From a virus (lineage: Duplodnaviria > Caudoviricetes): DNA of 64,000 nucleotides. Under the pieces are notes generated by a model. That model was not told the DNA's origin, did not search any database, and saw only the letters and a program-made list of their open reading frames with translations. The stretch lies in the IMG/VR virus record IMGVR_UViG_3300020577_006613, positions 1 through 64,000 of that record; one strand, given 5' to 3'. Of the stretch, positions 1 through 64,000 are shown in pieces. Numbering within the stretch: position 1 is the first letter of the stretch; each line of letters opens with the position of its first letter. The translations under genes and the position numbers were made by a program.

Positions 1-230
1 AACGGTTGACTGGAAAACACGAAACCTGTTCTATTGACCAGTTTAGGTATGGTGAATCTGACAGAGGCGCTTCTATTCGTATTCCACCTGGAATCATGGA
101 AAAGGGTAAGGGATATCTGGAAGATCGTCGTCCTGCCGCAAACATCGACCCCTATGAGGCTTGCGAAGCAATCCTTTCTACCGTATGTTCTGTGCATGAA
201 AAGCTGTACGGTAAAAGCAAAAAGCACTGA
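1..230 (+). CDS. Glutamine synthetase (type II-like), C-terminal part; starts upstream of the window
   Basis: [30 protein letters not shown] are the conserved C-terminal GS catalytic motifs. Confidence 0.9.
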
Positions 231-232
231 AC

Positions 233-261
233 TTGATTTGTGGAAATTTCGTACCTAAAGT
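233..261 (+). promoter_or_regulatory. Putative sigma70-like promoter for the RNase P RNA
   Basis: TTGATT-N17-TAAAGT directly upstream of the P1 helix. Confidence 0.45.
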
Positions 262-263
262 AG

Positions 264-485
264 AATGAACAACAACAGTCGATCCATCGCTCTACCCCGC
301 AAGGGATGAGAGGAAGTTCGCGACTGCCCCACCTACCGTTGGAGGCCCTAAACCAGCCGTTCGTACAACGTAAGCAGCAACTCAAACAGTCTGAGAGTGT
401 CGGTGGCTCTATGAGGACGGGTTGAGGCCATTAGAGAAATGATGGAATAGAACAGAATCGCGGCTACGGACTGTTGTTGTTCATT
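264..485 (+). ncRNA. rnpB: Minimal RNase P RNA (catalytic domain, specificity domain almost absent)
   Basis: Perfect 17-bp P1 (264-280/469-485); P2 TCCATC/GATGGA; P3 with GCAA loop; CR-I GAGGAAGTTCGCGA pairs with CR-V AACAGAATCGCGGCT as P4 with bulged U; P5 CTGC/GCAG; P6 CCACC/GGTGG; CR-IV TAGAGAAAT. Confidence 0.88.
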
Positions 486-505
486 TACAAAGATTCTACT
501 AGGTT

Positions 506-778
506 ATGAATGCAGGTTACTACGACAGAGAAAGCTATGCATCTTATGCGCAATCTTATAAAGAGGCGCAAATTATTGCTAAAGGAACTCCCCAAGAGCA
601 GGAGTTACTTAGGTCGTTGTACAAGCAAGCAAGTCAGTTAGCAGGCAAAGAATGGAACGAGTTCTCTTCTCTCGAAACAACCGATAAAGGTATTGAGGAG
701 TCTGCTAGGCTGATGGGTCAATACAGGATTCTCCTCGCCAAAATACGCCATAGAGAGGAGCGTTCTAATGGAAAATGA
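506..778 (+). CDS. Hypothetical protein
   Basis: ORF in co-directional array, overlapping the next start. Confidence 0.55.
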   Translation: MNAGYYDRESYASYAQSYKEAQIIAKGTPQEQELLRSLYKQASQLAGKEWNEFSSLETTDKGIEESARLMGQYRILLAKIRHREERSNGK

Positions 779-1112
779 ATTTCCGAAACACGAAAGCCTT
801 GAAACGGTTCTATCTTACTTTCAAACCAGACCAGACGTTGGCGGATTTGTTGTTCAAAAAACAAATGAAGAGATAGAGTTTGACGCTTATTTCTCTGACG
901 AATTTTTAGGTCAAGACGAAACCGAAGCGTGTTCAACCATGATCGTCGTTATTGCTGCCATGAGAAACATGGCTGATAGCTTGACAAAAAAGATGATTGA
1001 GGCATACAAGCTCGACGAAAAAAAGGTTCGAGAAAGCATTGCCGATTTGTATTATCAGCTTCAAAAAGATAGGAAGCAGGATAATGAAGAGTCCGATGCA
1101 TCAAACGGCTGA
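768..1112 (+). CDS. Hypothetical protein
   Basis: GAGGAG RBS, ORF in array. Confidence 0.6.
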   Translation: MENEFPKHESLETVLSYFQTRPDVGGFVVQKTNEEIEFDAYFSDEFLGQDETEACSTMIVVIAAMRNMADSLTKKMIEAYKLDEKKVRESIADLYYQLQKDRKQDNEESDASNG

Positions 1113-1636
1113 AGGCCTTGGAGAAGTTATGCAAATGATTTCATCACTGATTTTGTCTATCCTGTTTATCATACTTGGCTTGTTCATTTCCAAGTATTTC
1201 TTCATCGGGATACCCGTTACCCTATTCCTTGTCTACATTTTTATCCCGCTCGTTAACTCTGCAAAGAAATTTGAAACCGAATACGAAAAGCACAAAATTA
1301 GACAACAAGTAAGAGACTTTCGCAACTAGGCACGAAAAGGGTGAACAAGTGATGGTTGATTGCCTACACTTGTCGAAGTTATGGATGACCCAACTTTCAA
1401 AGACCTTCACCCATATGGCCTTGAGCCAGCACAAATAAGTCAAGCTCTTTGGCTTCTTTGCATATTACTGCTTTTTGCAATTGGCGCTTATGTTGCTACA
1501 GCAATCATGCAGATCATGTCGTTTGGACTGAGCGTTAGGACTTTAATGGGAATGAAACCTCGTAATCCTAGCAGGGAAAGACGAGAATCAGAAGTTAGAG
1601 AAAAGGCTCGTAGCAATAATCCTCCAAGGAGCAGAA

Positions 1637-1987
1637 ATGTACGCTGAATTCAGAGATCGCAACAGAGAAAGCTGGAAGTTTACTTACAAGGGTTCTGAAC
1701 TTGTAAAGGCTGCCCAGTCAAAAGTAGACTTCTATGCTGCTCAAGAAGAAGAATACAGAGTCAAAACGGCTAACGCCCTTACCGACAGGTCTGTTGCTGT
1801 TAATGGCAACAAGCTTGACAAATTGAAGAACAAGCTTACGTCCGCTGCTTCTAACAAAGAAAACTGCGAAGTCTTCCTGCATGAGTTCAAGAGAAATCCT
1901 GATAGAGAGTTTTCTCTTTCAATGGCCGACGTTGTTTTCTTCGGCCTTGCTGGACACAGTATCAAGACTGATGACGACGATGAATAA
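1637..1987 (+). CDS. Hypothetical protein
   Basis: AAGGAG RBS, ORF in array. Confidence 0.6.
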   Translation: MYAEFRDRNRESWKFTYKGSELVKAAQSKVDFYAAQEEEYRVKTANALTDRSVAVNGNKLDKLKNKLTSAASNKENCEVFLHEFKRNPDREFSLSMADVVFFGLAGHSIKTDDDDE

Positions 1988-1995
1988 AGGAAGCC

Positions 1996-3027
1996 ATGAA
2001 AGCCGAAGCCATTCTTGCCATTCCTGAAAGCCAACCAGAACGCTTGTTCCCAAACAATGAGGACGAAGCGAAGAGAATTTATAGGGATTTGGCAAGGGAG
2101 TGGCATACGGATCGAAACAAGTCACCAGAAGCTCAGGATGTATTTTCGCACCTGAGCAAACTGTACGACCTTGTAATAGACCGTATCAAAAACAAAACAT
2201 GGACCCTTCCCAACGTAATTGTTGTTAAGGGTGTTGACGGTAAAGAACGCTCAATCAAGTATCGTCGCAAGCATGCGTTCGAACTTGGAGAGTTTGCATA
2301 TGGCGATAGAGTCATATGTTACGTCATTAAGCCTGAATACAAAGACTTGTTCGGGCAGTACATGGAATCTGCTAAGCACGGTTTCAAGTACGAAAATGAT
2401 GACATGAAGAAAGAGTTTGAAAGGTATCTGCCTTCAATACTCGATAACTTCGAAACAACAAAGGGAGAGCATGTTGTTGTCTTGTCAAAGACTCCCGATG
2501 TCTTTTTGCTCAAAGACATTCTTGACTTCCATAAGGGCGAAATGCATCCTAAGCATGTTGCTTGGGTTATGAGCAGCTTGTACAACCTTTGTTGCTATCT
2601 TGGCTACGCTGGTTTGACTCATAACGCTCTTTCTGAAACAACTTGTTTCGTTTCTCCTCAACACCATAGCGTCATGATATATGGCGGCTGGTGGTATTCT
2701 CGTAGGGCTGGCTCAAAACTGAATGCTTTACCAAAGCTTTCTGCTGAAACAGCAACTAAAGACATGCTAAGAAGCAGAGTTGCAGATTACGGGTTAGACT
2801 TAAGGCTTGTTCGTCAGTTAGGTCTTACGCTTTTAGGAGACCCGACTGGAACAGCAATCATTCATACAGATAAAGCCCCTAAGCCCATGCTTGATTTCTT
2901 GCGAGGCGTAACTCAGGGTGACGCTAAACAGGATTATGCAAACTGGGAAAAAGCTAGGGATAAGAGTTTCGGCAAACGTCGCTTTGTTGAAATGAAAGTT
3001 GAAGCAAGCGACATTTACAAGGAGTAG
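1996..3027 (+). CDS. J-domain-like N-terminus fused to a kinase-like domain
   Basis: YRDLAREWHTDRN resembles DnaJ helix II/HPD (here HTD); LGYAGLTHNAL resembles a kinase catalytic-loop region. Confidence 0.55.
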   Translation: MKAEAILAIPESQPERLFPNNEDEAKRIYRDLAREWHTDRNKSPEAQDVFSHLSKLYDLVIDRIKNKTWTLPNVIVVKGVDGKERSIKYRRKHAFELGEFAYGDRVICYVIKPEYKDLFGQYMESAKHGFKYENDDMKKEFERYLPSILDNFETTKGEHVVVLSKTPDVFLLKDILDFHKGEMHPKHVAWVMSSLYNLCCYLGYAGLTHNALSETTCFVSPQHHSVMIYGGWWYSRRAGSKLNALPKLSAETATKDMLRSRVADYGLDLRLVRQLGLTLLGDPTGTAIIHTDKAPKPMLDFLRGVTQGDAKQDYANWEKARDKSFGKRRFVEMKVEASDIYKE

Positions 3028-3031
3028 GTTT

Positions 3032-3943
3032 ATGGGAAATTCACGTTGGGATAGTAACAGTTGGGACAACTACAGCGCTTCAGTATCTGCAACTCCTATT
3101 CATCAGATCTTCACAAGCAACGGCATGGCTGATGGCCTTGATCCTAAGAAGATCAAGTTCCGCGAATCTTGCGATTCTGCTGCGAATCCGAAATCAACAC
3201 CAATCATGATTGCTGTTGACCAGACTGGCTCGATGGGACAGCTTGCCGAGCAGATCATCAAGCAGGGCCTTGGCGTTGTTATGAAGGAAGTCTATGACCG
3301 CAAGCCGGTTACGGACCCTCATTGCTTGTTGGGAGCCATTGGCGACAGCGCTAACGGGGAACGCGCTCCTCTTCAAGTTACTCAGTTTGAAGCCGCTGTT
3401 GACCCTCTGACATCTCAGATCGAACAGCTTTACCTTGAAGGCAATGGTGGCGGCAATGGTGGCGAAAGCTATCAGTTGCTCTGGTACTTTGCAATTCATA
3501 AGACCAAGTGCGATGCCATCATCAATCGCAAGCGCAAGGGCTACATCTTTACTGTTGGCGATGAAAGAGTTCATCCGACATTGACTCGCGCAGAGATTCA
3601 GGCGGTTTTTGGTGACGATGTTGAAACCGACATCTCTACGAAGGACTTGCTTGAACAGGTTCAGAAGAACTGGGAAGTCTTCCATATCGTTGTTAATACT
3701 TCCACCACAATCAGTCAGGATGCAGTAAACGCATGGAAGCGGCTTCTCAATGAGCGCGTCCTTGTCATTCCTAGCAAGGATGCTCTGGCCGAAGTTATCG
3801 TTTCCGCTATGCAGGTCAACGAAGGCGCTAACGCCGCTGATGTTGCTAATAGCTGGGATGGTTCCAAGTCCGTTGTCGTTCGCGATGCAATCAAGAACCT
3901 CAGCAAGGCCTCTTCTGCAACTCCTGAACTCGTTCGCCTCTAA
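3032..3943 (+). CDS. von Willebrand factor A domain protein
   Basis: IAVDQTGSMG MIDAS motif, GGGNGGESY, FTVGDE; GGAG RBS before ATG 3032. Confidence 0.8.
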   Translation: MGNSRWDSNSWDNYSASVSATPIHQIFTSNGMADGLDPKKIKFRESCDSAANPKSTPIMIAVDQTGSMGQLAEQIIKQGLGVVMKEVYDRKPVTDPHCLLGAIGDSANGERAPLQVTQFEAAVDPLTSQIEQLYLEGNGGGNGGESYQLLWYFAIHKTKCDAIINRKRKGYIFTVGDERVHPTLTRAEIQAVFGDDVETDISTKDLLEQVQKNWEVFHIVVNTSTTISQDAVNAWKRLLNERVLVIPSKDALAEVIVSAMQVNEGANAADVANSWDGSKSVVVRDAIKNLSKASSATPELVRL

Positions 3944-3957
3944 TACAGAAGACAACA

Positions 3958-5187
3958 ATGAAGACCACAGCAGTTATTGGCGCTAATTTCGGCGATGAAG
4001 GCAAAGGTCTTATGACCGACTATTTCAGCGCCAAAGATTCGCTTGTGGTTAGATACAACGGCGGCGCTCAGGCAGGACATACCGTTGTTACTCCTGACGG
4101 TAAGCGCCACGTTTTTGGACACTTCGGTAGCGGCTCCTTTGTTGGGGCCGCTACTTTTCTTGGACCTGAGTTTTTGGTCAATCCTTTGCTTTGGAAGAAA
4201 GAGCTTAATACTCTTCGGTCTATGGGTATTGAACCCAAGATGGGCTTTAGTCACCAATGTCGCATGACGCTTCCTTATGACATGCTCATTAACGAAGCAG
4301 TTGAAAGAGCAAGAGGAAACGGCAGACACGGATCTTGCGGTCTTGGTATCAATGAAACGGTTACTCGATGCCTTTCTGGAAGAGAGGCCTACAGCTATCC
4401 TTGGATTGTTAATTCGCTAACACGGAAAGAGACAAAAGAGAGGATCATCTCTATTCGAGATGGGTATTGCCGTAAGAGGATTAAAGACCTTGGGCTTTCT
4501 CCTGATCCCAAATTCTTTGACCTTTTCAACTCGGATAGTCTTCTTGAAAACTTCCTTACAGTTCTTGATGAATTTACGAATCAAACTACCTACATTCATC
4601 ATGGTAACGCTTTGGAGTTTTTTGGAGTCGAGAGCGTTGTTTTCGAGGGAGCGCAAGGTCTTTTGCTTGATGAAGATCATGAGTTCTTCCCTCATGTTAC
4701 CCGTAGCAAAACTGGACTCAAGAACATTCTTGAACTCTGTAAAGACTGGCAGATTGAAGAACTTGATGTTGTTTACGCAACAAGAGCGTACATGACTCGT
4801 CATGGCGTTGGTCCTTTCCCGAGCGAAGACAACACGCTTCGCTATGAAGATAAGACCAATGTTCACAATGAGTTTCAGGGAAGTCTGCGTTTTGGAAGGC
4901 TTGATATCGACTTGCTTTCTGCAACAATCAAGGAAGACTTGACAGTTGCTCATGGCTTCAATGTTAATGTAAATCCTGCTATAGCCATAACTTGCGTAGA
5001 TCAGGTGCCTGATATTTTGACTGCTGATTTCGGAGGCAGAACAATCAAAATTGACAAAGGCGCTCTTGTTGAGACTGTTGCAGACGCCTGCGGTATCCGT
5101 AAGGCCTATTTTAGCGAAGGACCAACCAGAGAACACGTTTCTCGGTATTTCCTGAGAGAATGGGTTTCTGCTCCAAGTCGGGGCTAG
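3958..5187 (+). CDS. purA: Adenylosuccinate synthetase family protein (divergent)
   Basis: GANFGDEGKG, RYNGGAQAGHT and FEGAQG motifs. Confidence 0.85.
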   Translation: MKTTAVIGANFGDEGKGLMTDYFSAKDSLVVRYNGGAQAGHTVVTPDGKRHVFGHFGSGSFVGAATFLGPEFLVNPLLWKKELNTLRSMGIEPKMGFSHQCRMTLPYDMLINEAVERARGNGRHGSCGLGINETVTRCLSGREAYSYPWIVNSLTRKETKERIISIRDGYCRKRIKDLGLSPDPKFFDLFNSDSLLENFLTVLDEFTNQTTYIHHGNALEFFGVESVVFEGAQGLLLDEDHEFFPHVTRSKTGLKNILELCKDWQIEELDVVYATRAYMTRHGVGPFPSEDNTLRYEDKTNVHNEFQGSLRFGRLDIDLLSATIKEDLTVAHGFNVNVNPAIAITCVDQVPDILTADFGGRTIKIDKGALVETVADACGIRKAYFSEGPTREHVSRYFLREWVSAPSRG

Positions 5188-5193
5188 ACTTTC
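5182..5193 (+). promoter_or_regulatory. GGCTAGACTTTC conserved motif, copy 1
   Basis: Exact 12-mer found eight times, always at plus-strand gene boundaries. Confidence 0.7.
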
Positions 5194-5211
5194 TAGAAAG
5201 AAGCATAAAGC

Positions 5212-5490
5212 ATGGCAAAGCGAAAGAAGCAAGAAGCGATGACGGTTGCGGAACTCATTGAGTTGCTCAAGACCGTTGAGCAGGACAGAATCGTTGTCAT
5301 GTCGAAAGACTCCGAAGGCAACGGATATTCTCCGTTTTCGGGCATCTTTACAGCCGCCTATCGAGCCGACTCAACATGGAGCGGTGAGATTGGACTGGAA
5401 GAGTTGACTGACGAAGATCGAAAGCAAGGGTATTCCGACGAAGATGTGATTGACGGTGTTCCTTGCATCGTTTTGCAACCGACAAATTGA
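5212..5490 (+). CDS. Hypothetical phage protein
   Basis: MTVAELIELL..D.EGN.Y pattern common in small phage proteins. Confidence 0.65.
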   Translation: MAKRKKQEAMTVAELIELLKTVEQDRIVVMSKDSEGNGYSPFSGIFTAAYRADSTWSGEIGLEELTDEDRKQGYSDEDVIDGVPCIVLQPTN

Positions 5491-5496
5491 AAATAC

Positions 5497-5570
5497 GCCT
5501 TTGTAGTTCAACGGTAGAACCGGGGTCTCTAAAACTCTGAGCGTTGCAGGTTCGAATCCTGTCAAAGGCG
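5497..5570 (+). tRNA. Amber suppressor tRNA (anticodon CUA), copy 1
   Basis: Acceptor GCCTTTG/CAAAGGC, D arm, anticodon arm GGGGT-CTCTAAA-ACTCT (CTA at 5529-5531), T arm GCAGG-TTCGAAT-CCTGT, discriminator G. Confidence 0.9.
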
Positions 5571-5573
5571 CTT

Positions 5574-5647
5574 GCTCTCGTAGCTCAACTGGTTAGAGCC
5601 GGTGTTTCTAAAACTCCAGGTTGCGGGTTCGAATCCCGCCGAGGGCA
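5574..5647 (+). tRNA. Amber suppressor tRNA (anticodon CUA), copy 2
   Basis: Acceptor GCTCTCG/CGAGGGC, anticodon arm GGTGT-TTCTAAA-ACTCC (CTA at 5608-5610), T arm GCGGG-TTCGAAT-CCCGC, discriminator A. Confidence 0.9.
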
Positions 5648-5852
5648 TTCATGGCAACCAAAACTCCATACGAGTTTCCTCAAGTCTTTGATACGCTGTT
5701 TGATCTCAAGTCTGCGCCGGAAGCAATTCGCAAGCTTGAACAAATGAGGCAGAAGTCAAAAGAGTTGAAGAAGGATTATGCCAAACTTCATCGTTTGTTG
5801 AGAGAGCATGGCTACAAGCCGAAGCTTCCTCACGAAATCTGAAAGGTCATAT

Positions 5853-6221
5853 ATGGAAGTTACTGCTGAACAAGCCCTTGCAGCCGCAAAAACCAAGAAG
5901 TGGGTTTTTATCTGCTCTCCCTACACCAAGCCAGATCCGGCTGTAAACATCAACATTTCAGTGAAGATGTTCAACAGGTTGATGGATGATAACAAGTGCG
6001 TTCCTGTCAACATGCTTTGGACGCATTTCTATCACTGCATTATGCCTCGCAGCTATGAAAATTGGCTGGCGTATTGCATGTCTTTCCTGCCTCTTTGTCA
6101 CGCTGTTCTTCGTTTGCCTGGCGAAAGTTCTGGCGTAGATCGTGAAGTCCAAATCGCCAAAGACCTTGGAATCCCGGTCTTTGAATCAGTTGAAGAGCTT
6201 TACAGGTTTCTTGAATCATGA
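5853..6221 (+). CDS. DUF4406/DUF1937-like nucleoside deoxyribosyltransferase-fold protein
   Basis: FICSPYT ... ESSGVDREVQIAKDLGIPV. Confidence 0.65.
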   Translation: MEVTAEQALAAAKTKKWVFICSPYTKPDPAVNINISVKMFNRLMDDNKCVPVNMLWTHFYHCIMPRSYENWLAYCMSFLPLCHAVLRLPGESSGVDREVQIAKDLGIPVFESVEELYRFLES

Positions 6222-6658
6222 AGTTCGATCTCAAAAGACCATGCGCTGCTTGTCCTTTTAGGACCAACGCCCTTCCTACCTGGCTTGGTAGCTATACTCC
6301 GCAAGGGGTTGTAGACTCCATCAGGAATGATGAGCCGTTTTTCTGTCATCATCATGTTGAAGAAACGATTGGTTATGACGATCCTGATTGGCAGGAAAAG
6401 GCGCAAGAAGGCGCTCAGCATTGTGCTGGCGCTCTTATCTTCGCAAGGAAGATGTGCAAGCTAAGTCGAGATCCTGAGATCGCTCAAGCTCAACGAGCTA
6501 TTGATACAAACCAGGAGATTCTTTTCCCTCCTGACAAATTTGTGGCCTACCACTCCGTTACAATAAGCGCCGTTGCCAAAGCTATCAAGGAAAAGAAGCT
6601 CAATGGAAAAGCCACAAAACCCAAAGCCACAAAACGAAAGCCCTCAGCCAAAAACTGA
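6218..6658 (+). CDS. Cys/His-rich protein (DUF6283-like)
   Basis: PCAACPFR, FFCH, CAGA motifs. Confidence 0.55.
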   Translation: MKFDLKRPCAACPFRTNALPTWLGSYTPQGVVDSIRNDEPFFCHHHVEETIGYDDPDWQEKAQEGAQHCAGALIFARKMCKLSRDPEIAQAQRAIDTNQEILFPPDKFVAYHSVTISAVAKAIKEKKLNGKATKPKATKRKPSAKN

Positions 6659-6923
6659 GAAGAAACCCAATTTCATCTTTCGCAAACATAGACCCAAGAA
6701 AGGCTCCCAAGATGCTTCAGGTAGAGACAATTACCGTAACTAAAGGTCATGAGACTCTTTCTGAAGACGATAAGGGTAACGGTCGCATTAAGTGCAATTG
6801 CGGCAACACCTATGACTTTTCTCTTATGAAGAGTCAAAACATGGTGGAATGCGATGGGTTCATCTTTCCCTGCTGTCCTTCTTGCAAAGAGACTCCTCAT
6901 TCTGAAACTCGAAGGATTGACTG

Positions 6924-7826
6924 GTGAATCAATATCAGCTATACAAGGTTGAAGACAAAAGAATCAGAGAGCAATGGTTCAAGGACCATGTTCCTGAGTT
7001 TTTTGTATATGGCGATGGCTCTTTCTTGAAGATCAAGTGGCGCAAACCAGGCACCTGGAATTATGCGGTTGTTTACTTGATTGACAAGAGGATGGGTCAT
7101 CTCTGTGTGTTTGGAGACCTTGGAGAAGCTGTTTACCAGTGGCATCCGCCAATTGACATCGACTTCCTTGGTGGCCTTGATTTGTCTTACTTTGACAGTA
7201 AGTGTCAGGCAAGTTCTTGCGGAGAACGAGGCAAAACCTGGAACGAAGAAGTTGCTGTAACATACATCAAAGAGTACATTGAGTCTCATACGCTTGGAGA
7301 AGATCATGGGGACTCATTGTTTGAATCACTGTATAGTGATGGCTACGTTGAAAACATGCTGAAGACTGCTGCTCCAGATTTGGCTCTTCTGTACACAGAA
7401 GAAGGTTACAAGTCTTGGAGAGAGATGTCGAGAGATGAAAAAGACAGGTTCACTGTTGTTGCTAAAAGTTACTTGAAGAAGCTTGTTGAGAACAACGAGT
7501 GGCAGAAGTTTTCCAAGCATGATTACCGTCGAGAGCTTATCGAAAAACAGATCAAGTTTGAAGAACTTGGTCCTGAAGCAATAGAAGCATGTGAATCTGA
7601 GTTCTCATGGCATAGATGGCTAGGCGAAGAAGGTCACAACTTCTTTGGTGACGCCTACTTTGAGTATGGCGAAATTGGAAGAACCATATCTCTTCGAGTT
7701 CAGTCGCATCTTATTGGGCTTCAAATGATTTCTGCTGGATTGAAGTCTGGCAAGTTTTCAATGGAAGTAACACAATGCCCTTGGAAAAGGTTCAAAAAAT
7801 GGCTCAGTCAGCGCAAGTTCTGGTAA
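6924..7826 (+). CDS. Hypothetical phage protein
   Basis: 300-aa ORF in array. Confidence 0.65.
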   Translation: MNQYQLYKVEDKRIREQWFKDHVPEFFVYGDGSFLKIKWRKPGTWNYAVVYLIDKRMGHLCVFGDLGEAVYQWHPPIDIDFLGGLDLSYFDSKCQASSCGERGKTWNEEVAVTYIKEYIESHTLGEDHGDSLFESLYSDGYVENMLKTAAPDLALLYTEEGYKSWREMSRDEKDRFTVVAKSYLKKLVENNEWQKFSKHDYRRELIEKQIKFEELGPEAIEACESEFSWHRWLGEEGHNFFGDAYFEYGEIGRTISLRVQSHLIGLQMISAGLKSGKFSMEVTQCPWKRFKKWLSQRKFW

Positions 7827-8311
7827 AGGGCATTCCTGTTGAATTTGTTGATGGTAAGAACTTTGTTCGAGCCACAAAGACAAAAGCAATCAAGGCGAAG
7901 CCTATCAATGTTTTGCTTGCTGACTCATCGGTACTCAGCAAGTTTCTGCTTGACACTATCGAAGGCCATGCTTCATTGAAAGCGGGTTCCATGATTTGTA
8001 TTGGAGCCGCCGGTGATGCTTGGATGCAGTCAAAAGAAAAATTGATTGCAAAGTACAATATCACTGACATTGATGGCGAGGGATGGATAACATGCGTCCC
8101 GAAACCAGATAACGAGGTTTTTGCTGTTGAGATTGACCATGATTTTTGCGTATACGCACAGTATGGCGAAGACCATGTGGTTGATGGAGCAAAGCGGCAC
8201 GTTCTTTTTGGCAAGGCGGGGGACTGGATGCTTCAAAGCACAACGGACAGGAATGATGTCTGGATTGTTGCTCAGAAGCTTTTCAACGCCACCTACGAGG
8301 TTTTGCCCTAA
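7775..8311 (+). CDS. PGDYG-like protein
   Basis: Duplicated G..GD.W/AGDW..F..TYE pattern. Confidence 0.5.
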   Translation: MPLEKVQKMAQSAQVLVKGIPVEFVDGKNFVRATKTKAIKAKPINVLLADSSVLSKFLLDTIEGHASLKAGSMICIGAAGDAWMQSKEKLIAKYNITDIDGEGWITCVPKPDNEVFAVEIDHDFCVYAQYGEDHVVDGAKRHVLFGKAGDWMLQSTTDRNDVWIVAQKLFNATYEVLP

Positions 8312-8334
8312 TTTTCACAGAAAGTGAAATCCAG

Positions 8335-8346
8335 GGCTAGACTTTC
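8335..8346 (+). promoter_or_regulatory. GGCTAGACTTTC motif, copy 2
   Basis: Exact match, about 24 nt before the structured RNA. Confidence 0.7.
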
Positions 8347-8369
8347 GGAGAAAAGCCGATAGAGTAAGA

Positions 8370-8532
8370 GTAGAGTTGTTCGAAAAGTCTGGTGGATGTC
8401 TCGTATAAACCCTTTTGAAGGCGGGGCAAGCCGCCGTCTGTAAGAGGGGTAGGGTGTAAAAGTACGCCACCTATGATCAGGGTGGAAGTTGGCTCCCAAC
8501 CAGCGTTTACCAGACCTTTCGAACAACTCTGC
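8370..8532 (+). ncRNA. Unassigned structured RNA upstream of the amber-containing Pth2 gene
   Basis: About 30-bp closing helix (8370-8399/8503-8532, several G-U pairs) enclosing several hairpins. Confidence 0.7.
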
Positions 8533-8553
8533 ATAACAAAAAGGAGTAAGAAA

Positions 8554-9093
8554 ATGACGTAGGTTGAATCGCAAGCTGTTTACCTGTATGTTCTCGTTCG
8601 ACAAGACCTCTCGCCTTCGCAACAAGCCGTTCAGGCATGTCATGCGGCGATTGAGGCAACCAGAAGGTTCACCCCTGGCTAGGACCAGGAACATCCTCAT
8701 CTGGTTCTGCTCTCTGTCACAAATGAAGATGAGCTTCTGAAGGCCTATGAGCGCCTTCAGCACTATGGCATTCGGGTCGCCAAGTTCGAAGAACCCGACC
8801 GTAACAATGAAATAACAGCTATCGCTACGGAACCGCTTCCTGCGGATTCCAAGCTGCGTCGTAAGTTCAGTTGCTATAAGCTCCTGAATCTTGATACCGC
8901 TGCGCCTGTTATTGAAGCGGAAGAAACCTCACAAACTGAAGAACCTGCTGAACTCCCTGAATGCTCTCTTTGCGAGGGCAGAGGCGAGGTTGATGACCCT
9001 ACGCCCTGCGGTCGCTGTCGCGTTAGGGGTTGTCGTTCCATGACCTGTCCTAAGTGTAAGGGCGTTCGAACAGAAGGAGTTACAAATGAATAA
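8554..9093 (+). CDS. Peptidyl-tRNA hydrolase (Pth2 family) with C-terminal Cys-rich tail; in-frame TAG at codons 3 and 43
   Basis: AAGGAG RBS then ATG ACG TAG GTT...; reads YVLVRQDLSPSQQAVQACHAA..LVLLSV..EDELL..FEEPD..TAIATEP; TAG at 8560 and 8680; TAA 9091 overlaps the next ATG. Confidence 0.82.
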
Positions 9094-9709
9094 GCAACCT
9101 GGTTGGGGCAATACCCCTTGGATGACTCTTTGGGATGCCATGAAGACTTGTCCTCAAACTAAGAATCAGTCTGTTTGGGAACATGGAGAATCGGTTAGAG
9201 ATCATCTTTCTAAGCTTATTGCTTTTCTTCGCGGAAATGAAACAACGCTCGAAGGGTGGAGGCTTCCTAACTGGATCTTTGTTTATCGTTCGGAACTTTT
9301 GAGTTCTCTTGCTCCTGATGGAGTTCTTGAGACTTACGCTATGTATCATGACTGCGGCAAGCCTTTTTGCAGAACTGTTGATGCGGAAGGTAAGCAGCAT
9401 TTTCCTGACCATGCGAAAGTTTCTCGCGCAAAGTATCTTGAGATTGCTGAGGGGACTGAGAACTGCTATGAGATTGCAGATCTCATTGCGCATGATATGG
9501 ATATCCATACCATGTCTTCTGAGGATATTGAGGCTTTTTGTAAGTTGAAGAATGCTACCAGCTTGTTGCTGACGGGCATTGCGGAAATTCATAGCAATGC
9601 TGCCATGTTTGGCGGTATCGAATCTGTGAGTTTCAAGATTAAGTGGAAGCAGATTGATAAGCGTGGCAAGTCTATCTGCGAGAAGTTGTTTGGTAAAAAA
9701 GGAGTCTAA
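9086..9709 (+). CDS. HD-domain phosphohydrolase
   Basis: VWEHG, MYHDCGKP, HFPDHA, IAHDM. Confidence 0.8.
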   Translation: MNKQPGWGNTPWMTLWDAMKTCPQTKNQSVWEHGESVRDHLSKLIAFLRGNETTLEGWRLPNWIFVYRSELLSSLAPDGVLETYAMYHDCGKPFCRTVDAEGKQHFPDHAKVSRAKYLEIAEGTENCYEIADLIAHDMDIHTMSSEDIEAFCKLKNATSLLLTGIAEIHSNAAMFGGIESVSFKIKWKQIDKRGKSICEKLFGKKGV

Positions 9710-9710
9710 G

Positions 9711-10139
9711 ATGGCAACTGTTCAAAATGTTAGTAAGAGTCGTTTTGGTTTTCACGCATGCGATCATGAAACCTATCTGAAGCTGAAGAAGCTTAAGAAG
9801 CTGTACTACAAGGCGCTGCATCGCAATGCAGAATGGAACCGCTGGAATAACAAGCTTCCTAAGAACCGTCTTCTTCGCAAGTGGTTCCGTAACGAAAAGG
9901 GACAGCGTACTCACTTCGAAGTTGTTGGGCCAATGCCTGAACCCAAGGTCTATCCTGTTTTCGGTAATCGTCACTACGTTCCTCAAGGTGAACATGCCCT
10001 TAATGACATGGGCGTTCTTGAGGCCTACAATATCGCTCGCACTCCCTATGCAACTCTTGAAGAAGTGAAGAATATCAAGCTTACCGTTGATCAGATCAAC
10101 AATATGCTTGCTCATCTCGAAAAAGTCGATAATACCTAA
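9711..10139 (+). CDS. Hypothetical protein
   Basis: AAGGAG RBS. Confidence 0.6.
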   Translation: MATVQNVSKSRFGFHACDHETYLKLKKLKKLYYKALHRNAEWNRWNNKLPKNRLLRKWFRNEKGQRTHFEVVGPMPEPKVYPVFGNRHYVPQGEHALNDMGVLEAYNIARTPYATLEEVKNIKLTVDQINNMLAHLEKVDNT

Positions 10140-10178
10140 ACTTCGGCTTGCTGGAAAGAAATATTCCAGCAAGTCCTT

Positions 10179-10373
10179 ATGATAGACCGTTGCTATTGTT
10201 ACCAAAAGACTCTTGCATCAATTCTTGCACTAGCAAAGAAAAACAATTGGAAACTGGAAGATATACAGGAACATTTGCTTTGCGGCACAAAATGCGGTCT
10301 TTGTATCCCCTTTATCAAGGATGCTCTCAAAACGGGCAGAACCGAGTACGGACCCTCTGAAAGGCCTAAATAG
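10179..10373 (+). CDS. BFD-like [2Fe-2S]-binding protein
   Basis: CYC ... CGTKCGLCIP. Confidence 0.7.
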   Translation: MIDRCYCYQKTLASILALAKKNNWKLEDIQEHLLCGTKCGLCIPFIKDALKTGRTEYGPSERPK

Positions 10374-10438
10374 GGCGAAATTTGACCTCATAAGCGGTTT
10401 CGTTCATTTTTTCGAGCAAGGCACTTGAAAAGAAAGAT

Positions 10439-10575
10439 GTGAAGAAATTACTGCTACAATCGCAGGAAAGCCGACAAGTCTTTCGTGGTCTGAGCAGTTA
10501 GCCATCGCTTTACAACCGATGGGTATATTTCTCACCATAAAGGTTTGCTTTTCTAAAAGGGTAGGAAAAGCGAAC
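10439..10575 (+). ncRNA. Structured leader upstream of the porin gene
   Basis: Closing helix 10439-10451/10523-10535 with internal hairpins, followed by a 12-bp hairpin at 10543-10575. Confidence 0.45.
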
Positions 10576-10608
10576 AGAAACAAGTTTACCCTGTAAAGGA
10601 TTAGAGTA

Positions 10609-11796
10609 ATGATGAAGATTACCAGTTTGATGGTTGCCGGGGCATTGACGCTTCTGGCGGGTACGGCAATGGCACAGAACGACGCTTCAAGCGCAACGAC
10701 TGCTGCAATGCTGGCTGACGCACAGACGCGCACCAGTTTTTCTGATGGCCAGGGTTCTGGTCATGATGCGAACGGCTTCTTCCTTTCTGGAAACGGCGCT
10801 CGTCTCAACATTGGCGGTGACATTCAGTTCCGCTACACCTACAACACCAATCGTTCCGGTGACAACAATGACGAGATGGGCTTCAATGTTCCTCTCGCTC
10901 GTCTGCGTTTTAGCGGAAACCTGAACGAGAACATTGACTACATGCTCGAAGGCGAGTTTGATAGTGATGGTGGCGATGCTTCCTTGGCGGATGCTTACGC
11001 TGGCTGGACTCTTTCTCCCGGCGCTCGTGTTCAGTTTGGTCAGTATCGTCTCGGGTTCATGCGTGAAGTGAATGTTGCTGAACGTTTCCAGCTTGCCGCT
11101 GATCGCAGCATCGTTTCCTCTGTCTTTGGACAGGGCCGTTCTCAGGGCGTTCAGTTCTCCTATGACGCTGGTGATTTCCGTTTCATTGGCTCCGTTTCTG
11201 ACGGCTTCAATACGGCAAACACTGACTTCACCGATCCTGCCGAGTCCGATCTTGCGTTGACTGGTCGCGTCGAGTGGCTTGCCTTTGGCAATCGTTCAAG
11301 CACGACCGATTTCACTTCGCAGCGTTCTGAGAATGGTTCGCTGCTTCTCGGTGGTGCATTCCACTACCAGGAAGGCGACACTCAGAACACTATGTACAGC
11401 TACACGGGCGACGTTAGCTGGGAAAACAATGGTTGGAACGCTATGCTCGCCGGTGTTGGTCGCACCATCGAGGATGCTGGTTCTGACTTCGACGACTTCG
11501 GTGTTGTTGTTCAGGGCGGCTATCGCGTAACTGAGAACATCGAGCCGTTTGCTCGTTATGACGCTGTGTTTGCTGACAGCAATCGTGGTCTTGATAATGA
11601 CAACTTCAACTTCATCACCGCTGGTGTCAACTACTACCTTTACGGCCATGCCGCAAAGTTCACTGTTGATGCTGTTTACTCGCTTGACGACACGACTGGA
11701 CTTGGATCGCTTGGTAACTTCAGTAACACTGGAGTTCTTGGCTCTGGCGACGAAGGCGAACTCGCCCTCCGCGCTCAGTTCCAGCTTCTGTTCTAA
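10609..11796 (+). CDS. Outer-membrane porin (OprO/OprP-like, Planctomycetota type)
   Basis: Signal peptide, ADA..RTS..GHD..GFFL N-terminus, amphipathic beta strands, C-terminal RAQFQLLF. Confidence 0.8.
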   Translation: MMKITSLMVAGALTLLAGTAMAQNDASSATTAAMLADAQTRTSFSDGQGSGHDANGFFLSGNGARLNIGGDIQFRYTYNTNRSGDNNDEMGFNVPLARLRFSGNLNENIDYMLEGEFDSDGGDASLADAYAGWTLSPGARVQFGQYRLGFMREVNVAERFQLAADRSIVSSVFGQGRSQGVQFSYDAGDFRFIGSVSDGFNTANTDFTDPAESDLALTGRVEWLAFGNRSSTTDFTSQRSENGSLLLGGAFHYQEGDTQNTMYSYTGDVSWENNGWNAMLAGVGRTIEDAGSDFDDFGVVVQGGYRVTENIEPFARYDAVFADSNRGLDNDNFNFITAGVNYYLYGHAAKFTVDAVYSLDDTTGLGSLGNFSNTGVLGSGDEGELALRAQFQLLF

Positions 11797-11833
11797 TCAG
11801 CAAGTTCTCAAAACTTGATCTGAGTTGAGCCTT

Positions 11834-11863
11834 AAGAGGCTGCCACGGGGCAGCCTCTTTTTT
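11834..11863 (+). terminator. Intrinsic terminator
   Basis: AAGAGGCTGCC-ACGG-GGCAGCCTCTT followed by a T run. Confidence 0.85.
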
Positions 11864-11892
11864 GTGCCCAGTCTTATTCCTATAGTTACCCT

Positions 11893-12498
11893 ATGGTTCC
11901 TAAAGGCTTCCAATTTCAATGTACTTCTTGCAAGAAGTATTACGAGACAATCTCGCAAGCTTCTGATTGCAAGCTAACCTGTCAATCTGACAAGCGCAAC
12001 GTTATCGACGTTTACAAGTATTGGAAAACAGAGGCGATCAAGGCAGAACTTGACAAGAAGCGTCACAACTTCTCCGTTCTCATTACTAACCACTTCCACG
12101 ATTTCAATATTGGAAGCGTCATAAGAAACAGCAATGCCTTTCTTGGCAAGAACGTATACATCCTTGGCAGAAGAAAGTTTGATGCCAGAGGAGCAGTAGG
12201 TACTAATCACTACGAAAACTTGGTCTTCATTGACGATATTAGAGAGATAGCGGAAACCAACATACTTGTTGGTTTTGATGACTTGCCGCAAGCAAAGCCG
12301 CTGGATGAGTTTCAGTGGCCGCAGAAAAAGCACGTTGTTATGTGTTTTGGGCAAGAGACTGTTGGGTTGACTTCCGATGTTGTGAGTGCATGCCAAGATA
12401 TTGTCTACATAAGACAGTTTGGCAGCGTTAGAAGCCTCAATGTTGGCTGCGCATCAGCAATAGCCATGTTCTCCTATTGTCAGCAAATATCAAGGTAA
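11893..12498 (+). CDS. SpoU/TrmH family RNA methyltransferase
   Basis: FNIGSVIRN, FGQETVGL, SLNVGCA SPOUT motifs. Confidence 0.85.
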   Translation: MVPKGFQFQCTSCKKYYETISQASDCKLTCQSDKRNVIDVYKYWKTEAIKAELDKKRHNFSVLITNHFHDFNIGSVIRNSNAFLGKNVYILGRRKFDARGAVGTNHYENLVFIDDIREIAETNILVGFDDLPQAKPLDEFQWPQKKHVVMCFGQETVGLTSDVVSACQDIVYIRQFGSVRSLNVGCASAIAMFSYCQQISR

Positions 12499-12527
12499 AA
12501 CAGTTCTAATTGGGTATAGTAAACCTT

Positions 12528-12770
12528 ATGAGCAAAGATATTGAACTTCCACCCGAAGAATCGGGATTTCCGATGTTTGTAAGGTTTGTTTTGTCTACAG
12601 GAGACACTATAACCATTGGCGGTAACTCGGTAACACAAATCTTCTTCGAAACAATGAAGAAGTTTCCAGAACATCTCTCTTGCAAAAGTATTGGCTTTTC
12701 TGCCAAGACTCAAGAAGAAGCTGAAAGTCGTCTGAAAGAGTTCTTTGCTCTTACAAAAAGGTTTGGATAA
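12528..12770 (+). CDS. Hypothetical protein, paralog of 13060-13362
   Basis: Shared RF..S..D.IT..GNSV..IF....+FPE....K.I.FS pattern. Confidence 0.6.
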   Translation: MSKDIELPPEESGFPMFVRFVLSTGDTITIGGNSVTQIFFETMKKFPEHLSCKSIGFSAKTQEEAESRLKEFFALTKRFG

Positions 12771-13059
12771 ATGCAAACTCATTCCAAGAATCTTATCGAA
12801 AGCGTTAGCTGCCCCTTTGCTGTTCCTATGAACCAGGTCGAATGGGAGGGAGCAAAGGTTGTCTCCGTTGACGATAGGGCTAACACAGTCATCGTTGAGA
12901 CAAAGGAAGGAACAAGGTTCCTTGTGGATATTCCAAACGTTCTTTATGATGCTATCTGGAAGTCTGGTGAATTGAACGTCATAGAACAAGACGTTGGCTT
13001 CAATGACCTAACGTGAACTAGAACTTTGTTTTAGTTTTTGGTCGAAATGGAGAGAGGCA

Positions 13060-13362
13060 ATGAAGAGAATGAGGGCTTTTGATTTTGAAGTGGTTTTACT
13101 TCCAGGCCCACCAAGAATGAGTTGTAGATTCATAACTTCAAGCGATGACTCTATAACGTTTTTCGGTAACAGTGTTGAAGATATCTTCGAGCAATGTCTC
13201 CGAAGATTTCCTGAAGGAATAACGACAAAAGGGATAGTCTTTTCTGGTGACAATCCCATAGATGCAAAAAGAAACCTATCTGAATTACTTAGTCTAGGAT
13301 TTAGATACGGATACTTCAAGCAGTTACCATTCCAGAACGAAGGGGACAACGATGGCGAGTAA
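13060..13362 (+). CDS. Hypothetical protein, paralog of 12528-12770
   Basis: Same shared pattern. Confidence 0.6.
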   Translation: MKRMRAFDFEVVLLPGPPRMSCRFITSSDDSITFFGNSVEDIFEQCLRRFPEGITTKGIVFSGDNPIDAKRNLSELLSLGFRYGYFKQLPFQNEGDNDGE

Positions 13363-13885
13363 TTGGAGATTGACAAAAAAAGAGGTTGCTCATATCGCCT
13401 ATGCATTTGAGCAACTCAAAGGCAAAAAACTTCCTGGAGATGTCTATGGCTTCGAAAGCTTCTCTGAATCAGAAATCAATTCAATCCATGAAAGATTCTC
13501 TACGGCGGCTGATGCTAACAAACCGTCCGGTGACTATAAACAAGAAAGAAAAGGACGATAACTTGTTCTCTTCCGACCTATTATCTCGTTTCTTTGAATA
13601 CGACAGGAAAACTGTCGTAAACCTTATGCTTCTTGAGGCTTTTATTGCAAAAAACGAAAATGTAGATGCGGCTGGTATAAAGGCTGCATTCGAAGAGTTT
13701 GAGCCTCTTGCCGAGAAGATCGCCAAACAGTATGAAGCTTGCCGTGATGCCGAGAGAGAAAGGGATCAAAAAAACATGCTCACCAAAGCGGTTAGCGTTC
13801 CCATGAGCGTCTCTCCGTCTTCGTCTCCTCAGATGCGGATACCGGCCAACAAATAGCCTTTGCTTTCCACTTCCTTGAAACGCAA

Positions 13886-13897
13886 GGCTAGACTTTC
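13886..13897 (+). promoter_or_regulatory. GGCTAGACTTTC motif, copy 3
   Basis: Exact match upstream of the PARP gene. Confidence 0.7.
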
Positions 13898-13976
13898 GAG
13901 CCTAATATAGTTGATGTAGAGAGCGATTTCTCGTTCTCGTTTCAGAACCTGACTTTCTTGCAAAGAGAGAAATCAC

Positions 13977-15557
13977 ATGGCAACCAAGCTTGGTCGAGGC
14001 GTTCTTCCGAAGGGTCACTCAGTTGATGATTTTGAGTGTTTTGGACCTCCTGCGACCAAGGATGGAGATTTCTCTAACGTAAAGCTGGCAGACATGGGCT
14101 GCTTTACGCAGGATGGCAAGGATAGCAACAAGTATTACCACGGCGCTGTGGTAAAGAGCAGGAAGAACGGCGAATGGTTTGCCTATTTTGAATGGGGCCG
14201 CACCGGCGATTCAAAGGCAGACTTCACCTTTATTGAGTGCAGCAGCGAGCAGGAAGCTCAGCGCGAGTTTGAAAAGCAGCTTCACTCCAAGAACGACAAG
14301 CGCGGCGAATGGGTAACTCTCGCTGGTAAGCAGATTCTTCAGGCTAAGGCTGGTGAGGATTGCTACCTTGTTCGTCCTCTTGCAACTCGCTCAACTGGTC
14401 TTCCTGACGCAAAGAAGATTGCGTTCAATGATGGAGCCAAGAAGACTGCTCAGGTTACGAACACTTCAAGCGCCAAGGTTTCTTCCAAGCCCAAGTGGGA
14501 TGCCGAAACCCTCAAGCTCATGCGTGATATGAACGTAGGCACGATTGCTTACGCCAAGACCGCCGTTCAGGGCGGCAATATTCCAACTCAGGCCTCGATT
14601 GATGAAGGTCGAGACATCCTGACTGAGGCTCGTAAGCGTGTCAAGGCTATTGGCGACCGCGAAAAGGACCAGTTGAGCGATACTGAGTTGCGTCAGTTGA
14701 GCAACCATCTCTATTCTCGTATCCCGAAGATCAAGCGAGTTGGAGATGACAACTGGATTCTGAATAGCAGCAACATTGTTGCTTGGGATCAGGATCTTGA
14801 TGCCTTTGAATCGGCTCTCTATGCCGTTGATATGGGCGGCGATACCGACACCAACGATCCGCTTGCTGGCTTCAACATCGAGATGAACTGGATTTCTCCA
14901 ACTTCCGAACTCGGTAAGTTCATCATGAAGTGGATGCCTGATGCGACTCGCAATCGTCACGGCGATGTTGGAAAGATGAAGATTCACAACATCTGGGGCG
15001 TTCGTCAGCTTGCTCATGTTTCTCCTTGGCGCAAGACAATTGAAAAGATTGCCAAGAGCGGCAATGGGGTTGGAGAGCGCGCTCTTCACCAGCCGAAGAG
15101 TCGTAGCGATGTTGACGCTGCTGAAGCGCCGTTTTATCCTGATGCGAATGTCTCCATGATGTTCCACGGCACTCGTTCGGTCAACGTTCCTGGCATTTTG
15201 CGCGAGAACCTTCGTCTTCCGAAGCAGTTGGTTGGCGTTGTGATTACTGGTGCCATGTTCGGCGGCGGAATCTACTGGGCTGATGACTGGAAGAAGAGCG
15301 CAGGCTATACCTCTGGCTACTCCCGTTGGGGTGGCGGCGGAGGCGCTGTTGCTGGTCGCCATGCCTTCATGTTTGTTGCGGATACTGCTCTTGGTAATCC
15401 GTATGTCGCTCCTGGTCCTCGCGGTTATACCGAACCGCCGAAGGGTCATCACTGCATTTTCGGCAAGGCAGGTCATAGCCAGGTTATGAACAATGAGTTC
15501 ATCACCTTTAACCGTGATCAGCATCAGCTTCGTTATCTGGTCGAGTTCTCCGCCTAA
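13977..15557 (+). CDS. WGR-domain PARP-family ADP-ribosyltransferase
   Basis: YFEWGRTG (WGR); LSNHLYSRIP (regulatory helical domain); MFHGT, GAMFGGGIYWAD..KS..Y, NEF (H-Y-E triad). Confidence 0.85.
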   Translation: MATKLGRGVLPKGHSVDDFECFGPPATKDGDFSNVKLADMGCFTQDGKDSNKYYHGAVVKSRKNGEWFAYFEWGRTGDSKADFTFIECSSEQEAQREFEKQLHSKNDKRGEWVTLAGKQILQAKAGEDCYLVRPLATRSTGLPDAKKIAFNDGAKKTAQVTNTSSAKVSSKPKWDAETLKLMRDMNVGTIAYAKTAVQGGNIPTQASIDEGRDILTEARKRVKAIGDREKDQLSDTELRQLSNHLYSRIPKIKRVGDDNWILNSSNIVAWDQDLDAFESALYAVDMGGDTDTNDPLAGFNIEMNWISPTSELGKFIMKWMPDATRNRHGDVGKMKIHNIWGVRQLAHVSPWRKTIEKIAKSGNGVGERALHQPKSRSDVDAAEAPFYPDANVSMMFHGTRSVNVPGILRENLRLPKQLVGVVITGAMFGGGIYWADDWKKSAGYTSGYSRWGGGGGAVAGRHAFMFVADTALGNPYVAPGPRGYTEPPKGHHCIFGKAGHSQVMNNEFITFNRDQHQLRYLVEFSA

Positions 15558-15584
15558 CGAGAACTCATTTCGAGGGAAATAATC

Positions 15585-17780
15585 ATGTCAGCAACCGTAA
15601 CTCCCGAAAAGGGACGGCTTTTATCTGTCGATCAAATTGCTCAAGTTTTCCATCCCAACGTTCTTAACGTTCAGAACGAAGAATCGGATGATTGCAAGGC
15701 AATTGAAAGAGCAATTGGACTACCTTCCGGCTTCTTTATTCGTAAGGCAATCCTTACGAGAGCGGAAAATGCTGGTTATTACTACGGCAACTCGGCACAA
15801 CCAAAGCTTACCTATGAGGGAGGCGTTGCTTATGGCATCGCAACCCACGAAATTACGCCAGAAGCAGAAAGATCCAGTGTTGCAACCGGAACTATCGAAT
15901 CAATCGTTGTTAAGCCGGTAAATATGAACGGTCAAAACAAGGCCGACTACAACAAAGTCTTTCCGTTCAATGCTTCTTCTTACAGGTATGGTTCGAATCA
16001 GAAAATGGCTTTCATCAATGTTCGCGTTGATGGGGTTCTTACTCCTATTGTTTGTAAGTTCCATCATGCCGAACACCTGTTTGGTTTGACGATTAGCGAA
16101 GACCTGCATATCAAGCAGGGAGATAGGGTTATTGGAACTCTTGACATTCACGCTGTCATCAGTAGCATTTCCTATTGGGGATGGAGCAGGCATCGTCGTA
16201 ATGATGGGTTTGATATGTCGCTGAGCGCCATTCATACTCTTTGCGATGCCATTGGAACCTTCACGAAAGAAAGCGCTGAAAACGTTGTTCGTTATTTCGT
16301 CAACGATGGCAAGCTTCTTCGTCTCATTCAGCCTCCGTCAACAAAGGCTGGTATTTCAAAGGTTTACAATGTTGTTGAGCCTATTGCTCAATCCTGCTGG
16401 CGCGATCGCCCTCTTGGTGTTGCTTTGTTCTATGCGCTCGTTGCTGAGGCTCATCGTACTCAGGATGGCGTGAAAATGTCATCTTTGTTCAATGGTATCT
16501 ATGCAGATGCTAAGGACAAGGATTCTTTCCTGAAGGTTACGGACGAACTTGTTGCTCTTGCCGAAAAGGGCAGAAACCAGAAGTACAATTACGCATTCGG
16601 AACCGAGCCTTTTGGTATTCTCGAAGAGCATCCTTTATACAAAGCTCAGCGCAAGAAAGCTATTGCAGCCAATGGTAACAGGGCCTTCAACAAGATTATG
16701 AGCGAGTTTGATTCGCTCAAGATTGATGAGAAGGATTTCCCCAGAACTGCCAAGCTTATCAAGAGCGGTAGCCTGCCCCTTGGTACGTTCTTTCGCAAGT
16801 CTGAACAGTATTTCCTGTTGAATGACAACTGGCCTCTTTGGGAAGGAATGCTTAAGGCCGGTCACGAAAAGACCGTCATTGAACTCGCAAATGCAGTTTC
16901 TGGTAGGACGACTTATGAGAAAGATCTCATGTCCTACTTCTACTTCATTCTTCATGCATTGCCAGAATATCTGAAGAAGCATACTGGCGTCAAGTGGACC
17001 TGTTCGCCTCGTCTTGTTGACTCTCCAAGCGAGCTTGAACCGCCAGCGGATGACGGTACTGGAACTCGTCGTGAGCGTTCTGCGCTGACTCCTATTGTTG
17101 ACAACGAAAACAATACGGTTGTTGTTCCTTATGCATCTCTTGCGATGCCTGGGCGTCAGACAACGTACTGCTATGGCTTGACCTATAGCGTACTTAACCG
17201 GGGATTCTCATACAACGGCAACACCTGCCTTGTTGATGTTGAAGAAAAGTTGAACGGTCGTGACGACTACGGCTTGATGTTCTATACGCTCACTGGATCT
17301 GCTCAGGGGCGGGGATACCCAACGTTCTTGATCATCTTCGAGCGTCGTTCAACTGGAACTCACGTTCACTTCCACCGCACTCATCCTTCTCGCTCTAAGG
17401 ATGGCGACTACAACCCTGTTCATAACTGGACTAAGGTTTGCTACAACTGGATGGCTGGAAACATCAACAAGGAACTGATCAAGTACCAGCAGGGAGACCT
17501 TGTGTTCGTTGCTGTTGACTCTGATCAGGAAAGAACTCTTGACTTTAGTAAGTACGTCCAAAAGTACGACAATCATGAGTTTGACAGACCTGTTGGCTTT
17601 GCCGAATATGCCAAGAAAGAAAAGTCGAACATCCTTGGATATGTGCGGTTGCTTGAGCCTACAATCCTTCAGCACAAGGAGCATGAGCATGTTCCTATGG
17701 CGGAAGGAACGTATGAGATTCGTCAGTGCCGTTCTTGGGAAGCTAACCCGAAGGGTGTTTGGTCGCTCAGGATTGACTAA
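15585..17780 (+). CDS. Large hypothetical protein
   Basis: 731-aa ORF; C-terminal QQGDL..H.EH..G.YEIRQ small beta domain. Confidence 0.7.
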   Translation: MSATVTPEKGRLLSVDQIAQVFHPNVLNVQNEESDDCKAIERAIGLPSGFFIRKAILTRAENAGYYYGNSAQPKLTYEGGVAYGIATHEITPEAERSSVATGTIESIVVKPVNMNGQNKADYNKVFPFNASSYRYGSNQKMAFINVRVDGVLTPIVCKFHHAEHLFGLTISEDLHIKQGDRVIGTLDIHAVISSISYWGWSRHRRNDGFDMSLSAIHTLCDAIGTFTKESAENVVRYFVNDGKLLRLIQPPSTKAGISKVYNVVEPIAQSCWRDRPLGVALFYALVAEAHRTQDGVKMSSLFNGIYADAKDKDSFLKVTDELVALAEKGRNQKYNYAFGTEPFGILEEHPLYKAQRKKAIAANGNRAFNKIMSEFDSLKIDEKDFPRTAKLIKSGSLPLGTFFRKSEQYFLLNDNWPLWEGMLKAGHEKTVIELANAVSGRTTYEKDLMSYFYFILHALPEYLKKHTGVKWTCSPRLVDSPSELEPPADDGTGTRRERSALTPIVDNENNTVVVPYASLAMPGRQTTYCYGLTYSVLNRGFSYNGNTCLVDVEEKLNGRDDYGLMFYTLTGSAQGRGYPTFLIIFERRSTGTHVHFHRTHPSRSKDGDYNPVHNWTKVCYNWMAGNINKELIKYQQGDLVFVAVDSDQERTLDFSKYVQKYDNHEFDRPVGFAEYAKKEKSNILGYVRLLEPTILQHKEHEHVPMAEGTYEIRQCRSWEANPKGVWSLRID

Positions 17781-17949
17781 TGGAAAATCGTAAACCAGGC
17801 TGTTTCTGTTGCGAGAAGGGTTATCCTCATTCTCATTACGTTTACATTCCTATTAGGGATGCAAAAACGAATCAAAGACAGTTACTGGAAGTCAAAGAAG
17901 GCTCGTCCTTCCATAAGAAACTGGTTGAAATGATAGAAAGTAGTACGTT

Positions 17950-18276
17950 ATGGCTAAAATAACGATCAACGGCACAACTTTTGAGGTTTCAGGTCAAGCT
18001 AATATCTCTGTTTCTGGAGATCAAATTAGCATTGGCGGAAAAGTTGTTTCATCAGGACTTAGCGGTATTGTTACTGTTAAGTGGGAGGGGCCTTTAGCTC
18101 ACCTTGATGTTGATGGTTCTGCTGAAATCTCTGGCGATGTTCAGGGTAGCGTTGAAGCGGGCGGAAGTGTAAAATGCAACAACGTCGGCGGAGATGTTGA
18201 TGCTGGTGGTTCGGTGCAATGCGGAAATGTTGGCGGAGATGTTGATGCGGGCGGTTCGGTTCAAATGAGAAAATAA
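17950..18276 (+). CDS. Gly-rich beta-solenoid repeat protein
   Basis: 15-aa repeats GGDVDAGGSV.C.NV. Confidence 0.6.
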   Translation: MAKITINGTTFEVSGQANISVSGDQISIGGKVVSSGLSGIVTVKWEGPLAHLDVDGSAEISGDVQGSVEAGGSVKCNNVGGDVDAGGSVQCGNVGGDVDAGGSVQMRK

Positions 18277-18277
18277 C

Positions 18278-18325
18278 ATGAAAGACTCTCTTGGCGACAG
18301 AATGAAGGCTAAAATACGCAGATAA
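18278..18325 (+). pseudogene. Orphaned original 5' end of thg1
   Basis: Encodes MKDSLGDRMK then diverges to a stop; thg1 at 19117 starts MKDSLGNRMK. Confidence 0.75.
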
Positions 18326-18362
18326 AAGAAGGAATCATTCTACACCCTAAGTAAGTAGGGTT

Positions 18363-19127
18363 ATGAACAATTTCTATGTATATGCGTATTTTGATCCAAG
18401 AAAGCCTGGTGATTTCAGGTTTAGAGATCTTAAGTTCAGTTTCCAACCTTTTTACATTGGTAAAGGGAGTTCAAAGCGTTCTAAGGAACACATTCTTCCT
18501 TACATGCTTCGCCAAAAATCCATCAAGGCTTCTAAGATAAAAGCCATCATAAAAGATACCGGCAAACTTCCTCTTCATGAAAGAATCTACGAGAATGTTA
18601 CTGAGCAAGAAGCGTTTGATATTGAAAAAGCAATGATTGCTCATTTTGGTAGATTGGACACTGGATCTGGTATCTTAGCGAATCACACTGACGGAGGCGA
18701 AGGCCAAAGCGGTACTAAGGGAACAAAGAAACCAAAACTCTGGCGAAAAGTTCACCAGTATACTCTCGATGGCAGCCTTGTTAAATCATGGGATTGTATA
18801 GCAGATATTGCAAATGAACTAAAAATAGAACCTGGCAATATTTCTACGGCTATAAAGCGTAAAGGAACTTGCGGAAACCATATATGGAGTTATGAGTTTC
18901 TTGGAGCAAAAATAGAAGCAAAAGAAAAATGGAGTATGCCAACAAAATACTCCGTTATACAGAAAACTCTGGAAAACAAAATAGTCAATACCTTTTCAAG
19001 TGCATTAGAAGCCGAAAAAGCACTTGGATTGAGAAAAGGTGCTAGAAACAAGATACTAGAATGCGCCCGAGGCAAAGTAAGAAGCTATAAAGGGTATCTT
19101 TGGGAGGCAAAAGAACATGAAGGATAG
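18363..19127 (+). mobile_element. Free-standing homing endonuclease (GIY-YIG-like plus NUMOD1/IENR1 repeats)
   Basis: FYVYAY..PFYIGKG..R, LANHTDGGEG, two V.QY..G..+..W/F.S repeats; AT-richer than neighbours. Confidence 0.8.
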
Positions 19128-19857
19128 CCTAGGAAATCGCATGAAAGAAAATTACGAGGATAGGTTCAGGTTTGAACTCCCTCGCAGAATGCCGTGTATC
19201 ATCCGTTTAGACGGCAAGGCTTTTCATACATACACCAAGAGCTTCAATAGGCCTTTCGATCAAAGGCTTGCTGATTCAATGAACTATGCTGCTCAACAGC
19301 TTGCCGCTGAGATTCAGGGCTTCAAGCTTGCTTTCCTGCAAAGCGATGAATGCTCAATCCTCGTAACCGACTATGACCAGATCGAAACCGAGGCCTGGTT
19401 TGATTACAACAAAGCCAAGATGGAAACCATTTCAGCCTCCATCTTCACTGCTCATTTCAACCAAAAAGTCAAAGAGTTGACTCCTGACAAAATTGGTATG
19501 ATTGGGTATGAACTTGCATTCTTTGACGCAAGAGCCTTTCCTATGCCAAGGGAAGACGTTGCCAATTATTTCCTGTGGAGAGCTAAGGACTGGGAGAGAA
19601 ACTCTCTTTCTATGTATTGCAGAAGTTTCTTTTCCGCTAAGCAGCTTCATGGAAAAAACAGGCAAGACCAACACGATATGTTGCATGCGCAAGGTAAGAA
19701 TTGGGCAACCGATTTGGACCCTATCTGGCGCAATGGAACTTGGATCGTGAGAACCGACGATGGAATCGTTGTTCGGCACGATATCACTTCGTCGTATCCT
19801 TCAATCGAGACTGTTGTGAAGCCTCTTGTTACAGAAAGACCGGAAGATGCAGATTAA
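19117..19857 (+). CDS. thg1: tRNA(His) guanylyltransferase Thg1-like protein
   Basis: IIRLDGKAFHTYT, QSDE, FFDAR, YFLWR. Confidence 0.9.
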   Translation: MKDSLGNRMKENYEDRFRFELPRRMPCIIRLDGKAFHTYTKSFNRPFDQRLADSMNYAAQQLAAEIQGFKLAFLQSDECSILVTDYDQIETEAWFDYNKAKMETISASIFTAHFNQKVKELTPDKIGMIGYELAFFDARAFPMPREDVANYFLWRAKDWERNSLSMYCRSFFSAKQLHGKNRQDQHDMLHAQGKNWATDLDPIWRNGTWIVRTDDGIVVRHDITSSYPSIETVVKPLVTERPEDAD

Positions 19858-20548
19858 GCTTGTTAGACATGCCTATTCCATGCTGAATGCAGGGCTTGTT
19901 AAGCACCAAGACATGCCCAATCATCAAATCCCGATTGTTGAGCCTTTGGGCATAGAACAAGCGATGAATGCTGGCAAGACCATTGGTAAGGGCTATCTTA
20001 GCGAAGCCCTAGTCTATTGTTCTCCCTACTTGAGAACTCGTCAAACCATGAACCACTTGTTAGTGGGTGCGGGTTTTGATGAAACTAACAAGCCCAAAGT
20101 ATATGAAGACCCTCGACTTAGAGAGGTTGACTTTGGCTATGGAGATCCTGAAAGCCAAAAGCCTAAGCGTAAGCTTGAAGGCTACTTTTGGTATCGCATG
20201 GATGGAGGCGAAAGCGCAGCCGACTGTTTTGACCGGACTTCTGACTTTCTTGATTCAATGATGCGACAGCTTGAAAGAAAGCAAAAAGAGGTCTATGACA
20301 TACCGCTTGATGATGATGCTGTAATATACTCTGAAAAAGTCAACAGAGACGTTCTCATTGTCACTCATGGACTGATTATTCGCTGTTTCGTTATGAGATT
20401 TCTGCATCTGACTGTTGAGCAATACGATTCAACGGACACTCCTGGCAACTGCGATATCATAACCATTGCCCCAAGAGAGCAGATTGCAAATCCACAGTTT
20501 ACTTGCGGGAGATGGGCTGTTGAAGGTATGACAATGCGAGCGAGTTAA
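19847..20548 (+). CDS. Histidine phosphatase (phosphoglycerate mutase family)
   Basis: LVRH, SPYLRTRQT, LREVDFG, GGES, VTHG. Confidence 0.85.
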   Translation: MQIKLVRHAYSMLNAGLVKHQDMPNHQIPIVEPLGIEQAMNAGKTIGKGYLSEALVYCSPYLRTRQTMNHLLVGAGFDETNKPKVYEDPRLREVDFGYGDPESQKPKRKLEGYFWYRMDGGESAADCFDRTSDFLDSMMRQLERKQKEVYDIPLDDDAVIYSEKVNRDVLIVTHGLIIRCFVMRFLHLTVEQYDSTDTPGNCDIITIAPREQIANPQFTCGRWAVEGMTMRAS

Positions 20549-21384
20549 TGGGCATCAGGATTCACAAAAATCTTTGCTATGCTCTTCCTGACGTAAAGGT
20601 TAAGGACTATTGCATTGTTGACCCTCGATTCCAGTCTTGGATTAGAGATCCGGACGACGAGTTGTATGAACGTCCAAGAAGAATGTTCATACCATTCCTT
20701 GAATGGATAATGGACCCTTCAAAGAATCAAGAGATAATCGATCTACTTGCTATCGCTAACGGTCCAAGCGAAAGTGATATATTCGGTTTGTCCTTTGGTA
20801 TTACGCAACAAGCGAAAGAATTCTTCAAGCTGTCAGAAGAAGAAAGACAGTCTCAGCTTGATAGGTTGTTTCATGTCAACTTCATACATCAGACAGAATA
20901 TGGGTTGCCAAAAATCTTCGCTATCATCCCTCCTGAACATCCAGACTGGACAAGATATGACAACTTGATAGATTACTATGACAATCAAGGCATTCCTAGG
21001 GATAGGGTTAGATGGCTAGACTGTCATTGCGGGATATATCCTCATAACATGATGCTTAGAAAGCCTCATATGCCAAGTATTAGGCTTGCTGACTCTACTA
21101 AAGATTATGAGTTGCCCTATTCTCCTGAGAGACAAAAGAGGCAGCCTGATCCAAGGCTTTTACCTGACCGTCTTTTTGGCGGAGAGTACAATCGTATCGT
21201 TGGAAAGTATTCTCCCAAGCTTCCTGCCCTTGTTGCGCCAGAAATGGTAAAGCAAATGGGCAAAACGTATCGCTGTGACATCTACACATCTGTTCTTCTT
21301 TGGACTCACTACGTTGGTTTGTTCAATGATTGGGCAAAGACTGTAAACGAACTTCGACCCTGCATTTACACTTATTGGAGTTGA
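20548..21384 (+). CDS. Hypothetical protein
   Basis: TAATG coupling to the upstream gene. Confidence 0.65.
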   Translation: MGIRIHKNLCYALPDVKVKDYCIVDPRFQSWIRDPDDELYERPRRMFIPFLEWIMDPSKNQEIIDLLAIANGPSESDIFGLSFGITQQAKEFFKLSEEERQSQLDRLFHVNFIHQTEYGLPKIFAIIPPEHPDWTRYDNLIDYYDNQGIPRDRVRWLDCHCGIYPHNMMLRKPHMPSIRLADSTKDYELPYSPERQKRQPDPRLLPDRLFGGEYNRIVGKYSPKLPALVAPEMVKQMGKTYRCDIYTSVLLWTHYVGLFNDWAKTVNELRPCIYTYWS

Positions 21385-21385
21385 T

Positions 21386-22648
21386 ATGAACAAGAATGTT
21401 GTCATCTTTGGTGGCGGAACTATCAGTCACGTTCGTTCTCATCTCGCTCTTTGCGCTCCTGCTTTTGGCTCTACAGCCAGAACAATCAAGAGGCTTTGCG
21501 AAGAAATCATGCCTGAGATGGATACGAACTTGATTTTGACTCGCATGGCTGATCGTTCTTCTCATATCGAAACGAATGAGGATGTTGAAGAAGAAGCAAA
21601 GAGAGTTGTTCACAATCTTGATAACAAGGTTGTCTTCTTTTCTTGCGCTATGTGCGACTTTAGCGGTAGAGTAGCCAACGAGCCTTCTGGTAAGTACGAA
21701 AAGCGTCTCAAGTCCAGAGACCTTGGCTATCCGAATATCAATCTTGGACCGAACAAGAAGGTTATCAATCTTTTCCGCGCAGAAAAAGGAAGTCGTAAGG
21801 ACATCTTCCTTGTGGGCTTCAAGACAACTTGCGGCGCAACTGAGGAAGAGCAGTACATCGCTGGTTTGCGGCTCTGCAAGGAGGCTTCTTGTAACCTTGT
21901 TCTTGCAAACGATGTCAAGACTCGTCTGTGTATGGTTATTACGCCAGAAGAAGCGAAGTATCATGTAACAACTGACAGAAGCGAAGCATTGAGAGGTCTT
22001 GTTGAAATGACCTATCTGCGTTCGCATCTGACGTTTACTCGTTCAACAGTAGTTGCTGGCGAGTCCGTTCCTTGGGAATCTGAATCGGTTCCTGAAACGT
22101 TGAGAACGGTTGTTAACCATTGCGTTTCAAGAGGGGCTTACAAGGTCTTCAACGGAGCAACTGTTGGTCACTTTGCTGCCAAGATTGGTCCCACTACATT
22201 CCTGACTTCCAAGCGTAAGAGCAACTTCAATGACATTGGGAAGCTTGGACTTGTAAAAATTGAGACTGACGGACCTGATACCGTTATTGCGTATGGCGCT
22301 AAGCCTTCCGTTGGCGGTCAGTCGCAGCGCATTGTCTTCGCTGAGCATTCTGATTGCGACTGTATCGTTCACTTTCATTGCCCTATCAAGGAAGGTTCTA
22401 AGGTTCCTACTGTTTCTCAACGCGAGTATGAATGCGGTTCGCATCAGTGCGGACAGAATACTTCAAGGGGCTTACAGAAGTTTGGGAACCTGTATGCGGT
22501 CTATCTGGACCAGCATGGACCGAACGTTGTCTTTAATAGAAGCATTGACCCTCAAGAGGTTATTGACTTCATTGAAGAGAACTTTGATCTTGAAGACAAG
22601 ACTGGCGGCCCTGTAAGTCTCGGGTCTCACCATCATGTTCATTCATGA
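21386..22648 (+). CDS. CoaB/DFP-like domain fused to a class II aldolase-like domain
   Basis: GGGT, FSCAMCDF, LVGFK, LVLAND; C-terminal G.F..+.G...F..S, IVHFHCP. Confidence 0.6.
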   Translation: MNKNVVIFGGGTISHVRSHLALCAPAFGSTARTIKRLCEEIMPEMDTNLILTRMADRSSHIETNEDVEEEAKRVVHNLDNKVVFFSCAMCDFSGRVANEPSGKYEKRLKSRDLGYPNINLGPNKKVINLFRAEKGSRKDIFLVGFKTTCGATEEEQYIAGLRLCKEASCNLVLANDVKTRLCMVITPEEAKYHVTTDRSEALRGLVEMTYLRSHLTFTRSTVVAGESVPWESESVPETLRTVVNHCVSRGAYKVFNGATVGHFAAKIGPTTFLTSKRKSNFNDIGKLGLVKIETDGPDTVIAYGAKPSVGGQSQRIVFAEHSDCDCIVHFHCPIKEGSKVPTVSQREYECGSHQCGQNTSRGLQKFGNLYAVYLDQHGPNVVFNRSIDPQEVIDFIEENFDLEDKTGGPVSLGSHHHVHS

Positions 22649-23347
22649 TTCAAGCCTGTTCATTCTTTTGTAACAAGCTAAGGTTTCGTGGACTTTGATA
22701 GCGCCCCAACCTTGATTATAGTTCCATAGATGAATCCCATAGGCTTCTGGGAAATCTTTGAACTGCGCTTCTTTTGTTTCTTTCTGCCTAAAGGGACAAA
22801 AGAACTTCGCAGGATATGAAGGTCTGTAGCCTATTATGTCTTTTACGCAGTTGTCTATGTAAGTAGGCCCAATGAGTTTGAGGCCTGTTATTAGTTCGCT
22901 GCCGTCTTTGGCAACCATCTCATCAAACTTTAGCATCATCTCAGGAATCTTCATAACGATATACTTCATCAGGTGATGATTGGGGGTTGCTCCCATCAAG
23001 CAGTTTGTAATAAGTTGCTTAGCAGGTCTTTCGAATTCTTCTATGAGTAGAAGGTCTTTTTGCATGCAAGGTTCGATGTTCTTGAGAAACAGATAGTCTG
23101 TATCAACATAAACTCCACCATACTTGAGCAAGACCTCATATCGAATAAGGTCTGCCTTGAATGCGAGCTTTGAGAACTTATGATAAGCTGCTTCGTTAAA
23201 AAGCCTGGGCCTATTCTTTTCAGTCCAGAACTTGTATTCCCATCCAGGATGAAGTTCCAGCATTTGCTCTCTAAAGTATTTGTGGGGTTCTGGCATGCTC
23301 CCGTTGAGCCATATTTGATGGAAGATTTTGGGGATAGTGGTTTTCAT
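22643..23347 (-). CDS. Glycosyltransferase, GT32/DXD sugar-binding family
   Basis: IPKIFHQIW, ADLIRYEVLLKYGGVYVDTD. Confidence 0.85.
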   Translation of the reverse strand: MKTTIPKIFHQIWLNGSMPEPHKYFREQMLELHPGWEYKFWTEKNRPRLFNEAAYHKFSKLAFKADLIRYEVLLKYGGVYVDTDYLFLKNIEPCMQKDLLLIEEFERPAKQLITNCLMGATPNHHLMKYIVMKIPEMMLKFDEMVAKDGSELITGLKLIGPTYIDNCVKDIIGYRPSYPAKFFCPFRQKETKEAQFKDFPEAYGIHLWNYNQGWGAIKVHETLACYKRMNRLES

Positions 23348-23471
23348 ACCACAAATATCGGCACGTGTACGCTTGACTTTTTCGCGCAGTATGCCGATAA
23401 TTCAGCAAGTAAAAGAGTAAAAGACAGGCCAAAAGAGGAAACCTGTCGCATTTTGAAAGGATTTGGATAGT

Positions 23472-24098
23472 ATGGATTGGTTTACATCAGATACGCACCT
23501 TGATCACGCAAACATTATCAAATACTCAAAGAGGCCCTTCGCCTCTGTTGATGAGATGAATGAAGCGTTGATCAAAAATATCAACGCCAAAGTCAAGCCG
23601 GGTGACCGGCTTTTTCATTTGGGTGACTTTGCAAAGAGCAGAGTTGAATACTTCAGAGAAGCAATCAACTGCAAAAATGTTGTATTGATTCTTGGCAATC
23701 ATGACAGAATCAAGTACAACTCGCCGCTGTTTAGCGGTGTTTACGATATGTTCAGGCTGAAGACGCAAATCAACGGTCAGCCAAAGGACATCATTCTTTG
23801 CCATTACGCATTGAAGGTCTGGAATAAGTCTCATCATGGATCGTGGCATCTTTACGGTCATAGTCATGGCGGACTGCCCGACGATGAAACGGCTCAGGCA
23901 TTCGATGTTGGCGTTGATTGCCACAACTACTTGCCGATTAGTCTTGACGAAGTTCAGGCAATCATGGCAAAGAAGAAGTGGGAAGACCCTCGCATAAAGT
24001 GGGCAAGAGACGGCGCTCTTTGGAAGCCGTTTGACCACCACCGTCCTGAACACAGAACGGAAGAAGCTGAGTGGGACGCTGAATCAAACAAGGCGTAA
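23472..24098 (+). CDS. Calcineurin-like metallophosphoesterase
   Basis: SDTH, HLGDF, GNHD, HLYGHSH, FDVGVD. Confidence 0.88.
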   Translation: MDWFTSDTHLDHANIIKYSKRPFASVDEMNEALIKNINAKVKPGDRLFHLGDFAKSRVEYFREAINCKNVVLILGNHDRIKYNSPLFSGVYDMFRLKTQINGQPKDIILCHYALKVWNKSHHGSWHLYGHSHGGLPDDETAQAFDVGVDCHNYLPISLDEVQAIMAKKKWEDPRIKWARDGALWKPFDHHRPEHRTEEAEWDAESNKA

Positions 24099-24114
24099 AT
24101 CCGATTCTGTTAGT

Positions 24115-24348
24115 GTGATAAGGATAAGGCTTATACTGAAGGCCGTTAGCTACAGACTCTTTGGGAGTCTGGCGACGGCTTTTATTGCATTCGCTGTCAC
24201 AAAAAGCGTTTCTTTCGGAGTGACGATTGGCGTTCTCGACACGATAATCAAAATCGTCCTGTTTTATGCCCATGAACTTGTCTGGGAAAAGGCAGAAAAA
24301 GCATATGATCGATCCAACCGTAATAACAAACTTCAAAAGAACGGATAA
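24115..24348 (+). CDS. DUF2061 membrane protein (start approximate)
   Basis: KAVSYR..G...T ... K..LFY.HE..W. Confidence 0.6.
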   Translation: MIRIRLILKAVSYRLFGSLATAFIAFAVTKSVSFGVTIGVLDTIIKIVLFYAHELVWEKAEKAYDRSNRNNKLQKNG

Positions 24349-24946
24349 TGAACTTGAAGAGTTGTTGCTCTTCTGCATTGCTGTTGCTGGTAAAACAGCA
24401 AAACAAATTGCAACTTCTCTTGAGAGATTTCTTGACACGAACAATAGCTATTACCTTGATCACACATGGCAACTCAAAGAGTTTGGCGGTCAAGAACTGG
24501 TTGTTATTAGGCCTCCACAAGAGATGTCACCTTTTGCTAAGGTTAGATGGCTAGAGCATCACAAAAGACTTGAAGAGGCCATAAGAGAATCAAAACTTGG
24601 ACAGCACACAAAGCTGTTGCATGCATTCCGAGAAGTTGCAAACAGGAAATTTGATCTTCGCAAGGTTACTCCGCAAGAGCTTGAAACGGTAAAGGGTATT
24701 GGACCCAAAACGTCTCGGTTCTTTATCCTTCATTCTCGTAAAACAAACAACATAGCATGCCTTGACACTCATGTACTCAAATACCTGAAAGGCCTTGGTC
24801 ATAAGGTTCCGAAGAATCGACCAACAGGCAAAGCTTATGAAAGGCTTGAAAAGGCCTTTATATCGCATGCTAAAAAGCTGAAGATGCCAACCTACGAATT
24901 GGACTTACAGATATGGAATAAGCTTTCTAGGAGCGGAAAAGGATGA
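24305..24946 (+). CDS. HhH DNA glycosylase-like protein (Ogg-like)
   Basis: VKGIGPKTSRFF helix-hairpin-helix, LDTHVL, Y..LE, LDLQIW. Confidence 0.75.
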   Translation: MIDPTVITNFKRTDNELEELLLFCIAVAGKTAKQIATSLERFLDTNNSYYLDHTWQLKEFGGQELVVIRPPQEMSPFAKVRWLEHHKRLEEAIRESKLGQHTKLLHAFREVANRKFDLRKVTPQELETVKGIGPKTSRFFILHSRKTNNIACLDTHVLKYLKGLGHKVPKNRPTGKAYERLEKAFISHAKKLKMPTYELDLQIWNKLSRSGKG

Positions 24947-25263
24947 TGACGGTAGCGGTCAATAGATACAAACAAGACTTCGATGTTGATGTAGGAAGAG
25001 GTACTAAGTGGGGCAACCCATATAGTCACGATCCTAAGAGTCGAGCGAAGTTTATTGTGTCTTCCAGAGAGGAAGCCGTCCGTCTTTTCCGACACTGGAT
25101 ACTAGGGCAGCCTCATCTTTTGGCTGACCTACACGAACTAAAGGGGAAAAGACTTGGATGTTATTGCCTTCCAGCCGAATGCCATGCAGTATTCCTTGCA
25201 GAATTGGCAGACAGATTCGACCCTAATGCCGATTTCTCAGATTACTCTGCTTTCTGGGACTAA
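24943..25263 (+). CDS. DUF4326 protein
   Basis: VGRGTKWGNP, ELKGKRLGCYC.P..CHA. Confidence 0.85.
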   Translation: MMTVAVNRYKQDFDVDVGRGTKWGNPYSHDPKSRAKFIVSSREEAVRLFRHWILGQPHLLADLHELKGKRLGCYCLPAECHAVFLAELADRFDPNADFSDYSAFWD

Positions 25264-25547
25264 TCCGCTTTCTGTTCCGAATGACAACCCTTGGGTTTTG
25301 TCTGTTTTTAATACGGACTGGTTCATTGAATCGTCTTCTGGTATAACAAGAGTCTATGGGATGATGAATCCTTCAGACTTTGATCACTTGAGGTTTTCTC
25401 TTGATAGCTTTCCCGTGATTCATGATAATGCTTGCATTGTAACATCAAACGCAATCATCATGAATCCGCCTCCGATTTTTGTTCCATGTCCATTTTCATG
25501 CATATTTTTTGCGATGATACTTCCGTTTCTAAGAAGGAGAAGACAGT

Positions 25548-26021
25548 ATGGTTAAGTTTTGGAGACCAAGAGACAAACACGGATGCTTTAGCAACTTTTC
25601 TGGGCATCCGATTTTAGTAGACGGCAAGATCTATAAGACGACTGAGCATTACTACCAGTCTAAAAAGTTCTACGAGGAAGATGCGCAAGAAGCAGTTCGC
25701 AAAGCAAAAACCCCAATGCAGTCTAAAGACATGGCAAATGGGGAGATACCGATGATCGTCAAGAAAGTTCAGCTTCATCCAAAGCTTCGTCCTGATTGGG
25801 AAGAAGTGAAGTTTGGTATCATGAAAGATGCACTTCGATACAAAGTGCAACAGCATGAAGATGTGAAGCAAGAACTACTCTCAACAGGTGATGAGACTTT
25901 GGTTGAAGACTCTCCATACGATTATGTTTGGGGTGTGGGCAAAGATGGCACCGGGACGAATTTGCTCGGTAAGGCTTGGATGGAAATTCGATCAGAATTG
26001 CGTTCAGGCGTGATTGCCTAA
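25548..26021 (+). CDS. NADAR (YbiA-like) ADP-ribose/N-glycosidase
   Basis: FSNF, TTEHYYQ..KF, DWE, LLSTG, EDSPYD..WG, G.NLLG..M. Confidence 0.9.
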   Translation: MVKFWRPRDKHGCFSNFSGHPILVDGKIYKTTEHYYQSKKFYEEDAQEAVRKAKTPMQSKDMANGEIPMIVKKVQLHPKLRPDWEEVKFGIMKDALRYKVQQHEDVKQELLSTGDETLVEDSPYDYVWGVGKDGTGTNLLGKAWMEIRSELRSGVIA

Positions 26022-26514
26022 CTACTTCTTCCACAAAAGACGATTTGGCCTCGGGGAAACACGCGAGGCCCAATATATGCAACAGAAAATCAGCAAAACC
26101 AAAGACATGATTCTGGTTGAAATCGGAGGAACGCATACAGCCAGAGGGGCTGAAGCTTTCTTCTATAGGCTTGGTCGCAGTAAATATGGCCTCAAGCTGT
26201 TCAAATCATACCCGTTGGCGAGACAGGTTTTTGAACGACAGAAGATAGCCGCTAAAGCGGGCGTTGCTCCCTTTGTTGGTAAGTTTGTTATAGCAAGAAA
26301 GCCAGGACAAACTACTCTTTGGTACGGATATCAAACCGAGAAGGCATCCGAAGTCTTTTACGGTGACCCGATTTGGACGAAACAATCAAAATCGCTACAG
26401 AAAAAGCTCAAGAAGCTTGGAATGGATGGCGACTTTGCTGACGTAAATTGTGGAGTTTGGCGGCGTAAACTTGTTGCTGTCGATTTCGGCTCTCACAGCG
26501 CATATGATTCTTGA
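26014..26514 (+). CDS. Small kinase-like protein
   Basis: GLKLF, GDF..N.G, AVDFG. Confidence 0.45.
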   Translation: MPNYFFHKRRFGLGETREAQYMQQKISKTKDMILVEIGGTHTARGAEAFFYRLGRSKYGLKLFKSYPLARQVFERQKIAAKAGVAPFVGKFVIARKPGQTTLWYGYQTEKASEVFYGDPIWTKQSKSLQKKLKKLGMDGDFADVNCGVWRRKLVAVDFGSHSAYDS

Positions 26515-26534
26515 AAGGCACGAAAGGATTTCCA

Positions 26535-27401
26535 ATGACTGCAACAAAAACCATCCCCTATTCTCAAGAGGCTCAGTCTATCTTTGATCAGGCGAAAGCT
26601 GTCGCTGAACGACACAATCAATCAACGATTGACACCGAGTGTCTTTTGCGTGGTCTGATTTTTAACGACAGGGTTCTTCCTGTAATCTCAGCCTTCGCTT
26701 CTCCTAAAGACCTTATTTCAAGAATCGAGAGTTCTCTCTCTTCTCGCCCTAAGTCTCCTAGCGGAACTATTCCAACGTTCGCAAGCGGAGTGAATACGAT
26801 TCGAGCGTCTATACAGAACGAAGCAATTACTGCTGGTTCGTCTGTTATCTCTCCTGACCATATTCTGTTGGGAATCCTTCGTCACCCTAACTTTGCTGCT
26901 GGTATTCTGTTGACCTTCTACGGTCTTGACTATCAGAATGCAAAGGCAAAGCTTGCGGCCCTTCCTGCTTTTGTTACTGCCGTAACTAGCTCTCCCTCTC
27001 CTGCTGCGGATTCTACTAAGACTAGCAGCAAAACCGCTAAGGCTCCTGCAACCAGTTGTGGTAGTGATTGCGGTTGCACAGCTAAGACTGATTCTGCAAC
27101 GGTTAATCCGAGTCAGATTCCAGACAGACTGAAGGATATCCTTTCTGCGATTCAGAACAAGACAAACGCTGCTTCTAACATTGTTGGTGCAGTTGTTGAT
27201 AGGGCGGCATATCGTGCTGAATGGCACAAGGCTCTTGATGCCTCTCTTGACCTGTCAGAGAACTCTGGGCTTTCTGTAGCAGCAGCCTTTGTTCATGTCG
27301 CAATGACGCATCCCACTCTCATGAAGGTGGCGGCTCGCCAGCAAATTCGCAAGGAAGCTATTGTTGATGCGATTGGAACTCTTCTTGGAATTGCGAAGTG
27401 A
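26535..27401 (+). CDS. Clp N-terminal repeat domain protein
   Basis: IDTECLLRGL and ISPDHILLGIL Clp_N repeats. Confidence 0.7.
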   Translation: MTATKTIPYSQEAQSIFDQAKAVAERHNQSTIDTECLLRGLIFNDRVLPVISAFASPKDLISRIESSLSSRPKSPSGTIPTFASGVNTIRASIQNEAITAGSSVISPDHILLGILRHPNFAAGILLTFYGLDYQNAKAKLAALPAFVTAVTSSPSPAADSTKTSSKTAKAPATSCGSDCGCTAKTDSATVNPSQIPDRLKDILSAIQNKTNAASNIVGAVVDRAAYRAEWHKALDASLDLSENSGLSVAAAFVHVAMTHPTLMKVAARQQIRKEAIVDAIGTLLGIAK

Positions 27402-27874
27402 TTCACGTTAGATCTCCTGCCAGAGCGAGGAACAGATACGGTTTGCCAACTTTGTTTATGGCAGGCGGTATCACAGGAACTATTGACTGGCAGGTAGACT
27501 TTCTGAAAATGCTCGAAGGCGAAGAGTTGATGGTTTTCAACCCTCGTCGTTTGGATTTCGATGCATCCAACAAAGAGATGGAAGTTGAACAGATAACGTG
27601 GGAACACGTTCACCTTGTTAAGGCTGATGCCATTTCTTTCTGGTTTACTCCTGAAACCCTATGCCCTATCACTCTCTTTGAGCTTGGTACGGTTATTGAC
27701 AAGAACCATCCTCAACGAGTGTTTATTGGATGTCATCCTGAGTATAAGAGACTTAGAGATGTCGAAATTCAAACAAGGTTGAGAAATCCAACCATTGAGG
27801 TTGTACAAAGTCTGTCCGAACTATCGGAACAAGTAAAAGACTGGGCAAGAAAGGCCAACGAAAACGGCGGCTAG
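27398..27874 (+). CDS. Nucleoside 2-deoxyribosyltransferase-like protein
   Basis: LFMAGGI..DWQ, FNPRR, QITWE, PITLFELG. Confidence 0.8.
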   Translation: MIHVRSPARARNRYGLPTLFMAGGITGTIDWQVDFLKMLEGEELMVFNPRRLDFDASNKEMEVEQITWEHVHLVKADAISFWFTPETLCPITLFELGTVIDKNHPQRVFIGCHPEYKRLRDVEIQTRLRNPTIEVVQSLSELSEQVKDWARKANENGG

Positions 27875-27880
27875 ACTTTC
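27869..27880 (+). promoter_or_regulatory. GGCTAGACTTTC motif, copy 4
   Basis: Exact match; its TAG is the upstream stop codon. Confidence 0.7.
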
Positions 27881-27916
27881 TGTTCATTGCTTTACTGTGA
27901 AACATGAGGCTTAGCA

Positions 27917-28669
27917 ATGAACTGGTCTATTCTCCAAAATCTCCCGAACGAACCCTTTATGCCTGAAAAGCAGGCTAAGGGAACTCGAATCCTTGCAGGA
28001 GCAACTGCTCAGGCATACTTCAACCTGCAAGTTGATTTTACAGCCATTGCTCAAGGCTTTGGCTGTAGCCTCGTTATTCTTCCTGTTGTTGAGCCTTCCC
28101 AAATCTATACAGATAAGGCTGGTCAGGAAGTTCTTGGTCAAATGTACACCTTTAAGGACAGAGGCGATAGGGACTTGTGCCTCCGTCCTGAAGCTACAGC
28201 GACCTGTCAGCTTCTTGCTCAAAGTACCTTCAAGACCTTTAGGGACTTGAAGTTGTGCTATTGGCAAAAGTGCTTCAGGTACGAAAGGCCACAAGCTGGT
28301 CGTTATCGTGAGTTCACTCAATTTGGAGTTGAAGTTCTCAACCCAACAAGAGATTGGACGGACGACCTGATTAAGCTTGCTGAGAATATGCTCCAAAGAG
28401 CAGTTCGCAAGCCCTGGAAGACAACTCGCGGAGTAAAGCGAGGTCTTGGCATTTACAACGCTGACGGCTTTGAGATCCAGATTGAAGAACTTGGCGCTCA
28501 GAAGCAAGTGGTAGGCGGCGGGCCATATGATAATGGGCAAGGTTTTGCCATTGGTGTTGATCGCCTTCTTTGCGTAGAAGGAACGATTGAAGACTGGTCT
28601 GGCGAAGAAACCATCAAAACCAGGCTCGAAAACGAGTGGCCTTGGAACAAGGGGAAGAGCAATGTTTGA
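27917..28669 (+). CDS. hisS: Histidyl-tRNA synthetase catalytic core without anticodon-binding domain
   Basis: LRPEAT, FRYERPQAGRYREFTQFGVE, GGG.YD, GFAIGVDRL; only 250 aa. Confidence 0.8.
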   Translation: MNWSILQNLPNEPFMPEKQAKGTRILAGATAQAYFNLQVDFTAIAQGFGCSLVILPVVEPSQIYTDKAGQEVLGQMYTFKDRGDRDLCLRPEATATCQLLAQSTFKTFRDLKLCYWQKCFRYERPQAGRYREFTQFGVEVLNPTRDWTDDLIKLAENMLQRAVRKPWKTTRGVKRGLGIYNADGFEIQIEELGAQKQVVGGGPYDNGQGFAIGVDRLLCVEGTIEDWSGEETIKTRLENEWPWNKGKSNV

Positions 28670-29639
28670 ACGATTTACGGATCGAGCAAGAAAGGTTATG
28701 GCTCTTTCAAACCAGGAATGCCAGATCCTAAACCACGAGTGCATTGATACTGAGCATATACTGCTTGGTCTTATCAAAGAAGGCGGAGGCGTTGCAGCTA
28801 ACGTTCTCAAGAATCTTGGCATTGATCTGCGAGAAGCACGCATCGCTGTAACCAGTCTCGTTCAACCTGGTGCTGAAATCGTAACTATGGGGAAACTTCC
28901 GCAAAGCCCCAAGGCTAAGAAAGTAATCAACAGCGCAATTGATTCAGCAAGAGACCTCGGCCACAATTATGTTGGTACTGAGCATCTTTTGCTTGGATTG
29001 ATCTCGCAAAGCGATGGAATGGCCTGTAAAGTCCTTTCAGGATTTGGACTTACAACAGAGGCAATCAAAAACGAAACCGTTAGGTTGCTTGGAGTTTCTG
29101 TCAATCAGTCAATATCCGTAACTCCCGTAACCAGTCAAGATAAAATCGAAGCCCTTGCTGTTCGAGGTCATGCTGGTCAAAAGCGCAGCGATGGGACTGA
29201 CTACATCGAGCATCCTCGTTCGGTAAGAAATCGCCTTATTCGTTGCGGCATCAACGACAACGTTGTTTTATCAACAGCGCTGTTGCACGATCTGCTCGAA
29301 GATACAACAATCACCGAGAAAGAAATCGAAGAAGTTGCTGGTTCAGAGGTTCTTGAAGCGGTTAAGCAGCTTACAAACAAGGTTCCAAATGGGACTTCTT
29401 TCGCTGCCAAAACCGCTCAAATGCTTGAGCATGCAAAGCATTACAACGATGTTGCAAAAAGAGTCAAACTTGCGGATCGCTATGACAACCTTGCGGATGC
29501 TGTTTGGACATGGCAACCCGAAAGAGTAAAGCGATACGCCAAAGCAGGATTACAACTTCTTGATGTCATGGAGCCGTTTCCTGACGACATTACAGGGTTT
29601 GCGGTTGAAGCTCGCCGCTTTTTTTCATGTCTTGCCTAA
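28662..29639 (+). CDS. ClpC N-terminal domain fused to a RelA/SpoT-type HD hydrolase (SAH/Mesh1-like)
   Basis: MFERFTDRARKVM..TEHILLGL; HAGQKR..Y..HP, LLHDLLEDT, VKLADR.DN. Confidence 0.85.
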   Translation: MFERFTDRARKVMALSNQECQILNHECIDTEHILLGLIKEGGGVAANVLKNLGIDLREARIAVTSLVQPGAEIVTMGKLPQSPKAKKVINSAIDSARDLGHNYVGTEHLLLGLISQSDGMACKVLSGFGLTTEAIKNETVRLLGVSVNQSISVTPVTSQDKIEALAVRGHAGQKRSDGTDYIEHPRSVRNRLIRCGINDNVVLSTALLHDLLEDTTITEKEIEEVAGSEVLEAVKQLTNKVPNGTSFAAKTAQMLEHAKHYNDVAKRVKLADRYDNLADAVWTWQPERVKRYAKAGLQLLDVMEPFPDDITGFAVEARRFFSCLA

Positions 29640-30202
29640 TGAAGTACACTACCAAAGAACTCGGACTGATCTTTGTAGAGGCGGTTAACGGCTCTCAACA
29701 ACACTCTAAAGAGTTTGTTGAGGAAATAACACCCTACATTAGAAAGATAGTTTTCTCGAACAGAGTTAACGCTACTGATGTTGACGACATTATTCAGGAC
29801 GTTTTCTTTCGACTTTTCTCTCATGGCAAGTCATTCGATCCAGAAAAGGGAACCATAACTGGATGGGCCTCGGCGATAACAGGTAGAACCCTTGTTGATC
29901 GTTATAGAAGAGAGAAGAAGCGCAAGGAAGATGTTCCTTTTATCGGAGAGGAAGGGTTTGTTCGTAAGAACAGTAGAATGGAAGAAAGCGAAAGAGCCTT
30001 TTTCCTGTTTTCTATTTTCAGCCCTACGATGTCTGAAAGAGAACGTGATTTTGTGAAACTGCATTTCTTTGAGGGATACAGCTACGAAGAATGCTCAAAG
30101 GCAATGAACATTCCAAGCGGAACGCTTAAGTCAGCGGTCAGCAGGATGTATAATCGTTTCAGAGATGTTGTAAAAGAAGAAAAGGGAGTTCTGGTTTCAT
30201 GA
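29639..30202 (+). CDS. ECF-type RNA polymerase sigma factor
   Basis: DDIIQDVF, FDP..G...W (region 2); LHFFEGYSYEECS..MNIPSGTLKS (region 4). Confidence 0.85.
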   Translation: MKYTTKELGLIFVEAVNGSQQHSKEFVEEITPYIRKIVFSNRVNATDVDDIIQDVFFRLFSHGKSFDPEKGTITGWASAITGRTLVDRYRREKKRKEDVPFIGEEGFVRKNSRMEESERAFFLFSIFSPTMSERERDFVKLHFFEGYSYEECSKAMNIPSGTLKSAVSRMYNRFRDVVKEEKGVLVS

Positions 30203-31203
30203 AGACTACTCAACCCAAGATCAAGGCTAATCCGCAGGAAATCAGAGTTTTTTCTGGTCTTCACTCTGGAGATATTACATCCAAAGTATGCGACCATCTT
30301 GGTATTGGGGTTGGAAAGTCAAAGACTGAAATCTTTCCTGATGGAGAGGTTCTTGTAAGAGTTGATGAAGATGTCAGAGGACGAAACTGCTTCGTTCTTC
30401 TTTCAACATGCGCTCCGACAAACGACAACCTGATGGAGCTTATGATCTTCATTGATTGTTTGCGGCGCTCTTCTGCCAAGCAAATCATTCCTGTGATGCC
30501 TTACTTTGGTTACGCTCGACAGGACCGTAAGGACAAGGGCAGAGTTCCGATTACGGCCAAGCTGGTTGCTAACATTCTCACAGAAGCTGGTGCTGACAGA
30601 ATCATTGCTGTCGATCTTCATGCTGCTCAGATTCAGGGTTTCTTTGATATCCCTGTTGACCATTTGAGCGCAACTCCTGTTTTCCTTGAGTATTTCGATG
30701 AACGCAGAGAAGAACTTGGCGACCTTTGCCTTGTCTCTCCTGACGTTGGTAACGTCAAGGTTGCCGAAGCAATGGCAAACATGCTCGATGGCGACCTTGC
30801 AATTATCAACAAGAAGAGAGAAAGAGGAGACAAGGTTGTTACTGATCGCCGTATCATCGGTAACGTCAAAGACAAGACCGTTCTCATGTTTGATGACATG
30901 ATCTCAACAGCAGGAACCGTTTGTCAAGCCGCCGAGTTGGTTGTTGCTGAGGGAGCCAAGAGAGTTATTGCTGCTGCAACTCATGGAGTCTTTTCTGGCC
31001 CTGCTATTGAAAGACTCGTCTCAAGTAGCATTGATCAGGTCATCACAACCAATACTATTCCAACCGCATCCAAGCCAGGCGATGTTTGTGAGAAGTTTGT
31101 CAATCTTTGCGTTAGCAGGCTTCTCGCTGAATCAATTTATCGTGTTCACAACAATCTTTCTGTAAGTGAACTTTTTTCCCGCACCGCAGGTGTTAAGAGA
31201 TAA
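30199..31203 (+). CDS. prs: Ribose-phosphate pyrophosphokinase
   Basis: FPDGE, PYFGYARQDR, DLHAAQIQGFF, DDMISTAGT. Confidence 0.93.
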   Translation: MKTTQPKIKANPQEIRVFSGLHSGDITSKVCDHLGIGVGKSKTEIFPDGEVLVRVDEDVRGRNCFVLLSTCAPTNDNLMELMIFIDCLRRSSAKQIIPVMPYFGYARQDRKDKGRVPITAKLVANILTEAGADRIIAVDLHAAQIQGFFDIPVDHLSATPVFLEYFDERREELGDLCLVSPDVGNVKVAEAMANMLDGDLAIINKKRERGDKVVTDRRIIGNVKDKTVLMFDDMISTAGTVCQAAELVVAEGAKRVIAAATHGVFSGPAIERLVSSSIDQVITTNTIPTASKPGDVCEKFVNLCVSRLLAESIYRVHNNLSVSELFSRTAGVKR

Positions 31204-31205
31204 TC

Positions 31206-31883
31206 ATGCTGTATGAACTTATTGTTTTCGGAGGATTGTGGTTTTGGATCATTGCTGCAATCGCTTTCATTGCGCTTCTCATTGAGATCGTAAATGAGAA
31301 GTTTGTGGCCGCTTTTTTTACCATGCTTGCTTTTGCGGCAATCATTGTCGGATTCTCCAACGTTAACTGGCATTGGTTCGTTGAGAATAAGGTAACGCTC
31401 TTTTACGCCGCCGGACTTTACCTGGTGGCCGCTGTTGTTACGTCGGTTGTCAAGTGGTACTTCTACGGTCGGGACGCTAGAGAGAATTACAACAAGTTCC
31501 GCGCCAATTTCCTGTCGAAAAGGGGGCTTTCGGACACAAGTTCGATTCCTGAAGAACATCGAGTTGAGTGGTCCTCGAATTTGCGAGATTTCATTGTAAC
31601 TTCTTCCTACTCTCAAAATACCACTATATATTCTCACACGATCATAACTCCTGAGCATCTCATTCCTCAAGCTCGCCATCATAAGGCTCTTATTACGGGC
31701 TGGATGGCATGGTGGCCTTTTGTTGCCTTCTGGTCGCTCTTTGATGATTTCTTCCGTCGTCTTTGGGAAGTTATCTATCGCCTTTGCTCTAGAGGCTACC
31801 AGAGAATCTCCAACATGGCCTTTAGCGGAGTAGAAGCCGACTTCGTTGGCATTAACAAAAAGACTGGCCGTGAAAACAGTTGA
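31206..31883 (+). CDS. Membrane protein
   Basis: Several hydrophobic helices. Confidence 0.65.
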   Translation: MLYELIVFGGLWFWIIAAIAFIALLIEIVNEKFVAAFFTMLAFAAIIVGFSNVNWHWFVENKVTLFYAAGLYLVAAVVTSVVKWYFYGRDARENYNKFRANFLSKRGLSDTSSIPEEHRVEWSSNLRDFIVTSSYSQNTTIYSHTIITPEHLIPQARHHKALITGWMAWWPFVAFWSLFDDFFRRLWEVIYRLCSRGYQRISNMAFSGVEADFVGINKKTGRENS

Positions 31884-31915
31884 AAACGTAGTTTTTTGAC
31901 GATAAGAGAGCCAGC

Positions 31916-32194
31916 ATGACTGATAAAGGTCCATTCTCAAACTCGAAAAAGCCAAACTATTCCCATGTAGCATGGAAGCTTTGGATAGCGGACAAGATTC
32001 GCACTATTCGAGAAGAGAAGGGATGTTGCATCAGCATGCTGTCTCTGCTTTCTTCTTTAGAAGAAGAGTACCTGCATAGGGTAGAAACAGCAGAGATCGG
32101 CCCTTCAAGCGCTGCATTGACTAAGATTAGCATGGCTCTTGGAGTACCTCGTTCAACCTTCGATACCCCTCAAGACTTCCTGGCAGACGAATAA
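31916..32194 (+). CDS. XRE-type HTH protein
   Basis: IRTIREEKG..YL.RVE...PS..L.KI..ALGV. Confidence 0.6.
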   Translation: MTDKGPFSNSKKPNYSHVAWKLWIADKIRTIREEKGCCISMLSLLSSLEEEYLHRVETAEIGPSSAALTKISMALGVPRSTFDTPQDFLADE

Positions 32195-32208
32195 GACAAG
32201 GATGATAT

Positions 32209-33156
32209 ATGGCAGGTATTTGCATATGGCTAACAGGGCTACCCTCTTCTGGAAAAACAACTCTTGCAAGAGAAATCTGCGCTGAACTCAAGGCGCAAAA
32301 CATTAAGCACGACATGCTTGATGGTGATGAGCTTCGGGCTTTGTATACAAAGGCTTTAGGTTTTTCGAAAGAAGACCGAATTGAAAATGCAAAGACTGTT
32401 AGCTACCTTGTTTCCAAGATAGTCAAGCATGATGGCGTTGCTGTAGTCAGCCTCATCTCTCCGTATCAGGTAACAAGAGAGCATGCTCGAAAGTTTGTAG
32501 AGGCCGAAGGTGGAACTTTCATTGAAGTTTTTGTTGATGCTCCTGTTGAGGAATGCATCAAGAGAGATGTAAAGGGTCTTTACAAGAAGGCTCTTAGCGG
32601 AGAGATCAAGAACTTCACTGGCGTTGACGATCCATACGAGCCTCCTACCAATCCAGACATTCATCTCAAGACTAACGAATTGAGCATCCACCAGTGTATG
32701 CTTGTTATCTTGGGCCATCTTGCTTCTATGGGACGATTTCCCGTTGAGGACAACTCTGCTCCTAGAGCCTTGTTTATTGGAAGATGGCAACCTTTCCATA
32801 ACGGGCACGATTACATCATCAGGCAAAAACTGGATGAAGGGAAGCCTGTTTTGATTGCTGTCAGAGACACTCCTATTGACGACAAGAATCCATTTACTGT
32901 GCAGCAACGAATGGATATGATTCGCCTCGCCTATGCTGGTGACGATGTTAGGGTCATCTGTATACCTGACATTGAAAGCGTCAACATTGGAAGAGGCGTC
33001 GGGTACGACGTAAACGAGTACAAGGTTCCAGAAGACATTGAGGGCATTTCTGCGACTCAGATCCGGCAAGCATTAGCCACCTTTGACTGGGAGAAGATAG
33101 AAAGAACCGTTCCTCAAGGCGTTTCCTTGTATTTGAAGAAACTCTACTCAAGGTGA
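32209..33156 (+). CDS. cysC: Adenylyl-sulfate kinase fused to a cytidylyltransferase-like domain
   Basis: WLTGLPSSGKTT, LDGD, RDVKGLY, FTGVDDPYEPP; FIGRWQPFHNGH and ISAT. Confidence 0.88.
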   Translation: MAGICIWLTGLPSSGKTTLAREICAELKAQNIKHDMLDGDELRALYTKALGFSKEDRIENAKTVSYLVSKIVKHDGVAVVSLISPYQVTREHARKFVEAEGGTFIEVFVDAPVEECIKRDVKGLYKKALSGEIKNFTGVDDPYEPPTNPDIHLKTNELSIHQCMLVILGHLASMGRFPVEDNSAPRALFIGRWQPFHNGHDYIIRQKLDEGKPVLIAVRDTPIDDKNPFTVQQRMDMIRLAYAGDDVRVICIPDIESVNIGRGVGYDVNEYKVPEDIEGISATQIRQALATFDWEKIERTVPQGVSLYLKKLYSR

Positions 33157-33160
33157 TCTC

Positions 33161-33526
33161 ATGAATCGTTTATTTGCAGGAATACTGGCATCTTCTTTGG
33201 CTTTTGTTGCTGGTTGCAGCGATGAATACAGTATTCCTAATCCTCCCCTCACAAAGGGAGTGGTAATCAACAAGGAATTCATTGCTTCCCAGTCCGTTCC
33301 TGTTGCTGATGTTTTAAGGAAAACTAACCACACAATTCAGGTATATGAGTCCACCCCTGAAATGTACCTCATTTCCATACAAACTCAAGAGGGAACCAGG
33401 GGCGGCTACAAGATTTATAGCCGAAGCTACTACAAGGTTTCTCCTATGCTCTTTGGAGAGCTTCAAATTGGGCAGGAAGTTGACTTTAAGGACAACAAAG
33501 ACGCTACGCCCGCCGATGTCAAGTAA
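33161..33526 (+). CDS. Putative lipoprotein
   Basis: Signal peptide ending VAGC. Confidence 0.55.
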   Translation: MNRLFAGILASSLAFVAGCSDEYSIPNPPLTKGVVINKEFIASQSVPVADVLRKTNHTIQVYESTPEMYLISIQTQEGTRGGYKIYSRSYYKVSPMLFGELQIGQEVDFKDNKDATPADVK

Positions 33527-33561
33527 AGTCACAAAAAGCACCTGAATCGTGATTTTTTGAC

Positions 33562-33589
33562 TTGACAAGAAGGATTTGGCCGATATACT
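33562..33589 (+). promoter_or_regulatory. Sigma70-like promoter upstream of the tRNA-Glu cluster
   Basis: TTGACA-N16-TATACT. Confidence 0.6.
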
Positions 33590-33724
33590 TTGTACAAGAG
33601 TGATACCATGAACAGCAGCAACCTCCATGAATCTGAACAGAGGAACTTCCGAGAACGTCGCTAAGCGACTTCGGAAGCTGCATTGGCTCGCCATATAAGG
33701 CTTGAGCCTACCGACTCAAAACTT

Positions 33725-33796
33725 GGGCCTATCGTCTAGCGGCTAGGACACGACCCTTTCAAGGTTGTAACCGGGGTTCGATTCCCCGTAGGCTCA
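33725..33796 (+). tRNA. tRNA-Glu (UUC)
   Basis: Canonical cloverleaf, anticodon loop CTTTCAA. Confidence 0.92.
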
Positions 33797-33816
33797 TTCG
33801 TTTTCAGGTATATTTC

Positions 33817-33888
33817 GGCCTTGTAGCATTATGGGTAGATCGGGATCCTCTCAAGATCCAGGACCGAGTTCGAGTCTCGGCAAGGTCA
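33817..33888 (+). tRNA. tRNA-Glu (CUC), atypical D arm
   Basis: GGCCTTG/CAAGGTC acceptor, GGATC-CTCTCAA-GATCC, CCGAG-TTCGAGT-CTCGG. Confidence 0.8.
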
Positions 33889-33949
33889 TTAAAGTTTTGT
33901 ACCCTAAATGTCGATATCCTAAATAAGGGTTCGATTTTAGGAGTATAAA

Positions 33950-34636
33950 ATGAGATATAAGGAAATGCAGGAAGCTAGAATTCTTAGACAAAGAGATGGA
34001 TTGCCAATTAGAGAAATAGCAGAAAAATTAGGTGTTGCAAGAAGTTCAGTAAGTCTTTGGGTTCGAGATATTGAACTTTCGGAACAACAAAAACAGTCTT
34101 TGTTAGAAAAGAATCCTGCCTATAGTAGACAACTAGAAGGCGGAAAAGTTAAGAAAGAAATCTACAGAAAAGAAAGAACTGCTTATCAACAAGAAGGAAG
34201 AGGATTGGTAAGAGAAAGATCATTTCAAACAATGCTAGCTTTTTGTGCTGGTTTGTATTGGGGTGAAGGAGGTAAAAATAGGAATGTCTTGACAGTTACA
34301 AATACTGATCCTCAGCTTCTTTCTATATTTACTTCTTTTTTGAAAGATCATTTTGATATTCAACCAAAACAAATAACTCTAAGTATTCAACTTCAAGCAA
34401 GTAATGAAAAAACTATCGAAGAAGTTGAACAGTATTGGCTAAATATACTAAATCTTCCTACAAGTAGTTTGCGAAAAAGCATAAGAAAAGCCAGTCCAAC
34501 AAGAATATGGAAGAAGAATTCAAAATATCCAAACGGGATATGTCGAATAACTGTTTGTAATACAGGGTTAGTACAGAAGATTTTTGGAGCGATAAAAGAG
34601 ATTGCAAATATTCAAGATGATAGATGGATAGATTAA
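33950..34636 (+). mobile_element. HTH plus LAGLIDADG-like homing endonuclease
   Basis: N-terminal IREIAEKLGVARSSVSLW, AGLYWGEG, TNTD; AT-rich; sits between tRNA genes. Confidence 0.7.
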
Positions 34637-34643
34637 TTTAGTC

Positions 34644-34718
34644 GGGGCAGAATACAAAGCGGATCGAGTACCATGCCTTTCAAGCATGTCCTAACGGGTT
34701 CAAGTCCCGTCTGCCTCA
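34644..34718 (+). tRNA. tRNA-Glu (UUC), atypical D arm
   Basis: GGGGCAG/CTGCCTC acceptor, CATGC-CTTTCAA-GCATG, ACGGG-TTCAAGT-CCCGT; A at position 8. Confidence 0.8.
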
Positions 34719-35108
34719 TTATGAAGAAGAAAGTAATAAAAAAGTATTGGTATTTCACTGAAATAACCGAATGCGTACTTTGCGGCTGTGGTGATTCTGT
34801 CAAATTCAGGAAGCCTGGCAAGAAACCAAAAAATCCAAACAAGCGCTACTCGTACAAGCAAACTGCATGTAGCGAGCATTTCATATGAAAAGAATACTCT
34901 CGAAAGACGAGTTAGAAAAGCTTCCTACTCCTAGGTTGCTTGCATACAAGAAAAGCCTTCCTTATCCGCGCAGAAAATATGATACAGGCTTTCTTGATGA
35001 AAAAGAACTTGATAAGTTCAATCAGGAAAACATCATAAGAGAAAAGCGTATTCAAGAAGTCAAAGACATTATCTCAAAAAGAGAGCATGTACCAAAAAGG
35101 AAATAGAA

Positions 35109-35903
35109 ATGTCAACCATAGCAGCAAGCGCCGTCAAAGACCTCAGAGAACAAACCAACTGCCCCATGATCGATTGTAAGAAGGCATTGGTTGACGCTGG
35201 CGGAGACTTTGACGCAGCTAAGAACCTCCTACGAGAAAGACTTGGAAACTTAGATGTCACCAAGACTGATAGCGGTACTGAGGGTCTGATTGCCGGATGG
35301 TTGTCTCCTTTTTTCCGCGATAATGAATCAATCTACACCCTCATAGAGGTTGGAACAGAAACTGATTTCGCTGCAAAGAATCCAGAAATCATTGAGATTT
35401 CCAACACTATAGCTCGCATATCAACAACCCACCCAGAACAAGCTGAGGTGCTTCTTGCTAAGCTTCGAGCTATTACGGGGGAGAACATTGTTCTTCGCCG
35501 TAAGGAATCTCACAATGACGGTAGATCAAAGTGCGGATTTCTGTATATTCATCACGACAGGAAAAAGGCCGCTGTAGTTTTGTTCTCAGCTTTTATCGAA
35601 GAAGAAATCGCTAAGAATGTTGCAATGCATATTGTAGCAACTACGCCTTCTCCTGCCTGTATTAAAACAGAAGACGTTCCTGCGGACAAGGTTGAGGCTG
35701 AAAGAGTTTTCTTGCAAGACAAGGCTAAAGCTTCTGGTAAACCAGGGGTTATTCAGAATAAGATTGTTGAGGGCGGACTTTCTAAGTTCCGTTCTAGCTT
35801 GTCCCTGCTTGAACAACCATTTGTCAAATACCCAAGCAAGAAGATTAAGGACATTCTTCCAAAGGATGTTGAGATAACGCATTTTGCTCGCTGGGAAATC
35901 TAA
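35109..35903 (+). CDS. tsf: Translation elongation factor Ts
   Basis: VKDLREQT....DCKKAL...GGDF..A, ETDF, AMHI.A, KIVEG, LLEQPFVK. Confidence 0.9.
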   Translation: MSTIAASAVKDLREQTNCPMIDCKKALVDAGGDFDAAKNLLRERLGNLDVTKTDSGTEGLIAGWLSPFFRDNESIYTLIEVGTETDFAAKNPEIIEISNTIARISTTHPEQAEVLLAKLRAITGENIVLRRKESHNDGRSKCGFLYIHHDRKKAAVVLFSAFIEEEIAKNVAMHIVATTPSPACIKTEDVPADKVEAERVFLQDKAKASGKPGVIQNKIVEGGLSKFRSSLSLLEQPFVKYPSKKIKDILPKDVEITHFARWEI

Positions 35904-36796
35904 TGATTCCGCTTGTAACTCGTATTGCTCCATCACCAACAGGAGACATGCATCTTGGAACCGCCAGGACTGCATACTTCAATTGGCTTGCTGCTCGTTC
36001 AACTGGCGGAACCTTTATTCTTCGAATTGACGACACAGACCTTGCTCGTTCTGATGACAAGTTCTCTCAAGTCATTCTTGACACTATGGATTGGCTTGGA
36101 CTTGATTATGACAAGCTGATCTATCAAAGCCAAAGGTTTGACGTTTATCGAGACGTAGCAGAGAAGCTGGTCAAAAACGGACAAGCCCAAAGAACGGATG
36201 ACGCAATCGTTTTGTTTCCTATTTATCCAGAGAACATTAACGATTCATGGCACGATGACATTGCCGGAAACGTTGTCATTTCTAATGACGACAAGAAGCA
36301 AATAGGCAACGGCATCGTACTTATCAAAGGCGACGGTAGCCCTACCTATCACTTTGCTTCTGTAGTTGATGACATTCAGTTTGGTATCAACTTTGTCATT
36401 CGAGGCAAGGACCATACAACGAATACTGCTCGCCAAGTGGCTCTGTATAGTTGTTTGAAGTTTGTTTTGCATGACTACAACTACAGTTTGCCTCGTTATG
36501 CTCATATTGGTCTTATCCGCAAGGATGGAGCAAAGCTTTCAAAAAGAGACGGCGCAGCAAGTATGCTCTCCTACAGAGAGAAGGGCTACGATTCTGACGC
36601 TATGCTTAACTTCATGGCTAGGCTTGGCTGGGGACCAACTGTTGATGATAAAACAACAACATTGCTTCCAAGAGAGAAGATGTTGCAGCTTTTCCTGTCT
36701 GGCGGAAAGATGAAGAATTCTGATGCCAATATGGACATGGCTAAGCTTGACTCTTTTGACAAGAAGTACAAAGGAAGAAAAAGAGTTCAAACATGA
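35903..36796 (+). CDS. Glutamyl-tRNA synthetase catalytic domain without anticodon-binding domain
   Basis: RIAPSPTG.MHLG, RIDDTD, YQSQR, PTYH...VDD, KLSKR; only 297 aa. Confidence 0.85.
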   Translation: MIPLVTRIAPSPTGDMHLGTARTAYFNWLAARSTGGTFILRIDDTDLARSDDKFSQVILDTMDWLGLDYDKLIYQSQRFDVYRDVAEKLVKNGQAQRTDDAIVLFPIYPENINDSWHDDIAGNVVISNDDKKQIGNGIVLIKGDGSPTYHFASVVDDIQFGINFVIRGKDHTTNTARQVALYSCLKFVLHDYNYSLPRYAHIGLIRKDGAKLSKRDGAASMLSYREKGYDSDAMLNFMARLGWGPTVDDKTTTLLPREKMLQLFLSGGKMKNSDANMDMAKLDSFDKKYKGRKRVQT

Positions 36797-37067
36797 AAAA
36801 GCAAGAACTTCTTAGATTGCTAGGAGAGTTGGCAGACGAAGCAAAAGGCTTTGGTGTATATGAACAATACAGCGAAGCTGGTGATTCTTTGTTAGCCTCT
36901 TCTGACCGAGTTTATGAGCTAGCAGAAGAAATTGTTATGCTTGTAACAGGCGAGAAACCAACAAAGAAAGACCTTGAGAAAGTATTGGCCGTCAGCGTTG
37001 GCGAAAAAGGATTGTACGATAGTGATTCCGAAGAAGAATAGAACAATCTAGCCGATATGGTAGAACT

Positions 37068-37141
37068 GCTCCTGTGGTATAACTGGATGTGCCTTCGCCT
37101 TCTAAGCGAAAGTTATGAGAGTTCGAGTCTCTCCGGGAGTG
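37068..37141 (+). tRNA. tRNA-Arg (UCU)
   Basis: TTCGC-CTTCTAA-GCGAA anticodon arm, GAGAG-TTCGAGT-CTCTC T arm. Confidence 0.88.
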
Positions 37142-37791
37142 CTTAAGTGGATATTGCTTACCCTATAACCTTGGTTGCTATTATCCTTGTCTTCATGCGA
37201 AGAGATAGGTATGATGGTATTTGCAGAAAACACGGATGTAGTCTGAAGATTGAACCTGGATCTGAATACAGTTACCAGTATTGCGAAATATGTGAAGAAG
37301 AGACTCGTAAAGAACGCCTATAGTTTGGGCGTTCTTTTCATTTGGAGAAAGAGTAAATGAAAAGGCCCGATCTTTCAAGCAGAGCAATTCAGGACAATGT
37401 TGGCGAGAACTATTTGAAGGTCAAAAAGAAGATGGAAGAAGCTGGTCTTTCAGTTTCTTGCGCAGAAGAAAAAGGAAATACCACTACAACCAACTCCAGG
37501 GGTAGTGATGTAGAGATTCGCTATGATAGGTACAATGGCGAGATCATAAGGATTTGGAGATCAGGATAACTGGTATGGCAAGTTTCATGGTTTACGAAAA
37601 GATCACGAAGAAACAACTCAAGCAAGTCACAAAAGACACAATAAAGGGCATCAAAAAGTGGTTTACCGACAACCCTAAGCGTAAGATATGTAACGCTCAG
37701 TGGGTCTATGGCGAAATGTTCAAGGTTCGCCGTAACTATATTGAGGAAGATGTCAACGAAATGTCAGGTAAAACAGATACAAAGTGATTAG

Positions 37792-39147
37792 ATGGACACT
37801 AACCGAGTATACAACAACGCCAATCTTGAAAAGAAGCGCCGGAAGAAACTTCAAGAAGAAGCGGCTGCGAGTAGCCTCACAAAGTCTCGTCAACAGTTCC
37901 AGCCCAAGCACAACAGGATTGACATTGCATACGATGAATCAGTAAATCCGCCCGAAGAAACCAAGAAGTCTTGGAGGCACACAAAAGATAAGCTTGTTGA
38001 ACTCTTTGATTCAGTTTCAGGTAACGATAAAGCCTATCTTCTTCGGCTGCTGAAGGTTGTTGAAAAAGAAACCGACTTCTTCGAAGACGAACGCTACTGT
38101 CTCAAGTTCATTGAGGGTTGTCGTGAACTCGCCCGATGGGGCGATTATTGGATTCGTCAACCCGAAGATTGGGTAAACAAGACGCACAACGTTGAAAGAC
38201 AGTTCCTTGGCCTTGTCAATCACCTGCTTGCTAAGTACAAAGTGCCTGCCTTCATGCACAAGTGCTTTTACGCGAACAATCAAGTAAACCGCAAGCACCA
38301 AGAGTGGTTCATGCATCTCGGAAGCGGTCAGAACATCAGGAATGCCAACGGTCTTCCTTTTCCACTTACGAAGATGATGGCGCATCACTTCACTCAAACT
38401 CCTGAAAACTTCTCTGTTCAGGAAGCCTTTACTTTTGCTCGCATTCGCTCTATTGGAGGTTCCAAGGGGCTTATTGAAGCATGGCTTGGTAGCCGCATGG
38501 CTAATACTCACTCGAACTCCGAGTTCTGGGATTCGGTACTTCGCTTCTTCATTGACAACCCTATGCTCGACCTTAATCAGGTTGGCCCTATTATTGACTA
38601 CCTCTACAATCAAAAGTTCGTTGATAACATGGAACTCACTCAGGATGGTCAAAGAATTAATCACGGCCCTCCGCAGCCCTTCTTATCCATGAAGGGTCGT
38701 AATCCTGAAGTTCTTCTTGATCAGGTTGAGAAGTGGCACACTCAAACAGCAAAGCTCAAGAAGAGAGGAGCTTTCGTTCAATGGAAGCCTTGCGGTATCG
38801 ACGGAGCGCGTTTTGAGGAAGGCGCTGGCCCTGGCAAGAAGGCTTTCATCATTACTGAACTTCTTAATTCCAGCGAACTCAAGGAAGAAGGCAGAGAAAT
38901 GAGTCACTGCGTTGGCTCCTACTCTGATTCTTGCTCTTCTGGTCGCTGCGCTGTATTCTCTTTGCGTCAGGTTGAAGGCGACGGCATTGGCCGCAAGGCA
39001 ACCATCTCTATCAACTTCACCCCGAGTAAAGTCTTGAATGAAGCTCGCGGCAAGAGAAATGATGTTCTTTCGCAGAACATTTCTCGTCTTGTTCGTTCTT
39101 GGGCAAATGCAAGGTCTATTACAATCTCATCTTGGGCGAGAATCTAA
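37792..39147 (+). CDS. PcfJ-like domain protein
   Basis: C-terminal EL..EG.EMSHCVGSY..VFSLR..AT. Confidence 0.7.
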   Translation: MDTNRVYNNANLEKKRRKKLQEEAAASSLTKSRQQFQPKHNRIDIAYDESVNPPEETKKSWRHTKDKLVELFDSVSGNDKAYLLRLLKVVEKETDFFEDERYCLKFIEGCRELARWGDYWIRQPEDWVNKTHNVERQFLGLVNHLLAKYKVPAFMHKCFYANNQVNRKHQEWFMHLGSGQNIRNANGLPFPLTKMMAHHFTQTPENFSVQEAFTFARIRSIGGSKGLIEAWLGSRMANTHSNSEFWDSVLRFFIDNPMLDLNQVGPIIDYLYNQKFVDNMELTQDGQRINHGPPQPFLSMKGRNPEVLLDQVEKWHTQTAKLKKRGAFVQWKPCGIDGARFEEGAGPGKKAFIITELLNSSELKEEGREMSHCVGSYSDSCSSGRCAVFSLRQVEGDGIGRKATISINFTPSKVLNEARGKRNDVLSQNISRLVRSWANARSITISSWARI

Positions 39148-39747
39148 ATGCACTGGCGAGAATGGCATCCTGAATTATCATCTCAAAAGACCCTAAAAGA
39201 GGTTCTGTCTGAGATGCCAAGAGTTGCTCCTGACAAGATTCCCTGGCAAGTAAGGTTGCTTGAGAATCCTGAAAGTTCGGTAGCTTTTCCTGGCGCAATA
39301 TCTCTTTTCAGGCACGACTGCATTCATGCCATTCTTTGTGCTTCTTTTCATCCATTAGATGAAGCCTTTGTTATTGGCTTCACTATGGGCAGCGATAAGC
39401 GTATGACAAAGAGGCTTGCAAGATTTTTCATGTGGCTCACAACTTGGTTTTATCCCAAGAAGTATAGATTCAAAAAGCAAGACCTTTTTCAGTTTGCTAA
39501 AGGGTTAGCTTTTGCAAGAAGAAGTCAGGTTACGAATCTTGCTGATTTTCGGTTTGAGGATTATCAGGATTGTACCCTTCTTCAACTCAGACAAACTCTT
39601 GGTATAAATTGGCTTGACAATGACCAAGAATACCGTCAATGGTCTAAAAGATGGGGACTCTACCAGTTCTGCATAAACGATGAATGCAGGTTTGACTGTT
39701 GGCTTCGAGCAAAAGCCGAGTCTCAAGAAAGCACAAATGGCGGCTAG
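39148..39747 (+). CDS. Hypothetical protein with Coq4-like HDxxH..E motif
   Basis: HDCIHAIL..DEAFVIGFTMG. Confidence 0.5.
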   Translation: MHWREWHPELSSQKTLKEVLSEMPRVAPDKIPWQVRLLENPESSVAFPGAISLFRHDCIHAILCASFHPLDEAFVIGFTMGSDKRMTKRLARFFMWLTTWFYPKKYRFKKQDLFQFAKGLAFARRSQVTNLADFRFEDYQDCTLLQLRQTLGINWLDNDQEYRQWSKRWGLYQFCINDECRFDCWLRAKAESQESTNGG

Positions 39748-39753
39748 ACTTTC
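39742..39753 (+). promoter_or_regulatory. GGCTAGACTTTC motif, copy 5
   Basis: Exact match; its TAG is the upstream stop codon. Confidence 0.7.
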
Positions 39754-39776
39754 AACTCAAAGCCTAGAATACCGTC

Positions 39777-40277
39777 ATGCTAGACCTTCTCCTCAAAGCT
39801 GAAGCCGAACTTCCGCAACTCCTATTGGAGGGTGGATGGCGCAATGTTCATGTCATTTACGACAAGCCTCATGTCGAAAGATTGTGGCGTCAATGGGGAG
39901 AAAACCGCATAAGCCTACATGTGATTCATCCATGCGATGAATCAGAATCTTTCTTTCATCCTCATCCTTGGCCTTCTGCTATGAGGGTCTTGAGCGGTGA
40001 GTATGCCATGAAAGTTGGTTTTGGAGAGGGACTGGTAACGCCTCCAACGGCATCAACTCTTGTTCTTTCTCCTGGCAGCGTTTATGAAATGACTCACAAA
40101 GACGCATGGCATTCTGTGATACCGAAAACAGTATGTTGGACCGTCATGGTTTCTGGTAAGCCTTGGGAAAGAGAAATGCCTCAAGAACCCAAGGAAAAGC
40201 AGCCTTCGCTGGATATTGACAGGATCTATGAGGTTTTGTCTTTCTTCCAGCAAAAGTACCCGTTAGTAGGGGGATAA
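39777..40277 (+). CDS. Cupin-fold protein
   Basis: FHPHPW..VLSG.Y, WHSV. Confidence 0.6.
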   Translation: MLDLLLKAEAELPQLLLEGGWRNVHVIYDKPHVERLWRQWGENRISLHVIHPCDESESFFHPHPWPSAMRVLSGEYAMKVGFGEGLVTPPTASTLVLSPGSVYEMTHKDAWHSVIPKTVCWTVMVSGKPWEREMPQEPKEKQPSLDIDRIYEVLSFFQQKYPLVGG

Positions 40278-40477
40278 AATGGAATCTTGCTGCGATATGA
40301 TGAAAGAACAACTTGAGAGTAAGTGTGAAAAACACCCTCGCAAAGTCGATTGTCCCGATGTAGTTGTTATTGAAACCTCAAAGGGGTTGGCCCTTCCCAT
40401 AAGGGATGGTGGAGATAGCTTTCTCGTCATAAACTTCTGTCCTTGGTGCGCAAAACCTGTCTCCAAGAACTAATATT

Positions 40478-40500
40478 GTCCTCGTAGCTCAATGGATAGA
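40478..40500 (+). pseudogene. 5' fragment of a disrupted tRNA (probably Arg)
   Basis: GTCCTCG-TAGCTCAATGGATAGA; the acceptor strand pairs with CGAGGAC at 41024-41030. Confidence 0.8.
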
Positions 40501-40505
40501 AATTT

Positions 40506-40579
40506 GCCCGCTTAGCTCAGTTGGATAGAGCAGATGATTTCTAATCATCAGGTCAGGGGTTCGAATCCCTTAGCGGGCG
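40506..40579 (+). tRNA. tRNA-Arg (UCU), nested inside the disrupted tRNA
   Basis: Canonical cloverleaf, GATGA-TTTCTAA-TCATC. Confidence 0.92.
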
Positions 40580-40639
40580 CTTTGGATAGAAAAAGGATTT
40601 CTAAGCGTTTCTTTGTATTCATCTCTATGGAGGTGGATT

Positions 40640-40996
40640 ATGAAGAAATGCACAAGGTGCCAGTTAGAAAAGAAAGATTCAGAGTTCTACGAAAAAAGAC
40701 CAGACAGAAAACAATCGCTTTGTAAGCCTTGTTTCAATGACTATTGTGTTGAAAGATGGATTCAACGAAAAAAAGACGCTGTTGCATATAAGGGTGGAAA
40801 ATGCAAAATTTGCGGCTACAACAAGAACTACGCGGCTCTTGAATTTCATCATCGAGATTCATCTACGAAAGATTTCGAATGGGTAAAACTTAGGCTCTAC
40901 AAATGGGATAGAGTTCTTGAAGAACTGGATAAATGCGATTTGCTTTGCAGTAACTGCCATGTTGAATTTCATCATCCACAACAGTCTATAAGCTAA
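40640..40996 (+). mobile_element. HNH homing endonuclease
   Basis: CTRC..CKPC Zn finger; GGKCKICGY..ALEFHH.D...K ... LLCSNCH..H. Confidence 0.85.
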
Positions 40997-41031
40997 GCGG
41001 CAGGTTACTGGTTCGAGTCCAGTCGAGGACG
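40993..41031 (+). pseudogene. 3' fragment of the disrupted tRNA
   Basis: CTAA-GCGGC-AGGTT-ACTGG-TTCGAGT-CCAGT-CGAGGAC-G. Confidence 0.8.
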
Positions 41032-41500
41032 TTTGTAAAAGGAACAAAGAATGAAGTACATTTGCCTGATTTGTGGTGTTCTGTTGATCGCTCTTGCTCT
41101 TCTTTCTTGGATTTTCTACGGTCTAAAGAGTGGAGATCAAGGCGCAGGCTACGTTTTCGTGGGCATTGCTGGCGCTGTTATTGCTGGTTGGGGTGTTTCT
41201 ATTTACGAAAAAGAAATGAAGAGATAATCATGGACACACAAGACTTTGCTCGTTTTATGCTTCGCCCTATTGAGTGGGCCAAAACTCAGTACGCAGAGGC
41301 TTTTTGCCTCTTCGGTTTGATGGTTTTTATCGGCGTACTGTGGGGAACAATGTTCCTGGCTTTCGGTCTGCCGATTGTCTTTTGGATTCTTGCTGGTATA
41401 GGCTTTGTTGGACTGATTTTGTTCCTCGTAACTCTTGTTCTCTTCGCTATGGAAGAGAAGCGAAAGGAACGAGAAGTTCTTGAACGCAGAAAGAAGAACG

Positions 41501-42964
41501 ATGCATCTAAGCGAACTTGAACAGGTAAGAAAGGCGCGTCTCGATAAGATTCGAGAGCTTAATGTTGATCCGTATGGATGCGCCATTCAGGGTGTTGAAA
41601 AGATCGCAAGCCTTGTGGACAATTTTAGAGTTGGCGAGCCTCTTGCTCCCAATCCTGAAAGCCTTTTCTATTCAACTCCTCGCAGAGCGCAGGGTCGCAT
41701 TGTTCTCCGCAGAGACAATGGTGGCCTAATCTGGTTCAAGATCAGAGATGACTCTGGCGAGATTCAGGTTGCTTTTAGCAAGAAGTCTGCAAGCGAACCA
41801 GAAAACTTTGCTCTTGCAAAGCTTACCGATCTTGGCGATATCATCGCCGTTGACGGCCCTATTCGCCGTACTCAAACCGGCGAAATCACTATTTGGGCAA
41901 GCAGGATTTATCTTGCATGCAAGAGCCTTACGCATCCTCCCGATAAGGTAGAAGGATTGCAAGATGTAGAGATTAGGTATCGCCAACGATACCTTGATAT
42001 GGCCTTTAACAGCGACTTTACTCGCCGTTTGCAGGACAGATCAAGAATCATTTCTCTCTTGCGCAAGGCCTTTGAGAGCCGCAGATACATTGAAGTTGAA
42101 ACTCCCATGCTGCACCCCATTGCTGGTGGTGCAGCGGCGCGGCCATTTGCAACGCATCTCAATGCTCTTGATATCCCATTGTTTATGAGAATCGCTCCTG
42201 AACTCTATCTCAAGAGATTGATTGTCGGCGGCATGTCAAGGGTTTTCGAGATCAACCGTAACTTCAGAAATGAAGGCGTTGACGCAACGCATAATCCTGA
42301 GTTTACTGCGCTCGAAGCCTACGGAATCAACGAGACTGCTCAAAGCCTTATGATGATGGTTGAGGAAATCATTAAGGAAGTTGTTTTCTCCATTGACAAT
42401 ACTCCTCATGACCACCAGGGTATTTTCAAGTTCGGAGAGCATCTGGTTGATTTCAACCAGCCTTTTAGAGTTGTTTCTTTCAAGGAACTCTTCCAAAGAG
42501 GCGTTAGCAGAGACATTCTCCAAGAAACTGACTTTATCAAGGCTAATAAGCTTTTCGAAGAGTTTTGTGAGCCTTTGATTGATCCGAATGTTCCAACATT
42601 CGTTTATGGCTATCCATCAGCCATTTCGCCTTTGACAAAGACGATTGCAGGAGCGGAAGTTCTTTCTCAGCGAGCAGACCTTTTCATTGGCGGCATGGAA
42701 ATCGGAACCATCTATACGGAACAGAACGATCCGCAGGTTCAGTTTGATGTCTTCAATCAACAGCTTTCTGATGACGAAGAATCAACTCATCGCACAATGG
42801 ATACCGACTTTGTTGAAGCGTTGAAGGTTGGTATGCCTCCAACTGGCGGGTTGGGTATCGGGGTTGACCGACTTGTTATGCTTTTGACTGGACAGACCAG
42901 CGTAAGAGATGTCATTGCCTTCCCGTTCATGCGACCGCTTGAAGTTCCGCAAAATCAAGGCTAA
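41501..42964 (+). CDS. lysS: Lysyl-tRNA synthetase, class II
   Basis: OB domain, RYRQRYLD, VETPML..GGAAARPF.TH, RIAPELYLKRL, FRNEG..HNPEF, GMPPTGGLGIGVDRL. Confidence 0.95.
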   Translation: MHLSELEQVRKARLDKIRELNVDPYGCAIQGVEKIASLVDNFRVGEPLAPNPESLFYSTPRRAQGRIVLRRDNGGLIWFKIRDDSGEIQVAFSKKSASEPENFALAKLTDLGDIIAVDGPIRRTQTGEITIWASRIYLACKSLTHPPDKVEGLQDVEIRYRQRYLDMAFNSDFTRRLQDRSRIISLLRKAFESRRYIEVETPMLHPIAGGAAARPFATHLNALDIPLFMRIAPELYLKRLIVGGMSRVFEINRNFRNEGVDATHNPEFTALEAYGINETAQSLMMMVEEIIKEVVFSIDNTPHDHQGIFKFGEHLVDFNQPFRVVSFKELFQRGVSRDILQETDFIKANKLFEEFCEPLIDPNVPTFVYGYPSAISPLTKTIAGAEVLSQRADLFIGGMEIGTIYTEQNDPQVQFDVFNQQLSDDEESTHRTMDTDFVEALKVGMPPTGGLGIGVDRLVMLLTGQTSVRDVIAFPFMRPLEVPQNQG

Positions 42965-42983
42965 ACTCGCTGTCCTTAGACAA

Positions 42984-42995
42984 GGCTAGACTTTC
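42984..42995 (+). promoter_or_regulatory. GGCTAGACTTTC motif, copy 6
   Basis: Exact match upstream of the RNA ligase gene. Confidence 0.7.
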
Positions 42996-43014
42996 CGAAA
43001 GAAAGAAGAGAGTA

Positions 43015-44025
43015 ATGAGCAGCACTATTGTTTCAACTCGCAGAATTGATCAGGTTTCTTCGCACCCTAATGCTGAGAAGCTTGAACTTGCCATCGTTGG
43101 TGGGTGGCAGTGCTGCGTACAAAAGGGTAAGTACAAGTCTGGTGACTTGATTACCTACATCCCGCCCGATTCGGTTCTTCCTGTTGCCTTGTCTGACTCT
43201 CTCGGAGTCACTAAGTTTCTAAGCAACGGTCGTATCATCCCTATCCGTCTGCGCAATGAAGCGTCTTTCGGGTTGGTTATCGATCCCGTTGGCAACGAAG
43301 GCGACAACGTTGCTGATCAGCTTGGTATTACCAAGTATCAACCTCCTGTTGACCCGAACGACAAGGAAGCAGAGGCAAGCAACCCCTTCTTTACTACTTA
43401 TACCGACATTGAGAATCTTCGCAACTTCACTGATGTCTTTCAGGATGGAGAAGAAGTTGTAGTTACCGAGAAGATTCATGGCAAGAACTCTCGTCTTGGG
43501 TACATTCTCAATGATGATGGAGTCTGGCAGCGACTTGCTGGTGGTCGTACTGTTCAGAGAAAGAACACTCCGGGATCTGCGCATTGGTATCCCTGGTCTT
43601 TGCCTCAGATGAACCTTCTTGCTGGGGCTATTCTTGCCGATCCAAAGGTTGCTCGCCAGATTGTTATGTTTGGCGAAATCTTTGGCAATCAGAAGAAAAT
43701 GAAGTACGGTCTTCCTGGCGTACTTGGTTATCGCATGTTTGATCTGTTTACTGATGGTTCCTACTGGAACTACGATAACATGCATGACCTTGCGACTCAG
43801 TGCGGAGTTGAAACCGTTCCCGTTCTTTACCGTGGTCCATACTCTTTGGCTAAGATCGTTGAGCTTAGCAAAGGCAAGTCAACTATTCCTGGCGCTGATC
43901 ATATTCGTGAAGGCGTGGTTGTTCGTCCAGTTGTTGAACGATTGAATCCCAAGGTTGGTCGGGTTATTTTGAAGTACGTTTCCGACGACTATCTTTGCGG
44001 CGACTTCGACGCTTCTGGCGAGTAA
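43015..44025 (+). CDS. RNA ligase, DRB0094 family
   Basis: HPNAEKLE..V.GWQ N-domain, TEKIHG, GEIFG, REGVVVRP, LK.VS..Y. Confidence 0.88.
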   Translation: MSSTIVSTRRIDQVSSHPNAEKLELAIVGGWQCCVQKGKYKSGDLITYIPPDSVLPVALSDSLGVTKFLSNGRIIPIRLRNEASFGLVIDPVGNEGDNVADQLGITKYQPPVDPNDKEAEASNPFFTTYTDIENLRNFTDVFQDGEEVVVTEKIHGKNSRLGYILNDDGVWQRLAGGRTVQRKNTPGSAHWYPWSLPQMNLLAGAILADPKVARQIVMFGEIFGNQKKMKYGLPGVLGYRMFDLFTDGSYWNYDNMHDLATQCGVETVPVLYRGPYSLAKIVELSKGKSTIPGADHIREGVVVRPVVERLNPKVGRVILKYVSDDYLCGDFDASGE

Positions 44026-44031
44026 GGCCAA

Positions 44032-44043
44032 GGCTAGACTTTC
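44032..44043 (+). promoter_or_regulatory. GGCTAGACTTTC motif, copy 7
   Basis: Exact match upstream of NAMPT. Confidence 0.7.
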
Positions 44044-44076
44044 CATCGCAAAGCAAAAGCAACGAAAGGCTCTATC

Positions 44077-45660
44077 ATGACAAACGGAATTGCTGGTCTT
44101 CTGAATCTTGCTCGTTTCTCTCGGATGCGTCATCTTCAGCTTTGCGTTGGTTCTGCAACCGACAGCTACAAGATGACTCACTGGAAGATTTACCCTGATG
44201 GTCTTTCTTCCATGTCCTCTTACCTGGAAGCTCGTTCTGCTTCTGACTTCGCAGACGAAACAGTGTTCTTCGGTTTGCAGTATTTCATCAAGCGATTCCT
44301 GATTGGTGAAGTTATTACGCTTCGAGACCTGCCCCGTCTCAAGGCTTTCTGCAAGAATCACTTCTACGGCGTTGAAGGCCTCTTTAATGAAGAGGGATGG
44401 CGATACATCATCAGTCATCACAAGGGTCGTTTGCCGGTAAGCATTCGGGCGGTTGCTGAAGGAACGGTTGTTCCTGTTGGTAATGCTCTCATGGTTATCA
44501 AGGAAACCGATCCGAAGTGCGCTTGGCTGACCAACTTCCTTGAAACCCTGCTTGTCGAGGTTTGGAATCCCATCACCGTAGCGTCTCTTTCTCGCGCTAT
44601 GAAGAAGACGCAGTACGAATTCATGAACAAGACAATGGATAGCGATGAACTTCTTCGCATCCTGATGCCTTCCAGAGTTCACGACTTTGGTTATCGTGGC
44701 GTTTCTTCGCCCGAAACCGCCGGTCTCTCTGGCGCTGCCCACCTTGTTAACTTTGTTGGAACCGATACGATTGCCGCAATCGACCTGATCGATCAGTTCT
44801 ACCGAGGCAACGAGTTCAATGAACTGTTTGATCAGGATCTGACGGGCGAGTTTGACGAAAACGCTTCTTATGAGCGTTGGGATGCCTATTACAAGGCAAA
44901 CATGCCTGGTTTCAGCATTCCTGCTACCGAACACTCGCAGATGACGCTTGGCGGCGAACTTGGCGAAAGAGACATTCTTGAGAACTACATCAGGAAGTTC
45001 CCCTCTGGCTTTATTGCCTGCGTTATCGACTCGTTCGATACGTTCAACTTCATCAACAGCATTTCTGGTGGCGACCTCAAGGCTGAGGTTCTTGGTCGAG
45101 ACGGTGTTCTTGTTCACCGTCCTGACTCTGGCGATCCTCCGAAGATGGTTGTTGATGTTCTCAATGCCCTTGGAATTAGGTTTGGTTATCGCACCAACGG
45201 CAAGGGCTACAAGGTTCTGAATGACAAGGTTCGCGTTATTCAGGGCGACGGAGTGAACTATCACTCTCACCGCAAGATTCTTGAAGCCGTTGTTGCTGCT
45301 GGCTGGTCTGTTGAAAACCTTGCCTTTGGTTCTGGCGGCGCTCTGTTGCAGAAGGTGAACCGCGATACCTTTAGCTTTGCATTCAAGTGCAGCTACGCCG
45401 TTGTTGACGGCGCTCCTCGGGCAGTATTCAAGAAGCCCAAGACTGATCCTCGTAAGAACAGCAAGCGCGGCGAACTCGCTCTGGTTATTTACAACACCAA
45501 CTACATTACTGTTCCTCTTGAAGAGGCCAACAACTACCCAAGCGGAGATATGTTGAAGGAAGTTTTCCGTAACGGAGAACTCCTGATTGAGTACGATTTC
45601 TCCGATATCAGAGCGAGGGCCGAACTCCCTGAGCTTATGGCCGCTGCAAGTGTAAACTGA
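44077..45660 (+). CDS. nadV: Nicotinamide phosphoribosyltransferase
   Basis: TDSYK..H, FFGLQY, HDFGYRG, IPATEHS, RPDSGDP, IQGDG, FGSGGALLQ. Confidence 0.92.
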   Translation: MTNGIAGLLNLARFSRMRHLQLCVGSATDSYKMTHWKIYPDGLSSMSSYLEARSASDFADETVFFGLQYFIKRFLIGEVITLRDLPRLKAFCKNHFYGVEGLFNEEGWRYIISHHKGRLPVSIRAVAEGTVVPVGNALMVIKETDPKCAWLTNFLETLLVEVWNPITVASLSRAMKKTQYEFMNKTMDSDELLRILMPSRVHDFGYRGVSSPETAGLSGAAHLVNFVGTDTIAAIDLIDQFYRGNEFNELFDQDLTGEFDENASYERWDAYYKANMPGFSIPATEHSQMTLGGELGERDILENYIRKFPSGFIACVIDSFDTFNFINSISGGDLKAEVLGRDGVLVHRPDSGDPPKMVVDVLNALGIRFGYRTNGKGYKVLNDKVRVIQGDGVNYHSHRKILEAVVAAGWSVENLAFGSGGALLQKVNRDTFSFAFKCSYAVVDGAPRAVFKKPKTDPRKNSKRGELALVIYNTNYITVPLEEANNYPSGDMLKEVFRNGELLIEYDFSDIRARAELPELMAAASVN

Positions 45661-45705
45661 TGCGGCTATACTCTCCTCACTCAGATGAATGCTAAAGGTA
45701 GAAAC

Positions 45706-46773
45706 ATGACGAAAAGAAAGAATAGTCTCGGTAAGTTGTTGGTGGTTTTGCTTTCATGCCTGATGGTTTGCTCGTTTTCAAACGAAGCATACGGACAAAG
45801 AGCAAGTCGTGGTGGCGGTTCTTCTTCCAAAGCTTCTAAGCCTTCTTCTCGTCCTGCTGCCAAGCCTTCAAGCCCTAGCAAAACACCTTCTCGCAGTCCT
45901 TCCGTAAGCAAGCCCTCTGCTCCAAAATCAAAGCCTGCTGTTGCGCCAAGCAGGTCTCCAAGCGTTTCAAAGCCTTCTTCTAAGCCAACACCTGCTGCAA
46001 CACCAAGCAGGTCTCCAAGTGTTTCAAAGCCCTCTTCTAAGTCAACACCTGTTGTGACGCCAAGCAGGTCTCCAAGTGTTTCAAAGCCTTCAAGCCCAAG
46101 CATTTCGAAGCCTTCAACAAAGGCTCCTGATGTAAAAGCAACACCACCCGCACCGAAGAGTAACGCAACCAGTAGTGGCAGAAACTCTTCTTTGTCGAAG
46201 CCAAAAACTAGCGATCCTAAGCCTATTTCTACTGCTCTTTCTGGGGAAACAAAGCCTCGTCCCCCTCCGTCAACAAAGGCCACAAGCAGCGGTAGAAATT
46301 CAAGCTTATCAAAGACTACCACTTCCGCCCCAACAATGAGTGCGGCTGACAAGGCTCTTTACGAGAGAGCTAAGCAAAGCGGAACGGTTTATACCAGTCG
46401 AGAGCAAGCGGTAGATAGTTTCAAGACTAAGTATGCTAAGGAATTTACGACCAAGTTTCAGGAAGAACCCAAGGCTCGACCTGCGTATATTCCCTCAACA
46501 TACTCCCCAAGTAGTAACAGTCCTTCGCATACTGTTGTCTACAACCAGCGTTACGGCGGCTATGGATATTGGGACGGCGGCGGTCCTAATCTTGGAACCT
46601 TCATTCTGTATGACGCATTGACTGACGCTGCTGTTACCAGCAATCTTATGACCCAAAAGGGCTACTACTACGGCCCTCCGCCTCCTGCCGGTCATGTCCT
46701 TGTGGTTCTTGGGATTGTTTTCGGAATCATTGTTCTTGTCGTTGTTGTCGGAGCGCTTGTCACAAGGAAGTAA
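45706..46773 (+). CDS. Exported/membrane protein with a Ser/Pro/Lys low-complexity repeat tract
   Basis: Signal peptide, PSRSPSVSKPS repeats, C-terminal TM helix. Confidence 0.7.
   Translation: MTKRKNSLGKLLVVLLSCLMVCSFSNEAYGQRASRGGGSSSKASKPSSRPAAKPSSPSKTPSRSPSVSKPSAPKSKPAVAPSRSPSVSKPSSKPTPAATPSRSPSVSKPSSKSTPVVTPSRSPSVSKPSSPSISKPSTKAPDVKATPPAPKSNATSSGRNSSLSKPKTSDPKPISTALSGETKPRPPPSTKATSSGRNSSLSKTTTSAPTMSAADKALYERAKQSGTVYTSREQAVDSFKTKYAKEFTTKFQEEPKARPAYIPSTYSPSSNSPSHTVVYNQRYGGYGYWDGGGPNLGTFILYDALTDAAVTSNLMTQKGYYYGPPPPAGHVLVVLGIVFGIIVLVVVVGALVTRK
45885..46115 (+). repeat. Coding tandem repeat, about 57-nt period
   Basis: CCAAGCAGGTCTCCAAG(C/T)GTTTCAAAGCC repeated three times, plus degenerate copies. 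Confidence 0.75.
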
Positions 46774-46775
46774 TC

Positions 46776-47441
46776 ATGAAGGTTGAACTCAGTCAAAAAT
46801 TCTGGCGCAGCGTTACGCTAAATAGTCAGGTCAACTTGACTGATCAAGCTGCTCTTGACGCCTCTGCCGCCGAAGGTCGAGGAATGCAAGGCATGGAGTA
46901 TGCCGTAAAGGAAATCCTTTCCATTACGGAAAAGGATAAGCTCTGCGAATGGCTTATCTTCAAGCTGGTTCATCCCAAGCAAACTCTCTATCTCGTTGTT
47001 AAGACGGTTGGAGACGAAGTTGATCTTCGAGTCTTCTATAACCCTGAGTCCATTATTGTTGGCGACCGTAACGACCAACTCAATGCTCAGAACTACTTCA
47101 TGTTCGCCAACCATAACCCCAAGGGCAAAAACAATTTGCTTGGCTTGAAGTATACGCAACAGATTGCGTGGACCTTCGACTACGGTAATGGTCCTCAAGA
47201 AGTCATCTTCAATCAAAAGGGCAACATGGAGTTGACTGGTACGGCTTCTTACCAGCCTCGCCGCTTCGCTGGCGAAACTCTTGTTGCAACCGTTTCGGAG
47301 TATCTTGCCGCAAGCGATACCCCCGAACCTGAAATCATGATTGTTGAAGTCGGAAACACCAAGAGCAAGACTGGCGGAGCCATTCTTCTTCTCGTCGGTA
47401 ACTCAATCAATCAATTCGAAATGTCAATTGTTCGCAAGTAA
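46776..47441 (+). CDS. Hypothetical protein (DUF4178/DUF2491-like) in the PspA module
   Basis: Gene context and a C-terminal EY..E..G.....LLVG..I...E pattern. Confidence 0.45.
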   Translation: MKVELSQKFWRSVTLNSQVNLTDQAALDASAAEGRGMQGMEYAVKEILSITEKDKLCEWLIFKLVHPKQTLYLVVKTVGDEVDLRVFYNPESIIVGDRNDQLNAQNYFMFANHNPKGKNNLLGLKYTQQIAWTFDYGNGPQEVIFNQKGNMELTGTASYQPRRFAGETLVATVSEYLAASDTPEPEIMIVEVGNTKSKTGGAILLLVGNSINQFEMSIVRK

Positions 47442-47484
47442 ACCCGACTTTCTTCGGGTCAAGCAGCTAAGTAGGAGTTTCAAA

Positions 47485-47997
47485 ATGGGACAGGTTTCAT
47501 CAGATAGCGTCGTCGTTCAAACCGCAGCAACGCCGGTTGAGCCTTCTGCTCAGGCGCAGTCTGTCGCAAGAAAGCTTGCAGAACAGGGCTATGCTGTTTC
47601 AACCAGCGGTAGGAATGTTCTTTCTGTTGCCGACAATATCGACGGCAATACGTTGAACATTGTTGTTCTGATTTCCGAGAACGGCGACGAGATTTCGTTT
47701 ACTTGTCACGTTGGTAACTTGAACGACATTCCTGAAGATCAGGTTGCCGCTCAGCGTGACTTCTGCTTTGTTCTCTGCAATATGAACGATGTTATTGCTC
47801 CTTTTGCGACTTCGTTCATTACTTCCGAGGATGATGGCAGCGTTGGCGATGGCAATGTCAATGTTGTCTTGATTAGCCGCAGTCATCTCAACTTCAGCAA
47901 TGCCGCTGAAACAGAGCAGATGCTTCGTTACCAGATGGGCGCTCTCCGCAAGGCGGTTGTTTATTACAACCAGCAGAATGTTCTGATGTCGAACTAA
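47485..47997 (+). CDS. YjfI/YbjN-like chaperone-fold protein
   Basis: Size, predicted alpha/beta pattern, directly upstream of pspA. Confidence 0.45.
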   Translation: MGQVSSDSVVVQTAATPVEPSAQAQSVARKLAEQGYAVSTSGRNVLSVADNIDGNTLNIVVLISENGDEISFTCHVGNLNDIPEDQVAAQRDFCFVLCNMNDVIAPFATSFITSEDDGSVGDGNVNVVLISRSHLNFSNAAETEQMLRYQMGALRKAVVYYNQQNVLMSN

Positions 47998-48044
47998 CTC
48001 AAACCCAAACAACCATCACAGGTTTCTTGAAAGGAAAACAAACA

Positions 48045-48707
48045 ATGGAATTCATCAAGTCTCTTTTCCGTCGTATGCGTCAGGCCGACCATGAGGGCGC
48101 TCAGGCTATTGATGTTCCTGACGCCGAAAAAGGTCGTCAGGTCATTCAAGACGCAACCACTCAGATCAACAACTTCGAGCGTCAGGTGGCGAACCTGATG
48201 GCAAGCAAGAAGCAGAAGCAGGCGCAGCTTCCTGCTCTCGAAGCGAACATCAAAAAGTTCGAAGGCATCGCTACTAAGGCTGGCGCTGCTGGTAATGCTG
48301 ATGATGTTCGAGAGGCTGTTAAGCATAAGCTGAACTTCCAGGGACAGCTTGATTCTCTCAAGGCTGAAATTGAGAAGGACGGCGTTCTTGAGGCTCGTCT
48401 TCGTAAGCAGTTGAGCGACGTTCGTGACCAGATTGCTCGCTCTTCGGCCAAGGCTGACTCCCTCAAGGTTCGTCAGGAAAGCGCCAAGATTCGTCAGTCG
48501 CTCGCCAGCACGACTATGGATGGCTCTGGCGCTCTCTCGCAGCTTAACGAGTGGGAAAACAAGGTGATGAAGGATGAGGCTCTTGCTGAGGCGAAGGAAG
48601 AACTCGCCGGCGCGGGCAGCGTTACTCAGAACCTCACTGAGAAGTATCAGGATACTTCTGCCATTGACGAAGAAATGGCAAAGTACATGACCACGGCGAA
48701 GACCTAA
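48045..48707 (+). CDS. PspA/IM30 family protein
   Basis: Amphipathic N-terminal helix, D.E...Q.I.D, long coiled coil, E.KV...EA.AEA..EL. Confidence 0.8.
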   Translation: MEFIKSLFRRMRQADHEGAQAIDVPDAEKGRQVIQDATTQINNFERQVANLMASKKQKQAQLPALEANIKKFEGIATKAGAAGNADDVREAVKHKLNFQGQLDSLKAEIEKDGVLEARLRKQLSDVRDQIARSSAKADSLKVRQESAKIRQSLASTTMDGSGALSQLNEWENKVMKDEALAEAKEELAGAGSVTQNLTEKYQDTSAIDEEMAKYMTTAKT

Positions 48708-48716
48708 TCACAACAT

Positions 48717-48742
48717 CGTTGCCGGTCTAACGACCGGCAACG
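48717..48742 (+). terminator. Strong hairpin after pspA
   Basis: CGTTGCCGGTC-TAAC-GACCGGCAACG, followed by GTTTT. Confidence 0.55.
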
Positions 48743-48781
48743 GTTTTCCAAACTGAGCCTTAACCATTAGGAGTATTTGAT

Positions 48782-49783
48782 ATGAAGTCTCTGGGAATCG
48801 TTCTTTCTCTTGCGGCCTCCATCTTTGTTAGTTCCAATGTTGTTGCGCAGGAAGCTCCTGTTACCGCAACTCGTACTGTCAATGTTGGAGTCTTCGAGAC
48901 TGATCCTTTTGTTATGAAGGACGGCAACGGTGGTTACACCGGCTTTGACATCGAGCTTTGGAATGCTATCGCTGCCGACCTGCATTTCAAGACGAACTTT
49001 GTTTCCGCCAACAGCTTCCCTGATCTTCTTGATTCGGTCAAGAACGGAAAGGTTGATGCTGCTCTTTCAAGCATCACCGTCAACTCTGATCGTCACAATG
49101 TTATGGACTTTTCTACTCCTTACTTCAACTCTGGACTCATGATCATGGTCCGCGAAGGCGAAAACAAGGAGTCGATTGGTTCTTTCGTCTCTACTGAGCT
49201 TCCTCGGTCGATTAGCTCGCTCGGCTCGTACTTCCCCCTCTTTGCTGTCTTTACGCTTGCCACTCTTGTTCTTGTCTTTGGTCGTAGCCGCTGGGAGTCT
49301 TTCAAGAGCGTTCCCTTGACTGTTTTGACTGCTGTTCTTGCTTTCGGTTCTATCTTCACTGGCATTATGAACGCTTCTCGTCTTAGCGCCGCTATGACGG
49401 CTGATCACTTCACCTATCAGGTTTCTCTGCCAAGAGACTTGCGAGGCAAGCCTGTTGCTACGGTTGCCGGAACAACTAGCGTTCCTGTCCTTGCGTCTTA
49501 TGGAGCGAATGTCAACGCTGTAACTGATATCAACGATGCGTATGCCATGCTTACTGCTGGTCAGGTTGAGGCGGTTGTCTATGACGCTCCGACTTTGCAG
49601 TATTACGCCAAGACAACTGGCGCTGGTCAGGTTGCTGCTGTTGGTTCTCTTTTCGCTCAGCAGCCTTACGGCATTGCTCTTCCTCCGAACAGCGATCTGC
49701 GTAAGCAGATTGATGGAGCGATTCTCCGCCTTAAGGAGAATGGCGTCTATGACCGTCTTTACCAGAACTATTTCGGCGAGTAA
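48782..49783 (+). CDS. iGluR/GluR0-like protein: split amino-acid-binding domain with two TM helices
   Basis: PF..GFDIELW, IT...R...DFS.PY (S1); two TMs; LRGKPVATV.GT, VYDAP.L.Y, YGIALP (S2). Confidence 0.75.
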   Translation: MKSLGIVLSLAASIFVSSNVVAQEAPVTATRTVNVGVFETDPFVMKDGNGGYTGFDIELWNAIAADLHFKTNFVSANSFPDLLDSVKNGKVDAALSSITVNSDRHNVMDFSTPYFNSGLMIMVREGENKESIGSFVSTELPRSISSLGSYFPLFAVFTLATLVLVFGRSRWESFKSVPLTVLTAVLAFGSIFTGIMNASRLSAAMTADHFTYQVSLPRDLRGKPVATVAGTTSVPVLASYGANVNAVTDINDAYAMLTAGQVEAVVYDAPTLQYYAKTTGAGQVAAVGSLFAQQPYGIALPPNSDLRKQIDGAILRLKENGVYDRLYQNYFGE

Positions 49784-49801
49784 TCGCCTCTCAAAAAGGG
49801 C

Positions 49802-49813
49802 GGCTAGACTTTC
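49802..49813 (+). promoter_or_regulatory. GGCTAGACTTTC motif, copy 8
   Basis: Exact match. Confidence 0.7.
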
Positions 49814-49859
49814 GCTCAAAGTTTAGAGTCTAGAATCAACCAAAAGAAAGGTCAAAGCA

Positions 49860-50492
49860 ATGCATCCCACTCTCGAACTCGTTACGCAGCACTTCCGGTC
49901 GGAATATAGCGGACCCAAGATCGCCTTCTTCGTTGCTGGCGGCGGCTTCTCCGCTCTTGATTTCCGCCGGTTTCCTGGAGGCAGCAACAAGTATCATACT
50001 GCTGTTGAGCCTTACAGTGAAGATACCGCAAACTTCCTGAACAGGTTTGCAAACGCAGGCATCAGCGACCCGAACAACTTCAGGTTTGTGAATGCTGATG
50101 GAACCGCTATGGCGCTTCAGTCGCTTCAATCTTACTGCAATGATGATCACAGTCTTCTGTATGTTGTCATCAACAGTGCTTGCACCAGCGACCGTTTCCG
50201 TCGAGGAGACAATCGAGCATATATTCATACGAGCAGGGGCGATATGTACCTGTTCCGCATGAGCAAGCTTGATCAGGACGGTTACAATGCCCTTGCCAGC
50301 AAGAGCATGAACTATATTGACCAGATTCGGTTCGAAGAGGATCGTCGTATTGGTCAGGTTGCTCTTGCAATCATCATGGAAGACCCTTCGCTCTTCCCTG
50401 TTCTTGAGGCTGGCGAAAGCGTTGTTCGTCTGCATCGCGACAGCAATGGTAGTTGGGTCGAAAACTCCGCTGACACTCTCGCAACTGCATAA
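49860..50492 (+). CDS. Hypothetical protein, possibly CinA-C-like
   Basis: AGGG..A....PG.S....PYS pattern, adjacent to the nucleotidyltransferase. Confidence 0.4.
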   Translation: MHPTLELVTQHFRSEYSGPKIAFFVAGGGFSALDFRRFPGGSNKYHTAVEPYSEDTANFLNRFANAGISDPNNFRFVNADGTAMALQSLQSYCNDDHSLLYVVINSACTSDRFRRGDNRAYIHTSRGDMYLFRMSKLDQDGYNALASKSMNYIDQIRFEEDRRIGQVALAIIMEDPSLFPVLEAGESVVRLHRDSNGSWVENSADTLATA

Positions 50493-50494
50493 CA

Positions 50495-51148
50495 ATGAAC
50501 GCTGACAAGATCAAATCACTTTACCAGTCGGTTGCGGGAGATCGTAACCGACTGTTTAACTTCGTAATCATGCCTGACGGGCAGATTGGCGAAACTCTTT
50601 CAACTCTTGGCCTACCCAATATGGGTCACAGAGGAATGGATCATGGCATCTTTGCTGTTGTTCCAGGTAGTTTCAATCCGTTGCATGTTGCTCATCGGAA
50701 GATTTTCGATGGCATAAAGGGCTTGTACCCGCATGCAAAAGAGCTTGCTCCTGTATATGAGATTTCGATCAATCGTAAAGACAAGGAACCCTTGTCTTTT
50801 GAAGACCTGCTTGAACGCCTTAAGCAGTTTGAGTGGTATGCTCCCGTTTGGGTTACGAATGCCTTGTTTTTCTTTGAGAAAACCGGACTTGTTTCTCAGT
50901 GGATTCAGCCTTCTTTCCATATTGGGTATGATACCGCTGATAGACTTCTTCACGATCATGGAATCCTTGGAGTTGGCGGCATGGCTGCAAGGTTTGTAGT
51001 CTATCCAAGAATTGTCAATGGTGAAGTTTGCGATGTACAGACCCTGACAAACAAGTATTTTGGCCGCTGTCACAATATGGAAGCTGGTCCTCGTCTTTCT
51101 GATGAAGAAATGGCCGTTAGTTCAACGGCGATTAGAGCGAAACAATGA
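50495..51148 (+). CDS. HIGH-family nucleotidyltransferase (NMNAT/NadD-like)
   Basis: PGSFNPLHVAH, IGYDT, SSTAIR. Confidence 0.75.
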   Translation: MNADKIKSLYQSVAGDRNRLFNFVIMPDGQIGETLSTLGLPNMGHRGMDHGIFAVVPGSFNPLHVAHRKIFDGIKGLYPHAKELAPVYEISINRKDKEPLSFEDLLERLKQFEWYAPVWVTNALFFFEKTGLVSQWIQPSFHIGYDTADRLLHDHGILGVGGMAARFVVYPRIVNGEVCDVQTLTNKYFGRCHNMEAGPRLSDEEMAVSSTAIRAKQ

Positions 51149-51605
51149 TTACTGGTTCTAATCCATTCAAAGTTGTCAAAACTGGTTGGCATAAGTGGTT
51201 CTGTGAAGGACCATACCAGAGCGGTAAGCAGTGGGACACAGAAGACGAAGCGCTTGAAGAAGCCGCTTTACTCAATTCGGTCTACAACATTGGATATTTT
51301 GCTAACGTAGATCAGGCAAGGCTTGCTCGGCTTGAGGACAACGCTGCGCATGCTTACAGATGCGCTCAAGAATATGTTCCTGACTATCCTTGGCCTGATA
51401 AGCCTGATATGTCATGTCAGGCTTCTACTGCTGTTTGGGCTTGCGGAGAATCATACAAGGGGGTCTCTGCTGCCTGCCAGGATTGGCAAGACCTGTTTGA
51501 ACACCTTGCGCCAGAAGCCTACAAAGCACTTTTTGAGAGGATAAAGGCTGACACCAAAGCCTATGATGCTCTGCTTCAAGAGATCAAGGATAAAAAGGCA
51601 AAGGG

Positions 51606-52601
51606 ATGATCAAACGAGGACTCTGCTGCATTCATATGGGCCTTCAAGCGAGAGGCATTCGCTTTCAAACAATGACTTGGAAGCAGTTTTCTTCGCGCCC
51701 AAGAAAAGAATCTATCGAGATACTTGCCAAGCGGTATGAGAACAACCTGCAAGTTATCCATTCAATCCTTCGTCTATGCGCTGTTCCTGATTGGAACTAC
51801 AGAGTAAGCAGTGACATCTTTCCTCTTATGACTCATCCTGAGTCTAAGATTGTTTGGGATGAACTGCCCAACGTCGAAACTCTTAATCAGCTTTTCAGAA
51901 TCTGCGCAGAAGAGGCCTTTTTCAATAGCACTCGCCTCTCTTGCCATCCTGACCAATTCAATGTTCTTGCAAGCGAGAACGATAAGGCTGTTGAGCAAAC
52001 CATCACAGAGTTGAACCATCATGGCTGGTTCATGAGTAAGCTTGGCCTTGATCCTTCTACTTGCCAAGACCCTATTCTTAGGAAACTTCTTGGCGACACT
52101 AAGGGACTGCATAATCTTGGCTACGTTGCCCCTATAAACATCCATCTGAATTGCTCGAAGGGCGACCCCAAAGATATCACCAAGCGGTTTAAGGCCAATC
52201 TAGACCGCCTAAACGACAATGCCAAGAAGCGTCTTGTTGTTGAGGTTGAGGATAAGGGTATTTGGACCGCCAAAATGCTTGTTGATCATATTCATGAAGC
52301 TACAGGCGTTCCTGTAACTTTTGATTATCTGCATCACAAGTGCAATCCAGGCGGGTTGACGGAAGAAGAGGCCTTCAAACTTTGCGCTGAGACTTGGGGT
52401 AGCGCAACTCCATTGTTCCATTTTGCTGAAACGTTACCAGGCCAAAACAACCCCAGAAAGCATGCTGACTTTCCTACTTTCGTACCTAATGACTACGGGT
52501 ACAATATCGACCTGGATTACGAGTTCAAAATGAAGGACCAAGCGCTTCAAAAAGCACAAAAACTTGAAGAAGAACTTGAAAGCAAATCGGTAGGTGTCTA
52601 A
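51606..52601 (+). CDS. uvsE: UV-damage endonuclease
   Basis: YRVSSDIFP..TH, RLSCHPDQF.VL.S, INIH, FDYLHH, HAD, E.K.K. Confidence 0.9.
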   Translation: MIKRGLCCIHMGLQARGIRFQTMTWKQFSSRPRKESIEILAKRYENNLQVIHSILRLCAVPDWNYRVSSDIFPLMTHPESKIVWDELPNVETLNQLFRICAEEAFFNSTRLSCHPDQFNVLASENDKAVEQTITELNHHGWFMSKLGLDPSTCQDPILRKLLGDTKGLHNLGYVAPINIHLNCSKGDPKDITKRFKANLDRLNDNAKKRLVVEVEDKGIWTAKMLVDHIHEATGVPVTFDYLHHKCNPGGLTEEEAFKLCAETWGSATPLFHFAETLPGQNNPRKHADFPTFVPNDYGYNIDLDYEFKMKDQALQKAQKLEEELESKSVGV

Positions 52602-52697
52602 GATTTTGCGTGGAGGCATTCAAGTTTTTTCCGATGGATGCCGATACAGTTTGTACTGAAGAACGCCTACCAAAGAACTTCTCAGTAAAATAGTAGA

Positions 52698-52820
52698 TGT
52701 CGGAACTGGTCGAAGGACAGGACGGTTAACTTTACCGCTCGCCGTAAGGCGATTTCAAAGTGCAGCCGCAAGGCAACCCGTTCGCCATAACATACCTTTT
52801 CCGCTTCTTTTGACCTGGCA
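52698..52820 (+). ncRNA. Y RNA-like RNA 1
   Basis: Terminal stem with GGTCGAAGG pairing to TTTTGACC (GNCGAAN0-1G Ro-binding motif); GGTTA and AACAT linkers; upstream of Ro60. Confidence 0.65.
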
Positions 52821-52847
52821 ACAGCTTAGCAGCTATTCGTCAAGGTT

Positions 52848-52916
52848 TGGTCATCGAGTCGAAGAATGAAGGTTAACGGCTAAAAAAGCCTTTGTTCACC
52901 AACATATTCGATGCCA
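52848..52916 (+). ncRNA. Y RNA-like RNA 2 (short)
   Basis: Terminal stem GGTCATCGAGT/ATTCGATGCC; GTCGAAG, GGTTA and AACAT motifs shared with RNA 1. Confidence 0.5.
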
Positions 52917-52977
52917 TTTTGTAGCCTCTCGGTTCTTGAAGGAAACTTCAGGTCAACCGTATTGAAAACTGAATAAT

Positions 52978-53099
52978 GCGTCTGTAGTGTAATGGTAGCA
53001 CACTAAAACATCCTGACCACTAACTTACCGAACAGGTCGACCGGAAAGGGTTATCTCTATTACCAAGAGGTAGTTTGGGTTCGAATCCCAACGGGCGCT
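52978..53099 (+). ncRNA. tRNA-framed, circularly permuted YrlA-like RNA
   Basis: Acceptor GCGTCTG/CGGGCGC, D arm, T arm TTGGG-TTCGAAT-CCCAA; the anticodon position holds AACAT-TGACC..GGTCGA-GGTTA and a short hairpin. Confidence 0.7.
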
Positions 53100-53666
53100 T
53101 TGAAAATGTTGATTGAATCGCTCATACCGATGCAGAACACTCTGCGAGAAGCGGAGCAGCTACCTGAAATGGTAGATTTTGTTCGCAGCGGCGGAGTCTT
53201 TACTGCTGAAACTCTTTCAGTCTTTGCGACAAAGAAGAGAGAAAATGCAGTTAGTCTCTTTAAGCTCAACCCCATAAAGGTTGTCAGGTTTGAAGACGGA
53301 GCGATGTACCTTCACGATGGCCTTCATCGTACAACAGCTATATGGATGGCTGGAAGAAGGGTCTTGGATTCGAGAGAGTTTGTGTTAGAAGGTTGGGAGT
53401 ATAAGGATTACCTGGAAATCAATCTTGATCAAAAATGGTATACGCCATTTGATCCGAGAAAAGAAGTTCGCATCAATGACTTCCTCTCGTATAAGAGATT
53501 GGTGGAAGAGTTCATAACCAAGGAACCGAAGCCGACAAATGAAGAAATTCGGCTTTACATACTTGACCATTATGAGGTACAGTCGTATACTGAACCTCGT
53601 TCTGTGAAATCAGTAGCAGAAGTGGCAAGTCGGCATACTATGGCAATACCTGCTGTAGTCGAATAA
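53100..53666 (+). CDS. Hypothetical protein with ParB-N-like DGxHR motif
   Basis: PIKV..YLHDGLHRT. Confidence 0.5.
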   Translation: MKMLIESLIPMQNTLREAEQLPEMVDFVRSGGVFTAETLSVFATKKRENAVSLFKLNPIKVVRFEDGAMYLHDGLHRTTAIWMAGRRVLDSREFVLEGWEYKDYLEINLDQKWYTPFDPRKEVRINDFLSYKRLVEEFITKEPKPTNEEIRLYILDHYEVQSYTEPRSVKSVAEVASRHTMAIPAVVE

Positions 53667-53677
53667 GGAGTTGGGAA

Positions 53678-55375
53678 ATGGCAAATTACGGTAAGCACGC
53701 AGCGTCCATCAGCAAGAAGACCCCAAAGGCTACGCCTCAGACTGTGCAGACCCCTGGTACTGTGCAGAACAACGCAGGCGGCTATGTCTATGAGATTGAT
53801 AAGTGGGAGCGCCTTGATCGTTTCCTGATCTTGGGTACGGATGGCGCAACCTACTACTGCTCAGAGCGCAAGATGTCGCTCGATAACTCCAAGAACGTCC
53901 TTGAGTGCATCAAGGAGGACGGTATTCGTACCGTTAACCGCATCGTTGAGATCAGCGATGATGGTCGCGCTCCAAAGAATGATCCTGCTCTCTTTGCGCT
54001 TGCGCTCTGCGCTTCGCATGGTGATGATGACACTCGTAAGCTCGCGCTGAACCTTCTCCCGAAGGTTGCTCGTATCGGTACTCACTTGTTCCAGTTCTCG
54101 CACTTCATTGACGGTCAGCGTGGTTGGGGTTCCGGCCTCCGCAACGCTATCGCCAACTGGTACAACGGAATGAAGCCTGAGCGCCTTGCTCTTCAGGTTG
54201 TTAAGTATCCGCAGCGTACTGCTGAGGAGGGTAACGCGAAGTCTTCCTGGTCGCACGATGACTTGCTCCGCAAGTCTCACGTTCGAGGCGATGAGCTTCA
54301 CAACCTGATCTATCAGTACGTCACGAAGGAGGGTAAGCTTCCTGACCGTGTTCCTGAGCCTCTTGCTATCCTTGAGGGCGCAAGCCGCATGAAGTCTGCA
54401 AAGACTGAGGGCGATGTTGTTTCCTTGATCGAGAAGTATGAGCTTCCGCATGAGCTTGTTCCGAAGGAGTTCGGCAACAGCGAAGCCGTATGGCGCGCTC
54501 TCCTGCCGCACATGCCTATCACGGCAACTATGCGCACGTTGAACCGTCTTACGTCTTACGGCGTCCTCAAGCCGCTTTCGAGCGATTTGAAGATGGTTGT
54601 TGAGCGTTTGACCAACGTTGAGAATATCAAGAAGGGCCGCGTTCACCCGCTGGCAGTTCTCGGTGCGCTCAAGACGTACTCCAACGGTCGTGGTGTCAAG
54701 GGTAGTTTGACCTGGTCTCCTTTGTCGCAGATTACTGATGCACTTGACGATATGCTCTACCTCGCGTTCGATAACATCGAGCCGACTGGTAAGAACATCT
54801 TGATCGGTCTTGACGTTTCTGGTTCTATGGAGAGCGGAAACATTGGTGGTCTTGACTTCGTTACGCCTCGCGAGGCATCTGCTGTCATGGCGATGGTTAC
54901 GGCGCGTAGCGAGAAGAACTACCATATCATCGGATTCACTGCCGGTGGCTGGACCGCAAGTGGTCAGCACTCTCGTTCAAGTTGGGGTGGCGGTGGCTAC
55001 GGAGTTACCGACATTCACATCAGCCCTCGCGAGCGTCTGGATGCTGTCTGCAAGAAGATCGGCGCTCTCCCGATGGGAGGTACGGACTGTGCATTGCCTG
55101 TTCTCTACGCAATGGAGAAGGGTCTGCATGTTGACGCCTTCATTACCTACACCGACAACGAGACCTGGGCAGGCGCTATCAAGCCGCATGAGGCTCTGGT
55201 ACAGTACCGTAATCAGCGCAACGCTCAGGCGAAGCTGATTGCAGTTGGTATGACTGCAACCGAGTACAGCATTGCTGACTCGAACGATGCTGGTTCCATG
55301 AACTTCGTTGGGTTCGATTCGTCGGCTCCGGCGCTCATGGCAGACTTCATTCGTAAGCCGCTTCGCTCTCGCTAA
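53678..55375 (+). CDS. rsr: Ro60/Rsr RNA-binding protein (TROVE plus vWA)
   Basis: NNAGGY, RFLILGT.G..YY, GRAP, GWG..LR, VKY.QR, SH.DLLR..H, LDVSGSM, GGTDC.LP, TDNETW, GFD. Confidence 0.93.
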   Translation: MANYGKHAASISKKTPKATPQTVQTPGTVQNNAGGYVYEIDKWERLDRFLILGTDGATYYCSERKMSLDNSKNVLECIKEDGIRTVNRIVEISDDGRAPKNDPALFALALCASHGDDDTRKLALNLLPKVARIGTHLFQFSHFIDGQRGWGSGLRNAIANWYNGMKPERLALQVVKYPQRTAEEGNAKSSWSHDDLLRKSHVRGDELHNLIYQYVTKEGKLPDRVPEPLAILEGASRMKSAKTEGDVVSLIEKYELPHELVPKEFGNSEAVWRALLPHMPITATMRTLNRLTSYGVLKPLSSDLKMVVERLTNVENIKKGRVHPLAVLGALKTYSNGRGVKGSLTWSPLSQITDALDDMLYLAFDNIEPTGKNILIGLDVSGSMESGNIGGLDFVTPREASAVMAMVTARSEKNYHIIGFTAGGWTASGQHSRSSWGGGGYGVTDIHISPRERLDAVCKKIGALPMGGTDCALPVLYAMEKGLHVDAFITYTDNETWAGAIKPHEALVQYRNQRNAQAKLIAVGMTATEYSIADSNDAGSMNFVGFDSSAPALMADFIRKPLRSR

Positions 55376-55402
55376 GCGATTTACGAGCAACTAAGTTGTT
55401 TC

Positions 55403-55434
55403 AGCCCCTTCGGTGTTCTACCGAGGGGGCTTTT
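55403..55434 (+). terminator. Intrinsic terminator
   Basis: AGCCCCTTCGGT-GTTCT-ACCGAGGGGGCT followed by a T run. Confidence 0.8.
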
Positions 55435-55464
55435 CATTTAAGCCGAAAATCTAGAGAGGTTTTT

Positions 55465-55992
55465 ATGACACGAAATGACGTAATCAGGCTCAATGCTGCT
55501 CATATCAGAAGAGTTGGCGAGTTTCTTGTTCGGATATCAAACGAACTCAATCAAAGAGCAATAAACCATGACGCAAGCAAGTGGAGCGAAGAAGAGTGGC
55601 CTTACTTTGAGAAGGTAACTCCTAAGTTTGCGGGCGTAACTTACGGTAGCGATGAATACAAAGCTATTGTTGCTGAAGTAAAACCAGCCAATGAACATCA
55701 CAACAAAGTCAACCGTCATCACCCAGAACATTTTGCAAATGGCATCAATGACATGACGCTGTTGGATCTGATTGAAATGATGTGCGACTGGAAAGCTGCT
55801 AGCGAACGCAGTAGTGATGGAACAATTGCTAGGTCTATCGAGCATAATAAGAAAAGACTTGGCATTGAACCTCAACTTCTGAGAATACTAGAAAACACCT
55901 GTCGAGAACAAGGTTGGATGCCTCCCAAAGTAGAGCCATCTCAAACGACTGGTTACGCTGGTAGAGACGAGACTGGTGGTAGCGACTTCTAA
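55465..55992 (+). CDS. DUF5662 HD-like protein
   Basis: HDASK, HH...NRHHPEH, LIEM.CDW.AA. Confidence 0.75.
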   Translation: MTRNDVIRLNAAHIRRVGEFLVRISNELNQRAINHDASKWSEEEWPYFEKVTPKFAGVTYGSDEYKAIVAEVKPANEHHNKVNRHHPEHFANGINDMTLLDLIEMMCDWKAASERSSDGTIARSIEHNKKRLGIEPQLLRILENTCREQGWMPPKVEPSQTTGYAGRDETGGSDF

Positions 55993-57444
55993 GGATGTTC
56001 TATGGAAGCTCCGACTAAGTATTTCGATTTCGATTCTCCCAAGGAAGCAATGAACCATTATGCCTCTTGGCCTCAACAGGTGCCTTGGGGTCTATTCCCT
56101 TGCAGGAAATGCAGAGGACAGGGATGGGAATATGATCCAGACGACCCGCCAGATCCGGTTGAAGGCTACAAGCTTGTAAGAAGACTGAAATGCGAAGTAT
56201 GTAAAGGACAGAAACACTCATCGTTGGCTGAAGACAAAGTAGCATTTGAAGCTTACATAGAGTATCACAAGAATTCTTACCAGCAAAAAATGACTGAATA
56301 TGAAAAGCACAACATTACTGTAGAGTCAGCTTTAGCCAAGCTCACCGCTGACGAAGTTTCCGCTCTTAAGAGAGAATGGACTCAAAGAAGATTCTAGTCT
56401 CATTACTCAGAAAGCAATCATGAAAAACTTACTTGTTTTGGCAACGTCTTTCCTTGTTTTTCTTAATGGATGCTCTGTCACTCCAATTGAACCAAAACTA
56501 GAAGCGCAAGCAGAAACTAAGGTAAGAGCTTCGCCCCTACCGATGATGATTGTCAATCCTGGATCTGTTATTCATACAAGCGTCAATAGAACAGTAATTG
56601 TCTTTCCCCAAGACATAATCATAAACATCACAGAAACGGAAACGCTTGTCACATTCACTGACGCTTTTAGTGGTAACAGGACTACCGTTCAAGGCGATAT
56701 TGATATGACGTTCCTGAAATCAACAGACTACAAGATTGTAGATTGGAGAAAGAACAAATGAAAATGACCATTGTTTGCGATAGTATTGACGAAATCAGGC
56801 TTGAAAACTATGAAGCTCAAGTTACTTTTGGTAAAGTAACGAGCATTGATTACGACTTCAGGGACATAGACACTCTTGTTGAAATGATTGGAGTCGATAA
56901 GATTCTTGACGCTATTGACAGAGACAAAGTGCTTAATCACTTTGGCATCTTTGAAGATGAGGATTAAAGCACTTCGTAAACCAAAGCGTGATACCTCAAA
57001 AGCTTCAACTAAAATGGTCGATCTCAATAGAGGGCACCCGACAAAGAAAGGGCTTTATGCTTCTAAGTGAACAGTTGCGAGAACAGATTGATCCGAGCCG
57101 AGTCTTTGATGAGAACCAAGAGATTGTACAGAAGCTTTACACAGAAGCTCTGGCTGCGTCTTTTGGTATCGAACAGGATCGAGACGAAAGCTTTGCCATT
57201 ATTTGCACAATGATGACTATTTGTATGCTGAAAAACCTCAATGAGGTTCCTCGCTCATTCGAAATAGATTATGACGACGAAGATGAAGAACTCATAGCTG
57301 AGCTTGCTGAGTCTCTGGGTTATTACTTGACTTTTGAGGCCATGTGTAGCCGAGGTATAGCAAAGAAGAAGATCGTTAACGGGTCTCCTGTTTACACGGT
57401 TCCCAAGAGCAGAAGCAGAAAGAGTGTCAAGAAGACAAAGTAAT

Positions 57445-58023
57445 ATGCAGATACGAAGAGTCAACTTTTACGGCGGTCCTGGTCTTGGCAAAACAACGAC
57501 CGCTTCTCATATCTTTGCCAGGCTCAAAAATACGATCATTCATAACAACCTGCCTACTCAGATTGAACTCGTTCAAGAGTATGTCAAGAATTGGGCATGG
57601 GAAGGTCGTAAGCCAAAGGGTTTTGATCAAGTCTATATCTGCGCTCAACAAATGAGGAAAGAGGAAATCCCTCTTCGAAATGGAGTTGATGTTGTTGTTA
57701 CAGACTCTCCTCTTCTCATGCAATGCGCTTACGCTCGCAAATACGGGAATTCCTATTGGGAAGCTCTTACCGAATGCGTTCGTCATTTTGAGCAAGTATA
57801 TCCTTCTATTCATATCTTGCTTGACCGGGGCGATAGGCCTTATGTTGCCAAGGGTCGTTACGAATCGCATGAACAAGCAAAGAGTATGGATAGCTATATC
57901 AAAGACGTACTTGATTCTCATGTAGACAGCTATGAGACAATGCCCTACAACGATATTGAAGCTATTGAAAACTTCGTGATGTCTAAAATCACACAGCACA
58001 CAAAGACGATAAGTGGTTCATAA
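57445..58023 (+). CDS. P-loop kinase/ATPase (NadR/AAA_28-like)
   Basis: YGGPGLGKTT, EYVK..AW, VTDSP. Confidence 0.75.
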   Translation: MQIRRVNFYGGPGLGKTTTASHIFARLKNTIIHNNLPTQIELVQEYVKNWAWEGRKPKGFDQVYICAQQMRKEEIPLRNGVDVVVTDSPLLMQCAYARKYGNSYWEALTECVRHFEQVYPSIHILLDRGDRPYVAKGRYESHEQAKSMDSYIKDVLDSHVDSYETMPYNDIEAIENFVMSKITQHTKTISGS

Positions 58024-58049
58024 CTCATCGTAGTAGAAAGGACAGAGTA

Positions 58050-58583
58050 ATGGACAGAGATTTAGTTTACGCAGCACTTGACTCAGAAAGAGATTTTCAG
58101 GACGCATTTCTTGCCGACAAGGGCTTGAATCCCAACAAGACGGTTGGAGAGTTTTTGACTCTTATTAGAACCTATGCAAACAGGGCTGATTATGCTTGGA
58201 CTGGTTCTCCTGGCGATGCAGGCGCTTTGGAAGAAATCCGCAAGATTGCTGCTATTTGCGTTTCTTGTATGGAGAAGCATGGCACTACCATTAGGCCTCT
58301 CTACACAAGCCGAAATGCATCTGTTCAGAAGCCTCTTGTAACTCCCGCTCGTAGAACTCCATTCCAGAATATCAACTGGAACAGTGTTGTTTCTTCGAAC
58401 ATTCAAGCGGTTCGTTACGACCCTAATGCACAAATGCTTCAGATTCGTTTCAGAGATAGCGGTGTTTACGAGTTTGTTGGTGTTCCTCAGCATGTCTATC
58501 AGGCATTCGCTCTTGCTGCCTCTAAGGGCAAGTTCTTCCATGCAAACATCCGAGGCACCTACACAAGCCAGAAGGTAGGTTAA
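58050..58583 (+). CDS. MazG-like helical domain fused to a KTSC domain
   Basis: ER..QD, KIAA.CV..ME; VSSNIQAVRYD..L.I.F..VY..VP...Y..A.SKG.FF. Confidence 0.7.
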   Translation: MDRDLVYAALDSERDFQDAFLADKGLNPNKTVGEFLTLIRTYANRADYAWTGSPGDAGALEEIRKIAAICVSCMEKHGTTIRPLYTSRNASVQKPLVTPARRTPFQNINWNSVVSSNIQAVRYDPNAQMLQIRFRDSGVYEFVGVPQHVYQAFALAASKGKFFHANIRGTYTSQKVG

Positions 58584-58589
58584 ACAGTT

Positions 58590-59276
58590 ATGAAAAAGCA
58601 ATTAATCGCAAATTCAACAGTTCTTGAGATTAGAGAAGCCAATAAAAAGCTTCTTGATATGGGCAAAACAACTCATGCTGCCCGTTATCGAGAACTGTCT
58701 AGGCGTTTCAATCTAAGCGAATGGTCTATTCGCTGGATCTGTCAAGGCAGAGAGTATATTGGCGCAGGCGGCTTTATTGAAAGATTCGACCACGAAGGCG
58801 GCTTCAATAGAGCCATTTCAGATGCCGAAGCCCTTGCTGTCAAGCTTGAGTTTAGCAAAAACGCAACTGTTATTGACCTCGCCAATAAGTACAAGGTTTC
58901 TCCGGTTACGATTCAGAGAATTTTACTTGGCAAGACTTACAGAAACGTTGGCGGTCCTTTGGCCTTCAGAAGTTCTATTAAGAAGAGAATGGGCAACAAG
59001 TCCTCTCTCGTAGCCAGCACTCTTGCTAAACCGACAACGGTTATAGCCCCCAGAGTTATTTCTCATCCGCCACAGACAACGCCTATTAAGTCTGTATCTT
59101 CAACGCCTAATCTTTCCACTATAGATGTCTTTCTTATCAGAACTGGTTACTCTTTTGGCGCTTCGATTGAAGCTCTTCAGATTCAGTTCCGTCTTAGCAG
59201 GCAAACGGTAGTCGAAATCATCAACGGCAAAATGTTTCCCAACCTTCCTGGCCCCAAAGAAACGACACTTGTATGA
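58590..59276 (+). CDS. Multi-HTH DNA-binding protein
   Basis: Three LA.+Y/F.VS..TI..I..GK-type repeats. Confidence 0.6.
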   Translation: MKKQLIANSTVLEIREANKKLLDMGKTTHAARYRELSRRFNLSEWSIRWICQGREYIGAGGFIERFDHEGGFNRAISDAEALAVKLEFSKNATVIDLANKYKVSPVTIQRILLGKTYRNVGGPLAFRSSIKKRMGNKSSLVASTLAKPTTVIAPRVISHPPQTTPIKSVSSTPNLSTIDVFLIRTGYSFGASIEALQIQFRLSRQTVVEIINGKMFPNLPGPKETTLV

Positions 59277-59905
59277 GTCCTGAACAAATTCTTCGTAAAG
59301 CGGCTTTCATGATTAGAAGTGCAGACCCTTCTATCACCATACAAGAAGCCGAGGCAAGAGTAAGAAACTACACAGGCTTTCCATCATCGTCCAAAGACAG
59401 GGATGATTCATACAAAAGACTGTCGTGGGATGATTACTTCATGTCTTTGGCTTTTCTTGTAGCCATGCGTTCGCCTGACGCTCAAACTCAGCACGGATGC
59501 GTCATTGTTGATCAAAACAACAAGGTTATTTCGACTGGCTACAATGGATGGTTGCAGGGGTCTTCTGATGAAGACATGCCCAACATTAGGCCTAAGAAGT
59601 ATTTGCATGTTATCCACTCAGAAGTCAATGCTGTTTTGTCGGCTCAGCAAAACCTTGTTGGTTGTAGAGTTTATGTAACTGGTCCGCCTTGTAATGAGTG
59701 CCTTAAGACGATGGCTCGCGTTGGAATCAAGGAAATCATCATAGGCGATAGGCCTCATGTTTTTTCTGAGGGATACCTTGAACTTCAGTCGTTCATTTGC
59801 GCATCTCAAGATATCAAGATTCGTAAGTTTACTGGAACTCTTGCGTCTTTGGATGGCAGAACCATATCAAAGGAAAGCCATGAGAGTTTACAAAGAACGA
59901 AATAA
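59273..59905 (+). CDS. dCMP deaminase family protein
   Basis: WDDYFM, RSPD, TGYNG, HSEVNA, PCNEC. Confidence 0.88.
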   Translation: MSPEQILRKAAFMIRSADPSITIQEAEARVRNYTGFPSSSKDRDDSYKRLSWDDYFMSLAFLVAMRSPDAQTQHGCVIVDQNNKVISTGYNGWLQGSSDEDMPNIRPKKYLHVIHSEVNAVLSAQQNLVGCRVYVTGPPCNECLKTMARVGIKEIIIGDRPHVFSEGYLELQSFICASQDIKIRKFTGTLASLDGRTISKESHESLQRTK

Positions 59906-60249
59906 CCTCGAAGAAATAGACGCTCTTATCCATGAACGGATTTATGGACTAACTACCTATAAACAGGACGCAAGCGTTCGAGACTGGCAGGGGTTGATCC
60001 CTAAATACTCTTCAGATTTTTCACTTGCAATGTCAGTCGCTGAGAAAGTCGGCCTTTTCGACACTATAATGCTGGCGAAGGACCGAGAGAACTGGATCAC
60101 GCTTGAAGCCTCAGTAAGTAGTTTGAACGAAACCCAGTCTCAGAAGTTCTATTCTTCAGGTCTTGATATCAAGGCCAAAGCTTTCTCTTCTGGCTTTACC
60201 GCTGCTGAAGCAGTTGCAAGAGCCTGTTTGGTTCTGAAGGTAAAAGAAA

Positions 60250-61281
60250 ATGAGCAATCCAGCAGGTCCGATCAACAGAGTCTTGGAGTCCTTTAGAAGA
60301 CTTGTTCCAGAAGACAAATCTGCTGTTATCGCATGCTCAGGCGGGGCCGATTCAATGGCCCTGCTTTTTTGCGCGCAAAAGACTGGACGAACCCTTATTG
60401 CTGCTCATGTTCTTCACGACATGAGGCCTTACGATGAAGCATCAAAAGACAGGGATCTGGTTCAGTCATACTGCGAAAGTAACGCCATTCATTTCGTTGA
60501 CAAGGTTGCAAAGCTAAGGTTTGGCGAAAAAATCCCAACAGAAGAAGCATACGGATACGAAAGACAAAGACTCTTATGGGGAGTGGCTGATGAGTACAAC
60601 GGATATGTTGTAACCGCTCATCACGCAGATGACCAGCTTGAAACAATGCTCATGAAGCTCTGTAGAGGTTCAGGTCTTCGTGGACTGTCGGGCATTTCAG
60701 AGACACACAACCACAACGACAACATTACTGTTCGACCAATGCTCTCAATCTCCAAGGATGATGTATACGAGATTTGCAGACAGAACAATGTTCCGTTCAA
60801 TGAAGATCAAACCAACAAAGATACCAAGTACACTCGAAACGCTATTCGACACAATGTGATTCCTGCTTTGAAGGCTCTGTTTCCTCATTGTTCAGAAAAG
60901 GCAAACGACGCTGCTGCTATCTTTTCACAGGCGCAGGAACTTGCAAACGAAAGCCTCTACGATCTCAAGTTGCACCAGAAGACTAACATTGTTTATGATC
61001 CCGACTGGGGAGGTGGCGGTACTTGCGTAAGCCTTCCTATTGAGGCTTTGCAACTTGCCAACAACATTACTATCTATGAGTGGCTTAGAAGTTCTGTTGT
61101 CTATCTTGCAGGAGGTTTTGAATACGTTGCTCATGACAGCGTAAACAAGGAAATGGTTGACAAAGTAATCTTGGCTATTAGAAACAGGTCTAAGAGAACC
61201 TTTGATTGGCCTCTCAATATCAAAGTTAGCGTTTCCAAGACTGAAGTAACAGTGATGATTGTTAAGAAGATTCTGCCATGA
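60250..61281 (+). CDS. tilS: tRNA(Ile)-lysidine synthetase
   Basis: SGGADS, TAHHADDQLET, RG.G..GL, RPML, D.TN....RN..R. Confidence 0.9.
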   Translation: MSNPAGPINRVLESFRRLVPEDKSAVIACSGGADSMALLFCAQKTGRTLIAAHVLHDMRPYDEASKDRDLVQSYCESNAIHFVDKVAKLRFGEKIPTEEAYGYERQRLLWGVADEYNGYVVTAHHADDQLETMLMKLCRGSGLRGLSGISETHNHNDNITVRPMLSISKDDVYEICRQNNVPFNEDQTNKDTKYTRNAIRHNVIPALKALFPHCSEKANDAAAIFSQAQELANESLYDLKLHQKTNIVYDPDWGGGGTCVSLPIEALQLANNITIYEWLRSSVVYLAGGFEYVAHDSVNKEMVDKVILAIRNRSKRTFDWPLNIKVSVSKTEVTVMIVKKILP

Positions 61282-62123
61282 AGAAAGCTCCTGTTGTCAA
61301 GTGGATTATTGAAGAAGGGACGTTTTCTGAGGATATAGCTTCAATTGTTGAGGCTGTGCGGTCTCAGAACATGATAGCTGAAACTGTAAGATATAGACCC
61401 TTTGAAAGCGGAGAATACAATCAGTTTGGTGACAACGACTGCGTTATTGTGCTGGGTTCGATCAACCTAGTCAGGCAAATCCAAAGACAAAAGCCTTGGA
61501 TTCCTGGAAGCTTTGCCAATTTCCCCAACTTCGACTGCATGACCTATTACGCCTACTTTGGCAAGTTTCTCTGGAACAATCCTTACTACATAATGCCTCT
61601 GGCAGAAGTAAAGAGAAAGTTCAACGACTTACAGTTGAAGCACGGTAGACTCTTCATAAGACCTTGTACTGGCACGAAAGCTTTTTCAGGTCAGATTCTT
61701 GATTATGAAGATCTTCTTCGCCATGAAGACCAATATGGAAAGCCAGAGCTTCCTGTTGTTATCGCTCCAGGAATGGAGATAAGAAGCGAGTTTAGGCTTT
61801 TCTGCTCCGGTAATAAAGTCATTGCCGGTTCAATGTACTACAATCAAGAAGGAATGTACGAAACCGCTCCTATTGATATGCTTGCCGGGGAGAAATATTC
61901 TACACTGGCAGTAAACTATGCCCATGATATTCTCAGTCAAGTTTCTTGGCGACCTGATAAGATGTTCGCTATGGACATCGGAATTGGCCCCAGAAACGAG
62001 GTAGGCCTTATCGAGATTAACAGCTTTAGCTGTTCTGGCTGGTACAGGTCTCCTCCATCTCTTATTGTTGCCGAAGCCGCTCGACTGGCAAGAGAAGAGT
62101 GGGAGGAAATTAACAATCTCTAG
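61278..62123 (+). CDS. ATP-grasp protein (R2K/DUF4343-like)
   Basis: FIRP...K.FSG, EFR.F, MDIG..IEINSFSCSG.Y. Confidence 0.75.
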   Translation: MKKAPVVKWIIEEGTFSEDIASIVEAVRSQNMIAETVRYRPFESGEYNQFGDNDCVIVLGSINLVRQIQRQKPWIPGSFANFPNFDCMTYYAYFGKFLWNNPYYIMPLAEVKRKFNDLQLKHGRLFIRPCTGTKAFSGQILDYEDLLRHEDQYGKPELPVVIAPGMEIRSEFRLFCSGNKVIAGSMYYNQEGMYETAPIDMLAGEKYSTLAVNYAHDILSQVSWRPDKMFAMDIGIGPRNEVGLIEINSFSCSGWYRSPPSLIVAEAARLAREEWEEINNL

Positions 62124-62216
62124 AAAAGAACGAACTTAAGAAGGATAAAGAAACCTTCGTCGGTAAGTTTCATAAAGACATCCACTTACGAGTGGAGGCC
62201 TACCTGGAGGCCCCTT

Positions 62217-63170
62217 ATGAAACTGATACTCTTTGTCTTTTCTGTTCTTCTTGTTCTTTTCTCTAAACCAGCGTTTTCTAGCGTAACAATAGTTCCGCTG
62301 AAAGCAAATGACAAAGCAATCGACAACTTTCCGTTTGTTGGCATGATGATTAATGTCAGCAACAATTCTTGCGGATCTGGAACCGTCATTGGCGACGGTT
62401 CTTTTGTCTTAACGGCCAGGCATGTTGTAACTCATAATGGCTCGGATATGGGAATGTTGCTAGATGGCTCTAACTTTGTCTTTGTAATAGGGGATAAGAA
62501 GTACAAAGTCTTGAATGTTTATGGACATCCTTCAGCAGACATAGCAATAGTCAAGATTGACGGAATACATCAACAAGCAGCAAAGCTTTCGTTTTCAACT
62601 CGTTTTATAGACAAAGAGTTCTACGGAACAGGTTATGGTAAGGGGTCGTCTTCAACTACATCAAAGTGCATAGATTGGAACTTGGAATACGGAACTATGC
62701 GAGTCTATAAGAACAAGATGGATACCGAGTTTATTAGCCTCAAGATTTCTGATTCAAACATAACAATGACGAGAGTATTCGTTTTCGACCTTAGCGATCC
62801 CAATACGCTAGGGAAAAGTGATGGAGCTATTGAGGGCGAAGGAATGCACGGCCCCGGCGACTCTGGTGGCGGTATCTTTGTTATTGAGGATGGAGAGCTT
62901 CATCTTTTCGGCGTTATATCAGCATTAACTCAAGAAGCTCCATATATGGGATTTGTGCATGATGTTTCTGCATGTAAAGAATGGATTGAGTCTATTGTGA
63001 AAAATGCGGTTGCCGTTCCTAAGCTCCAAGCCCTAGGCGAACAGAATAGCATTATCGGTGAAGCCCTAAAAGCGCCTTCACCAAAAGTCGATACACCTAT
63101 CACTCCTTTCTTGAGTAACGAAAGGCGAAGACGTAGCAGGATACCCCCATTCGATGAAATGCCCTTTTAA
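62217..63170 (+). CDS. Secreted trypsin-like serine protease
   Basis: Signal peptide, LTARHV, ADIA, GDSGG catalytic triad. Confidence 0.85.
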   Translation: MKLILFVFSVLLVLFSKPAFSSVTIVPLKANDKAIDNFPFVGMMINVSNNSCGSGTVIGDGSFVLTARHVVTHNGSDMGMLLDGSNFVFVIGDKKYKVLNVYGHPSADIAIVKIDGIHQQAAKLSFSTRFIDKEFYGTGYGKGSSSTTSKCIDWNLEYGTMRVYKNKMDTEFISLKISDSNITMTRVFVFDLSDPNTLGKSDGAIEGEGMHGPGDSGGGIFVIEDGELHLFGVISALTQEAPYMGFVHDVSACKEWIESIVKNAVAVPKLQALGEQNSIIGEALKAPSPKVDTPITPFLSNERRRRSRIPPFDEMPF

Positions 63171-64000
63171 CTTTTCGAAGAACAAACCAGAAGAGATCAA
63201 CTCTGAATGTTGGTTGAAGGTTTTCAGATTGCATCCATCTGGTGTTGGTATTGAAAAAGCAAACAACAAGCTAAATGGGGATGCCAATGAAGGCGCAGTC
63301 AAATACTGCGGCCCCTATATTCATGCCAACCAGTCTGGTTGGTGGCTAACCTCTCCCATAGATGTTGACATAACCTATCGAGGTAATGGACAATACGAAG
63401 AGAACTTTCTGTCCGAATACGAACCTTTAGAAAAGTTCGTTATCAGGTCCAACCTTCGACCCAATGACAAATTTAGGGATGAAGGCAGAACTCTTATTGG
63501 AAAGGGCGTTGCGGCTCCTGAAGTTTACCAGATATGGACAGGTTGCATTTTTAAGACACCTCCAGGTTGGGGTCTTCATATTAGAACTCCGATCAACTTT
63601 ACGCAAGTTCATCGTCGTCCATTCTGGATTCAAGAAGGCATGCTTGAAACTGACTGGATGGCATATGACATTTGGATCAATCTGGAATTCCACACCATAA
63701 ACCAAACAGTTTCTTTGCGCAGAAATATGTGGCCTCCATTAGCCCAAATAATACCTGTACGCAGAGAGTCATATCAAAACAAATGGTCAATGACTGACGA
63801 AATCCTTGACTCTTCAAGAGAAGATCATAAAGAGGTTTGGGATTTTTGGCAGGAATACAACTGGCGCAAGTGGAAGGCTATGGGAGAGAAAGATACTCGA
63901 ACATACCACAAAACAAGAAAAGAAGCCATGAGGCATCTCTACCCAACTCAGGAAACGACGGATTCTTCACCAGAATCTTTGCCGAACGAGGACGGTAGCC
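63154..64000 (+). CDS. DUF6065-like protein, runs off the window end
   Basis: Open frame from ATG 63154 with YCGPY..AN..GWW, TPPGW.L, G.LETDW; absent from the ORF track because no stop lies in the window. Confidence 0.6.
   Translation, partial: MKCPFNFSKNKPEEINSECWLKVFRLHPSGVGIEKANNKLNGDANEGAVKYCGPYIHANQSGWWLTSPIDVDITYRGNGQYEENFLSEYEPLEKFVIRSNLRPNDKFRDEGRTLIGKGVAAPEVYQIWTGCIFKTPPGWGLHIRTPINFTQVHRRPFWIQEGMLETDWMAYDIWINLEFHTINQTVSLRRNMWPPLAQIIPVRRESYQNKWSMTDEILDSSREDHKEVWDFWQEYNWRKWKAMGEKDTRTYHKTRKEAMRHLYPTQETTDSSPESLPNEDGS

Follow-up and report, generated by a model that had tools for sequence, protein, structure and literature searches.

A miniature type-A RNase P RNA reduced to its catalytic domain and a short stub, encoded by a jumbo phage

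The window analyzed here is a stretch of 64,000 nucleotides forming the first 64 kb of a viral contig of 100,328 bp. Since this contig is rated about 20% complete, the source phage has a genome of roughly 500 kb and is a jumbo phage; a close relative (L040) is represented by a 494-kb genome that is 98% complete. On the plus strand, a miniature RNase P RNA gene (264..485; 222 nt, 51% G+C) was recognized from its sequence, its fold and covariation. It occupies an intergenic gap between an ORF that stops at 230 and another located at 506-778, and the neighbouring long genes all lie on the plus strand. The upstream ORF has no Pfam match and is, from a reading of its peptide, presumably glutamine-synthetase-like. 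A putative sigma70-like promoter (233..261, plus strand) consists of TTGATT, a 17-nt spacer and TAAAGT; it agrees with the consensus at 8/12 positions, under the 9/12 threshold of the promoter scanner, and the predicted transcription start (around 267-268) corresponds to the 5' end of P1. At the equivalent position, L040 carries the promoter TTGACT-17-TACAAT (10/12). The two phages share 96% identity over the core (281-467), as against 30-76% over P1 and the flanks.

The fold was read along the plus strand. P1 (264-280 with 469-485) has 17 bp and can be extended by a G281-C467 pair, and P2 (283-288 with 441-446) varies in sequence among relatives with 6-7 pairs kept. Then come the universal G289, the P3 hairpin (290-312) and J3/4 (GA, 313-314). 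P4 is formed by 315-323 (AGUUCGCGA) and 458-465 (UCGCGGCU) and comprises 8 pairs with U318 bulged. The pairs are disposed 3+5 around U318, as they are around E. coli U69, and we take U318 to be the equivalent of this catalytic metal ligand. P5 (324-327 with 374-377, 4 bp) is followed by the P6 pseudoknot (329-333 with 402-406) and by a 40-nt stub (334-373) in the place of the S-domain. The region 378..428 begins with J5/15 (CAA, in which A379 corresponds to A248) and contains P15 (381-383 with 424-426, 3 bp), P16 (389-392 with 415-418), P17 (about 394-397 with 407-410) and the L15 GGU (420-422), whose predicted pairing partner is the tRNA 3' RCCA. Finally, 429..466 includes a 3-nt remnant at the P18 position (429-431), J18/2 (CR-IV, 432-440) and J2/4 (CR-V), which places 10 nt between the 3' strands of P2 and P4 and is followed by A466. 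The register with E. coli is, on our assignment, exact: G310-C319 corresponds to G61-C70, C378/A379/A380 to C247/A248/A249 and G420-U422 to G292-U294. The E. coli M1 numbering was cross-checked against Rfam alignments and PMC11143913. On folding, 264-485 gave z = -2.64, and none of 200 shuffled sequences reached an equal stability.

The elements that a previous sequence-only reading had fitted into 222 nt, namely P1-P6, P15-P17 and the bulged U, could thus all be read directly, as could its description of some 40 nt in place of the S-domain, with CR-II/CR-III and P18 absent. Its remark that P4 is altered on both strands relative to the usual bacterial sequence was also confirmed; positions 67/68 depart from the bacterial AAGU consensus. 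The term "ultra-minimal" proved overstated, many relatives being shorter (about 190-200 nt). At the P18 position, where 264-485 has 3 nt, about a third of the relatives carry an insert of 16-67 nt. The presence at 264-485 of an RNase P catalytic domain of bacterial type A, matching E. coli M1 RNA in register, was confirmed.

When RNase P models were searched, relatives matched RF00010 but 264-485 itself did not match, so that the expectation of a model hit held for the family only. For 264-485, no RNase P match was obtained with Rfam cmscan at the gathering threshold or at E<=10, nor in single-model searches with RF00010, RF00011, RF00373 and RF02357. By contrast, L243 was aligned end to end with RF00010 (31.5 bits, E 1.7e-8), the S-domain being skipped, and single-model searches gave 40-42 bits for L243 and L244. 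A member in Stenotrophomonas phage DLP6 reached 54.7 bits (E 3.3e-17); the scores of L243, L244 and the DLP6 member all lie under the RF00010 cut-off of 100 bits. Conversely, R1, a family model built from the miniature RNAs, retrieved phage P RNAs that are Rfam-positive: L227, L197 and L148 scored 81, 44 and 37 bits with R1, and 114, 268 and 247 bits with RF00010, respectively. As judged by these sequence models, the homology between the miniature RNAs and real RNase P RNA holds in both directions. Since R1 finds Rfam-positive P RNAs as well as miniatures, large phages carry full-length, intermediate and miniature forms. Full-length or partly reduced type-A RNAs were found in viral contigs at L197:1111-1452, L148:12670-13008 and L227:4936-5200, and further in L187, L191, L232, L233 and L236; the contigs concerned include ones of 279 kb and 372 kb.

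In order to collect relatives, IMG/VR was scanned with patterns built around one or the other strand of P4, around P15/L15 alone, or around several of these together. At least 140 distinct cores were obtained, of which at least 133 are reduced and at least 7 full-length or intermediate. The patterns imposed motifs, and the conservation of CAA and of GGU (131 of the 133 listed relatives for the L15 GGU) is therefore partly selected; the compensatory changes were not selected. Covariation was analyzed on 45 relatives under 88% identity, in a plain MAFFT alignment, for 35 proposed pairs. These pairs were formed in 90.9% of cells, as against 64.4% after shuffling and 30-45% in slid registers, and double-sided changes were observed in 30 of the 35 pairs (437 such changes in total). 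In the same 45 sequences, P4 was paired at 99.7% with double changes in 6 of its 8 pairs, as the sequence-only reading would have it; P5 and P15 were both paired at 100%, with 3/4 and 3/3 pairs covarying, respectively. About 40 different P4 strand pairs, all with pairing kept, were present among the matches listed. In the set found by P15/L15, that is, without using P4, 56 of the 58 aligned sequences had a U as the bulged base, and there was almost no variation in CR-IV and CR-V. For P6, at least 5 Watson-Crick pairs could be formed in 90% of 124 members, compared with 14% when the strands were swapped between members.

The fold, the covarying P4 and the homology of the relatives thus support the identification as an S-domain-reduced RNase P RNA, and a phage origin is supported by the occurrence of at least 133 distinct relatives in phage tRNA regions. 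In 185,579 prokaryotic species genomes, an exact-match pattern gave 6 stretches, all in metagenome bins. One of them (L245) failed the family model and the other five lie amid tRNA genes; one of these five adjoins phage-family genes, and the genome of another has a normal P RNA elsewhere. These five are probably mis-binned phage contigs, a statement made of the group and not as proof for each case. The DLP6 member lies at about 105774-106022 of KU682439, the genome of a cultured phage, where it is unannotated; the paper describing that genome makes no mention of RNase P. A literature search whose coverage lay outside subscription journals returned no description of a phage-encoded RNase P RNA of any size.

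Variants and inserts were observed among the relatives. In L178, L199 and L230, P4 takes the form AAUUGGUGC with GUCCAAUU, and the unpaired U is seemingly shifted toward the P5 end. In some relatives, including L205 and L216, whole structured RNAs sit inside the stub hairpin on stems of 10-23 bp. The stub insert of L161:353-652(-) and L185:368-669(+) is a tmRNA-like tRNA domain (GGGGC...CCACCA, G3-U70), and that of L183:7466-7716(-) is a tRNA-like RNA (Rfam, 42.8 bits). The stub inserts of L165 and L169 contain GACGAAAC, which is reminiscent of a hammerhead core. If stub inserts were processed, the RNase P RNA could end up in two pieces. ORFs of 136-206 aa were found inside the miniature gene in L111:4065-4941(+), L097, L076:2703-3481(-) and L272:8627-9279(-); by eye, their products look like GIY-YIG or HNH homing endonucleases. 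Insertions occur at the P18 position, in the P5-P6 linker and in the P16/P17 arm; the core halves are intact, no intron is evident, and the homing-endonuclease-like inserts, in the three cases seen, are confined to peripheral positions. At L271:3215-3523(-), a 3'-truncated, degenerate miniature P RNA lies directly upstream of an intact and different one, which suggests replacement by recombination. In addition, a GOLLD RNA (L203:5662-6168) lies near a miniature P RNA, and a c-di-GMP-I-GGC riboswitch (L248:417-497) 140 nt downstream of another.

The stub of 264-485 begins with a 3x3 internal loop, followed by a 5-bp helix (337-341 with 366-370), a conserved 2x7 internal loop (GA at 342-343 opposite GUUCGUA at 359-365) and a capped hairpin of 3 bp (344-358). 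It lacks the CR-II/CR-III T-loops, P12, P13 and P14. A 4-5 bp helix, an internal loop and a hairpin could be parsed in 101 of the 133 listed relatives, the internal loop reading G(G/A)AG opposite CGUU-N2/3-AC and the hairpin loop ranging from 3 to 130 nt. In the Rfam type-A alignment, the 3' strand of P11 is GGU-AA-AC, in which the two A's are bulged and C235 is paired to G125; A232/A233 touch the tRNA T-stem (PMC11143913, PMC9433436). The commonest variant of this strand in the miniature RNAs is CGUU-AA-AC, the C of which pairs with an invariant-looking G. The spacing from the P11-like strand to C247 is 13 nt in 44 of the 101 parsed members, including 264-485, and is then equal to that of the full-length RNAs; a second subgroup (n=34) has a spacing of 19 nt. 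Only some half to two-thirds of the members have A at the bulged positions, where 264-485 reads CGU.

On the strength of the strand sequence, the C-G pair and the 13-nt spacing shared with full-length RNAs, the stub is probably, with moderate confidence, a P7/P10 spacer bearing a P11-like bulge, from which the elbow-stacking T-loops have been removed. We lean slightly toward the view that this bulge would contact the tRNA T-stem rather than stack on the elbow. As a refinement of the relaxed T-loop recognition proposed earlier, the conserved stub indicates that substrate recognition is probably reduced, rather than absent. A P8 reading of the hairpin was also considered. An L8-like CUAA loop occurs in about 15% of members; since most of the stub loops are freely variable and can accommodate 130-nt inserts, the P11 reading was preferred. 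Another possible reading is a single T-loop, as modelled for archaeal type T (PMC13462272), but stub positions 2 and 4 fit the T-loop consensus poorly.

The family is tied to tRNA genes. Such genes are present in 109 of 132 listed loci, within 500 nt in 83 of them, and the nearest one is on the same strand as the miniature RNA in 109/109. The gene at 264-485 is exceptional in its distance from tRNA genes: of the 8 tRNA or tRNA-like genes in the window, the closest starts at 5497, about 5 kb downstream, and the contig offers just 263 nt upstream. The suggestion that the RNA is suited to atypical tRNAs was not borne out, the tRNA neighbours of the miniature RNAs being canonical (TTCRA T-loops in 87%, D-loop GG in 92%), with similar values near full-length phage P RNAs (canonical T-loop 89%, D-loop GG 94%) and a standard GUUCRA T-loop in all 8 genes of the window. 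None of the tRNA genes of the window encodes CCA, and these tRNAs would need a PF01743-type protein before pairing with GGU; L040 has a PF01743 protein (CCA-adding/poly-A polymerase family). The segment 5497-5648 contains a tandem pair of tRNAs, both with the amber anticodon CUA, which are separated by a few nucleotides, CCA not being encoded; the remaining tRNAs of the window are of Glu and Arg types. A recoded genetic code, which the CUA anticodons might evoke, was rejected: TAG terminates 14 long plus-strand ORFs of the contig. The tRNA-like RNA 52978-53099 has a structured insert of about 50 nt at the anticodon-arm position and is called only as a tRNA by Rfam (40.3 bits). One ORF downstream of it lies a TROVE/Ro60 gene (53678-55375, E 2.6e-30), a location in keeping with a Y-like RNA that might serve as an additional RNase P substrate. 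This RNA is probably a YrlA-like Y RNA.

Possible partners of the RNA were searched for. RnpA (PF00825) was found neither in the contig nor in 5 carrier genomes, 2 of which are at least 98% complete, and HARP (PF08745) was not found in these 5 genomes. A scan of neighbouring ORFs for the RNR motif gave no credible RnpA-like candidate, and no recurring RnpA-like neighbour gene was seen. Because no RnpA or HARP gene was found in the five carrier genomes, the borrowing of host RnpA is plausible. The carrier genomes tested yielded no second, full-length P RNA. Recurrence of a protein family beside the RNA reaches at most 17 of the 133 listed loci, and the most frequent families have the look of homing endonucleases or of enzymes common in phages. 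A 162-aa family recurring less than 3 kb from the RNA in 10 loci (e.g. L183) presumably resembles DUF458/YkuK RNase H-like proteins. In L075, L081, L086, L109 and L166, and likewise in L182, L243, L252 and L286, a Bacteroidota-type promoter motif, TAnnTTTG, immediately precedes P1, at a distance of 50-63 nt from the P4 anchor; this suggests independent transcription in phages of that phylum.

Taken as a whole, we consider it probable that 264-485 encodes an active ribozyme that would borrow host RnpA and mature the 5' ends of the phage's own tRNAs. The RNA would descend from bacterial type A, minus P8/P9, P12-P14 and the two interleaved T-loops, and would be transcribed from its own upstream promoter. 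It folds into the standard catalytic core, as the covariation shows, and host RnpA would bind the retained P2/P3/P15/CR-IV/CR-V surface. The L15 GGU would anchor the 3' RCCA of the pre-tRNA, and the 5' leader would be cleaved by a two-metal mechanism with the metals at P4/U318, as the conservation of these elements suggests. The P11-like bulge of the stub, at its canonical distance from the core, would touch the T-stem. The task of the RNA would be an extra, phage-controlled 5' maturation of phage tRNAs and tRNA-like RNAs during infection. Activity is argued for by the covariation of every core helix, by a P6 that beats its control and by active-site and substrate-contact residues that are near-invariant; the tRNA-maturing role is argued for by the link of the family to tRNA genes on the same strand. 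Efficient catalysis requires the bulged U (PMC3488217). Furthermore, the isolated C-domain of E. coli finds the correct cleavage site by itself, is accelerated about 190-fold by C5, and needs P6 and not P18 (PMC5839562), which matches the pattern kept in 264-485.

Some observations point the other way. Against the main reading stand the departure at P4 67/68, the equivalent of A233, which is not fixed (A in about half of the members), and the lack of a tRNA adjoining 264-485. As the isolated E. coli C-domain is about 100-500-fold weaker than the full-length RNA (PMC5839562), it is not evident what would be gained over the host enzyme. The tRNA-maturation role has against it that phage tRNAs look canonical and that host RNase P can process phage tRNAs, as in the T4 case (PMC11143913). 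In a more specific form, which we put forward tentatively, the RNA would be an active ribozyme of about 200 nt that has discarded its interleaved T-loop ruler, kept a P11-like T-stem contact at a fixed distance and competes for host RnpA, thus providing the phage with a tRNA-maturing enzyme of its own whose substrate range is unlike that of the host enzyme.

Among the alternatives, an active ribozyme with shifted targets is unlikely. In the manner of RNase MRP, it would have been selected for hairpin-RCCA substrates rather than for tRNA maturation, the candidates being, under this same reading, the Y-like RNA, tmRNA-like RNAs, polycistronic spacers or host RNAs. The loss of CR-II/CR-III, which act as a ruler (PMC3488217), would agree with this, as would the tRNA-like or tmRNA-like inserts in the stub hairpin of some relatives and the position of 52978-53099 near the Ro60/TROVE gene, RNase P being able to cut YrlA of M. 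smegmatis (PMC4201824). However, the linkage of the family with clusters of ordinary tRNAs is tight, TROVE was found in only 2 of 5 carrier genomes, and the L15 GGU together with the conserved stub points to tRNA-shaped substrates. We regard as still less probable that a phage protein of unrelated fold (compare Rpp29, modelled in type T) or a separate S-domain RNA supplies the elbow contact. The conserved internal loop of the stub could be a protein site, type T holds its stub by a protein (PMC13462272), and bimolecular S+C ribozymes are reported to be functional in vitro (PMC6783828). Against such a cofactor stand the RnpA and HARP searches of the carrier genomes and the absence of any widely recurring neighbour family; in addition, a search of the 100-kb contig, which covers some 20% of the genome, revealed no linked pair of CR-II/CR-III motifs, and the complete relatives gave no S-domain match, an unlinked gene being possible.

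The chances are slight that the RNA is a non-catalytic decoy, sequestering host RnpA or pre-tRNAs and thereby throttling host tRNA maturation. Apart from the P15/L15 contacts, the rest of the RnpA-binding surface also lies within the retained domain, as seen in the T. maritima structure. The P15/L15 protein contacts (PMC3488217) are retained as well, and an RNA deprived of its S-domain would make a weak enzyme. A decoy, though, would not need the bulged U, the P4 geometry, A248 and P6, all of which are conserved, and phages with dozens of pre-tRNAs of their own need RNase P activity and not its inhibition. Sequestration of RnpA, raised in the sequence-only reading, is unlikely as the main role because the active site is conserved. 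Lastly, a decaying fragment of a captured host rnpB or a chance fold, which the missing Rfam match of 264-485 might suggest, has a negligible probability and is refuted by the compensatory changes in at least 133 diverse members, the core being moreover kept between 264-485 and L040 while the flanks diverge.

RNase P RNA, which trims the front (5' end) of new tRNAs, is a classic trans-acting ribozyme and has been treated as cellular; its catalytic domain alone is often proposed as the primordial form. Standard Rfam annotation misses a phage family of at least 133 members. These natural variants lacking the S-domain, with their deep covariation, show what selection allows the ribozyme to lose, and whether the catalytic domain alone can serve in vivo and what the S-domain ruler adds become testable, experiments being feasible with the cultured carrier DLP6. 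The tRNA toolkit of jumbo phages would be extended by 5' processing. If the more specific form of the active-ribozyme reading is true, a virus-encoded, natural C-domain-plus-stub RNase P, an undescribed architecture, would operate in bacterial cells. What is new here is the reading of the stub in P11 register, the negative test of atypical tRNAs and the conserved promoter position in 264-485 and L040.

As regards known systems, the RNA has the bulged-U P4 flanked by CR-I/CR-V, and P1, P2, P3, P5, P15 and CR-IV in canonical order and spacing, that characterize the RNase P RNA superfamily (clan CL00002). With type A (RF00010; E. coli M1 RNA/rnpB, 377 nt), it shares P1-P6, P15-P17, the P4 and P6 pseudoknots and, in nucleotide register, the bulged U, the J5/15 CAA, the L15 GGU, CR-I, CR-IV and CR-V; the P6 pseudoknot, P16/P17 and the L15 GGU are those that define the type. 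In contrast to type A, it is viral and 222 nt long, without an S-domain P8-P14 (P8/P9 and P12-P14 with CR-II/CR-III) and without P18 and its GNRA loop; its P15 has 3 bp and its P4 is rewired on both strands. Type B (RF00011; P5.1/P15.1, no P6/P16/P17) was rejected, P6, P16 and P17 being present and no model match obtained.

The parallel drawn previously with archaeal type T is sound as to the reduction of the S-domain to one stem, the absence of P18 and a P15 that is 1 bp short. Type T RNAs are about 210 nt long, have a type-A-like C-domain with P6 and are missed by standard models; their S-domain is one stem with a bulged loop, P18 is lacking and P15 is 1 bp short (PMC3579882, PMC13462272). 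However, P2 has 6-7 bp in the miniature RNAs and 3 bp in type T, J5/15 is CAA (3 nt) instead of a 2-nt linker, P5 has 4 bp, the promoter is of the bacterial kind, and by sequence the RNA is tied to bacterial type A. Membership of type T was rejected on P2, on the linker and on the lack of an RF02357 match, and the resemblance is read as convergent reduction.

The engineered E. coli C-domain ribozyme Eco CP RPR, delP18 (PMC5839562) retains the same set of elements, a C-domain with P6 in which P18 is dispensable; correct cleavage and stimulation by C5 are properties of that construct. The miniature RNA differs from it in being natural and in keeping a conserved stub of 34-40 nt that the construct lacks. 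Closest in setting are the full-length or intermediate phage type-A RNAs of L197, L148 and L227, which also occur in viral contigs with nearby tRNA genes and share the 3-bp P15 and the L15 sequence with the miniature RNAs. They differ in that CR-II/CR-III are present and the S-domain is wholly or largely preserved, and may plausibly serve as stand-ins for the ancestral state.

What the first reader, a model, noticed from the sequence alone, without database searches (positions are those of the whole stretch)
5497..5647. Two different tandem amber-suppressor tRNAs in a genome that still stops at TAG
Seen: two complete cloverleaves 3 nt apart, both with anticodon CUA but with different acceptor stems and discriminators (G73 and A73), so not a simple duplication. 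Known: CUA tRNAs occur in TAG-recoded phages, but coding density here is complete under code 11. Inference: they serve selective readthrough. The only amber-dependent gene I found is Pth2, with two ambers. They might carry different amino acids, or extend TAG-ending phage and host proteins late in infection.
Basis: partly seen in the sequence, partly recalled or inferred. Interest (0 to 1): 0.8.

Follow-up and report, generated by a model that had tools for sequence, protein, structure and literature searches.

The report
Paired amber-suppressor tRNAs gating phage Pth2
A fragment of a giant phage that uses the normal genetic code carries two different tRNAs that read the UAG stop codon; their only conserved target is a small tRNA-hydrolase-like gene interrupted by two UAGs, which gives the puzzling "orphan" suppressor tRNAs of cultured jumbo phages a testable job.

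Summary
Both tRNA genes are real: 5497-5570 with G73 and 5574-5647 with A73, both with anticodon CUA, 3 nt apart and 78% identical.

The contig is only about 20% of a jumbo phage. It is not TAG-recoded, and neither is a 98%-complete 494-kb relative. Truly recoded control loci show a large jump in coding density when TAG is read as sense.

In both genomes the only gene with conserved in-frame TAGs is the Pth2-like gene, at codons 3 and 43.

Across 77 distant phage loci this gene has an early stop. The stop type matches the nearby suppressor: TAG with CUA, TGA with UCA, TAA with UUA. The base after the gate stop is almost always a purine.

- tRNA2 is the resident gene that follows the adenylosuccinate synthetase gene in relatives.
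- tRNA1, together with a 92-aa ORF, is an added paralogue.

Among 17 same-anticodon suppressor pairs in standard-code phage DNA, 14 have exactly one G73 member (P about 1e-4). The published XacN1 pair has identical bodies and different acceptor ends, which suggests two charging identities. No data here show expression or charging.

Tandem CUA pairs in a standard-code jumbo phage are already published (XacN1, targets unknown). This scan has also noted the suppressor-Pth2 module on at least 11 other genomes.

The parts
5182..5192 (+). Promoter-like motif GGCTAGACTTT just upstream of the tRNA unit. Its TAG is the stop codon of the adenylosuccinate synthetase gene (3958-5187).
   Evidence: There are 8 exact plus-strand copies in the window. 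Allowing one mismatch gives 10 matches against an expected 0.98, and no shuffle out of 100 reaches 10. Promoter function is inferred.
5212..5490 (+). 92-aa ORF of unknown function. Together with tRNA1 it is an insertion relative to the same locus in relatives.
   Evidence: Translation; no Pfam hit; no tblastn homologue in G001, G003, G004 or G005.
5497..5570 (+). tRNA1: amber-suppressor tRNA (anticodon CUA), G73, tRNA-Trp-like body.
   Evidence: Closest relatives are the second CUA tRNA of relative G005 (86%) and the annotated Sup-tRNA of Cronobacter phage GAP32 (84-85%).
5574..5647 (+). tRNA2: amber-suppressor tRNA (anticodon CUA), A73. It is the orthologue of the single CUA tRNA that follows the adenylosuccinate synthetase gene in relatives.
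   Evidence: It is 83-88% identical to the syntenic tRNAs of G003, G004, G005 and L002. The BLAST neighbours of its body are mostly phage tRNA-Trp.
5651..5842 (+). 63-aa ORF that starts 3 nt after tRNA2, so the tRNAs sit inside a compact polycistronic unit.
   Evidence: Sequence reading. Its homologue follows the CUA tRNA in G005 at 86% identity.
8335..8345 (+). Second copy of the same promoter-like motif, upstream of the Pth2-like gene.
8554..9093 (+). Pth2-like gene, the target of the suppressors. It reads AAGGAG, 7 nt, ATG ACG TAG, so TAG is codon 3; a second TAG is codon 43.
   Evidence: Pfam PTH2 E=1e-7, with the match spanning the second TAG. Both TAGs are conserved in G001, G003, G004 and G005. 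Database homologues show Q at these sites only because they were called with TAG=Q.
8560..8562 (+). Gate codon 1 (UAG, followed by G).
   Evidence: An early stop at codons 2-7 is a family-wide feature.
8680..8682 (+). Gate codon 2 (UAG, followed by G), in a loop that varies among homologues lacking the TAG.
41435..42964 (+). Phage-encoded class II lysyl-tRNA synthetase. It is a candidate, not a shown, charging enzyme for the A73 suppressor.
   Evidence: NCBIfam lysS_bact 450 bits, above the cut-off of 427.6. Pfam tRNA-synt_2 plus an OB anticodon-binding domain. The link to tRNA2 is inference only.

Best explanation
Both genes encode working UAG-reading (amber suppressor) tRNAs of one phage tRNA family with a tRNA-Trp-like body.

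They sit in a compact operon behind a phage promoter-like motif. They must be cut out of the transcript and receive CCA after transcription.

Their conserved job is to read the two UAG codons (codons 3 and 43) of the Pth2-like hydrolase gene 3 kb downstream. That gene carries the same promoter-like motif. The hydrolase is therefore made only in proportion to the square of suppressor activity.

Suppression stays selective for two reasons. The gate codons lie in a suppression-prone context (UAG followed by a purine, very early in the gene, so a failure wastes only a dipeptide). Ordinary TAG terminators are not in that context.

- tRNA2 (A73) is the resident gene of the locus.
- tRNA1 (G73) is a paralogue added with a small ORF.

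Pairs of such suppressors nearly always combine one G73 member with one A73 or U73 member. The two are therefore most likely charged through different synthetases. Candidates are a Gln/Trp-type route for G73 and a Lys-type route for A73, possibly through the phage's own LysRS. This would keep the gate working across hosts or conditions.

Shown here: the genes, their structural conservation, the standard code, the conserved gate codons, the stop/anticodon co-variation and the discriminator rule. Inferred: expression, charging, amino-acid identity, partial efficiency and the purpose of the gate.
For: tRNA quality and covariation.

Both anticodon loops keep U33 and A36-A37-A38, the same loop as the classical E. 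coli tRNA-Trp amber suppressor (sequence reading plus my own knowledge).

Standard code:
- This contig: density 0.936 versus 0.951.
- The 98%-complete colinear relative G001: 0.947 versus 0.955, with no deviant 20-kb window.
- Recoded controls jump by 0.15-0.22.

Each of seven relatives has one CUA tRNA right after the adenylosuccinate synthetase gene. G005 has a second, G73 copy 27 kb away.

The Pth2-like gene keeps both TAGs in G001, G003, G004 and G005. It is the only gene that passes the in-frame or early-TAG screens in G000 and G001.

Across 77 Pth2-like loci there is an early stop at codons 2-7:
- TAG with a CUA tRNA nearby in at least 25 loci.
- TGA with UCA in L167, L174, L178 and L232.
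- TAA with UUA in L189.

The base after the gate TAG is a purine in 30 of 32 cases, against 23 of 51 real TAG terminators (Fisher P=4e-6).

Cultured phages share the module. GAP32 has M-A-Q-TAG 2.8 kb from its annotated Sup-tRNA. XacN1 has M-K-TAG five codons before the annotated start of ORF364.

Pair rule: 15 of 17 pairs differ at N73, and 14 of 17 have exactly one G73 (P about 1e-4 against singleton frequencies). The XacN1 pair is identical in the body and differs only in the acceptor stem and in A73/G73.

A phage LysRS is present.
Against: - There is no evidence of transcription, processing, CCA addition or aminoacylation.
- Only about 20% of this phage's genome is available.
- Relatives with the same two gate codons manage with one CUA tRNA (G001, which is complete). 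The second tRNA is therefore not required, and the tandem arrangement is unique to this contig among close relatives.
- tRNA2 has a U.U mismatch in the anticodon stem and U32 instead of C32.
- TAG still ends 11-14% of substantial genes, including the gene immediately upstream. Back-up stops after TAG are not clearly enriched (P=0.05 in G001, 0.75 here). Efficient suppression would therefore extend many proteins.
- The tRNA unit and the Pth2 unit share one promoter-like motif, so the gate is not an obvious timing device.
- The gate positions are variable in homologues without TAG, so the inserted amino acid cannot be read from alignments.
- The pair statistics were defined after seeing the data, and the pairs are not all phylogenetically independent.
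Confidence: 0.62

Rival explanations
1. Plain redundancy. tRNA1 is an extra copy picked up by recombination with a related phage, together with the 92-aa ORF. It adds at most gene dosage for the same suppressor function. The acceptor and discriminator differences are neutral drift with compensatory changes, and there is no second charging identity.
For: - All clade CUA tRNAs form one family.
- The discriminator also flips between orthologues at the same locus: G in G001, A in G003, G004 and G005.
- Acceptor stems vary by compensatory changes everywhere.
- The complete relative G001 has only one CUA tRNA.
- The tandem arrangement is not conserved.
- The gate residues sit at positions where any amino acid should do.
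Against: - 14 of 17 pairs have exactly one G73 member, against 35% expected.
- The XacN1 pair has no differences in the body (positions 8-65) but differs at 6 of 7 acceptor pairs plus N73. Drift does not produce that pattern.
- G73-class members also differ from the other class at pair 7-66 (P=0.017).
Confidence: 0.25
2. General leaky readthrough is the main function. The suppressors extend TAG-ending host and phage proteins, or burden host termination, as part of host takeover. The amber-gated Pth2-like gene is only a feedback sensor or limiter of that activity, comparable to the in-frame UGA of prfB.
For: - TAG ends 11-14% of phage genes and presumably many host genes.
- Relative G001 encodes a truncated release-factor gene with a prfB-like CTT TGA C frameshift site. 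The clade therefore also manipulates termination.
- A gate placed in a tRNA-hydrolase-like gene suits a feedback loop.
Against: - No conserved C-terminal extension after any TAG stop was found between G000 and G001. The one apparent case, at 60294, is an artefact of an overlapping conserved gene.
- The XacN1 authors found no homology beyond its 18 amber stops (PMC5852040).
- Back-up stops are not enriched.
- The stop type in Pth2 co-varies with the anticodon even for TAA/UUA. General readthrough at TAA would be very costly.
Confidence: 0.09
3. Conventional explanation. The unsampled 80% of this genome, for example its late structural genes, is TAG-recoded, and the tRNAs simply serve that code.
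For: - The contig is only about 20% complete and holds no terminase or other structural genes that I could find.
- Recoding in phages is typically confined to late genes (bioRxiv 10.1101/2021.08.26.457843).
Against: - The colinear relative G001 is 98% complete. It carries the same tRNA and Pth2 module and shows no recoding in any of its 25 windows of 20 kb, with TAG ending 15% of its ORFs.
- The same metric detects the recoded control loci.
- The tRNA bodies are not the U1-A72 Gln-like type seen in those recoded loci.
Confidence: 0.03

Closest known systems
Tandem tRNA-Sup(CUA) pair of Xanthomonas citri jumbo phage XacN1 (AP018399; Yoshikawa et al. 2018, PMC5852040)
   Same: - Two CUA tRNAs a few nucleotides apart (7 nt there, 3 nt here) in a standard-code jumbo phage with many tRNA genes.
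- One member has A73 and the other G73, with different acceptor stems.
- An HD+Pth2-like gene opens with ATG AAG TAG.
   Different: - The XacN1 tRNAs encode CCA, lie in the terminal repeats far from the Pth2-like gene, and are identical outside the acceptor end. Here the two differ throughout (78% identity), lack CCA and lie 3 kb from the gene.
- The XacN1 gene has one gate codon and an extra HD domain.
- The paper reported that no target genes could be identified.
Stop-codon-recoded phages with phage suppressor tRNAs (TAG read as Gln, 'code 15': crAss-like, Lak and others; Borges et al., bioRxiv 10.1101/2021.08.26.457843; PMC9523058)
   Same: A phage-encoded CUA tRNA overrides a host stop codon. 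That paper also notes suppressor tRNAs in some standard-code relatives, as a possible step towards recoding.
   Different: Here TAG remains an ordinary terminator genome-wide. A single gene carries the in-frame TAGs, and the design is conserved across very distant phages rather than being a transition state. The tRNA bodies are Trp-like with G1-C72, not the Gln-like U1-A72 type of the recoded control loci.
E. coli su+7 (supU), the amber suppressor derived from tRNA-Trp (my own knowledge, not checked in a paper here)
   Same: It has the same anticodon loop CUCUAAA and a tRNA-Trp-like body. Its G73 matches tRNA1. It is known to be charged largely by GlnRS, which shows that a CUA anticodon can switch charging identity.
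   Different: su+7 is a laboratory point mutant of a cellular tRNA. The tRNAs here are natural, conserved phage genes with acceptor stems unlike E. coli tRNA-Trp.
prfB (RF2) autoregulation through an in-frame UGA (my own knowledge)
   Same: An in-frame stop codon early in a translation-factor gene makes its expression report on how that stop codon is being decoded.
   Different: prfB escapes by a +1 frameshift and senses its own product. Here escape is by a dedicated suppressor tRNA, and it is not known whether the Pth2-like product feeds back on the suppressor.

Membership tests
tRNA (Rfam RF00005) | Cloverleaf that scores above the family's gathering threshold | tested here: met
   55.3 and 62.1 bits against a threshold of 29; ARAGORN cloverleaves.
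tRNA (Rfam RF00005) | Helices maintained by compensatory changes among relatives | tested here: met
   98.6% of cells are paired and 13 of 21 pairs show double changes. No shuffle out of 500 reaches this, and slid controls pair at 35-56%.
Amber suppressor tRNA | Anticodon CUA in a 7-nt loop with U33 and a purine at position 37 | tested here: met
   Loops CUCUAAA and UUCUAAA.
Amber suppressor tRNA | Is aminoacylated and inserts an amino acid at UAG in vivo | not testable with these tools
   Indirect support only: conserved in-frame TAGs in one gene, and stop/anticodon co-variation.
Code-15 (TAG-reassigned) phage | Many genes with in-frame TAG; coding density and ORF length rise sharply when TAG is read as sense | tested here: not met
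   G000 goes from 0.936 to 0.951 and G001 from 0.947 to 0.955, with no deviant window. Recoded controls go from 0.66-0.75 to 0.83-0.93.
Code-15 (TAG-reassigned) phage | TAG avoided as a terminator | tested here: not met
   TAG ends 14% (G000) and 11% (G001) of ORFs of at least 100 aa.
XacN1-type tandem suppressor pair in a standard-code jumbo phage | Two adjacent CUA tRNAs with different acceptor stems and discriminators, in a phage that uses code 11 | tested here: met
   code tests as in the rows above.
XacN1-type tandem suppressor pair in a standard-code jumbo phage | Jumbo genome with a large tRNA complement | tested here: inconclusive
   G000 is a 100-kb fragment estimated at 20% complete and holds 6 tRNAs. 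Its colinear relative G001 is 494 kb with 71 tRNAs.
Suppressor-gated Pth2-like module (noted repeatedly by this scan; not found in the literature searched) | Pth2-like gene with an in-frame stop within the first few codons, matched by a phage suppressor tRNA of the cognate anticodon | tested here: met
   ATG ACG TAG at 8554-8562, with the CUA tRNAs 3 kb upstream.
tRNA-Pyl (ARAGORN's label) | Pyrrolysyl-tRNA synthetase present, and the atypical tRNA-Pyl architecture | tested here: not met
   No PylS match in G000 or G001. The D loop (GG) and T loop (TTCGAAT) are canonical. The atypical architecture of tRNA-Pyl is from my own knowledge.

The most novel reading that the evidence does not exclude
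The G73 member and the A73/U73 member of these pairs may be two separate charging channels, served by different synthetases and possibly carrying different amino acids. For the A73 member the phage's own LysRS is a candidate. If so, the UAG gate at the start of the Pth2-like gene would work as a two-input sensor of the tRNA-charging state of the infected cell, and that sensor would set the level of a peptidyl-tRNA-hydrolase-like enzyme. The gate would stay open if a host defence or starvation blocked one route. This would be a natural, conserved use of nonsense suppression as a regulatory device in phages that never change their genetic code.
Probability: 0.25. Interest if true: 0.85.

Novelty: new variant of a known kind. 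Interest (0 to 1): 0.68.

Why it matters
Suppressor tRNAs in standard-code phages have been an open puzzle. The XacN1 paper states that no target genes could be found, and the RsoM2USA paper only guesses at targets.

This locus and its relatives supply three things:
- A conserved target: a stop codon a few codons into a Pth2-like gene.
- Co-variation between the stop type and the suppressor anticodon.
- A rule for pairs: one G73 member plus one non-G73 member.

All of this can be tested directly in cultured phages that carry the module (XacN1, GAP32 and relatives).

It also matters for annotation. The gene is truncated or missing in deposited records (GAP32_397, XacN1 ORF364, and several records with no CDS under the match). 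A CUA tRNA should not by itself be taken as a sign of a recoded phage.

If the pair has two identities, the system is a natural example of regulatory nonsense suppression, of interest for translation control and for genetic-code engineering.

Tried and rejected
1. **DNA similarity of the locus to cultured phages.** Only the tRNAs match, so there is no close cultured relative.
2. **Inferring the inserted amino acid from Pth2 homologues.** The Q seen in close homologues is an artefact of gene calling with TAG=Q. Homologues without TAG are variable at both positions.
3. **Direct PDB sequence search with the Pth2-like protein.** No informative hit.
4. **Isotype assignment by similarity.** I compared against the 70 other tRNAs of G001 and against annotated phage tRNAs. 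The bodies are nearest tRNA-Trp, but Arg and Lys follow closely, so the assignment is not decisive.
5. **A dicodon coding-potential scan for in-frame TAGs.** Discrimination was weak. The plus-strand hits other than Pth2 were ordinary gene-TAG-RBS-ATG junctions.
6. **Candidate readthrough fusions.**
   - 61278-63170: the downstream part starts with its own signal peptide.
   - 75231-76700: no conserved alignment across the TAG.
   - 59757-60437: the apparent homology after the TAG comes from the overlapping conserved next gene, and the G001 homologue ends 8 residues later.
7. **Back-up stop enrichment after TAG terminators.** Not significant.
8. **Terminase search as a marker of late genes.** No match in any record, so I fetched and scanned the whole G001 genome instead.
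9. **My first count of structure pairs.** It used a mis-registered structure string and should be ignored. One search is the correct run.
10. **Mini-HisRS and truncated GluRS as chargers of the suppressors.** Neither tRNA has C73, the discriminator base I know as the mark of bacterial tRNA-His. The GluRS fragment scores below the cut-offs for both GluRS and GluQRS. Nothing links them to these tRNAs.

Full report
**1. Observation**

ARAGORN reports two tRNAs with anticodon CTA at 5497-5571 and 5573-5648. Rfam's tRNA model gives 5497-5570 (55.3 bits) and 5574-5647 (62.1 bits), against a gathering score of 29.

- tRNA1 has acceptor GCCTTTG/CAAAGGC, discriminator G73, a 7-nt D loop, a 7-nt variable region and the loop CUCUAAA.
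- tRNA2 has acceptor GCTCTCG/CGAGGGC, A73, a 9-nt D loop, a 5-nt variable region and the loop UUCUAAA. It has one U.U mismatch in the anticodon stem.

The two genes are 3 nt apart and encode no CCA. They lie 6 nt after a 92-aa ORF and 3 nt before a 63-aa ORF. They are 78% identical.

On an alignment of 14 family members, the cloverleaf is 98.6% paired and 13 of 21 pairs show compensatory double changes. This is far above the shuffled and slid controls (one search used a mis-registered string and should be ignored).

ARAGORN's label 'tRNA-Pyl' only reflects the anticodon. There is no PylS in this contig or in the near-complete relative.

**2. What the DNA is**

The window is the first 64 kb of a single 100,328-bp IMG/VR virus contig. 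The contig is linear and estimated at 20% complete. It is rich in tRNA and translation genes:
- a full LysRS (41435-42964; lysS_bact 450 bits, above the cut-off);
- a truncated GluRS-like catalytic domain;
- a mini-HisRS;
- EF-Ts;
- NAD and nucleotide metabolism genes, including the adenylosuccinate synthetase (AdSS) gene just upstream of the tRNAs.

No structural genes were found. That fifth is the part which, in recoded phages, usually stays in standard code. This was the main conventional rival.

**3. Is the phage recoded?**

In the contig, greedy ORF density is 0.936 under code 11 and 0.951 with TAG read as sense. TAG ends 26 of 161 ORFs.

Using the AdSS protein I found seven relatives at 57-58% identity. 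They include a 494-kb record (G001, 98% complete) and a 370-kb record. The contig is colinear with about 200-297 kb of G001.

I fetched all of G001. It has 71 tRNAs, one of them CUA. Its density is 0.947 versus 0.955. None of its 25 windows of 20 kb behaves as recoded, and TAG ends 100 of 657 ORFs.

The same metric jumps from 0.66-0.75 to 0.83-0.93 in six loci from truly recoded phages (L111, L117, L122, L123, L138, L140). I found those loci by their suppressor anticodon arm. So the test has power, and this clade uses the standard code throughout.

**4. What the tRNAs read**

*Within the clade.* The Pth2-like gene at 8554-9093 begins AAGGAG, 7 nt, ATG ACG TAG, and has a second TAG at codon 43. 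Pfam PTH2 matches across the second TAG. Both TAGs are conserved as TAG in G001, G003, G004 and G005. Close database homologues show Q at these sites only because they were called with TAG=Q.

I screened for other genes with in-frame TAGs in three ways:
- conservation across the TAG between G000 and G001;
- a coding-potential scan;
- a dedicated screen for start, 1-6 codons, TAG, then a long open frame.

Only this gene passed, in both the contig and the complete relative. Three apparent fusions were examined and rejected.

*Across distant phages.* I searched viral contigs with a Pth2 alignment and obtained 77 loci from very diverse large phages. Almost all have a stop at codons 2-7 of the gene. 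A suppressor tRNA usually lies within 10 kb.

The stop type matches the anticodon:
- TAG with CUA in at least 25 loci;
- TGA with UCA in L167, L174, L178 and L232;
- TAA with UUA in L189.

The base after the gate TAG is a purine in 30 of 32 cases. Among real TAG terminators of G001 it is a purine in 23 of 51 (Fisher P=4e-6). From my own knowledge, a 3' purine is the context that favours suppression and U is the context that favours termination. Both gate codons in this window are followed by G.

*Cultured phages.* Cronobacter phage GAP32 has M-A-Q-TAG 2.8 kb from its annotated Sup-tRNA, and its deposited CDS is truncated. Xanthomonas phage XacN1 has ATG AAG TAG five codons before the annotated start of ORF364, an HD+Pth2-like gene.

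**5. Why two tRNAs?**

*Origin of the pair.* In all seven relatives one CUA tRNA follows the AdSS gene. tRNA2 is its orthologue, at 83-88% identity and with the same acceptor stem as G003. tRNA1 is closest to a second CUA tRNA of G005, which has G73 and lies 27 kb from the resident A73 gene. It is also close to the GAP32 Sup-tRNA.

Relative to G005, this contig has an insertion made of the 92-aa ORF plus tRNA1. The pair therefore combines two paralogous lineages and is not a local duplication. G001 shows that one tRNA is enough for a two-TAG gate.

*Other pairs.* I collected further same-anticodon suppressor pairs from standard-code contigs and added the XacN1 pair.
- Of 17 pairs, 15 differ at the discriminator.
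- 14 have exactly one G73 member.
- Singleton frequencies are A 27, G 11, U 10.
- Against those frequencies, the binomial tail is about 0.01 for differing discriminators and about 1e-4 for exactly one G73. It is 2e-4 if G005 is dropped as the same clade.

G73 members also favour a G7-C66 pair: 11 of 14 against 7 of 20 (P=0.017).

*The XacN1 pair.* This is the clearest case. The two genes are identical from position 8 to 65. They differ at 6 of 7 acceptor pairs and in A73 versus G73.

The acceptor end and discriminator are the main non-anticodon identity elements for synthetases (my own knowledge). The pattern therefore points to two charging identities. These statistics were defined after seeing the data, and the pairs are not fully independent.

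*Which amino acids?* This is unknown. The bodies are nearest phage tRNA-Trp. From my own knowledge of E. coli, CUA suppressors are typically captured by GlnRS or LysRS. The phage encodes a LysRS. A link between that LysRS and tRNA2 is speculation.

**6. Mechanism proposed**

The tRNA unit (motif at 5182) and the Pth2 unit (motif at 8335) both lie behind the same promoter-like 11-mer. It has 8 exact copies in the window, far more than expected by chance.

The tRNAs must be excised from a polycistronic transcript and receive CCA. G001 encodes a protein with the nucleotidyltransferase head domain of CCA-adding enzymes.

Charged suppressor competes with release factor at the two gate codons. Full-length Pth2-like protein should therefore scale roughly with the square of suppression efficiency. 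A failed attempt at codon 3 releases only a dipeptide.

Ordinary TAG terminators are mostly in poorer suppression contexts. Readthrough at them would add short tails.

What the gate is for is not shown. It could match hydrolase output to the supply of functional phage tRNA, sense charging, or provide feedback on the suppressor.

**7. Comparison with what is known**

- The XacN1 paper reports two CUA suppressor genes in each terminal repeat and states that no target genes could be identified.
- The RsoM2USA paper notes one CUA tRNA and only guesses at targets.
- Borges et al. note suppressor tRNAs in some standard-code relatives of recoded phages, as a possible step towards recoding.
- I found no paper that links suppressor tRNAs to an amber-interrupted Pth2-like gene.

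Within this scan the module has been noted on at least 11 other genomes. One of those notes concerns tandem CUA pairs and also names XacN1 as the closest known system. The Pth2 gene of this very window has been followed up separately.

**8. Verdict**

The pair itself is a new member of a published kind (XacN1). The following go beyond the literature I could search, so I rate the finding a new variant of a known kind:
- the conserved target gene;
- the stop/anticodon co-variation;
- the purine context after the gate codon;
- the one-G73 rule for pairs.

The weakest link is the complete lack of expression and charging data.

Noticed in passing
L093:1677-2427 (G001 161677-162427; relative, not in the window): The relative encodes a release-factor-like gene that lacks domain 1. 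Its best NCBIfam hit is RF1 (199 bits; RF2 scores 159). It has a GGQ motif and the tripeptide region reads PPS. The gene starts in another frame and carries a prfB-like frameshift site, AGGAG..CTT TGA C, so it seems to need a +1 shift at an in-frame UGA. Which stop codons it reads is unclear. It bears on how this clade handles termination.
   Followed up: partly
G001 209499-210304 and G003 72173-71359 (relatives): In two relatives the Pth2-like gene is interrupted between ...EPD and EITAIATEP... by about 0.8 kb. In G001 the insert stays in frame, giving a 399-codon open frame when TAG is read through. It may be an intein or a mobile insertion. The gene in this window is uninterrupted.
   Followed up: no
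L189 (TAA/UUA); L167, L174, L178, L232 (TGA/UCA): Some phages gate the same Pth2-like gene with TGA or even TAA and carry the matching opal (UCA) or ochre (UUA) suppressor tRNA nearby. L167 and L232 have two UCA tRNAs. An ochre suppressor in a phage is striking because TAA is the commonest terminator.
   Followed up: partly
L157:2836-3192 (GAP32) and L237/L235 (XacN1 ORF364): Deposited annotations of cultured phages truncate this gene. GAP32_397 starts downstream of the TAG. XacN1 ORF364 is annotated from an internal ATG five codons after ATG AAG TAG. Several other cultured jumbo phages have a Pth2-like tblastn match with no CDS annotated under it.
   Followed up: partly
window 5182, 8335, 13886, 27869, 39742, 42984, 44032, 49802 (+): The 11-mer GGCTAGACTTT recurs at gene boundaries, with 8 exact copies. 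In three copies its TAG is the stop codon of the upstream gene (3958-5187, 27398-27874, 39148-39747). A promoter-like element thus fixes TAG as a terminator at those genes.
   Followed up: partly
G001 about 161.6 kb, just upstream of the RF-like gene: A GGTTCGAATCC T-arm-like sequence lies upstream of the release-factor-like gene, but ARAGORN calls no tRNA there. It may be a degenerate or unusual tRNA-like element.
   Followed up: no
L113:2912-5038: In a distant 12.5-kb viral contig, a G73 and an A73 CUA tRNA, both encoding CCA, flank a Pth2-like gene that starts ATG TAG (stop at codon 2).
   Followed up: partly

What the first reader, a model, noticed from the sequence alone, without database searches (positions are those of the whole stretch)
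8541..9093. Amber-gated peptidyl-tRNA hydrolase: a hidden Pth2 gene with two in-frame TAG codons
Seen: a strong RBS (AAGGAG) and ATG 8554 open a 179-codon frame that the ORF caller missed because codons 3 (8560) and 43 (8680) are TAG. The frame encodes a Pth2-family signature (YVLVRQDL, QAVQACHAA, LVLLSV, F.EPD, TAIA) plus a Cys-rich tail, and its TAA overlaps the next ATG. Both TAGs appear to lie at tolerant positions (N-terminus and a predicted loop), and there is no frameshift or other stop. TAG is a normal terminator for other genes here (e.g. 3027, 5187, 13856, 35106, 62123), so this is not genome-wide recoding. Inference: full-length enzyme is made only when UAG is read through twice, by the phage's own CUA tRNAs or when RF1 is limiting. 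That would form a switch coupling peptidyl-tRNA recycling to termination status. Without readthrough the mRNA is an AUG-ACG-UAG minigene, a class known (lambda bar minigenes) to produce peptidyl-tRNA drop-off, which is Pth's substrate.
Basis: partly seen in the sequence, partly recalled or inferred. Interest (0 to 1): 0.93.

Follow-up and report, generated by a model that had tools for sequence, protein, structure and literature searches.

The report
Suppressor-tRNA-gated phage Pth2-like gene
A giant phage that otherwise uses the normal genetic code keeps two UAG stop codons inside a small tRNA-hydrolase-like gene and carries its own UAG-reading tRNAs nearby, a pairing repeated in over a hundred phage and metagenome contigs, so the enzyme is probably made only when those tRNAs override the stop.

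Summary
In detail: AAGGAG, ATG 8554, TAG at codons 3 and 43, TAA 9091 overlapping the next ATG, and a Pth2 fold that spans the second TAG. It is neither an error nor a pseudogene.
- Thirteen independent contigs (down to ~62% identity) keep TAG at exactly these two codons. dN/dS is 0.05-0.2 on both sides, and neighbouring synonymous sites are saturated.
- Two constrained CUA tRNAs lie 2.9 kb upstream.
- The genome uses the standard code. A 98%-complete 494-kb relative also uses it (77 of 578 genes end in TAG), has one isolated CUA tRNA, and shows no other convincing TAG-interrupted gene.

The pattern extends across the family. In 131 distinct loci from two collections the gene is linked to suppressor tRNAs. 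A short leader (typically ATG-NNN-stop) carries a stop that always matches the tRNA anticodon: 53 TAG/CUA, 4 TGA/UCA, 2 TAA/UUA, no mismatch. An HD-like partner gene overlaps this gene's stop here, is fused to it elsewhere, and is itself gated in several lineages.

Nothing is experimental. The enzyme's substrate and the purpose of the switch are inferred. The canonical Pth2 lysine is replaced by glutamine. I found no published description. Earlier agents of this scan noted the same cassette on other DNA many times.

The parts
5497..5570 (+). tRNA(CUA) no. 1, a divergent tandem paralog with G73 discriminator
   Evidence: ARAGORN anticodon cta. Rfam RF00005 55 bits. 76% identical to tRNA 2. Fits the clade cloverleaf with compensatory changes.
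5574..5647 (+). tRNA(CUA) no. 2, ortholog of the single CUA tRNA of the relatives, with A73 discriminator
   Evidence: ARAGORN. Rfam 62 bits. 83-86% identical to the CUA tRNAs 2.0-3.1 kb upstream of the gene in L002-L005, L019 and L020. 10 of 21 pairs show compensatory double changes and the anticodon loop is invariant.
8541..8546 (+). Shine-Dalgarno AAGGAG, 7 nt before the ATG
   Evidence: Read directly. An AGGAG-type site at similar spacing is kept in the relatives.
8554..8562 (+). Leader ATG-ACG-TAG: start codon, one sense codon, first gating stop
   Evidence: TAG at codon 3 in all 13 clade loci. Homologous leaders M-x(1-8)-stop occur across the family.
8680..8682 (+). Second gating TAG (codon 43), in the loop between helix 21-39 and strand 49-55
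   Evidence: The column is a one-residue insertion relative to more distant homologs. A TAG at the same position (motif +20) recurs in other subclades.
8554..9093 (+). Whole Pth2-like CDS, 179 codons including the two TAGs, ending in TAA
8578..8883 (+). Pth2-fold core (residues 9-110)
   Evidence: AlphaFold pLDDT about 95. The top Foldseek hits (ranks 1-11) are archaeal or human Pth2 structures, TM about 0.7 on the target. Profile against PDB: 24bt 2.5e-7, 2zv3 2e-6.
8962..9057 (+). Cys-rich tail (Cys 137, 140, 152, 155, 160, 165, 168; CxxCxGxG-like), probably a zinc ribbon
   Evidence: Weak DnaJ_CXXCXGXG hit, E 0.46. Shared only with P0001/L006; a different Cys-rich tail occurs in P0014. Low model confidence.
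9086..9709 (+). HD-like partner gene; its start overlaps the Pth2-like stop
   Evidence: phrog_14850 8.7e-56, weak Pfam HD. 48% identical to the N-terminal half of the HD-like+Pth2 fusion P0029. Adjacent or fused in 22 loci. Model pLDDT 93; best fold and sequence matches are tRNA nucleotidyltransferase-family 'tRNA processing enzyme' 3wfo-3wfs.

Best explanation
This is a functional gene for a Pth2-fold enzyme. Its translation is gated by the phage's own amber-suppressor tRNAs.

Mechanism: ribosomes start at ATG 8554, reach UAG at codon 3 and again at codon 43, and continue only if a CUA tRNA (5497-5647) outcompetes RF1. Output should therefore rise roughly with the square of suppression efficiency. 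The HD-like gene that overlaps the stop codon is probably co-translated with it.

The gene belongs to a conserved phage cassette of suppressor tRNA + Pth2-like + HD-like genes. In standard-code giant phages the cassette's own genes are the only detectable clients of the suppressor tRNA.

Most likely purpose (inferred): the two enzymes act on tRNA 3' ends. The Pth2-like protein would hydrolyse peptidyl or aminoacyl esters; the HD-like protein would be a phosphohydrolase or tRNA-binding module. Gating would make them in proportion to suppressor activity, to clear the peptidyl-tRNA and stalled-ribosome by-products that stop-codon readthrough creates.

Shown by sequence comparison: the gene is intact, the TAGs are conserved, the tRNAs are linked and anticodon-matched, the genome uses the standard code, the fold is Pth2, and the HD partner is linked. 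Inferred: actual readthrough, the inserted amino acid, the enzyme's activity and the purpose. The confidence given is for suppressor-gated expression of a functional gene; the stated purpose alone I would put at about 0.35.
For: - TAG sits at exactly codons 3 and 43 in 13 loci (9 distinct coding sequences) down to ~62% identity, and never at another Gln position.
- dN/dS is 0.05-0.2 both between the TAGs and after the second one, with dS saturated.
- 38 of 44 amino-acid-invariant degenerate columns vary synonymously, including both Gln columns, while the two TAG columns are fixed.
- No ATG, GTG or TTG occurs for 119 codons after TAG 8680, so reinitiation is not available.
- The CUA tRNAs keep the cloverleaf with compensatory changes.
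- Viral contigs: 47 of 65 distinct loci have a suppressor tRNA within 6 kb (median ~560 nt). CUA is the commonest anticodon (44 of 201 tRNAs). 30 loci have only suppressor tRNAs.
- Stop type matches anticodon in 25 of 25 viral pairs (my tally) and 34 of 34 metagenome pairs: in all 53 TAG/CUA, 4 TGA/UCA, 2 TAA/UUA.
- Gating stops are followed by a purine in 35 of 37 cases, against T in 23 of 51 terminator TAGs.
- The complete 494-kb relative G001 uses the standard code (93.1% coverage under code 11, 93.6% with TAG read through; 77 of 578 genes end in TAG). It has a single CUA tRNA apart from its tRNA arrays and no other convincing client.
- Cultured phages show the same pattern: Acinetobacter ME3 has MT-TAG with an annotated CTA tRNA ~415 nt upstream; Serratia BF has MTH-TAG and the gene is unannotated.
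- Pth2 fold.
- The HD-like partner is fused, adjacent, and itself TAG-gated in L039, L042, L051, L053, L077, L135 and Serratia BF; XacN1 has an in-frame MK-TAG just upstream of its fusion ORF.
Against: - There is no expression, proteomic or biochemical data. Whether the tRNAs are made and charged, and with which amino acid, is unknown; body comparison is ambiguous between Trp, Arg and Lys.
- 13-14% of the phage's own genes end in TAG, so a strong suppressor should be costly. Backup stops after TAG terminators are only mildly enriched in G001 (39% against 23%) and not in this record.
- The lysine of the canonical Pth2 GK motif aligns with Gln23, so canonical activity is not assured.
- About 25 viral loci have the tRNA but no gating stop that I could find, and a few gated loci have no suppressor tRNA within the flank.
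- Only 20% of this phage's genome is available.
- Loci are not phylogenetically independent, and the two collections partly overlap.
Confidence: 0.75

Rival explanations
1. Negative-feedback governor. Gating is the same, but the Pth2-like/HD-like pair acts on the suppressor tRNA itself, deacylating or disabling it. More readthrough then makes more antagonist, and suppression is held at a set point that spares the phage's own TAG-terminated genes. The logic is analogous to prfB autoregulation.
For: 13-14% of phage genes end in TAG, so unrestrained suppression should be harmful. Both enzymes look directed at tRNA 3' ends. An early in-frame stop in a translation-related gene is the classic design of an autoregulatory sensor (my own knowledge of prfB).
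Against: The suppressor tRNA bodies are very diverse across the family (~60% identity between distant loci), which argues against a body-specific enzyme. It also leaves unexplained why the phage keeps a suppressor at all. Some family members (for example L048, L062, L073, L076) have neither a gating stop nor a suppressor tRNA in the flanks searched, so the enzyme may have a function independent of suppressors.
Confidence: 0.2
2. Ordinary partial recoding. The phage reads TAG as an amino acid in a late-gene block that lies in the unseen 80% of its genome, and this gene is merely one of many recoded genes.
For: Phage suppressor tRNAs with in-frame stops in late genes are well documented (Borges et al., bioRxiv 10.1101/2021.08.26.457843). 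Only 100 kb of an estimated ~500 kb is available. The relative G001 encodes a release-factor-like protein.
Against: The 98%-complete 494-kb relative shows no recoded block. Coverage is 93.1% under code 11 against 93.6% with TAG read through, TAG ends 13% of genes, and no other convincing interrupted gene was found. None was found in this record's 100 kb either. The stop falls in the same gene family and the same leader position in dozens of lineages and with all three stop codons, which random accumulation would not produce.
Confidence: 0.07
3. Expression independent of the suppressor. The ATG-ACG-TAG leader is a tiny upstream ORF and the enzyme is made by reinitiation, a non-canonical start or near-cognate readthrough. 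The neighbouring tRNAs serve another purpose.
For: In some family members an ATG or GTG follows the leader stop closely (L032, L052, Myrna gp84, XacN1 ORF364).
Against: In this clade there is no ATG, GTG or TTG between the two TAGs, nor for 119 codons after the second. The second TAG lies inside the folded domain. The perfect stop/anticodon match is unexplained by this reading.
Confidence: 0.04
4. Pseudogene or sequencing/assembly error.
For: Two in-frame stops are the usual hallmark of a dead gene. Many GenBank records leave the homolog unannotated.
Against: Identical TAG positions occur in 13 independent assemblies. dN/dS is 0.05-0.2 downstream of the stops with saturated dS. There are no frameshifts, and the core fold is intact and confidently modelled.
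Confidence: 0.01

Closest known systems
Stop-codon recoding in phages by phage-encoded suppressor tRNAs (TAG read as Gln, 'code 15'; Lak, crAss-like and other gut phages; Borges et al., bioRxiv 10.1101/2021.08.26.457843; Peters et al. 2022, PMC9523058)
   Same: A phage-encoded CUA tRNA is needed to translate phage genes that contain in-frame TAG in a standard-code host. Those authors also proposed it as a regulatory delay.
   Different: In those phages tens to hundreds of genes (structural and lysis genes) are recoded and TAG is rare as a terminator. Here the genome uses the standard code and TAG ends 13-14% of genes. The only detectable clients are the cassette's own one or two genes. The stop sits at a fixed leader position, and all three stop codons are used, each with its matching tRNA.
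prfB (RF2) autoregulation through an early in-frame UGA
   Same: An early in-frame stop codon in a translation-related gene makes synthesis depend on how efficiently that stop is read as a stop. (My own knowledge.)
   Different: prfB escapes by a +1 frameshift and senses its own product. Here escape would be by a dedicated suppressor tRNA, there is no frameshift site, and the product is not a release factor.
Lambda bar minigenes (AUG-AUA-stop) and Pth-limited toxicity
   Same: Shine-Dalgarno site + AUG + one sense codon + stop is exactly the form of this leader, and it is the commonest leader form in the family. Pth is the enzyme that relieves minigene toxicity in E. coli. (My own knowledge.)
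   Different: Here the minigene is in frame with, and part of, the hydrolase gene itself. No evidence of drop-off or toxicity was obtained.
PTH2 of jumbo phages (Iyer et al. 2021, PMC7824862), and archaeal/eukaryotic Pth2
   Same: Same fold and Pfam family. [quoted passage not shown]
   Different: That paper mentions neither suppressor tRNAs nor stop codons. The phage family has Gln where canonical Pth2 has the GK-motif lysine, and Glu where it has the Asp.
Orphan suppressor tRNAs of standard-code jumbo phages (for example XacN1; Yoshikawa et al. 2018, PMC5852040)
   Same: CUA tRNAs in a phage that uses the standard code. The authors could not identify target genes.
   Different: They tested only read-through extensions of annotated genes. 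The XacN1 HD-like+Pth2 fusion ORF364 is preceded in frame by ATG-AAA-TAG, a candidate client they could not have seen.

Membership tests
Pth2 (Pfam PF01981, peptidyl-tRNA hydrolase 2) | Sequence match above the curated threshold | tested here: met
   33 bits against a cut-off of 23, residues 11-98. Family profile against PDB Pth2 entries: E 2.5e-7 to 7e-4. NCBIfam equivalog models are far below their cut-offs (20 bits against 82-126).
Pth2 (Pfam PF01981, peptidyl-tRNA hydrolase 2) | Pth2 alpha/beta fold | tested here: met
   AlphaFold core pLDDT about 95. Foldseek ranks 1-11 are all Pth2 structures (3erj, 2zv3, 1wn2, 1q7s, 1rlk, 1xty), TM about 0.7 on the target.
Pth2 (Pfam PF01981, peptidyl-tRNA hydrolase 2) | Catalytic residues. 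From my memory of the S. solfataricus work these are the Lys of the GK motif and an Asp, plus a conserved His. | tested here: inconclusive
   In the HMMER alignments the GK-motif Lys aligns with near-invariant Gln23/Gln24 and the Asp with invariant Glu80. His30 is conserved. The lysine is not met; the acidic residue and the His are kept.
Pth2 (Pfam PF01981, peptidyl-tRNA hydrolase 2) | Hydrolysis of peptidyl-tRNA | not testable with these tools
   Needs a biochemical assay.
Stop-codon-recoded phage (code 15) | Phage-encoded suppressor tRNA with a CUA anticodon | tested here: met
   Two in the window and one in each relative.
Stop-codon-recoded phage (code 15) | Many genes interrupted by TAG; coding density and gene length recover only under the alternative code | tested here: not met
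   Code 11 tiles 92% of this record and 93.1% of the complete relative G001, against 93.6% with TAG read through. Only the Pth2-like gene is convincingly interrupted.
Stop-codon-recoded phage (code 15) | TAG depleted as a terminator | tested here: not met
   17 of 121 genes here and 77 of 578 in G001 end in TAG.
Pyrrolysine decoding (ARAGORN labels the tRNAs 'tRNA-Pyl') | Atypical tRNA(Pyl) architecture and pylS/pylBCD genes | tested here: not met
   Both tRNAs are ordinary cloverleaves scoring 55-62 bits on the general tRNA model, and are closest to Trp, Arg and Lys bodies. The label only reflects the CUA anticodon. The pyl genes were not searched for.
Lambda bar-type minigene | Shine-Dalgarno site, AUG, one sense codon, stop | tested here: met
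   AAGGAG-N7-ATG-ACG-TAG. ATG-NNN-stop occurs in 18 of 28 gated viral loci.
Lambda bar-type minigene | Peptidyl-tRNA drop-off and toxicity when Pth is limiting | not testable with these tools
   Needs an in vivo assay.

The most novel reading that the evidence does not exclude
The suppressor tRNA + Pth2-like + HD-like cassette is a self-contained translational sensor. A two-codon minigene-like leader, placed where release-factor action is weakest, measures the balance between release factor and the phage's suppressor tRNA. That balance sets the level of two enzymes that act on tRNA 3' ends. This would make the cassette's own genes the long-sought natural client of the 'orphan' suppressor tRNAs of standard-code jumbo phages, and a natural orthogonal stop-codon switch that has evolved for UAG, UGA and UAA alike.
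Probability: 0.35. Interest if true: 0.85.

Novelty: new variant of a known kind. Interest (0 to 1): 0.8.

Why it matters
Suppressor tRNAs in phages that use the standard code have had no known target; the XacN1 authors say so explicitly. A conserved, anticodon-matched in-frame stop in one small enzyme family gives them a concrete client. It also suggests a new kind of translational control: single-gene gating by a dedicated suppressor tRNA, not a change of code.

There are three further consequences.
- It explains why this gene is missed or truncated in GenBank records of cultured jumbo phages.
- It points to tRNA 3'-end chemistry (Pth2-like plus HD-like) as something phages need when stop codons are being overridden.
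- It offers natural, compact stop-codon switches for all three stops that could be tested directly in cultured phages.

Tried and rejected
- blastn of the locus against the cultured-phage collection gave no match.
Conservation across assemblies stands in for the read check.
- Rfam found nothing but the two tRNAs between 5200 and 9200, with no theta or HDV-like ribozyme. It found nothing in the insertion of G001's copy.
- Promoter and terminator scans of 5100-9800 were at chance level.
- The amino-acid identity of the tRNAs could not be assigned. The nearest bodies are Trp, Arg and Lys at 69-76%, and the TAG columns are clade-specific insertions with no sense-codon counterpart.
- Two genome-wide screens for other TAG clients gave only antisense shadows and ordinary gene boundaries. 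These screens are insensitive to short N-terminal leaders on other genes.
- Window 61278-62123 (TAG) followed in frame by 62217-63170 looks like an ordinary gene boundary.
- The intein reading of G001's in-frame insertion was rejected in favour of a mobile element with an antisense HNH endonuclease.
- Sequencing error, pseudogene and pyrrolysine readings were rejected (see rivals and membership tests).
- Complex prediction was not used: no binding claim is made.

Full report
**The observation.** The window reads AAGGAG (8541-8546), ATG 8554, ACG, TAG (8560), then an open frame with a second TAG at 8680 and no other stop until TAA 9091-9093. That TAA overlaps ATG 9086 of the next gene. Read through, the 179-residue product matches Pfam PTH2 above threshold (33 bits against 23) over residues 11-98, so the match runs across the second TAG. 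ARAGORN and Rfam find two tandem tRNAs with anticodon CUA at 5497-5570 and 5574-5647. ARAGORN's 'Pyl' label only reflects the anticodon; both are ordinary cloverleaves. The window is the first 64 kb of a 100-kb IMG/VR record that CheckV rates about 20% complete. Genes lie mostly on the + strand. The standard code tiles 92% of the record, and 17 of 121 + strand genes end in TAG.

**Not an error and not a pseudogene.**
- Four IMG/VR relatives (86-89% protein identity) keep both TAGs while neighbouring synonymous sites differ.
- The ten nearest database proteins show Q at both positions, but their contigs translate only 'with TAG=Q'.
- At the DNA level, codons 3 and 43 are TAG in all 13 loci, down to about 62% identity. 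No other glutamine position is ever TAG, and the true stops are TAA or TGA.
- Nei-Gojobori dN/dS is 0.05-0.2 both between the TAGs and downstream of the second. dS is saturated among the distant members.
- 38 of 44 amino-acid-invariant degenerate columns vary synonymously, including both invariant Gln columns (CAA/CAG). The two TAG columns are fixed.
- No ATG, GTG or TTG occurs between the TAGs or for 119 codons after the second. Only readthrough can give the protein.

**Standard code, and a single client.** Reading TAG through lengthens no other convincing gene in the window or in the rest of the record. A close relative, G001, lies on a 494,120-bp contig rated 98% complete. It shares 69-71% identity in this gene and the same local order of tRNA-CUA, then the gene, then Glu and Arg tRNAs. 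I fetched it whole.
- Code 11 covers 93.1% of it, and reading TAG through covers 93.6%.
- 77 of 578 genes end in TAG.
- It has 71 tRNAs but only one CUA tRNA. That tRNA sits apart from the main tRNA arrays, 2.7 kb upstream of the Pth2-like gene.
- Two screens for other interrupted genes returned only antisense shadows and ordinary boundaries.

This lineage is therefore not 'code 15'.

**A family-wide cassette.** A profile scan of IMG/VR gave 80 loci, 65 of them distinct.
- 47 of the 65 have a suppressor tRNA within 6 kb, at a median distance of about 560 nt.
- CUA is the commonest of all anticodons found (44 of 201 tRNAs; the next has 12). In 30 loci the only tRNAs present are suppressors.
- Anchoring every locus on the invariant QxxVQxxHA motif shows a short leader, M-x(1-8)-stop, 15-27 codons upstream. 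ATG-NNN-stop is the commonest form, in 18 of 28 gated loci.
- The stop matches the tRNA. TAG goes with CUA in 21 loci. TGA goes with UCA in L029, L032 and L043. TAA goes with UUA in L034.
- An independent scan of metagenome contigs gave 66 distinct loci, nearly all with the leader stop. It added 32 TAG/CUA pairs, one TGA/UCA pair (L187) and one TAA/UUA pair (L198).
- In all, 59 of 59 pairs match. Under random pairing that is about 1 in 7e8. I computed this by hand, and it is not corrected for shared ancestry or for overlap between the two collections.
- L204 carries TGA in the same MSGF-x-stop-V leader family that elsewhere carries TAG, so the stop has switched within one leader lineage.
- Gating stops are followed by a purine in 35 of 37 cases. 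Terminator TAGs of G001 are followed by T in 23 of 51. From my own knowledge, a 3' purine favours amber suppression in E. coli.
- The clade's CUA tRNAs keep the cloverleaf, with compensatory double changes in 10 of 21 pairs and an invariant anticodon loop.
- Window tRNA 2 is the ortholog of the relatives' single tRNA. Window tRNA 1 is a divergent tandem copy.

**Cultured phages.** Homologs occur in many isolated jumbo phages.
- Acinetobacter phage ME3 reads MT-TAG-IHENKK, with a tRNA annotated 'anticodon CTA' about 415 nt upstream.
- Serratia phage BF reads MTH-TAG, and the gene is unannotated.
- Mycobacteriophage Myrna gp84 is followed by a CUA tRNA.

**What the proteins are.** The core (residues 9-110) models at pLDDT about 95. 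Foldseek ranks 1-11 are all archaeal or human Pth2 structures, and the family profile finds Pth2 entries in the PDB. TAG 3 lies before the first strand. TAG 43 lies in the loop between helix 21-39 and strand 49-55, in a one-residue insertion specific to this clade. In the alignments the lysine of the canonical GK motif corresponds to near-invariant Gln23, and the canonical Asp to invariant Glu80. His30 is kept. So the fold and family are Pth2, but the chemistry may differ. The Cys-rich tail (CxxCxGxG-like) is shared only with one relative and models poorly.

The gene that overlaps the stop codon (9086-9709) is an HD-like protein (phrog_14850).
- It is 48% identical to the N-terminal half of natural HD-like+Pth2 fusions such as P0029 and XacN1 ORF364.
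- It lies next to the Pth2-like gene, or is fused to it, in 22 of the fetched loci.
- It carries its own TAG leader or internal TAG in L039, L042, L051, L053, L077, L135 and Serratia BF. XacN1 has an in-frame ATG-AAA-TAG immediately upstream of its fusion ORF.
- Its model (pLDDT 93) and its profile best match tRNA nucleotidyltransferase-family 'tRNA processing enzyme' structures 3wfo-3wfs. The matches are weak: E about 1e-3, with TM 0.55-0.60 on the query.

Both partners therefore point to tRNA 3' ends.

**Interpretation.** The best-supported reading is suppressor-gated synthesis. The enzyme, and probably its coupled HD-like partner, is made only when the phage's CUA tRNAs win against RF1, twice. 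I favour demand-coupled expression, in which enzymes that clear peptidyl-tRNA or repair tRNA ends are made in proportion to suppressor activity. My reasons are that the suppressor bodies are too diverse for a body-specific enzyme, and that some family members (for example L048, L062, L073, L076) show neither a gating stop nor a nearby suppressor tRNA in the flanks searched. A negative-feedback governor of suppression is a serious rival, because 13-14% of the phage's own genes end in TAG. Partial recoding in the unseen part of the genome, suppressor-independent expression and pseudogene status are unlikely, for the reasons given under the rivals. Nothing here is experimental.

**Literature and earlier notes.** No paper in the searched library combines PTH2, suppressor tRNA and bacteriophage.
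- Borges et al. describe genome-scale recoding and 'code change modules' of tRNA, aaRS and release factor, with no Pth.
- Iyer et al. note PTH2 in jumbo phages but mention neither suppressors nor stop codons.
- The XacN1 paper states that no targets of its CUA tRNAs could be found.

This scan's own notebook shows that other agents reached the same reading on other genomes many times. I used two of their leads, cultured carriers and Pth2-HD fusions, and tested both here. Those notes are not independent evidence.

Noticed in passing
L105:9515-10297 (= G001:C1:209515-210297); also L020 and G003: In the 494-kb relative the Pth2-like gene carries a ~790-nt insertion right after the invariant EPD motif. 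The insertion is stop-free in the gene's frame and holds an antisense 247-aa ORF with an HNH homing-endonuclease signature. No Rfam intron family matches. It is unclear whether it is spliced or splits the gene.
   Followed up: partly
L103:1681-2427 (= G001:C1:161681-162427): The relative encodes a class-I release-factor homolog (RF-1 domain 87 bits, GGQ present). It lacks domain 1, and by my reading has PPS where RF1 has its PxT codon-recognition motif. It follows a TGA and has no start codon for 151 codons, so it may be split, frameshifted or read through.
   Followed up: partly
window 3958-5187: The adenylosuccinate-synthetase homolog best matches the PHROG annotated as 2-amino(oxy)adenylosuccinate synthetase (PurZ-like, 1.5e-62). 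This hints that the phage may replace adenine with 2-aminoadenine. A nucleoside 2-deoxyribosyltransferase-like gene follows at 5808-6221.
   Followed up: no
window 10609-11796 and 11893-12498: A phage-encoded homolog of phosphate-selective porin O/P (49 bits) lies next to a SpoU-family RNA 2'-O-methyltransferase (68 bits).
   Followed up: no
L122 (Xanthomonas phage XacN1, AP018399.1 about 243730-243760): XacN1 ORF364 (an HD-like+Pth2 fusion) is preceded in frame by ATG-AAA-TAG-ACA-ATC-AAA just before its annotated ATG. It is a candidate client for the two CUA tRNAs whose targets the XacN1 authors could not find.
   Followed up: partly
L120 (Serratia phage BF) and the Erwinia pEa_SNUABM, Yersinia fHe-Yen9-04, Klebsiella K64-1 and Ralstonia RsoM2USA records: The Pth2-like homolog has no annotated feature under the match in these GenBank records. 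In BF this is because of the in-frame leader stop. BF's HD-like gene also has an internal TAG.
   Followed up: partly
L014, L017, L130, L131, L151, L164, L171, L204 and others: A recurrent leader peptide, M-x-G-F-x-stop-V (MSGFQ#V, MNEFQ#V, MSGFT#V, MSGFV$V), suggests that the leader sequence around the stop is itself conserved, perhaps as context for readthrough.
   Followed up: no
window 33724-33888, 37068-37142, 40506-40580: The only other tRNAs in the window are Glu(UUC), Glu(CUC) and two Arg(UCU). The same set lies at a similar distance downstream of the CUA tRNA in G001, which shows conserved synteny with ~0.5-Mb phages.
   Followed up: partly
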